IMG/VR virus record: IMGVR_UViG_3300035520_000451
DNA: 25,638 bases
Source: a virus
Taxonomy: Duplodnaviria > Heunggongvirae > Uroviricota > Caudoviricetes
Reading direction: 5' to 3' (one strand)
Shown here one piece after another: positions 1-25,638 of the stretch. A program made the translations under genes and the position numbers. The notes beneath the pieces were generated by a model. The model ran no database searches. It was not told where the DNA came from and saw only the letters and a list, made by a program, of their open reading frames with translations. Position 1 is the first letter of the stretch; every line of letters begins with the position of its first letter.

Positions 1-215
1 GAATGATTAGATGGTCTATAATATCCACCAGTAAACAAACTTTTGTCCCAGTTTCCTAATGTATGTCTATAAAGTTTAGCAGAAGCAGCATTTTCTATCT
101 AACTATAAAAGTTTTTATTTACATAATCTGGCATATTAGCCTAGGAATCAACTTGTTCTCCAGTATTCAAGGATCCAAAGGGTGTTTGATATTTAGGTAT
201 TAATTTCGTACTCAT
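1..215 (-). CDS. Hypothetical protein, N-terminal part (continues beyond the window start)
   Basis: ATG at 215 overlaps the upstream TAA (TAATG). MSTKLIPKYQTPFGSLNTGEQVDS(Q)ANMPDY... is open to position 1 with 2 in-frame TAG. Confidence 0.75.
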
Positions 216-838
216 TATATTTTTCCTTGCCAAAATTTATTATGGTAATCTGCTCTTCTTCTTAGATTAATACTATTGTAATAATTAAAGATTGCATTAC
301 TAAAATCTTTATCAGTTCCATTAAAAAATGCTTGAGAAAGAGGATGATTCTTATTCCATAATTTTGGCCCATCTCCTCTATATAATACTCCCATAGCCAT
401 GATTCTTTTATTATCAGATAGTTTTAAATCTTTAGCACGTCTATTTAAAACTCCTTCAAGATATTTAAAAGTATTATTTTGAAATTGTCTCATTTCAGAA
501 TCATATAGCCAATTTCTTTTATTTTTACGTAAGTAGTCTGCAACTTCTTTATTAGTTACAGTATCTAAGCCAATTCCTATCTAATTATGATCATATCCTT
601 TCTAAGTTGGAGATGTCCATATTTTAGTTTTAGCATTATAACCAATTAAATCTGGATTTTCTATATTTTTTATATATTCATATAACAAAGTATCATAATC
701 CATTGGGGTTTGTTGCTAATAATTAAATGTAAAAGTACTTGGACTAAAATTATTCCAGTCTATAAGAAGATTATTTATATTTGGAGTATTTCCACCCTTC
801 TAAAATTTACGCAAAGGATTCTTTACTAATTTACTCAT
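215..838 (-). CDS. Divergent phage lysozyme-like (GH24/T4L-like) protein, 207 aa
   Basis: Extends track ORF 215..493 through 4 TAG to ATG 838 (ATGA overlap with the upstream gene). YIKNIEN...IGIGLD and C-terminal LRRRADY..FW resemble T4-type lysozyme motifs. The CDS is solid; the function is tentative. Confidence 0.5.
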
Positions 839-1602
839 TTTAAATATTTAATTACTTTATTATAACAATTAACTGCTGTGGGCACATACTAACTAGCAGG
901 AGCAGTTGCATATCCTTTATTAACTACATGAGTAAGTATTTTGGAAACCTAAGTCGGATTAAATTGTTTAAATACATTGTATCTAGAATTAGATAATAAG
1001 GATACTCTGTAATCACAATAATCTTCTATAGATTTAAAATTTCTAAATGTAGCAGTAGTATTATAGTATCCTTTTTCTTTACTATATTCTCTAGTTTTTA
1101 AAGTAGTTCCTGTCTTAGATTTAATTCCACCATAATTATAAGCTCCAGCTAGATGTTTACCCCAACCAGATTCTAGAGCAGCTTGGGCTGTAAGAATTGG
1201 GGCAAAATTAGGATCGAGACCTTTTTTAACTAATGCTTTTCTATAATTTGCTGTTAATACTCTTGCAAACTCTTTTTCACTAGTAAATTTCTAACTTGCG
1301 GTAATCTTACTACTAGCTTTAGTAGGTTTTTTAAGATTCTAATTTACTAATAAAGGATTCTTAAGATCTGTACGTTCTAAATTACTCTGTTTAAAATAAT
1401 CTTGCATAAACTAATCGTCATCATCTAAAAAAATAGTACTATCTTGATTCGTATAATAATCCTAAGGATATATAATATTATTTATTAAATTTTCTAAAGG
1501 ATTATCATAAGACTAAGTTAGTGTGATCTCTTTTTCTTCGGATTCTTCATTTTTTGGCGGTGGAGTTACATTTTCATAAGACACAAATAAATGTTCAAAC
1601 AT
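835..1602 (-). CDS. GH73 (FlgJ/glucosaminidase-type) peptidoglycan hydrolase with acidic N-terminal extension, 255 aa
   Basis: Open with TAG=Gln (7 TAG), ends TGA 835-837. Motifs AQAALESGWG, NYGGIK, TREY, FRNFKSIED, GYATAP..Y are typical of GH73. Confidence 0.9.
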
Positions 1603-1640
1603 AATTATAATTAATAATTTAAAAGGTAAATGATTAAGCA

Positions 1641-1928
1641 TTAAGAATTCCACTTTCTTGCGTTATCTGCAAAAGTAGCTCTTTTTCTGATAACAGGGTT
1701 TGAACTGTTTTTTCCTCTCTAGATACATTCCTGTGTTACAGTGCCACCACAGTACTAAGTAAACTTTCCTTTATTTTTCTTTTTAATATGAATCTTACTT
1801 CCATTTTTACATCTTAAAGTATAAGAGTCATATAGGGCATTACCAATAATCTAAGCCAAATTGGTATTATTAGAATAAAAGGAAAGTAAATTCTAAAATT
1901 GTTTTAAATTTGTATTCTAAGTATTCAT
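1641..1928 (-). CDS. Small basic protein, 95 aa, possibly virion-associated
   Basis: ATG 1928 to TAA 1641 with 5 TAG. The C-terminal half GSKIHIKKKNKGKFT(Q)YCGGTVTQECI(Q)RGKNSSNPVIRKRATFADNARKW is Lys/Arg-rich. Confidence 0.75.
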
Positions 1929-1951
1929 ATAATATGTAGTTTAGATTTTTA

Positions 1952-1983
1952 TTTGGAATATTCAAATATAACAATTATATTTG
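1952..1983 (+). promoter_or_regulatory. Bacteroidota primary-sigma promoter (-33/-7), rightward
   Basis: TTTG (1952-1955), 20-nt spacer, TATATTTG (1976-1983) matches the TTTG-N19-21-TAnnTTTG consensus, upstream of the plus-strand operon. Confidence 0.8.
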
Positions 1984-1994
1984 CTTATCGTAAA
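1963..1994 (-). promoter_or_regulatory. Bacteroidota primary-sigma promoter, leftward
   Basis: Minus-strand TATATTTG at 1970-1963 with TTTA (1 mismatch to TTTG) at 1994-1991 and a 20-nt spacer. ATG 1928 lies ~35 nt downstream. Confidence 0.6.
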
Positions 1995-2000
1995 TATATA

Positions 2001-2020
2001 TAGCTTTTACTTAAAAGCTA
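2001..2020. repeat. Perfect 9-bp inverted repeat (operator or 5'-leader hairpin)
   Basis: TAGCTTTTA-CT-TAAAAGCTA, just downstream of the predicted rightward start site. Confidence 0.55.
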
Positions 2021-2087
2021 ATTTAATGTTTACCTTTAGAATCGACAATTTTGTTGTATATTAGATATATTTTTATTTTATTTAACT

Positions 2088-2333
2088 ATGAATAAGAAAC
2101 AATTACTAAATTTATAGTTGTTATCTGCTGTCGGATTAGTGATAATGGGTTGCATACTATTAATTTTAGGTTTTACTGTTCCACCTCTGGGAGTAATTGA
2201 TAATTCAGTGCTTGTAGCATTTGGAGAAACATGTACTTTCTCAGGAGCCTTATTCGGAGTAGATTATAACTACAAGTATAAGATTCATATTAGTAACAAT
2301 CGTTTAGATGACTTGGAAAATAAAAAATAGTAA
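2088..2333 (+). CDS. Holin-like small membrane protein, 81 aa
   Basis: ATG 2088, TAG at codon 10, ends TAG-TAA. Two hydrophobic segments around PPLGVIDNSVL and a charged C-terminus; adjacent to two muralytic genes. Confidence 0.6.
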
Positions 2334-2361
2334 GTATAACTACGTGTAAATAATATGTAAT

Positions 2362-4287
2362 ATGAATATTGATAAGCAAAATGGTAATGTTGCATTCGCA
2401 GAGGACACTCATACCTACTGGAATGTTAATGATAATGAGAAGTACATATCGGTTACTACTTTAATTCACAGTTTTACTCAACCTTTTGATAAGGAGTTTT
2501 GGAGTGCATATAAAGCTCTTGAAAAATTAATTCCAAAAGAAAGTTGGGCTATAGAAAAGAAATCCTTATTAAACACTAAGAAATTTGATAAGGCTATCTT
2601 AGATTTATATAATATTACAGACAATGATTTCAATTCTGTTCAACAATCTATATTAGATGATTGGGATGAAGAGAATAGAAAATCATGTGAAAGAGGAACA
2701 AAAATTCATGAGGAAATAGAGCATTCTTTTTATAATAAAGCTACTGATATTTCCTTATCGAAATTTGGTATTGGAGGTAAATTTATATGCAAGAAAGATT
2801 ATTCTAAACTAGATTTAGAATATGGAGTTTATCCGGAGTACCTTATATATAGAGAATCTGAAGATGGTATTCTAAGAATAGCCGGACAAGTAGATTTAAT
2901 TATTAAATCAGGTAATGAAATTACAATAGTTGACCACAAAGGATTACCTTTAGATACACCTATATTAACATCTAAAGGTTGGTCAACAATGGGAGATTTA
3001 AAGGTTGGAGATAAAGTATTTGATAAAGATGGAAATTTATGTAATATTACAGTTAAATCAGCTGTACATAATAATCCTTGTTGTAAAATAAAATTTGACA
3101 ATGCAGAAAGTATTGTTGCTGACATTGATCATAGATGGTTAATTTCTTTTAAATTGCAAAATTCTACTAAGAGAAATCCAGATGGATACAAGCATCAAGT
3201 TATGACAACAATGGAATTAAAAACATATTTGGATTCTTTAGAAAAAAGAACTACTACTAATATTCCAAAAATATTAAATGCTAAACCTTTAAATAATAAT
3301 AAAACTAAACTTCCGTTAGATCCATACATATTAGGAGTTTGGTTAGGTGATGGAAGTAAAGATTGCGGAATAATTACACAAGCAAAAGATTCTGCATTAT
3401 GGAATGAAATACAATCTAGAGGATATGAGTTGGGAGAAAATTTAAATCATGATCCAGAAAGGGCTAATGTAGAAATGCGCACCATTTATGGTATTAGAGG
3501 TATATTAAATTATTTAGGAGTGCTTAAAAATAAACATATTCCTGATATATATCTATTAGCTTCTTACGAAGATAGACTTGATCTATTACGTGGTTTAATG
3601 GATACGGATGGGTACTTTCACCCAACTAGGAAAAGATTTGTCATGACAACTTCATTTGATTGGCAAATGAAAGGTATGAAACAATTAGTTTCTTCTTTAG
3701 GATGTAAAGTTTCGGTTTTTAAAGAAATTCATAAATGTGAGGGAAAGGAATTTCCAGGATGGAATATTAATTTTACTACTAATAAATTTAATCCATTTCT
3801 AATTAGAAACACTGAAATAAAAGATATTTCTTTAAAGGATAATAATTCTTTTAGAAATATAGAATCCATAGAATTTGTAGATACTGTTCCTACTCAATGT
3901 ATCGCTGTAGATAGTCCATCTCATACTTATCTTTGCACAGACTCTTTAATAGTAACTCATAATACTAATAAAAAAATTGACCAGAAGTCTGCATATAATG
4001 CTTCTACTAGGTCTACCGTCAAAATGAAGTATCCATTAAATACTTTAGATGATTGTAATTATAATCATTATCAATTACAGTTATCCACATATGCATGGAT
4101 GCTACAGAAAATTAATCCTGATTTCATTATAAAAGATTTAATATTAAATCATTATGATCATAATGGAAAAAATACTTTATATCACTGTGAGTATTTGAAG
4201 AAAGAGGTTGAGAAAATGTTATACTTTTATAAAAAGCAAGTCATATTAAACAAACAAAAGGAAAAACGGAAAAGAATAGAATATTAA
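2362..4287 (+). CDS. PD-(D/E)XK exonuclease-family protein with intein (641-aa precursor, ~300 aa spliced)
   Basis: H.Y...YISVTT, RGTKIH, E...IAGQVDL...IVDHK|TN and HYQLQLSTYA motifs. No TAG codons. Confidence 0.88.
   Translation: MNIDKQNGNVAFAEDTHTYWNVNDNEKYISVTTLIHSFTQPFDKEFWSAYKALEKLIPKESWAIEKKSLLNTKKFDKAILDLYNITDNDFNSVQQSILDDWDEENRKSCERGTKIHEEIEHSFYNKATDISLSKFGIGGKFICKKDYSKLDLEYGVYPEYLIYRESEDGILRIAGQVDLIIKSGNEITIVDHKGLPLDTPILTSKGWSTMGDLKVGDKVFDKDGNLCNITVKSAVHNNPCCKIKFDNAESIVADIDHRWLISFKLQNSTKRNPDGYKHQVMTTMELKTYLDSLEKRTTTNIPKILNAKPLNNNKTKLPLDPYILGVWLGDGSKDCGIITQAKDSALWNEIQSRGYELGENLNHDPERANVEMRTIYGIRGILNYLGVLKNKHIPDIYLLASYEDRLDLLRGLMDTDGYFHPTRKRFVMTTSFDWQMKGMKQLVSSLGCKVSVFKEIHKCEGKEFPGWNINFTTNKFNPFLIRNTEIKDISLKDNNSFRNIESIEFVDTVPTQCIAVDSPSHTYLCTDSLIVTHNTNKKIDQKSAYNASTRSTVKMKYPLNTLDDCNYNHYQLQLSTYAWMLQKINPDFIIKDLILNHYDHNGKNTLYHCEYLKKEVEKMLYFYKKQVILNKQKEKRKRIEY
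2941..3963 (+). mobile_element. Class 3-type intein with LAGLIDADG homing endonuclease, 341 aa
   Basis: Starts GLPLDTPILTSKGW; block B DHRW; block F TQCIAVD; ends IVTHN|T. Endonuclease motifs LGVWLGDG and LRGLMDTDG. Confidence 0.9.
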
Positions 4288-4305
4288 CAAATCTTTATCT
4301 TAAAG

Positions 4306-4335
4306 GACGTTTTCAAACTATCTATAGTTTACGTC
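4306..4335 (+). other. Intergenic stem-loop (possible terminator or processing site)
   Basis: GACGT/ACGTC plus AAACTA/TAGTTT stems with a 4-nt bulge and a TCTA loop; T-run ~12 nt downstream. Confidence 0.3.
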
Positions 4336-4370
4336 ACCGCTCGTACTTTTTAAAGTTAATATTTTTAAAA

Positions 4371-4637
4371 ATGGAAATAGGTCAAATAGTAAAAGGACAT
4401 ATCAATGAAATGTTGGGCTTGAACTAGGATATTTCTCAATAGAGACTGAAAATCTGTTATTCCTGTCCATTGTACTCCGGTAAACTCGGAGGATTGTGTA
4501 ATAGTAGGTTATGGTTAAACCCTAATACTGGAGATGTAAGTACAACTTGGAGAGAGGGTTATAAAAATGGGTGTGGTTGTCGACTTAGTGCCAAGACTAA
4601 AGTTGCAGAAGCTCATTGCCCTCTCAATAAGTGGTGA
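4371..4637 (+). CDS. Cys-rich putative Zn-binding protein, 88 aa
   Basis: 2 TAG. RLKICYSCP...LC...GCGCRLSAKT...HCPLNKW. Missed by the ORF track. Confidence 0.8.
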
Positions 4638-4665
4638 AAAGAAAATTTTTAAATGCTAATGAATT

Positions 4666-5253
4666 ATGTCAAAGAATGTAAGACTCGATTTAACTGAAAA
4701 TGAAAAATTTGCTAGAGAAATGTCTGGGTTGGAATCTACTGCTCAGCATTTTGCTATGGGGCAAGATTTAGATACTTTAATTGCTAAAGAAAAGGCAAAT
4801 AAATTTAATGACCAAGTAGGCGAATATATGGAAAAGATTGATAAACACGCAGAACTACTTAAACAATATACTGAATCTATTAAGGAGAATATGAACTCTG
4901 TAGAAATTAAGCCTATGCTTACTAGAGTTCTTATTAAGCCGTTTGAAATAAATCCTTTCCAACAAATTAAGGTATCTAATTCCGGACTTATTATTGATTC
5001 TGGCGGTCTAGCTCCTGAAGCTTTTTCTAATGATTCAGGTAAGTGGGAAGAACAACAACAGGCAATTGCAGTAGGTACTGTATATGATGTAGGCCCAGAT
5101 TGTAAATATGTAAAAGAAGGAGATGCTGTATTTTATCAAAGAGCTGCAATGGTTCCAGTTCCTTTCTTTAAGCAAGGATTAGTTACAGTCTCAGAGAGTC
5201 AAATAATTGCTGTAGTTAACGAAGGATTAACTGAACGTTTTAAAAATGTGTAA
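4666..5253 (+). CDS. GroES/Cpn10-like co-chaperonin with N-terminal helical extension, 195 aa
   Basis: IKPMLTRVLIKP, SGLII, GTVYDVGP, VKEGDAVFY and ESQIIAVV match the Cpn10 pattern. No TAG. Confidence 0.8.
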   Translation: MSKNVRLDLTENEKFAREMSGLESTAQHFAMGQDLDTLIAKEKANKFNDQVGEYMEKIDKHAELLKQYTESIKENMNSVEIKPMLTRVLIKPFEINPFQQIKVSNSGLIIDSGGLAPEAFSNDSGKWEEQQQAIAVGTVYDVGPDCKYVKEGDAVFYQRAAMVPVPFFKQGLVTVSESQIIAVVNEGLTERFKNV

Positions 5254-5254
5254 T

Positions 5255-5479
5255 ATGGAAGAAAATATTTTCTATAAACCAGGAGATGTAGTACAATTAA
5301 AATAGGATATTCCTAATAAACCTTTAATGATTGTGGTTAAAAAGGAAACATCCCTATTTAAGAATAATATGGAAGATAAAAAGAATGTACTAAAAGGCAT
5401 TCGATGCAGATGGTTTACTACAACTGGCGAGTTGCAAGAAACCATCTGGAATACTAAGGATTTAGTACTAATACATTAA
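5255..5479 (+). CDS. Small SH3-like (YodC/DUF2158-like) protein, 74 aa
   Basis: YKPGDVVQLK(Q)...PLMIV...IRCRWF..GELQ...L pattern; 1 TAG. Confidence 0.65.
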
Positions 5480-5492
5480 TTTTATAAAAATC

Positions 5493-6266
5493 ATGAACGA
5501 AGAACAAGTTAAACAAGCGTTTATGTAGTACCTGCAATAGAAGTCAGGTGCAAAGAATCAACAAGAACTTGAAGCTTATATTCAACAATTGGGTGAAGAA
5601 GGACTTAAAAAAGAATATGCTGAGTTTATGCAACTTATGCAACAGCAACAAGTTCAAGCCGCAAAATTCGGAGCTAAACTTAATTACATCAACACTTTAA
5701 GAGGTAATTGTCCAGAAGGATATACTATGCAATTCTATAAGAAAGGTGGTACCTTATGTAAGAAGTGTATGAAGAAAGTTTAGGCAGAAGAAACTCCTAA
5801 AAATCCTGTTGACGCTTTTCGTTGCGGTCGTAAAATGAAGAAGGCTGCTTGCGGTATGAGTGTCAAAAAAAAAGATTTGATTAAAGCTGATAATGGTGTA
5901 AAAGTACCTAATAAGTATCCTATGGAGTTTCGTAGATAGGTAGGTAATTTAGGAAACGGATACCAGTATATAACAGATATTGTGGCAAATCCAAATGATG
6001 GTCAAGGAAACTATATGTATGATTGGCCCAATATTTTAGCTGGACGTATGATATATGTAACACCTACAAGAAATGATACTCTTTACTTTAATTATCCAGA
6101 GGATTATGATACCTTTGGGGGTGGTGCAATGCAACCTGTAGCTAAGAAAGCTAAAAATTAGGCTAAAGCAAAAGCTAATTTCTATAAACAGGTTAGAAGA
6201 ACTGCTCCGGCTCCTGATAATAAAGAAGTGGAGAAAGCTAGAAGAAATGCGTTAAACGGTAAATAA
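5493..6266 (+). CDS. Hypothetical protein, Gln-rich N-terminus and Cys/basic middle, 257 aa
   Basis: Open ATG 5493 to TAA 6266 with 5 TAG; includes track ORF 5589..5783. Confidence 0.75.
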
Positions 6267-6270
6267 TAAT

Positions 6271-6858
6271 ATGATACAAAATATATTCCAATATGATAAT
6301 ATGCACAATAGGATTGAACTGAACATGCCTGAGATTCTCTTAGTTAGAGAGTTCTCTGCTCTAATGGAACATGAACGGAATATATGTAAAGAAGATCCTA
6401 AGGGAGTGCAAGGATTGAGAGCTTTTAGAGAGTTTACTTATATATGGTTAGCTATAGATTGGAAAAGTCCATATAGTGATTACGCAGAACAAGAACGACA
6501 TCAAGAAGCTCTTAAAGACTCAAGAATAACAGAAGAAGAATTTAATAATCCAGAATTTAGAGCTGCCTGCAGAAAATATCGAGAATTGCAAGAATCAAAT
6601 AGATCTATTAGAATGTTACAAGCTGCATAGAATACTGTTGACAATTTTATAGATTATTTTAATACTATTGTTGATTTATCCGATCGTGATTAGTCAGGAA
6701 AACCGATATTTAAAGTAAAAGATATTATTTCTGAAATTTCTTCTTTGTCCAAAGTGAATGAAGAACTTAAAACACTTGAAGGACAAGTAAAGAAAGAAAT
6801 GATGGAATAGACTAATATTAGAGGAGGTGCTACAGACGGATTTTTACCTAATCTTTAA
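6271..6858 (+). CDS. Helical protein upstream of terL, 195 aa (small-terminase candidate by position only)
   Basis: Track ORF 6271..6630 extends through 3 TAG to TAA 6858, 5 nt before the terL start. Confidence 0.7.
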
Positions 6859-6863
6859 TTATT

Positions 6864-9800
6864 ATGGAGACAACTAAAAGAAAACGAGGAAGACCACGTA
6901 AAACTTAGCTTCCAGACGAAATTTAGAAAATTGTTGAAGAAGTTAAAGAAAAGGAACAGCACGAATTTCAAGAGGTCATTGAAGAGGCTAAGAAAAGTCT
7001 TGACATGAATAGAAAATGGGATGTAGAATTGAAGGATTCCATAGAGTTCTTTGATTCTACATTATCATATGAACTAACTGGTTATAAACCTATCACTGAT
7101 ACTTAGGGTTTAGATTTTAATCCAGATTGGTTTACAACAGCACGAGACACTTTTATAAGAACTGGAAACTATTGTGAATTTAGACCTAATACTAAAGCTT
7201 ATGCTGATTTTTGGACATAGGAATATATTAATTGTAGAGAAGGATTAACTGTTAATGGTTATACTATTACTGGAGATCATTACTTCTTTTTAAATTACTA
7301 TCAATTAATGGATTTGACTAGCCCCAAAAAAGCTGGCGAAGGTCGTCTTTATGATTTTCCAAGATTCTTTGTTGCTTAGTATGAATTCTTTCACTATTTA
7401 GAAATGTGTAAGCGACTTAAAAAGAATGCAGCATTATTTAAAGCTCGTGGAGTCGGTCAACTAAAGAAAGGCCGACTATAAATTCCGTAAAATCGGTGAA
7501 GACTAAGGTAATTTATTATGTTGACACCGAGGTAAATTAATATGTAATAATATTAATCACCGTAACGCGTAGGTATATTGAACCTAACAATTTAATAATT
7601 AATTAGTAAACTATTTTTAAGTATGGCTAAAGAAAAATTTATAATACTTGATTTTAATAAAAATTATGCTATTTCCAATTATGGAAATGTAATGAATGTA
7701 AATACAAAAAAAATATTATCCCCACAAGATAAAGGATATTTATTTGTAACATTACATAATGTATCTAATACTAGAGGTAATAAAGGATATAGAAAACAAT
7801 ATAGAATTCATAGATTAGTTGCAAAATATTTTATAGAAAATCCGGATAACAAACCTTATGTAAATCATAAGGATGGAAATAAACATAATAATAATGTAGA
7901 TAACTTAGAATGGGTTACTGAATCAGAAAATACTAATCATGCTTATAATACTAAATTAATTCAAACTCAAAAACCTATTAAAGCAACTAATTTAAATGAT
8001 TCTTCTATAATCGAAGTTTTTGAAAGTCTTTCTGAATGTGCTAGATATTTTAATTGTAATAAATCTTATATTCATAGAGCATTGAATAAAACATACGGAA
8101 AAGATATTTATAAAGGATATAAATTTGAATATATTACTTGTTAGAATATAACATAGCAACAAATGTTGTAGGATACTACTCAAAACGCTAAAGAGAGTAA
8201 TAATCCTCCCAAGAGTATGGAACATTCTAGTTAGAATGAAAATGTACGCTGAACTTATAGGAAACTATAAGAACTATAGGATAAAAAGCCTATAGGATAA
8301 CAAAATTGTTTTCGGAGATGGATGCGTCAATTGCTGCTAATAGTTATAATTGTCGTAGAAATTCTGTTAATGTGATAGCAGCCTATTAGGATAATTATGT
8401 AATTAAAACTCTTGATAAGGTTTGGAAAGCTTTAAACTTTCTAAATGATCATACTAATGGAGGTTTCTTTAAATTAAGATAGGTTAGTGATACTTAGTAT
8501 TTAAAGAAGGCTTCTTACTATAAATTAATTAATGGACAGAAAGTAGAATCTGGATGGTTGTCATAGATACAGGGAATAATTGCTGACAAACCTAATAAAA
8601 TTCGTGGCGATCGTACTGATTTGCTTATCTATGAGGAGGGCGGATGCCATGCTCCTGGAACTAAAGTAATTATGTACGATGGATCTATTAAAAAAGTAGA
8701 GGATATTCGTATCGGAGATATTTTAATGGGAAACGACGGTACTCCTAGAAATGTAATTGAATTACATTCTGGAATTGATTAGATGTTTAAATTAATTCCA
8801 AATAATGGGTAGGAACAAATAGTTAATAGTAATCATATTATATATGGTAAATATAGAGATTATTCAAAGAATACCTATTAGGATTTTGAAATAAAAGCAA
8901 AAGATTACTACGAAATGATATAGAAATATCCTAGAAGAAAAGATAATTATAAGCTTATTAAAGCTAATAAAATAACTTTTAAACATTAGGATGTTCCTAT
9001 AGACCCTTATTTATTTGGATTTTGGTTGGGAGATGGTCATAGCGCTGATACTAAATTTACATCCAAAGATTCTGAAATATTAAATTTTTTGTAGAAATTT
9101 GCAGAAAATAATAATTTAAATGTATCATTTAGAGATTGTGATAATAGTATTGGATGTAAACATATTAGGTTTTCTGGAAAAGAAGGCTCTAATAATTGGC
9201 TTAGAATAAAGCTAAAAGAATTAGGAGTATGGGATAATAAATATATTCCAGATTGCTATATTTATAATAGCAGAGAAATTTTATTACAATTATTAGCTGG
9301 ATTAATAGATTCAGACGGCACTTATAATCCAGGTAAACATGAAGTATAGATTACTCAATATGAAGAGCATAAACAAATAATTGAAAAAGCTACTTTTATT
9401 TGCAGAATGTTAGGTATGCGAGTATCTACAGATGTTAGAATATCTAAATAGCGTATTATAAATGGAAAAACTATCAAAGGAGGAGTTAAACAGTATCGTT
9501 TAAAAATTTTATATGGACATAGTGAAATTCCTACAAAAATTGCAAGAAAGCAAACTGAAGAACGTTCTGAAAAATATAAATCCTCTAGAGATCGTTTAGC
9601 ATGTACTTTTAAAATAGAAAAATATAGTATAGGTGAATATTATGGATTTTCCTTAGATGGAAATCAATTATTCCTATTAGAAGATTTTACAGTATGTCAC
9701 AACAGTTGGCCAAATTCAACTAAAGCTTTTATCCAAGGAGATGCTTTAGTGTCTATCCAAGGTTAGAAGTTCGGGATTAAGATTATAGGAGGCACCGGTA

Positions 9801-11361
9801 GATAAATATCTTGAATTCTGCCGCTTAGAAGAGGGATCTTCTTTGAGAAAATCGAGCAAAATCGGAGAAAGCTGGGATGCTAATTCCGAGGTAAATTCCG
9901 AAATTACGAAAGGTTCGGAATCACTGTAGAGCGTAGAGAATGAATAAATATAATTTCTCCAAGAGTGTTCGACACCCAGAACGGGTGAAAAAGTACGCCG
10001 AACTTACATGAAATGAAATGTAAGAAGTATAGATAAAAAGCTATACGATAACAAATTTGGGAGACTCCGGCCCGGCTTTAGAAGGACTTAGAACTATCTA
10101 TGAAAAACCTTTAGGATATGATGTATTGCCCTTTAAACATAACTATACAACTACTGGAGAATATGCTTTAACTGGATATTTTATTCCTGCTTTCACTATT
10201 GTAAATGTGGAAGGTTATATGGATAGCAGAGGTTATACTAATCCAGAAAAAGGACGGGAATATTATGATAATGAAAGAGCAAAACTAGCTAATGATCCAA
10301 AAGCATTGGTTATTTATGCTGCTGAGTATTGCTATACTGCTGAAGAGGGATTCTCTTAGGAAGGTGATAATAAATTTAATAAAGTAAATATAGCAGAACA
10401 AATAACACAAGTTAGTATTCTTAAAAGAGGCCCCAAGATTGAAACTGGAAATCTTGAATACATCTTTAAGGAAGGTTAGCATATACAAGAAAATATAACT
10501 GGATTCTAGTGGAAACCCAATCCCGCTGGAAAAATAAAAATATTAGAACATCCTTTATGGACTCTGGAAGCTGAAACAGATCCAGAAACAGGAGAAGTAA
10601 TAAGATAGAAAGTATCAGAAATGAGAGGTTTATATGTAATAGGTATTGACGGTATTGATATTGGCGCGAGTCAAACTTCTGAATATACTAAAGATCCATC
10701 TGATTTCTGTTTAGTTGTTAAGAAAAGAGTATATGGTTTGTAGGATCCTCAATACGTGGCTATATATAAGGATAGACCAAACGATATACGAGATGCTTAT
10801 AAGACAGCTATTAAATTAGCTTAGTATTATAATGCAGTAATTAACATTGAAGCAACTAGAATGAGCCTAGTCAATTGGGCTAGAGATCATAAATATTTAT
10901 CTTATTTTATTAAACGTCCTAGAGCTACTTTAACTGATATAGCTCGAGGAAAATCTAATCAATATGGTACTCCTGCAACATAGGCAATTATTGCACATCA
11001 AACTGACTTAATTGCAGACTTTGTTAATGATTATTGCCATACTATATGGTTCCCAGAAATACTTGATGAACTTAATCGTTATAATGATTAGAATAAACGT
11101 AAGTTCGATATTGTAGCAGCTTTAGGTATGGCAGAACTTGCCGACGAAGAATTAACTGGTACTACTCCAAAGCAAGTAGAAAAGGAACAAGAAGAATGGT
11201 ATGATATTGGATATTATATTGATGAAAATGGCTATAAAAGAAGGGGAAGAATCCCTAGAAATAGATAGCAGATACTAGTAACTAATAAATTTAATGAATA
11301 TGATGACTACGCTGTCCATAGAACAAGCGATCCTAGAAGCCGTTAGGGATATTTATCATAA
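6864..11361 (+). CDS. terL: Terminase large subunit; join(6864..7457, 8309..9799, 10060..11361); 1128-aa precursor, ~775 aa after intein removal
   Basis: Splicing restores Walker A KARGVG|FSE, Walker B LLIYEEGG|SW and the coupling motif GGTG|GDSG. C-terminal nuclease motifs YVIGIDGID, NIEAT and KFDIVAA. About 28 in-frame TAG. Confidence 0.93.
7458..8308 (+). mobile_element. Group I intron 1 in terL (851 nt, ORF-containing)
   Basis: Exon ends in U paired to G in P1 (AGUCGGU/GCCGACU). P3 UUCCGUA/UAUGGAA; P7 ACGCGUA/UACGCU; P8 and two P9 hairpins; terminal G. Removal restores the frame and Walker A. Confidence 0.9.
7623..8252 (+). CDS. Intron-encoded NUMOD4-HNH-NUMOD1-type homing endonuclease (173 aa to TAG 8144; 209 aa to TGA 8252 if TAG=Gln)
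   Basis: YAISNYGNV; HRLVA..FI.NP..KPYVNHKDGNKHNNNVDNLEWVT..EN..HA; C-terminal FESLSECARYF helix-turn-helix. Confidence 0.9.
8645..9703 (+). mobile_element. Class 1 intein with LAGLIDADG endonuclease in TerL, 353 aa
   Basis: Starts CHAPGTKVIMYDG and ends YYGFSLDGNQLFLLEDFTVCHN|S. Motifs FGFWLGDG and LAGLIDSDG; 8 TAG. Confidence 0.92.
9800..10059 (+). mobile_element. Group I intron 2 in terL (260 nt, ORF-less)
   Basis: P1 CGGU|AGA/UCUGCCG with U.G; P3 UCGAGCA/UGUUCGA; P7 GAGCGUA/UACGCC; P8 CACCC/GGGUG; terminal G. Colinear with the intron 1 core. Confidence 0.9.
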
Positions 11362-11611
11362 GGAGTATGTGGGTAAATTAAAAGTGAATAAATTACCTAA
11401 AGGATACTAGTTACTGATGTGGTTTAATAAACCTGAACATCCGATAGCTATATCTGCGGAAATGGATGCTCAGCATTTTATTAAATTTATCAAAAAGGAA
11501 CTAAGAGAGCGACATTTTGAATTTGTATCTTATTTTACAGGATACAAATATGACCCAGAAGATTTATGTAACCAAAATATAAGTAATTCATGTAGTTGTA
11601 ATGACAAATGA
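11300..11611 (+). CDS. Hypothetical protein between terL and portal, ~103 aa
   Basis: MMTTLSIEQAILEAVRDIYHKEYVGKLKV...; 1 TAG; overlaps the terL 3' end by 62 nt. The start could be 11294, 11300 or 11303. Confidence 0.75.
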
Positions 11612-13787
11612 CGAATTAATTGATAAAACGGACAAAGCAATAACTGAACTTGTTTATCCTAAATGGGATTTGTAGAAGGCTTACAATTACTATAATGGGG
11701 TACGAGATGAAGAATAGTTTAGATATTTAGAAGATAATTATGGGATAGGAAATCCTACATCATTAGAATTTACTCCATTAATTAAAAAGCACATAGATGC
11801 TTTAATTGGAGAGTATCTTGGAACCCCAATCATTCCAAAGGTTTACTGTAAAGATTCTGAGACATTAAATAATATTGAAAGAGACAAGCAATTAAAGATT
11901 TTACAGGAGCTTCATACTTATCTATATAACCGTTTAAAAAATGATATTCTCAATTTTAAAAACGGTAAAGATACTACAGACACTCTAATTGAACAAAACT
12001 TAAATAGAATAGTGGAAGATATAAACACTAATTTTATTTCCGAGTATGAAATTGCTTCTTAGAATGTAATAGAATATATAATGCAATCTCGTGATACTGA
12101 TATGCTTACAGTTCTTAGAGATTTATTGCTTGATCTTTTAATTACAGGTTATACTTTTTATAGAGTAATACCTACTGTAGAAAATAACAATGTTAGAATT
12201 GAGGCACTTAGTCCCTTAAATGTTTTCCCAGATAGAAATTTTGAATCTCCTTATATTAAGAATTCATACAGAGTTGTGGTGAGAAAGTGGATGAATAAAA
12301 CATAGATTTTAAATCTCTATGGTAGGGAGTTATCAAAAGAAGATATAGAACTTATTAAAGATAAGTGGGAAACCGTTTATGATGAAGCTACTTACTATGT
12401 TAGAAATGTAGCAAATCATGGAATCCCCTCTACTGATGGTATCAAAGCTGGAAAAGAATTAATTGTGCCAGGTTATCCATCAAATACTTCTGGAAAGTAT
12501 CATGATCTTATTCCTGTATATGAAGTAGAATGGATTGAAACTGATGAAGACTTTGTGATGCAGCGTTATGAAACCATTAGAATTGGGGAAAGTGTCTATA
12601 TTTTAAAAGGTAAAAACGAGAAAGTAACAAGAAGTCGGTCTAATCCTTCTTATTGTGGTTTATCGGTTAATGGAGTATATTTTTTAAATAGAGGATCGGA
12701 ACCATATTCTTTAGTTTTAGCTTGCACTCATTTATAGGATAAATACGATATATTACATTTCTATAGAGATAATTTAATTGCTAATAGTGGCTCTATTGGT
12801 GATTTTATTGATGTCTCTATGCTTCCTAATTTCTTAGGACATGATACAGCCGAAAAGCTGGAAAAATATATAGCATATAAAAAGACTGGTATCGCGCCGA
12901 TTGATACTTCTTAGGAAGGTAGATTAGGTTCTGGGCAAGCTCCTATTAATACTATATTTAATGGTTATGATGATACTGTAAAAGTATAGGCTATTCAAGC
13001 TATACAATTAGCAATAGACCAAGTGGAACAAGTGGCTTCTTCTATTACTGGAGTATTTAGAGAACGATTAAATGGAATTGAACAAAAAGATGCTGTAACT
13101 AATGTTAAAATAGGATAGAATAATTCATTTATAATTACTAAACAATATTATCATTAGATGGATTTAATTGTAAATGAAATGCTTCTAGATTGTTTAAATC
13201 TTGCCAAAGTTGTTTGGAAGAAGGGTTTAACTGGAACTTTAATATTAGGAGAAAAGTATCAAAAAGTATTTACAGCATTACCCGAATACTTTACAGTAAC
13301 GGATCATGATATACGAATTACTACGAGTAGCGATGTAATAAAGGATTTGGAATATATTAAATCTATTCTTCCAGACTTTATTAAAAATGGATCTATGGCT
13401 CCAGATGTTATATTTGAAGCTTTAACTTGTAAAAGTATTACTGATATTAAATTGCTTGTTAAGAAAGCAATGCAAAAACAAAAAGATGAAAATAATCAAT
13501 TATAGCAATAGTAGAAATAGATTGAGGAACTTACTCAATAGATGAAACAAGCTCAATCACAACTTTCAAAAGCCCAAAATAAAATTGAACAACTCAACCA
13601 AGAAAAATTACAATTAGAATCTCAGAAATTACAAATGGAGAATAAGGTTGAGTGGTATAAAGCACAAACCGATAGACAATATAAAGAGGCTATGATTGAT
13701 GAAGCTAAACGTAGAACACAGGTTGAAATCTTGCAATTGCATGATGGAAATCCATATAATGATAAATTAAGACAAGTTGATTTATGA
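11601..13787 (+). CDS. Portal protein, 728 aa
   Basis: Four track ORFs lie in one frame joined by TAG. AYNYYNG, PLIKKHIDALIGE, ITGVFRERLNGI and a Gln-rich C-terminal coiled coil; position after terL. Confidence 0.85.
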
Positions 13788-14515
13788 GTTTAACATTTAG
13801 TATATATTAGAATAACACATGTTCAATTACTCTAACAGGAGCTCCTAAGGAATTTTATTTAGAAGATAGTTCTACTATATAGCCTTACAATCAATTTAAA
13901 TATAAAGATACTGCTGCTGTTACTATAATAGAACTAAATAAATTACAAGAATCAAAGATAGTAGATAGTTATATAATAGACCATAATAAAGAATCGGACG
14001 ATTTAAAATATACCTTTACGCATGATGGTTATCATATTGTTTATTATATAGTATTACCAACTAAAGAATGTATTGATAAAATAATAGCATCAGATGATTC
14101 TATTCTAGAATACTATGATACAATATATGCTATAGATGGGAATTCTATTTTAAAAATGAATAATGATGAAAATTGGGTAACAGTTGAAATTGATGAATTA
14201 TTGCGTAATCCTTCTAATACAAATATAAATATAATTTCCAAAGAAGTATTTTCAATTTGCTTTTTATGGGAATGTTATATAAATTATTGTAAAGAAATCT
14301 TATCAAGTAAACTTTCAAAATGTTCTACTTTATCAGACGATGCTAAATTTAATAGGGATGTAGTATGGATGGCTATTAATGTAATTAAATACTATTTAGA
14401 TAAAGAAGATTACGAAAGTGCTGAATAGGTACTAGAAGAAATAACTGGATGTAATGGATTCTGCAGTAATACCGAATCTACTAATAAAAAAGGAGGATGT
14501 GGATGTGGAAGATAA
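13784..14515 (+). CDS. Putative virion structural protein with Cys-rich C-terminus, 243 aa
   Basis: ATGA overlap with the portal gene; 3 TAG; ends GCNGFC...GGCGCGR. Confidence 0.7.
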
Positions 14516-16406
14516 AATTATCCAAGAATACAAGGAATTTATAAAACGCTTATATAAAGGATATAAAGAAGATTACGATGACATTTTAGATGATATATGT
14601 TGTTTAGATGTTCTATATGGTAGTCGTCTTATCTATTATAAATAGCCTGATTCAGAATTCCCAACATTAGTTATTTCTGCTGATGGTACATTATAGGAAA
14701 ACAAAGAAGGTAACATTTTAATTACTGTAAATACTTCAGCAACAGCTTCCTATATTAGAATATACGGAAAACAGAATTCTCTAGAATAGATATTATTAGA
14801 TTAGGTACAAAATATTGATTATTACAATAATAATGTGTATATTACACCTACAGAACATGGGACATACACTATATTAGTAGAAGCTTCTATTAATGGATCT
14901 ATTATTAGTAAAACTGTAAATTTAATTATAAAAGACAATACGGAAGTTCCAATAATTAATGTTGACGTAGATAATGGAATACTTATAGCTGATGAATATA
15001 ATACAATTGCTGTAAGTGTGGATTCCAATTAGGTTATGCAATATATTACAATTACTGGAGAGAACAATACCACTTTGTATAAAGGTAGTGTTTATGGTAC
15101 TACTTTTACTGGAAATATATTTATAAAACCAGATGCTGATGCTTCTGAATATTCTGTTAAAGTATAGGTATCGATAGGTAATAGTGTATATACTAGAAAT
15201 TTATTATTAACAGTTAAATAGAAACCTTCTTTAAATATCTTAGTAGATCCTTCTAGTTTATATGTAGACGAAAGCAACAGTACTTAGATAATTGTCAAGT
15301 TTACTGGTTAGGCTAATCCATTAACTATTGTTGCAGATTATGGGGATACCCAAAGTATTCTATATTCTACTATTGCTAATAATGGATATTCTGGTACTTT
15401 TAATTTAACTCCTCAAGAAGTTGGAGATGTTATTATTATAGCTACTGCAAATATAGATAATATAGAAGTTAGTAAATCTATAAGTATACCAGCAATTATT
15501 AGAGAAAACGTAGACTTTACTTATACTGTAAATCCGGATACAGCACAACCTATTGTTATAGGAGAAACTAATATTAGATCAATTTCTGTAGATAGTGACT
15601 TCAATATTAAATATTTAACCATATCTATTATTGGTAAAGATAATGTCGAAATTACATCTGAAAGTTATACTGTAGATAGTAATTCTTGTATAGAACATAT
15701 TCAATTTATTCCTACTAATACTGTTTCTGGATTTTATAGTCTCAAAATATCTGCTACATTAGGAAATAGTTTACAAACTGTTACTAAAACTCAATAGTTA
15801 AGCAGTATTGCTTCTGGAGATATTCTATTTACTGCGGACACTGATAATTTAATTTTAAATTAGGATAATACAGTTACTTTAACTATAGATGGTGTTTCAA
15901 ATATTACAGCATTAGATATTACCGGAATTCTTAATAACAACTCTTCTGTTTTAGTTAAACAGAATAATGCTTCTGGAATAAAAACTACTAATACTGTAAC
16001 TGTTAATCCTAATATAACAGGGGATTATACTTTTATAGCAACTATTACAACTAATGGAGTAATATATACTAGAAAAATAGTTATACCTGTGACTGCAGTA
16101 GTTCAAAATTATATAATGATTATCGGAAACGGATAGGATTTAGAAGAAGCCCTAACTAATGGGGTTACTTATAAGAATGATGATATTGATGGCAATAAGA
16201 ATGTTACTTATAATTACGGAGATAGGGTTTATTTTATAGTAAGTGAAAATATTGATTTGTCTAGTGAAACCAGTGTTACTGCAAATGGATTTGTAGTGCC
16301 TAAAGAAATAGCAGACGATGAAACAAAAGATGGGTACATAGTATGGAGAACTGATCAATTTAGAGCTGGTTCAGATGTATTCGTTATTAAAGCAATAAAG
16401 AAATAA
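14505..16406 (+). CDS. Fibre/decoration protein with five tandem Ig-like repeats, ~633 aa
   Basis: One frame with TAG=Gln to TAA 16406. Helical ~45-aa N-terminus, then five ~95-aa beta-rich repeats ending I.P...G.Y.I...A.I.G. Start uncertain (GTG 14499/14505 or ATG 14454). Confidence 0.72.
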
Positions 16407-16408
16407 AT

Positions 16409-16873
16409 ATGGCATCTAAAGAGATAAAAGTTTATGGGGAATTAGTATCTCAAACTTTATCTGGAAAAACAGTAGATACCGATAATGTAATAGACGAAAC
16501 TATGAATATGAATCAGACAGAGATAAACTAGGCTCTGTCTGATTCTATTGACGATTTAACAAATTCTGTTGATAATCTGAAAAGTTTTGGATCTAATTTA
16601 CAAGTTCAATTATATACTGATGTAGGTAATTTCCTAGTATATCCAGACGAGGAAGTAACTATCTATGCAGCAGTATATTCACTTGGAGAAGATATTACAG
16701 ATTCTTTACCTATAACTTGTTTTAGATGGGAAAGGGTATCTAAGGATACAGAGGGAGATACAATTTGGAATAACTAGAGTGAACATAACAATACTAAATC
16801 TGTTGTGGTAACGGCAGATGAAATTTAGAAGAAAGCATAGTTTATATGCTATGTAAAACCAATAGAAAGCTAA
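16409..16873 (+). CDS. Tail-fibre-associated protein with C-terminal Ig-like domain, 154 aa
   Basis: 4 TAG. Short coiled coil, then FRWERVSKD..GD..WN...VT...AQFICYV. Confidence 0.7.
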
Positions 16874-16874
16874 T

Positions 16875-17051
16875 ATGGCAGAAGATTGTTTAAAAGGATA
16901 GATTACACTAGTGAATGTTTAGAATTTTGAGGAATATGTAACTACAGACGAACTTACTACTTCATTAAATAAGAAATTTGTAGTTATTTCTGAAGATGAA
17001 TACAATTCGATAGATCCTGATGCAGACACATTTTATTTTATAAAGAAATGA
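16875..17051 (+). CDS. Small fibre adaptor-like protein, 58 aa
   Basis: MAEDCLKG(Q)ITLVNV(Q)N...VISEDEYNSIDPDADTFYFIKK; abuts both neighbours. Confidence 0.65.
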
Positions 17052-17197
17052 GAATAGCAATAGGAGATATATAGTGTAAGGCTTTATATTTAGGAAATAT
17101 ACTAATATGGGCTATTACCGAAGAAGGGGACTAGTACTTAAATGGTGAGTGGATAGATTCCTTAGTTTGGGAAGATGCCGAAACATGGATTGAATAA
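17048..17197 (+). CDS. Small Trp-rich adaptor-like protein, 49 aa
   Basis: ATGA overlap; MRIAIGDI(Q)CKALYLGNILIW...WIDSLVWEDAETWIE. Confidence 0.65.
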
Positions 17198-17199
17198 AA

Positions 17200-20100
17200 A
17201 TGGCAGTTAATTTTTTAGATACTTGGGATGGGGAGAAGCTCTCAGATGTAAGAGCTTTCATTCAAAAACAATTACAAAATGGCTTTGTTAATATTAGCAG
17301 CAGTACTCTTAATGGTAAAGTAGTGCTTACTTTAACTAAAGCCGATGGAACTATTTAGAAAGTAGAATTTACAGCAGCGGAAGATGAAGCAAGTTCTGGT
17401 TATAAGTGTGACTTTAGAATGCAGAAAAAACAATCTGTATATGGTTCAGGCACAGCTATAACCTTTTCATATACTCTTTCACAGACGGATAGTGGAGAGG
17501 ACGTTATTGGTATTGCACCAACAATAACTTTTACGGCATATACAACAGATAGTTTGTTAAATCCTGTTAAATAGTTGTGGACAACTACAATAGTCGATGC
17601 CTCTCAAAACAAAAGTGTTACTATTCCAGCAACTACTTTTGAAAATGTATCAGGTGCAATCCTAATTAAAGGTACTTGTGAAGTAAATTATCAAGGACAA
17701 GAAGTATCAATTAGTCGTTAGATTACTATTAATATAGCAACCTGCGAAATAGACTTTGGATCTTCCTTTGATTTATCTAAGCAAGTACGTGGATATGCTA
17801 CTAATGGTACCTTATCTGAAGTGTTTGTAGATTATGTGGGAACTGAAGATGGGGAGCTGTTACTATACGTTGACGGAGTACTTAGAAGTACTTTCGAAGC
17901 TACTTCTGGTTTAACTACAGAAATCAATTATGATTTATCTGATGCAGGTTTGAACGGTGAGGGGGCTTTAAGTACTGGATTACATTGCGCATAGATTATT
18001 GCTAAAATGTAGGCAGGTACCGATATAGATACTGGTGACCCAATTTATATTTATTCTAAAAGTTTATTATTTGATTTCTACAAAGGATTAACAAATAACC
18101 ACGTTGGAATTAAAATGAATATTGATTCCTCTGATGTTATTGAAGATCCTATAAAATCTTTAACTCTAAATACTCAACAGTATGTAACATCTGTTATAGA
18201 ATATGCAGCTTCTGCGTATGACTCTAGTAGTAAAGATTATAAAGAACTTACAACAGTTGGTATTTCTAAAGATACTACAAATGTAAGTAATTTAGCAGTA
18301 GGAAGTAAAGAAACTTTTAAATATTCTTTTAGAGATACCGCTATTTCTAAATATGTTCTTACTTTTAGCGTTATCGCTCAAAGTAGAATTATAAATATTG
18401 CAGTTGTAAAAAATTCATCTGGAGTTTCAGTTGCTTCAGGAGCTGCAATTGATATTTCAGCAGCAGGTAGAAATAATTAGGAAAATACTTCTACTATTGA
18501 TGTGTGGGAATTTTCAGATAATTCTGGCAAAACTTATACTGGAACTCTAACAAATTTCTTGCATACTGTTGACGATGTTGATATAGATGGCTGGGATGGA
18601 GAAAGTTTAAAATTTAGAGGATCTTCATAGTTAGATCTTCCTTATACTCCTTTTGGTTCATTTAATAAAAATACTGGATATTATATTGAATTTAATATAA
18701 AAGTTGATACAGTTTTAGATGAAGACTAGTATATTTTATCTTGTCTAAATTCAGACAATAAAGGCGGTTTTTATTTAAAAGCAGAAGAGGCAGGTATCAT
18801 AACTACAAATGGTACTACAGTGTTTACACCTATTGCAGCGGGAAATAATTATAATATATCATTTATGATTAAATCCTACACTGGAACAGATAATGGCAGT
18901 ACTGTAACTACAATATTACTTGAATTATTTGTTAATGGTATTAGAAGTGCTGTAGAAACATTTAGTACTAGTGATAGTTTTGATTCTACTGCTACAATTA
19001 CTATGAATGGTTTGGGGGCTATTTGGTACTTTTATGGTATGCGTGTTTACAATTCAACACTCACTCCTTTAGCTATTTATAATAATTATTTAACTACATT
19101 ATTAGACTCGGACTAGATTGTTTCATTGGCAGATGAAAATGATATATTAAATACTGCTAAGAGTGCTGTTAGCTTTGATAAATTAATAAGTAAAGGTAAG
19201 AATGTGTTAGTTGTTGAAACCGGAGATGGAGATGAGAAATGTGTACTTGATAGTGCAGATTCTCTTGGAAAAGTAGTAGATGATTCTTGGGATGGTACTC
19301 CTTTAGAAACTTAGACTATTACTACTAAAACACTTTTCTTAAATCCTTCTTCTAAAAAGAAAGCTAATTTCTTAGTTAAGAGTTTAACATATTATCACAA
19401 TGGCAAACTTACTGATGATAGGTCATTTAAATGTGGGCCGACATTAATGCAAGTTCAAGGTACTTCTAGTACCTATTATTCTAGAAAGAATTACGATATA
19501 TTCTTTACTGGTTAGAAGTACGATAAATCTAATTCTGTCGCAAAATGGACTAGTTATTTTGATCCCAGTGTTGGATCTGATGCAGCTATACAAAATAGAA
19601 ATACTACTAACCCATTATATTCTATGGGTACAAACGATCAAGGAGTTCCTTGTTTGTGTCTAAAAGCTGACTACTCAGATTCTTCTAGTTTGCACAATAC
19701 AGTAGTTACAAAACTTATTAATGATGTATGGTTTGGGCTTGGTTCTAAATATAGAACTCCACCACAATATAATAATGATTCAGAATATCCAGAAGTAAGA
19801 GTTGGTATTGATGGACACCCAATAGATGTGTTTGTTAAAGATGAAAATGGAGATTATACTTACATTGGTAAATACAACATGAATAATGAGAAAAAAGATT
19901 CTCATCATGTATTTGGATTTACTGGTACGGTAGGAAATACAGGAGTAGGTTCTGCTATCTGTATTGAGTTTCTAGAAAATAATAGAACTGCCACTCTTTT
20001 TAATGCAGATTCTTCATTTAATTGGACAACCTGCAGTGATACTGATGACGAATCAGGCGAGGCAATTCCTCAACTTGAATTTCGTTATCCTTCTTACGAC

Positions 20101-22227
20101 TGGGCTGATGCCCCAGATAATTTAAGATCCGCAGCTAAGCGTCCATTTTTATGGGTTAAGAAATGTTACGATTCTTGGAAAGCTTCCTATAGTGAAGCAA
20201 CCGGACAATATACAGATTCTACATTTGTATAGGAATTAACATAGTACTTTAATCCTTATAATTTGTGTGCTTGGTATTTATATACAGATTATTTTATGGC
20301 TGTAGACCAACGCTCTAAGAATATGATGTTAGCAAGTTGGGGAGCAACAGCTGATTCTGGAATATGGTATTTTTTACCATACGATTCAGATACAATTTTA
20401 GCCGTAACTAATGATGGTTGGTTAGTATTGCCTTGGGATTCTGATGAGAATACAAAGAACCCAAAGGATTCTACATAGTATGCTTTCATGGGGCATGATA
20501 GTAATTTATGGGAACTTGTGAGATTTTTCTTATACGATGATACTTATACTAGCAATTCCGAATACGGCTTAGAGGGATGTAACTTACAAACAGTTGCATA
20601 GACTTTACGAGATGAAACTAGTGGTAATACATTATTTAATTTAAAGACTATTAATGCTAGGTTTGCTGAATCTAGAGATTATTGGTCTGATATGATATTT
20701 AACTTTGATGCTGATACTAAATACATTGAACCTTTAACTTATCAAACAGGGCGTGGTTCTAAATCTGATTTTGCATAGTTTGTACAAGGTGCTCGTGATG
20801 CTCATAGAGATTGGCTAATTGATAAACGATTTAGATTACTTGACTCTAAATATGCTGCAGGATATTTCGTATCAGACGAGAAGAACATGAAGTTATCTAA
20901 GGAATAGGGCGTTGCAGCATCAATGAAAGTAACTGCCGCTACTACCGCATATGTATAGTTGATTGCTAATACTACTACAGTTGCTAAAAAGAAATTGGAA
21001 GCTGGAGTAGAAACCGAATTGGATATAACTAATTTTGCATTAGGAAGTAATGACCCCTTTAAATTATAGGGATTTTCAGCTGCTGAATCTATAGATTTTA
21101 ATACTGTTTCAGACTATATCTATAGTGATATATTATTTCCATCTACCTATATTAAACTAAAGACTCTAAAAATAAATGCTACTGATAATACAGCTCTAAG
21201 CACTAATATTGGTGATATAGTAAAACCTCTTACTAATTTAAGAACTTTAGAGCTTTCGGGGCTAAGCAATGCTACTGGAACATTAGATTTATCAAATAAC
21301 ATAATGCTAGAATCAGTTACAGTAGATTGTTCTAAATTATAGGGTATTATAATGCCTTATTCATATTTAAATATAAAGAAGTTTAATGTTGGAAATTTAA
21401 ATGAATTTGTTCCATGGAAATTTTGGGACGAATTAAATGATTATTATTATAAATTAAGAGGTAGTTGTATATTTGTTGCAGAATTAGTTGATAGTGATGC
21501 AACTTATGGATTACATGTGGATAATTCAGACACTTGTTACTATTGTTCTGGTAAATATGTCTTTTATGAATTTCCAAAACCTTCCTTAGGTGGATACTAT
21601 ATAAATGCTCCTGTTGGCTACTTTGGAGCTTCGTATGACGGTAATGCAAGAAATCCTAAAAATTTAAAGAAAATTATTTACGCTAAAGTAGATACTAGAT
21701 TTTACACAGGATCTTGGAAAGCTTCTGCAATGTTCAGTTATTTTTTAGCTAATTGTATTAATCTAGAAAGTGTTAATACTACTGGATTTAGAATTGATCC
21801 TTAGGATAATACTAATAGTCAAGGATATGGAGGTTCTAGAATACTCGAAAATTGTCAAAATCTTACTTCAATTGATCTTAGTTTTATTAAAACCGGATTA
21901 ACAGCAGGTACCGGTTCTTGGACATTATCAAGTGATTGTCTATATGCTAGCTCTCGCCCACAAAATTTAACTTATGTAAGATATGGTTCGGGATGGTTCT
22001 AGCAAACTGTTGAAAACACTTAGAGATCTTATATTTTCACATATGGAACTCAAATGAATGCTTAGCATTATATAGATTTAGCAGAAGATATACCCGATAT
22101 AAGTAATTTAGATATTAATTCCGATTATAAGATATTAAGTATAGGATCAAATTATAATGATGCCACTAAATTTCCAGATGCTATTAAAGAAAAGATTCAA
22201 AATAAAGGTTGGAATGTAATCCAATAA
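17200..22227 (+). CDS. Large multidomain protein, 1675 aa: Ig-like + LamG-like + CotH-kinase-like + LRR
   Basis: Six track ORFs lie in one frame with no TAA/TGA until 22225. QGTSS..Y.RKNY, LKADYSDSS..HN, YIGKYNMN, DQRSKNMM and PYDSDT motifs; LRR units; C-terminal NKGWNV. Confidence 0.8.
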
Positions 22228-22253
22228 TTAATTTTTAAAATTTTTAATTTAAT

Positions 22254-23471
22254 ATGTCTAAATCAATTTCTAAAGGTCATCTTACCATTGTAGATCTTAA
22301 CGATGGTAGAGTAATGAATTTATCTATTAGATCTAATATTTATCAACAAATTTATTGTGCAGATAACTCATAGCCATATACTCCAAATTTCGAAACTTAC
22401 CCATTAGTAATTTAGCCTATTCTTACTATGACTGGAGTTGAGAATACCAACTTACTAACTTCTGCTAATGCTTCCGTAGAATATAAAGTATTAGCTCAGG
22501 GTTCTACCACAGCTTAGGATTTGGAAAGTTATTTTGGGAAAGATGGTTATGCTAAAGCGGCTACTACAGATGGTCAAAAATTAACTATTAAGAAAAATCT
22601 AACAGTAGATTATATTATAATTTAGGTAACTACATCATATGTAGAAAGTGGCATAACTTATTCTGCATATAATGAAGTATAGATAACGAAATTGGTTTAG
22701 GGTGTAAATACTGTAAATATATTACCTGAAACTCCTTACGGAGATTCTTTCTACACTAATATGCCACAAATTGATGGAGATACTAAGATTTGTATGGTAG
22801 CCCATTTAATGCGGGGTGGAGTTGTAGATGATTCCAATATTGAATGGGAATGGTCTAAAATGGGAGATGATGGAAATTGGAGTGTTTTGAAAACTACTGA
22901 TTATGCTGACTCTACTGGTAATGAATATTTAACATCTACCGGAGCTGGTTCTCAACACCCATCTTCCACTGCCCACAGTTCTGGATGTTGTACATTATGG
23001 GTTAAGCCCGATGCAATTGATAATTTTGAACTATATAAGTGTACAATATATGATTTGGATACTGCTACAGGAGCTTCTGACAGATCTAAATTTATAAATA
23101 CTGTATTTACCATTTCTGATAGAACTGATCCTTATAAAGTAGATATTACTGACGATACTCCAGACAAGATTACTTTAACTCAAGATACTATAACAGTTAA
23201 ATTACGCATGTTATAGAATGATGAAGAAATTGAAAATTATTTCCACAAAGTTGGAGTTGGAGTAACTTGGTCTTTATATACTAATGTTACGGATTCTGAT
23301 AATAATACTACTTATGCTCTCAATACTGATTGGGGAACTAAAGGATTTAAAACCACTTCTAACACTGAAGCTACAGTAGCTAGTGGTAATTACTGTAATG
23401 TTATGACCATAAGCAAGAAAGAGATTAATAAACGTGCAAATCTTGTTTTTGAAGTATTCGAAGGAGCTTAA
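22254..23471 (+). CDS. Tail protein with about three Ig-like domains, 405 aa
   Basis: 7 TAG. SKGHLTIVDLNDG...QQIY...YTPNF...PL; WEWSK; YKCTI...FTISDRTDPY. Confidence 0.72.
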
Positions 23472-23473
23472 TT

Positions 23474-25638
23474 ATGGATACTAAGACTATTGCGAAAGGT
23501 AGTCACACTTTTATATATGTTGAAAACGGAGCCGATAGTGTAGCTGTCGGCCTCCGTAATCAACAATTATTAGTCGCTATGACAAGTGACGGAAAAATTG
23601 TAAACTCTGAAACCTATGAAAATCAGCTTTTCTTATATAAAGGAGGTGTTGTTCAAGAACTTACAAATCTTGTTATACAATATTATGATACGAGTGCTAT
23701 CGTAGGATATTCAAACATCTCTACTGAAGTAACTAATATTGCAAAAGGATTATTCTCCGTTACATTAACAGAAGGTTATCCCATACTTAATGATAAAGCT
23801 CTTATTAAATTGACAGCAAAGAGTACTGATTGCCCTGATGGAGTTAGTATTGATTTTACTATTCAAGGAGTTAGAGCTGGCTCTGATGGAGCCGATGGTA
23901 CTGATGGAACTAATGGTATGGATATAACTGTCTATGAATTATTACCATCAACGGAATCTGACTTATATTTCAGTAGAAATGATGATGATTCATTTGTAGA
24001 AGAATACCAAGATATATATTGTGGATATTGTAAAAGAACAGGAAGCGATGTAACAAATTATCCTGGTAATATTAAAGCTAACTTGTATCATAATACGTCA
24101 GAAGGAGGTACAGCACCTTATAACATATTCTACAAATATATTGCCTATGATGATACAGAATACAAATATGCTTGGGCAAAAGACCTAGAGAAAAATGGGG
24201 TAGGAGTGTTGCGTATATCTTCAGATACTACTTATAAGGGAGTATTATTTATACTTGCCAATACTTCTGGCATTTCTTTAATATCTGATGATAATATAAT
24301 AGACCGTGAAGAAATTCTTTTCATAAAAGCACCGAAAAAGGGCGAAAAAGGAGACGATGCTATACAATACACTATTATACCATCAACTACTAGTATAAGA
24401 AGAAAAAGCAATGGGCAATTAGAAACAAAAACAATTAGTTTTCAATATTACTACATAAAGGGTAATGGTTCCCCAGTATACAATGAAAGTGCTGACTCTG
24501 AGTCTTTATTTTTCATATATAGTTTCAATGATAGTGAAACAAGTACCACAGTTCAAGTTAATAAAGAAGTACAACTTGATGATAGTGTTACCAAAATAAA
24601 ATGTTCACTAATAAACACTACAGGAAAAGTTTATGCTACTTGTACTATCAATGTTATTGAAGATATACAAGATGATAATATAGAAGAAATTCTTCAAGAT
24701 GTAGTCGCTAAGCAAATAGATAATCAAATTTCTATTTGGTTTACTGATTATGAACCTACACTTGAGAATGAACCTGCTTCTGAATGGACAAGTCCAGCAT
24801 TGCAACAAGACCATCTAGAAGATGTTTGTTTTGATAGAAGTACTGGAAAAGCATATTCTTATAGTGTTGATAGTGATGATAATTTCTCATGGCAAGAAAT
24901 AACTGATGCTGAAACATTAAAGGCACTTTCAAACGCAGCAACAGCACAAGCTACTGCTGATGGTAAAGCAACTATATTCTTAGGCAATGTTCCTTATGTA
25001 CCATATAACAAAGGAGATATTTGGATAGCAGATAGTAATAGTGTTCGTAGTGGTGCTACTTATGGTAGTGGAGCAGATGCTAAAGTTGTTTCTAATGGAC
25101 AAGTTCTAATTTCTGAAAATAGCAGAAGTTCAAAGGATTCTTTGAATTTTGGGGATTGGAATGATTATTTATCAGATTATTATCGTGATACAGATTTTAT
25201 CAATGATGTAATAGGTAATGCCACTAAAGGAAATAATGTATTTTACTTTGATAGTAATTTTAAATTATACACCGATGTTACTTTTAGTGGAAGTACTCCA
25301 TCTTTATCAGGCACAGAAATAACAGAATACTCTAAAGGCGATGTTGCTATTTATATCGGCAGTAGTAATTTTATATATACTTTTGGCAGTGTTCAATATA
25401 CTATACAAGCAACAACAGTAGTAGGACAAGATTCTAGTGGTAATGTTAAAAAGAATAGAAATTATCCTAGATTTTTCTGCATAAAAAGCGGTACAACATC
25501 AAAGATTTCAAACAATAATTGGGCAGACTGGATTGCTGATATGTCTTTGAAATCTCGCATTGATAATGAAGTAATGTTTCAAAATGCTTTATTTGATAAG
25601 TATGGGCATTCAATCATAGAACAAACTGCTAATAAAAT
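23474..25638 (+). CDS. Tail fibre protein, partial (>721 aa, runs off the window)
   Basis: No stop of any kind to the window end. Short G-X-Y collagen-like linkers (GSDGADGTDGTNG, GEKGDD). QID..I..WF...EPT..NEPA.EW...H..D...AQATADGK...PY.KGDIW domain, typical of gut phage fibres. Confidence 0.8.
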   Translation, partial: MDTKTIAKGSHTFIYVENGADSVAVGLRNQQLLVAMTSDGKIVNSETYENQLFLYKGGVVQELTNLVIQYYDTSAIVGYSNISTEVTNIAKGLFSVTLTEGYPILNDKALIKLTAKSTDCPDGVSIDFTIQGVRAGSDGADGTDGTNGMDITVYELLPSTESDLYFSRNDDDSFVEEYQDIYCGYCKRTGSDVTNYPGNIKANLYHNTSEGGTAPYNIFYKYIAYDDTEYKYAWAKDLEKNGVGVLRISSDTTYKGVLFILANTSGISLISDDNIIDREEILFIKAPKKGEKGDDAIQYTIIPSTTSIRRKSNGQLETKTISFQYYYIKGNGSPVYNESADSESLFFIYSFNDSETSTTVQVNKEVQLDDSVTKIKCSLINTTGKVYATCTINVIEDIQDDNIEEILQDVVAKQIDNQISIWFTDYEPTLENEPASEWTSPALQQDHLEDVCFDRSTGKAYSYSVDSDDNFSWQEITDAETLKALSNAATAQATADGKATIFLGNVPYVPYNKGDIWIADSNSVRSGATYGSGADAKVVSNGQVLISENSRSSKDSLNFGDWNDYLSDYYRDTDFINDVIGNATKGNNVFYFDSNFKLYTDVTFSGSTPSLSGTEITEYSKGDVAIYIGSSNFIYTFGSVQYTIQATTVVGQDSSGNVKKNRNYPRFFCIKSGTTSKISNNNWADWIADMSLKSRIDNEVMFQNALFDKYGHSIIEQTANK

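What the first reader, a model, noticed from the sequence alone, without database searches (positions are those of the whole stretch)
16409..23560. Fibre proteins appear chained by donor-strand complementation across gene boundaries
Seen: three genes start with the same strand (16875 CLKG(Q)ITLVNV(Q)N, 22254 ISKGHLTIVDLNDG, 23474 IAKGSHTFIYVENG). Two genes end in matching, apparently unfinished Ig domains (16409 VTADEI(Q)KKA(Q)FICYV-stop, 22254 ISKKEINKRANLVFEV-stop), each directly upstream of a gene with that strand. Internal domains carry both parts contiguously (VKPDAIDNFELYKCTI...FTISDRTD; IKCSL...ATCTINVIED). Inference: each N-terminal strand completes the previous protein's last Ig fold, as in pili. 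With the 58- and 49-aa adaptors this would be a plug-and-socket system for swapping or branching receptor-binding tips.
Basis: inference. Interest (0 to 1): 0.75.

Follow-up and report, generated by a model that had tools for sequence, protein, structure and literature searches.

The report
Split Ig-domain joints between phage fibre proteins
In this stop-codon-recoded phage, and in many phages of Gram-positive bacteria, consecutive tail-fibre genes are cut inside an immunoglobulin-like domain, so each protein most likely snaps onto the previous one by supplying its missing last strand; this is a predicted, not yet demonstrated, joint at which receptor-binding modules are exchanged.

Summary
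Read with TAG=Gln, the window encodes two proteins (P0001, 16409-16873; P0005, 22254-23471) whose last Ig-like domain stops 4-5 residues after strand F. Three proteins (P0002, P0005, P0006) begin with a G-x-h-T-h-h-x-h-x-[DN] strand.

The same socket-then-plug arrangement occurred at all 17 split gene junctions I examined, in the window and eight unrelated loci. The P0005 family (phrog_3267) nearly always starts "GQITIVDLNDG" and ends "ATFxCEV" plus 1-5 residues.

Three natural single-chain versions (Bacillus phage Hakuna gp99, P0111, P0102) carry socket, a 7-13-residue loop and plug contiguously. AlphaFold2 folds one of them as a complete Ig domain, with the plug as strand G hairpinned to F (pLDDT about 96).

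Translational fusion is excluded as the general mechanism. Trans strand complementation is therefore the best explanation (about 0.7), but no heteromer could be modelled.

Protein identity to the closest relative jumps from 35% to 76% exactly at the P0005/P0006 joint, and P0006 has no TAG codons. This indicates module exchange there.

Nothing supports the 49-aa protein as an adaptor. Precedents are pilus donor-strand complementation and the Tuc2009 BppU/BppA composite Ig domain.

This scan has noted similar split-Ig fibre joints before on other DNA.

The parts
16409..16873 (+). P0001, 154 aa. An N-terminal region of about 60 aa aligns with the stretch that precedes the socket domain inside Hakuna gp99. 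The C-terminal Ig-like socket domain (about 16595-16873) ends 5 residues after strand F (AQFICYV, 16835-16855).
   Evidence: phrog_2929 and C-termini of five other tail PHROGs; socket HMM E 4.5e-14; 39% identity to the L004 162-aa homologue.
16875..17051 (+). P0002, 58 aa. Plug strand KGQITLVNVQN (16893-16925) plus a Phage_tail_C tip motif (16974-17048). It starts 1 nt after the P0001 stop, in another frame.
   Evidence: PF24243, 23.8 bits against a cut-off of 23.7; plug HMM 7.4 bits, second best in the window.
17048..17197 (+). P0003, 49 aa. Overlaps the P0002 stop (ATGA). It has no plug, no socket and no family hit.
17200..22227 (+). P0004, 1675 aa. A giant fibre or receptor-binding candidate without plug or socket. 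It lies between the socket gene P0001 and the adaptor P0005 and is absent at this position in the closest relative, L004.
   Evidence: CotH 17 bits, below cut-off; phrog_14959, E 2.6e-132; relatives in Bacteroides phages.
22254..23471 (+). P0005, 405 aa. An adaptor of the phrog_3267 family with an N-terminal plug KGHLTIVDLND (22272-22304) and three Ig-like domains. The internal domain is complete, with its own G strand TVFTISDRTD (23100-23129). The terminal socket domain (23130-23471) ends 4 residues after strand F (ANLVFEV, 23436-23456).
   Evidence: phrog_3267 E 4e-35, 2-401 against 2-366 of 369; AF2 pLDDT 86.4; domain 2 has 8 strands, the terminal domain 7.
23474..25636 (+). P0006, at least 721 aa and cut by the window end. 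A distal fibre with a diverged N-terminal plug KGSHTFIYVEN (23495-23527). It has a strong ribosome-binding site (GAAGGAG), starts 2 nt after the P0005 stop in another frame, and has no TAG codons.
   Evidence: L004 homologue starts SRGQVTISCVENGADS; 76% identity over residues 6-288; Gln codons TAG/CAA/CAG = 0/25/1.

Best explanation
The tail-fibre proteins of this phage are joined head to tail by split immunoglobulin-like domains. P0001 and P0005 end in an Ig-like domain that has strands A to F but no G strand (the socket). P0002, P0005 and P0006 begin, a few residues after the start methionine, with a strand of the form G-x-h-T-h-h-x-h-x-[DN] (the plug).

After separate translation, the plug of one protein inserts next to strand F of the partner's terminal domain and completes its beta-sandwich. 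The proteins become one continuous string of Ig beads without a covalent link.

The likely chain here is P0001 (anchor, socket), then P0005 (adaptor, plug and socket), then P0006 (distal fibre, plug). P0002 is a second plug-bearing protein that could occupy P0001 sockets and perhaps tether the P0003/P0004 module.

Because the joint is conserved and sits at the gene boundary, whole downstream modules can be replaced by recombination and still dock.

Shown: the motifs, their conservation, the natural fusions, and the fold of a fusion. Inferred: insertion in trans, the pairing of particular plugs with particular sockets, and any branching.
For: 1) Socket identity. Profiles of the family align to NCAM Ig1 and antibody light-chain domains. 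'sitVtksdvtkkAtfvCe' lies on 'SLTISSMEAEDAATYYCQ', that is strand E, the turn and strand F, and the proteins end there.

2) Fold of P0005. AF2 (pLDDT 86.4) gives an internal domain with 8 strands including G (280-289). The terminal domain has 7 strands and ends with F (395-403). The N-terminal plug is a strand of lower confidence (60-72) behind a linker below 50.

3) Conservation. In 105 representatives of the P0005 family, 74 of 104 have the plug pattern within the first 25 residues. The alignment consensus is GQITIVDLNDG at the N-terminus and ATFxCEVxxx-stop at the C-terminus.

4) Context. At 17 of 17 split junctions, the upstream gene ends in a socket and the downstream gene starts with a plug. 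These are in the window and in loci L001, L003, L004 and L006-L010, which include Bacillus phage Chewbecca and gut phage NatCom_17901.

5) Natural fusions. Hakuna gp99, P0111 (a Tal-adaptor fusion) and P0102 carry socket, a 7-13-residue loop and plug in one chain. The concatenated split pairs align to them collinearly.

6) Fold of a fusion. AF2 of P0111:118-233 (pLDDT 91.1, pTM 0.82) places loop and plug as strand 97-109, hairpinned to F (83-94), at pLDDT about 96. The MSA had only two rows that could cover those columns. The model aligns with complete single Ig domains up to residues 110-116: LILRB4 D1 Z 8.0, RAGE C2 Z 8.0, RB49 Hoc Z 8.7.

7) Separate polypeptides. Spacers are 1-120 nt, all three frame offsets occur, all stop codons occur, and each downstream gene has its own start codon. 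GAAGGAG precedes P0006.

8) Module exchange at the joint. Identity to L004 is 39% (P0001) and 35% (P0005), then 76% (P0006). TAG codons go from 7 to 0.
Against: - No heteromeric model or experiment was possible, so insertion in trans is inferred from cis fusions.
- Coordinates of the models were not available. I could not see what the plug of P0005 pairs with in the monomer model, nor whether the terminal domain exposes a groove.
- The folded construct gave the plug nothing else to pair with.
- P0006's plug is too diverged for the plug HMM, and P0002's score is marginal.
- Some sockets carry longer tails after strand F (L004 homologue of P0001: 11 residues, YGVINSEIQIG; L007: 10 residues). These might partly cover the edge in cis.
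- There are three plugs for two sockets in the window, and the rest of the genome is not available.
- Two junctions in other loci (L001 TGA plus 15 nt, L006 TAG plus 12 nt) are in frame with no further stop in between. A single stop readthrough could fuse them.
Confidence: 0.7

Rival explanations
1. The N-terminal motif is a conserved docking peptide and the C-terminal domain a conserved docking platform, but they do not form one Ig domain in trans. The plug would bind another surface, for instance by forming an inter-chain beta-structure with the two other copies in a trimer or by edge augmentation elsewhere. The terminal domain would be a stable 7-stranded variant.
For: The monomer model of P0005 keeps a well-predicted terminal domain without a G strand (pLDDT 79-92). 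Phage receptor-binding proteins commonly use conserved N-terminal peptides or domains for anchoring (general knowledge; also stated in PMC9128512). Trans insertion was not modelled.
Against: In three natural fusions the plug follows strand F after only 7-13 residues, and AF2 makes it the G strand at pLDDT about 96. Internal domains of the same subfamily always have this strand. Homology to canonical Ig domains places the chain end exactly before strand G.
Confidence: 0.17
2. The domain is completed in cis. Programmed frameshifting or stop-codon readthrough, plausible in a recoded phage, produces fusion proteins across the gene boundaries, so the apparent split is only a translational device.
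For: The phage reassigns TAG. The window junctions are very tight (1 and 2 nt). Two junctions in other loci are in frame, so a single stop readthrough would fuse them (L001 TGA plus 15 nt; L006 TAG plus 12 nt).
Against: The window junctions end in TAA and need +1 and -1/+2 shifts respectively. Across the 17 junctions the spacers reach 120 nt, all three frame offsets occur, many read-through frames contain further stops, and every downstream gene keeps its own ATG or GTG 3-9 codons before the plug. Several have AGGAG-type sites. The family ends at the same point in about 100 divergent representatives.
Confidence: 0.05
3. The gene splits are assembly or sequencing artefacts or decaying pseudogenes, and the motif similarity reflects only common ancestry of Ig repeats.
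For: The window comes from an uncultured, recoded genome whose gene calls fail under the standard code.
Against: The same split occurs in isolated, fully sequenced phages (Chewbecca, NatCom_17901) and in independent metagenomes, at the same loop, with intact ORFs on both sides.
Confidence: 0.02

Closest known systems
Donor-strand complementation/exchange in chaperone-usher pili (Fim, Pap, Caf1, Saf); established knowledge
   Same: An Ig-like subunit lacks its C-terminal G strand. The missing strand is supplied by an N-terminal extension of the next subunit, which gives a non-covalent but very stable head-to-tail fibre. In the fusion model the donated strand runs antiparallel to F, as it does after exchange in pili.
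   Different: No sequence relation to pilins was found (Pfam gave nothing). There is no periplasmic chaperone or usher, and assembly would take place in the cytoplasm. The chain is a short, defined series of different proteins (anchor, adaptor, fibre), not a homopolymer. How the open socket is kept soluble before docking is unknown.
Lactococcus phage Tuc2009 baseplate tripod: the BppU C-terminal beta-hairpin completes a sheet of BppA domain 2, and the composite domain resembles a titin Ig domain (PMC4742702, read)
   Same: It is a solved case in which two different baseplate proteins of a Gram-positive siphophage together build one Ig-like beta-sandwich. This joint attaches an accessory host-binding module.
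   Different: In Tuc2009 the donor is a two-strand C-terminal hairpin and the acceptor is also a C-terminal domain. Here the donor is a single N-terminal strand and the acceptor is a C-terminal domain of the preceding gene product, giving a head-to-tail chain. No sequence similarity was detected: PDB profile searches returned only NCAM and antibody-type domains. Tuc2009 is a single case; here the joint is a conserved, repeated standard.
Anchor-branch systems of multi-RBP phages (Klebsiella KP32-type, with a T4gp10-like branching domain and a conserved N-terminal peptide on the second RBP; CBA120/G7C tailspike adaptors); from my own knowledge, not read here
   Same: A short conserved N-terminal peptide on an exchangeable receptor-binding protein docks onto a conserved platform on another tail protein. 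This allows modular exchange and branching.
   Different: The platform here is an incomplete Ig domain, not a T4gp10-like or XD domain, and no such family was detected. The proposed mechanism is completion of a fold, not surface docking.
Strand exchange between contractile sheath subunits of phage tails and eCIS (for example PMC13266070)
   Same: Tail components are linked by donating terminal beta-strands to neighbouring subunits.
   Different: In sheaths the exchange augments a sheet between identical subunits of a helical polymer. It does not complete an Ig domain between different fibre proteins.

Membership tests
phrog_3267 'tail protein' (the adaptor family of P0005) | End-to-end similarity to the family profile | tested here: met
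   P0005 residues 2-401 match profile positions 2-366 of 369, E 4e-35. There are 105 representatives at E up to 1e-3, and most full-length hits are about 330-460 aa.
Immunoglobulin-like beta-sandwich (I-set/C2-like) | Conserved Trp on strand C and the hydrophobic-x-Cys pattern on strand F, detectable against solved Ig domains | tested here: met
   The A1 profile hits NCAM1 Ig1 at E 9e-4. The A3 profile hits antibody light chains and CD4 at about 1e-3, with alignments over strands C to F. These E-values are weak but consistent.
Immunoglobulin-like beta-sandwich (I-set/C2-like) | Complete sandwich including strand G when socket and plug are in one chain | tested here: met
   AF2 of P0111:118-233 gives pLDDT 91.1, with strands 83-94 and 97-109 forming a hairpin. 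VIA-align gives Z 8-9 to complete single Ig domains spanning model residues about 10 to 110-116. Z of 8-9 is only modestly above background for this aligner.
Chaperone-usher pilus donor-strand complementation | Subunit Ig fold lacking its own G strand | tested here: met
   The terminal domains of P0001, P0005 and about 70 relatives end 1-5 residues after strand F. The AF2 terminal domain has 7 strands.
Chaperone-usher pilus donor-strand complementation | N-terminal extension of the next subunit inserted in trans into the groove | not testable with these tools
The evidence is indirect: cis fusions.
Chaperone-usher pilus donor-strand complementation | Dedicated chaperone and usher; homology to pilins | tested here: not met
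   No pilin, chaperone or usher family was found in any window protein scanned. The genes lie in a phage structural module after the portal. It therefore works like donor-strand complementation but is not a member of that system.
Tuc2009 BppU/BppA composite domain | Sequence or profile similarity to BppU C-terminal extension or BppA domain 2 | tested here: inconclusive
   PDB profile searches with A1 and A3 did not list Tuc2009 chains among the hits shown. Absence from a list is not proof.
Anchor-branch RBP systems (T4gp10-like domain) | Presence of a T4gp10-like branching domain | tested here: inconclusive
   No such Pfam or PHROG hit was found in P0001-P0007. No structural comparison was done.
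PF24243 Phage_tail_C (tail tip domain) | Score at or above the Pfam gathering threshold | tested here: met
   P0002 residues 33-57 score 23.8 bits against a cut-off of 23.7, E 2.8e-5. This is borderline.
Programmed translational frameshift fusion (as in tail chaperone G/GT) | Conserved frame relation and overlap between the two ORFs | tested here: not met
   Frame offsets 0/1/2 occur 6/9/2 times. Spacers are 1-120 nt and downstream genes have their own start codons.

The most novel reading that the evidence does not exclude
The socket/plug pair is a true trans donor-strand joint that serves as a portable coupling standard of Gram-positive phage tails (Tal or anchor, then adaptor, then fibre). 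In this phage one socket type (P0001) is contested by two different plugs, P0002 with the P0003/P0004 giant module and P0005 carrying P0006. One virion, or a population of virions, would then display alternative or branched receptor-binding arms. The joint would also be the recombination boundary at which arms are exchanged, even between phages with different genetic codes.
Probability: 0.3. Interest if true: 0.8.

Novelty: new variant of a known kind. Interest (0 to 1): 0.62.

Why it matters
How receptor-binding proteins are fastened to the tail tip is poorly known for phages of Gram-positive bacteria, and it limits rational host-range work.

A joint that can be read from sequence would help in three ways. 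The signature is a socket ending just after strand F and a next gene starting with GQITIVDLND-like residues.
- It would let annotators order fibre proteins into chains from sequence alone.
- It would explain why these genes are so often mis-annotated (in the records seen here the Tal-like and large downstream partners were labelled 'minor head protein', and adaptor copies 'platelet endothelial cell adhesion molecule' or hypothetical).
- It would mark where natural module exchange happens. Here the fibre gene is 76% identical to that of a standard-code phage, while its neighbours are 35-39% identical.

It would also extend pilus-type fold complementation to virus tails and give a second, more general example beside the Tuc2009 BppU/BppA composite domain.

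Tried and rejected
- **Standard-code reading.** It leaves the region fragmented.
- **crAss-like origin.** I assumed this at first from the TAG recoding. It was rejected because the relatives of the joint proteins are Firmicutes phages.
- **Word-indexed homologue searches with P0005 and P0001.** They found nothing, and a viral-contig scan with P0005 found no relative. The exhaustive HMMER search was needed.
- **Direct PDB sequence searches.** Only noise.
- **Foldseek of the whole P0005 model.** Only generic tandem-Ig matches.
- **Combined MSA of N- and C-terminal fragments (A2).** It was misaligned and discarded.
- **Whole genome.** Not held, so plugs and sockets outside the window could not be counted.
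- **Model coordinates.** Not exposed, so contacts of the P0005 plug could not be read.
- **Literature.** Searches for donor-strand, strand complementation or exchange together with phage tail or fibre returned no description of this joint. Papers on phage NF5, on lambda-like spikes and on Deep-Purple were read and do not describe it.
- **Frameshift or readthrough fusion.** Considered and rejected as the general mechanism.
- **Four-letter-codon fusion of the window's own pairs.** I considered folding one, but the fold tool mostly turns such input away and natural fusions were available, so I did not try it.


Full report
**Genetic code and gene map**

Under the standard code the window is a litter of short ORFs. 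Reading TAG as a sense codon raises the summed length of ORFs of 100 aa or more from 3645 to 7986 aa. It also yields an unbroken series of + strand structural genes:
- a large terminase in pieces, interrupted by an HNH gene and another ORF
- a portal gene (11601-13787)
- two genes of unknown role (one is P0007, 650 aa, which the first listing suggested is Ig-repeat rich)
- the six genes of the finding: P0001 16409-16873, P0002 16875-17051, P0003 17048-17197, P0004 17200-22227, P0005 22254-23471, and P0006 23474 to the window end

The one exception is that the C-termini run 5 and 4 residues beyond FICYV and LVFEV.
- A pattern for the strand matches only these three gene starts in the six-frame translation, with 0 to 0.05 matches expected in shuffles. 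The pattern was partly derived from them.
- An HMM of the terminal domain built only from non-window proteins hits exactly the C-termini of P0001 and P0005 (E 4.5e-14 and 3.4e-13) and nothing else.
- An HMM of the N-terminal strand built from non-window proteins ranks P0005 first (19.7 bits) and P0002 second (7.4 bits, E 0.026). It misses P0006.
- P0006's strand is a diverged copy. Its 76%-identical homologue in locus L004 begins SRGQVTISCVENGADS, against IAKGSHTFIYVENGADS.

**What the proteins are**

P0005 matches PHROG 3267 ('tail protein') from end to end (E 4e-35). The C-terminal domain of P0001 matches the extreme C-termini of five tail PHROGs and an internal stretch of phrog_2929, 'tail fiber protein'.

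The relatives are phages of Firmicutes, not crAss-like phages: Bacillus Herelleviridae and Joanripponvirinae, and gut Clostridia phages of the Heliusvirales. No Pfam family covers P0005 or the socket domain.

An exhaustive HMMER search gave 105 representatives, and most full-length hits are about 330-460 aa.
- 74 of 104 have the plug pattern within the first 25 residues.
- The alignment consensus begins MAxxAxGQITIVDLNDG and ends TGxxxTVxxxDVxxxATFxCEVxxx-stop.

**Where the chain ends within the fold**

Profiles of the family align with solved Ig-superfamily domains (NCAM Ig1 at E 9e-4; antibody light chains and CD4 at about 1e-3). The family's 'YtW' lies on strand C. Its 'sitVtksdvtkkAtfvCe' lies on 'SLTISSMEAEDAATYYCQ', that is strand E, the E-F turn and strand F. 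The proteins therefore stop just where an Ig domain still needs strand G.

AlphaFold2 of P0005 with a 68-sequence alignment (mean pLDDT 86.4) gives three Ig-like domains.
- The internal domain has eight strands.
- The terminal one has seven strands and ends with strand F (395-403).
- The N-terminal plug is predicted as a strand, but at pLDDT 60-72 behind a linker below 50.

Coordinates are not exposed, so I cannot say what that strand pairs with in the monomer model.

**The arrangement is conserved at gene boundaries**

I examined eight further loci: NatCom_17901, Bacillus phage Chewbecca and six metagenomic contigs.
- The gene upstream of the adaptor ends in a socket. Where recognisable it is the Tal-like protein that follows the tape measure and Dit.
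- The adaptor starts with a plug and ends in a socket.
- The next gene, of 155 to 1696 aa, starts with a plug.

Counting the two in the window, this holds at 17 of 17 split junctions.

In L004, the closest relative and a standard-code phage, the order is P0001 homologue, adaptor, P0006 homologue, with nothing in between. P0002-P0004 are therefore an insertion in the window's lineage. The ancestral partner of P0005's plug is most likely the P0001 socket.

**Natural fusions**

Three proteins carry socket, loop and plug in one chain:
- Hakuna gp99: ...RATFFCDY-KNPPVAT-GSVTIANIQD...
- P0111, the C-terminal part of a Tal-adaptor fusion in L006: ...RATFICTV-SYQFGGKTVNSE-AQITIVDLTD...
- P0102: ...RGALVCEI-YQGLNLIAR-GQISIVELYDG...

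Concatenated split pairs from the window and from two phages align to them collinearly. The chain break always falls in the 7-15-residue loop between F and the plug.

**Folding a fusion**

I folded only the socket domain, loop and plug of P0111 (residues 118-233), using an alignment of 75 socket domains in which only two rows could cover the plug columns.

The result was pLDDT 91.1 and pTM 0.82. Strand F (83-94) is followed after two residues by a strand at 97-109, which contains the loop and AQITIVD, at pLDDT about 96. Nothing else is present in the construct, so this strand must pair with the socket domain.

The model aligns with complete single Ig domains out to residues 110-116: LILRB4 D1 chain residues 2-95, Z 8.0; RAGE C2, Z 8.0; FCRLA Ig-C2, Z 7.8; phage RB49 Hoc domain 1, Z 8.7 at 21% identity. 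Such Z values are only modestly above this aligner's background. They do show that the plug takes the place of the last strand.

**Rivals**

Translational fusion cannot be general.
- The window junctions end in TAA and would need shifts in opposite directions.
- Over all junctions the spacers are 1-120 nt and all three frame offsets occur (6, 9 and 2 times).
- Many read-through frames hit further stops.
- Every downstream gene keeps its own start codon 3-9 codons before the plug, and P0006 has GAAGGAG.
- Two junctions elsewhere could be fused by a single readthrough, which I note but do not weigh heavily.

An artefact is excluded by conservation in isolated phages.

The serious rival is that plug and socket are docking elements that bind in another way than fold completion. 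The short F-to-plug loops in fusions and the confident G-strand placement speak against it, but only a heteromeric structure can settle it.

**Module exchange at the joint**

Against L004, P0001 is 39% identical and P0005 35%. P0006 is 76% identical over residues 6-288 and also similar over much of the rest. Gln codons (TAG/CAA/CAG) are 7/6/1 in P0005 and 0/25/1 in P0006.

The fibre gene was thus acquired recently, probably from a standard-code phage, with a breakpoint at or next to the joint. The plug itself is the most diverged part of that otherwise 76%-identical N-terminal stretch of P0006. This could reflect adaptation to the resident socket (inference).

**The small proteins**

P0002 is a minimal plug-bearing protein. 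It has the plug, a short linker and a 25-residue Phage_tail_C motif at threshold (23.8 against 23.7 bits). Its plug resembles P0005's more than P0006's does, so both may target P0001's socket (inference).

P0003 has no plug, no socket and no family hit. Only its tight coupling to P0002 and P0004 (an ATGA overlap and a 2-nt spacer) hints at a shared complex.

P0004 has neither plug nor socket, and its relatives are in Bacteroides phages.

**Comparison with what is known**

The mechanism works like donor-strand complementation of chaperone-usher pili, but there is no homology to pilins and no chaperone or usher.

A solved phage precedent exists for the principle. The geometry differs: there a hairpin goes from C-terminus to C-terminal domain, here a single N-terminal strand makes a head-to-tail chain. 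It is also a single case.

Conserved N-terminal docking peptides on exchangeable RBPs are known from Klebsiella and CBA120-type phages (my own knowledge). Strand exchange is known between sheath subunits.

My literature searches found no description of this joint. This scan has recorded similar split-Ig fibre joints in other genomes, including one in a Bacillus-type phage that sounds like the same kind of joint. I did not test those.

**Verdict**

The core interpretation is well supported by indirect evidence but not demonstrated, and the adaptor and branching details remain unproven. It is a new variant of a known kind of mechanism, of practical interest for ordering fibre proteins into chains and for understanding modular host-range evolution in phages of Gram-positive bacteria.

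Noticed in passing
window 23474-25636: P0006 has no TAG codon among 26 Gln codons (0 TAG, 25 CAA, 1 CAG), while all neighbouring late genes use TAG for about half of theirs. It is 76% identical to the fibre of standard-code phage L004, whereas the two upstream proteins are 35-39% identical. This points to a recent import with a breakpoint at the joint.
   Followed up: yes
window 6864-11361: The large terminase gene is in pieces. phrog_6681 positions 77-189 lie at 6864-7481 and positions 343-736 at 10057-11361. Between them are an HNH endonuclease ORF (7623-8252) and a 499-aa ORF whose best PHROG hits are other 'terminase large subunit' families, with a weaker DnaC-like helicase-loader hit. Earlier notes read this as introns plus an intein.
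   Followed up: partly
window 17200-22227: P0004 (1675 aa) matches phrog_14959 strongly, and its closest phage relatives are Bacteroides phages, unlike the Firmicutes-phage relatives of the joint proteins. The CotH Pfam hit is weak (17 bits, below the 23.8 cut-off). The gene has no plug or socket, so how it is attached is open.
   Followed up: partly
L004 7493-7981 and L007 2-319: Some sockets carry longer tails after strand F (YGVINSEIQIG, 11 residues; PITSLTTINQ, 10 residues). These might transiently cover the open edge in cis, in the manner of a built-in chaperone strand. Not examined.
   Followed up: no
L001 7080-7096 and L006 8745-8758: At two junctions in other phages the downstream gene is in frame with the upstream one behind a single stop (TGA plus 15 nt; TAG plus 12 nt), with no further stop. 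Occasional readthrough could make a covalent fusion alongside the split products.
   Followed up: no
window 16835-16925 and 23436-23527: The gene break sits at the same place in the Ig fold as the V/J boundary of antibody genes: after the Y-x-C of strand F and before the G strand, whose G-Q-x-T-h-h start resembles the J-segment G-x-G-T-x-h-T-V. This is an analogy only.
   Followed up: no
window 2362-4287 and 4666-5253: Two further genes have no in-frame TAG within an otherwise recoded operon: a 641-aa protein with exonuclease-like and ATPase hits, and a GroES-like protein.
   Followed up: no
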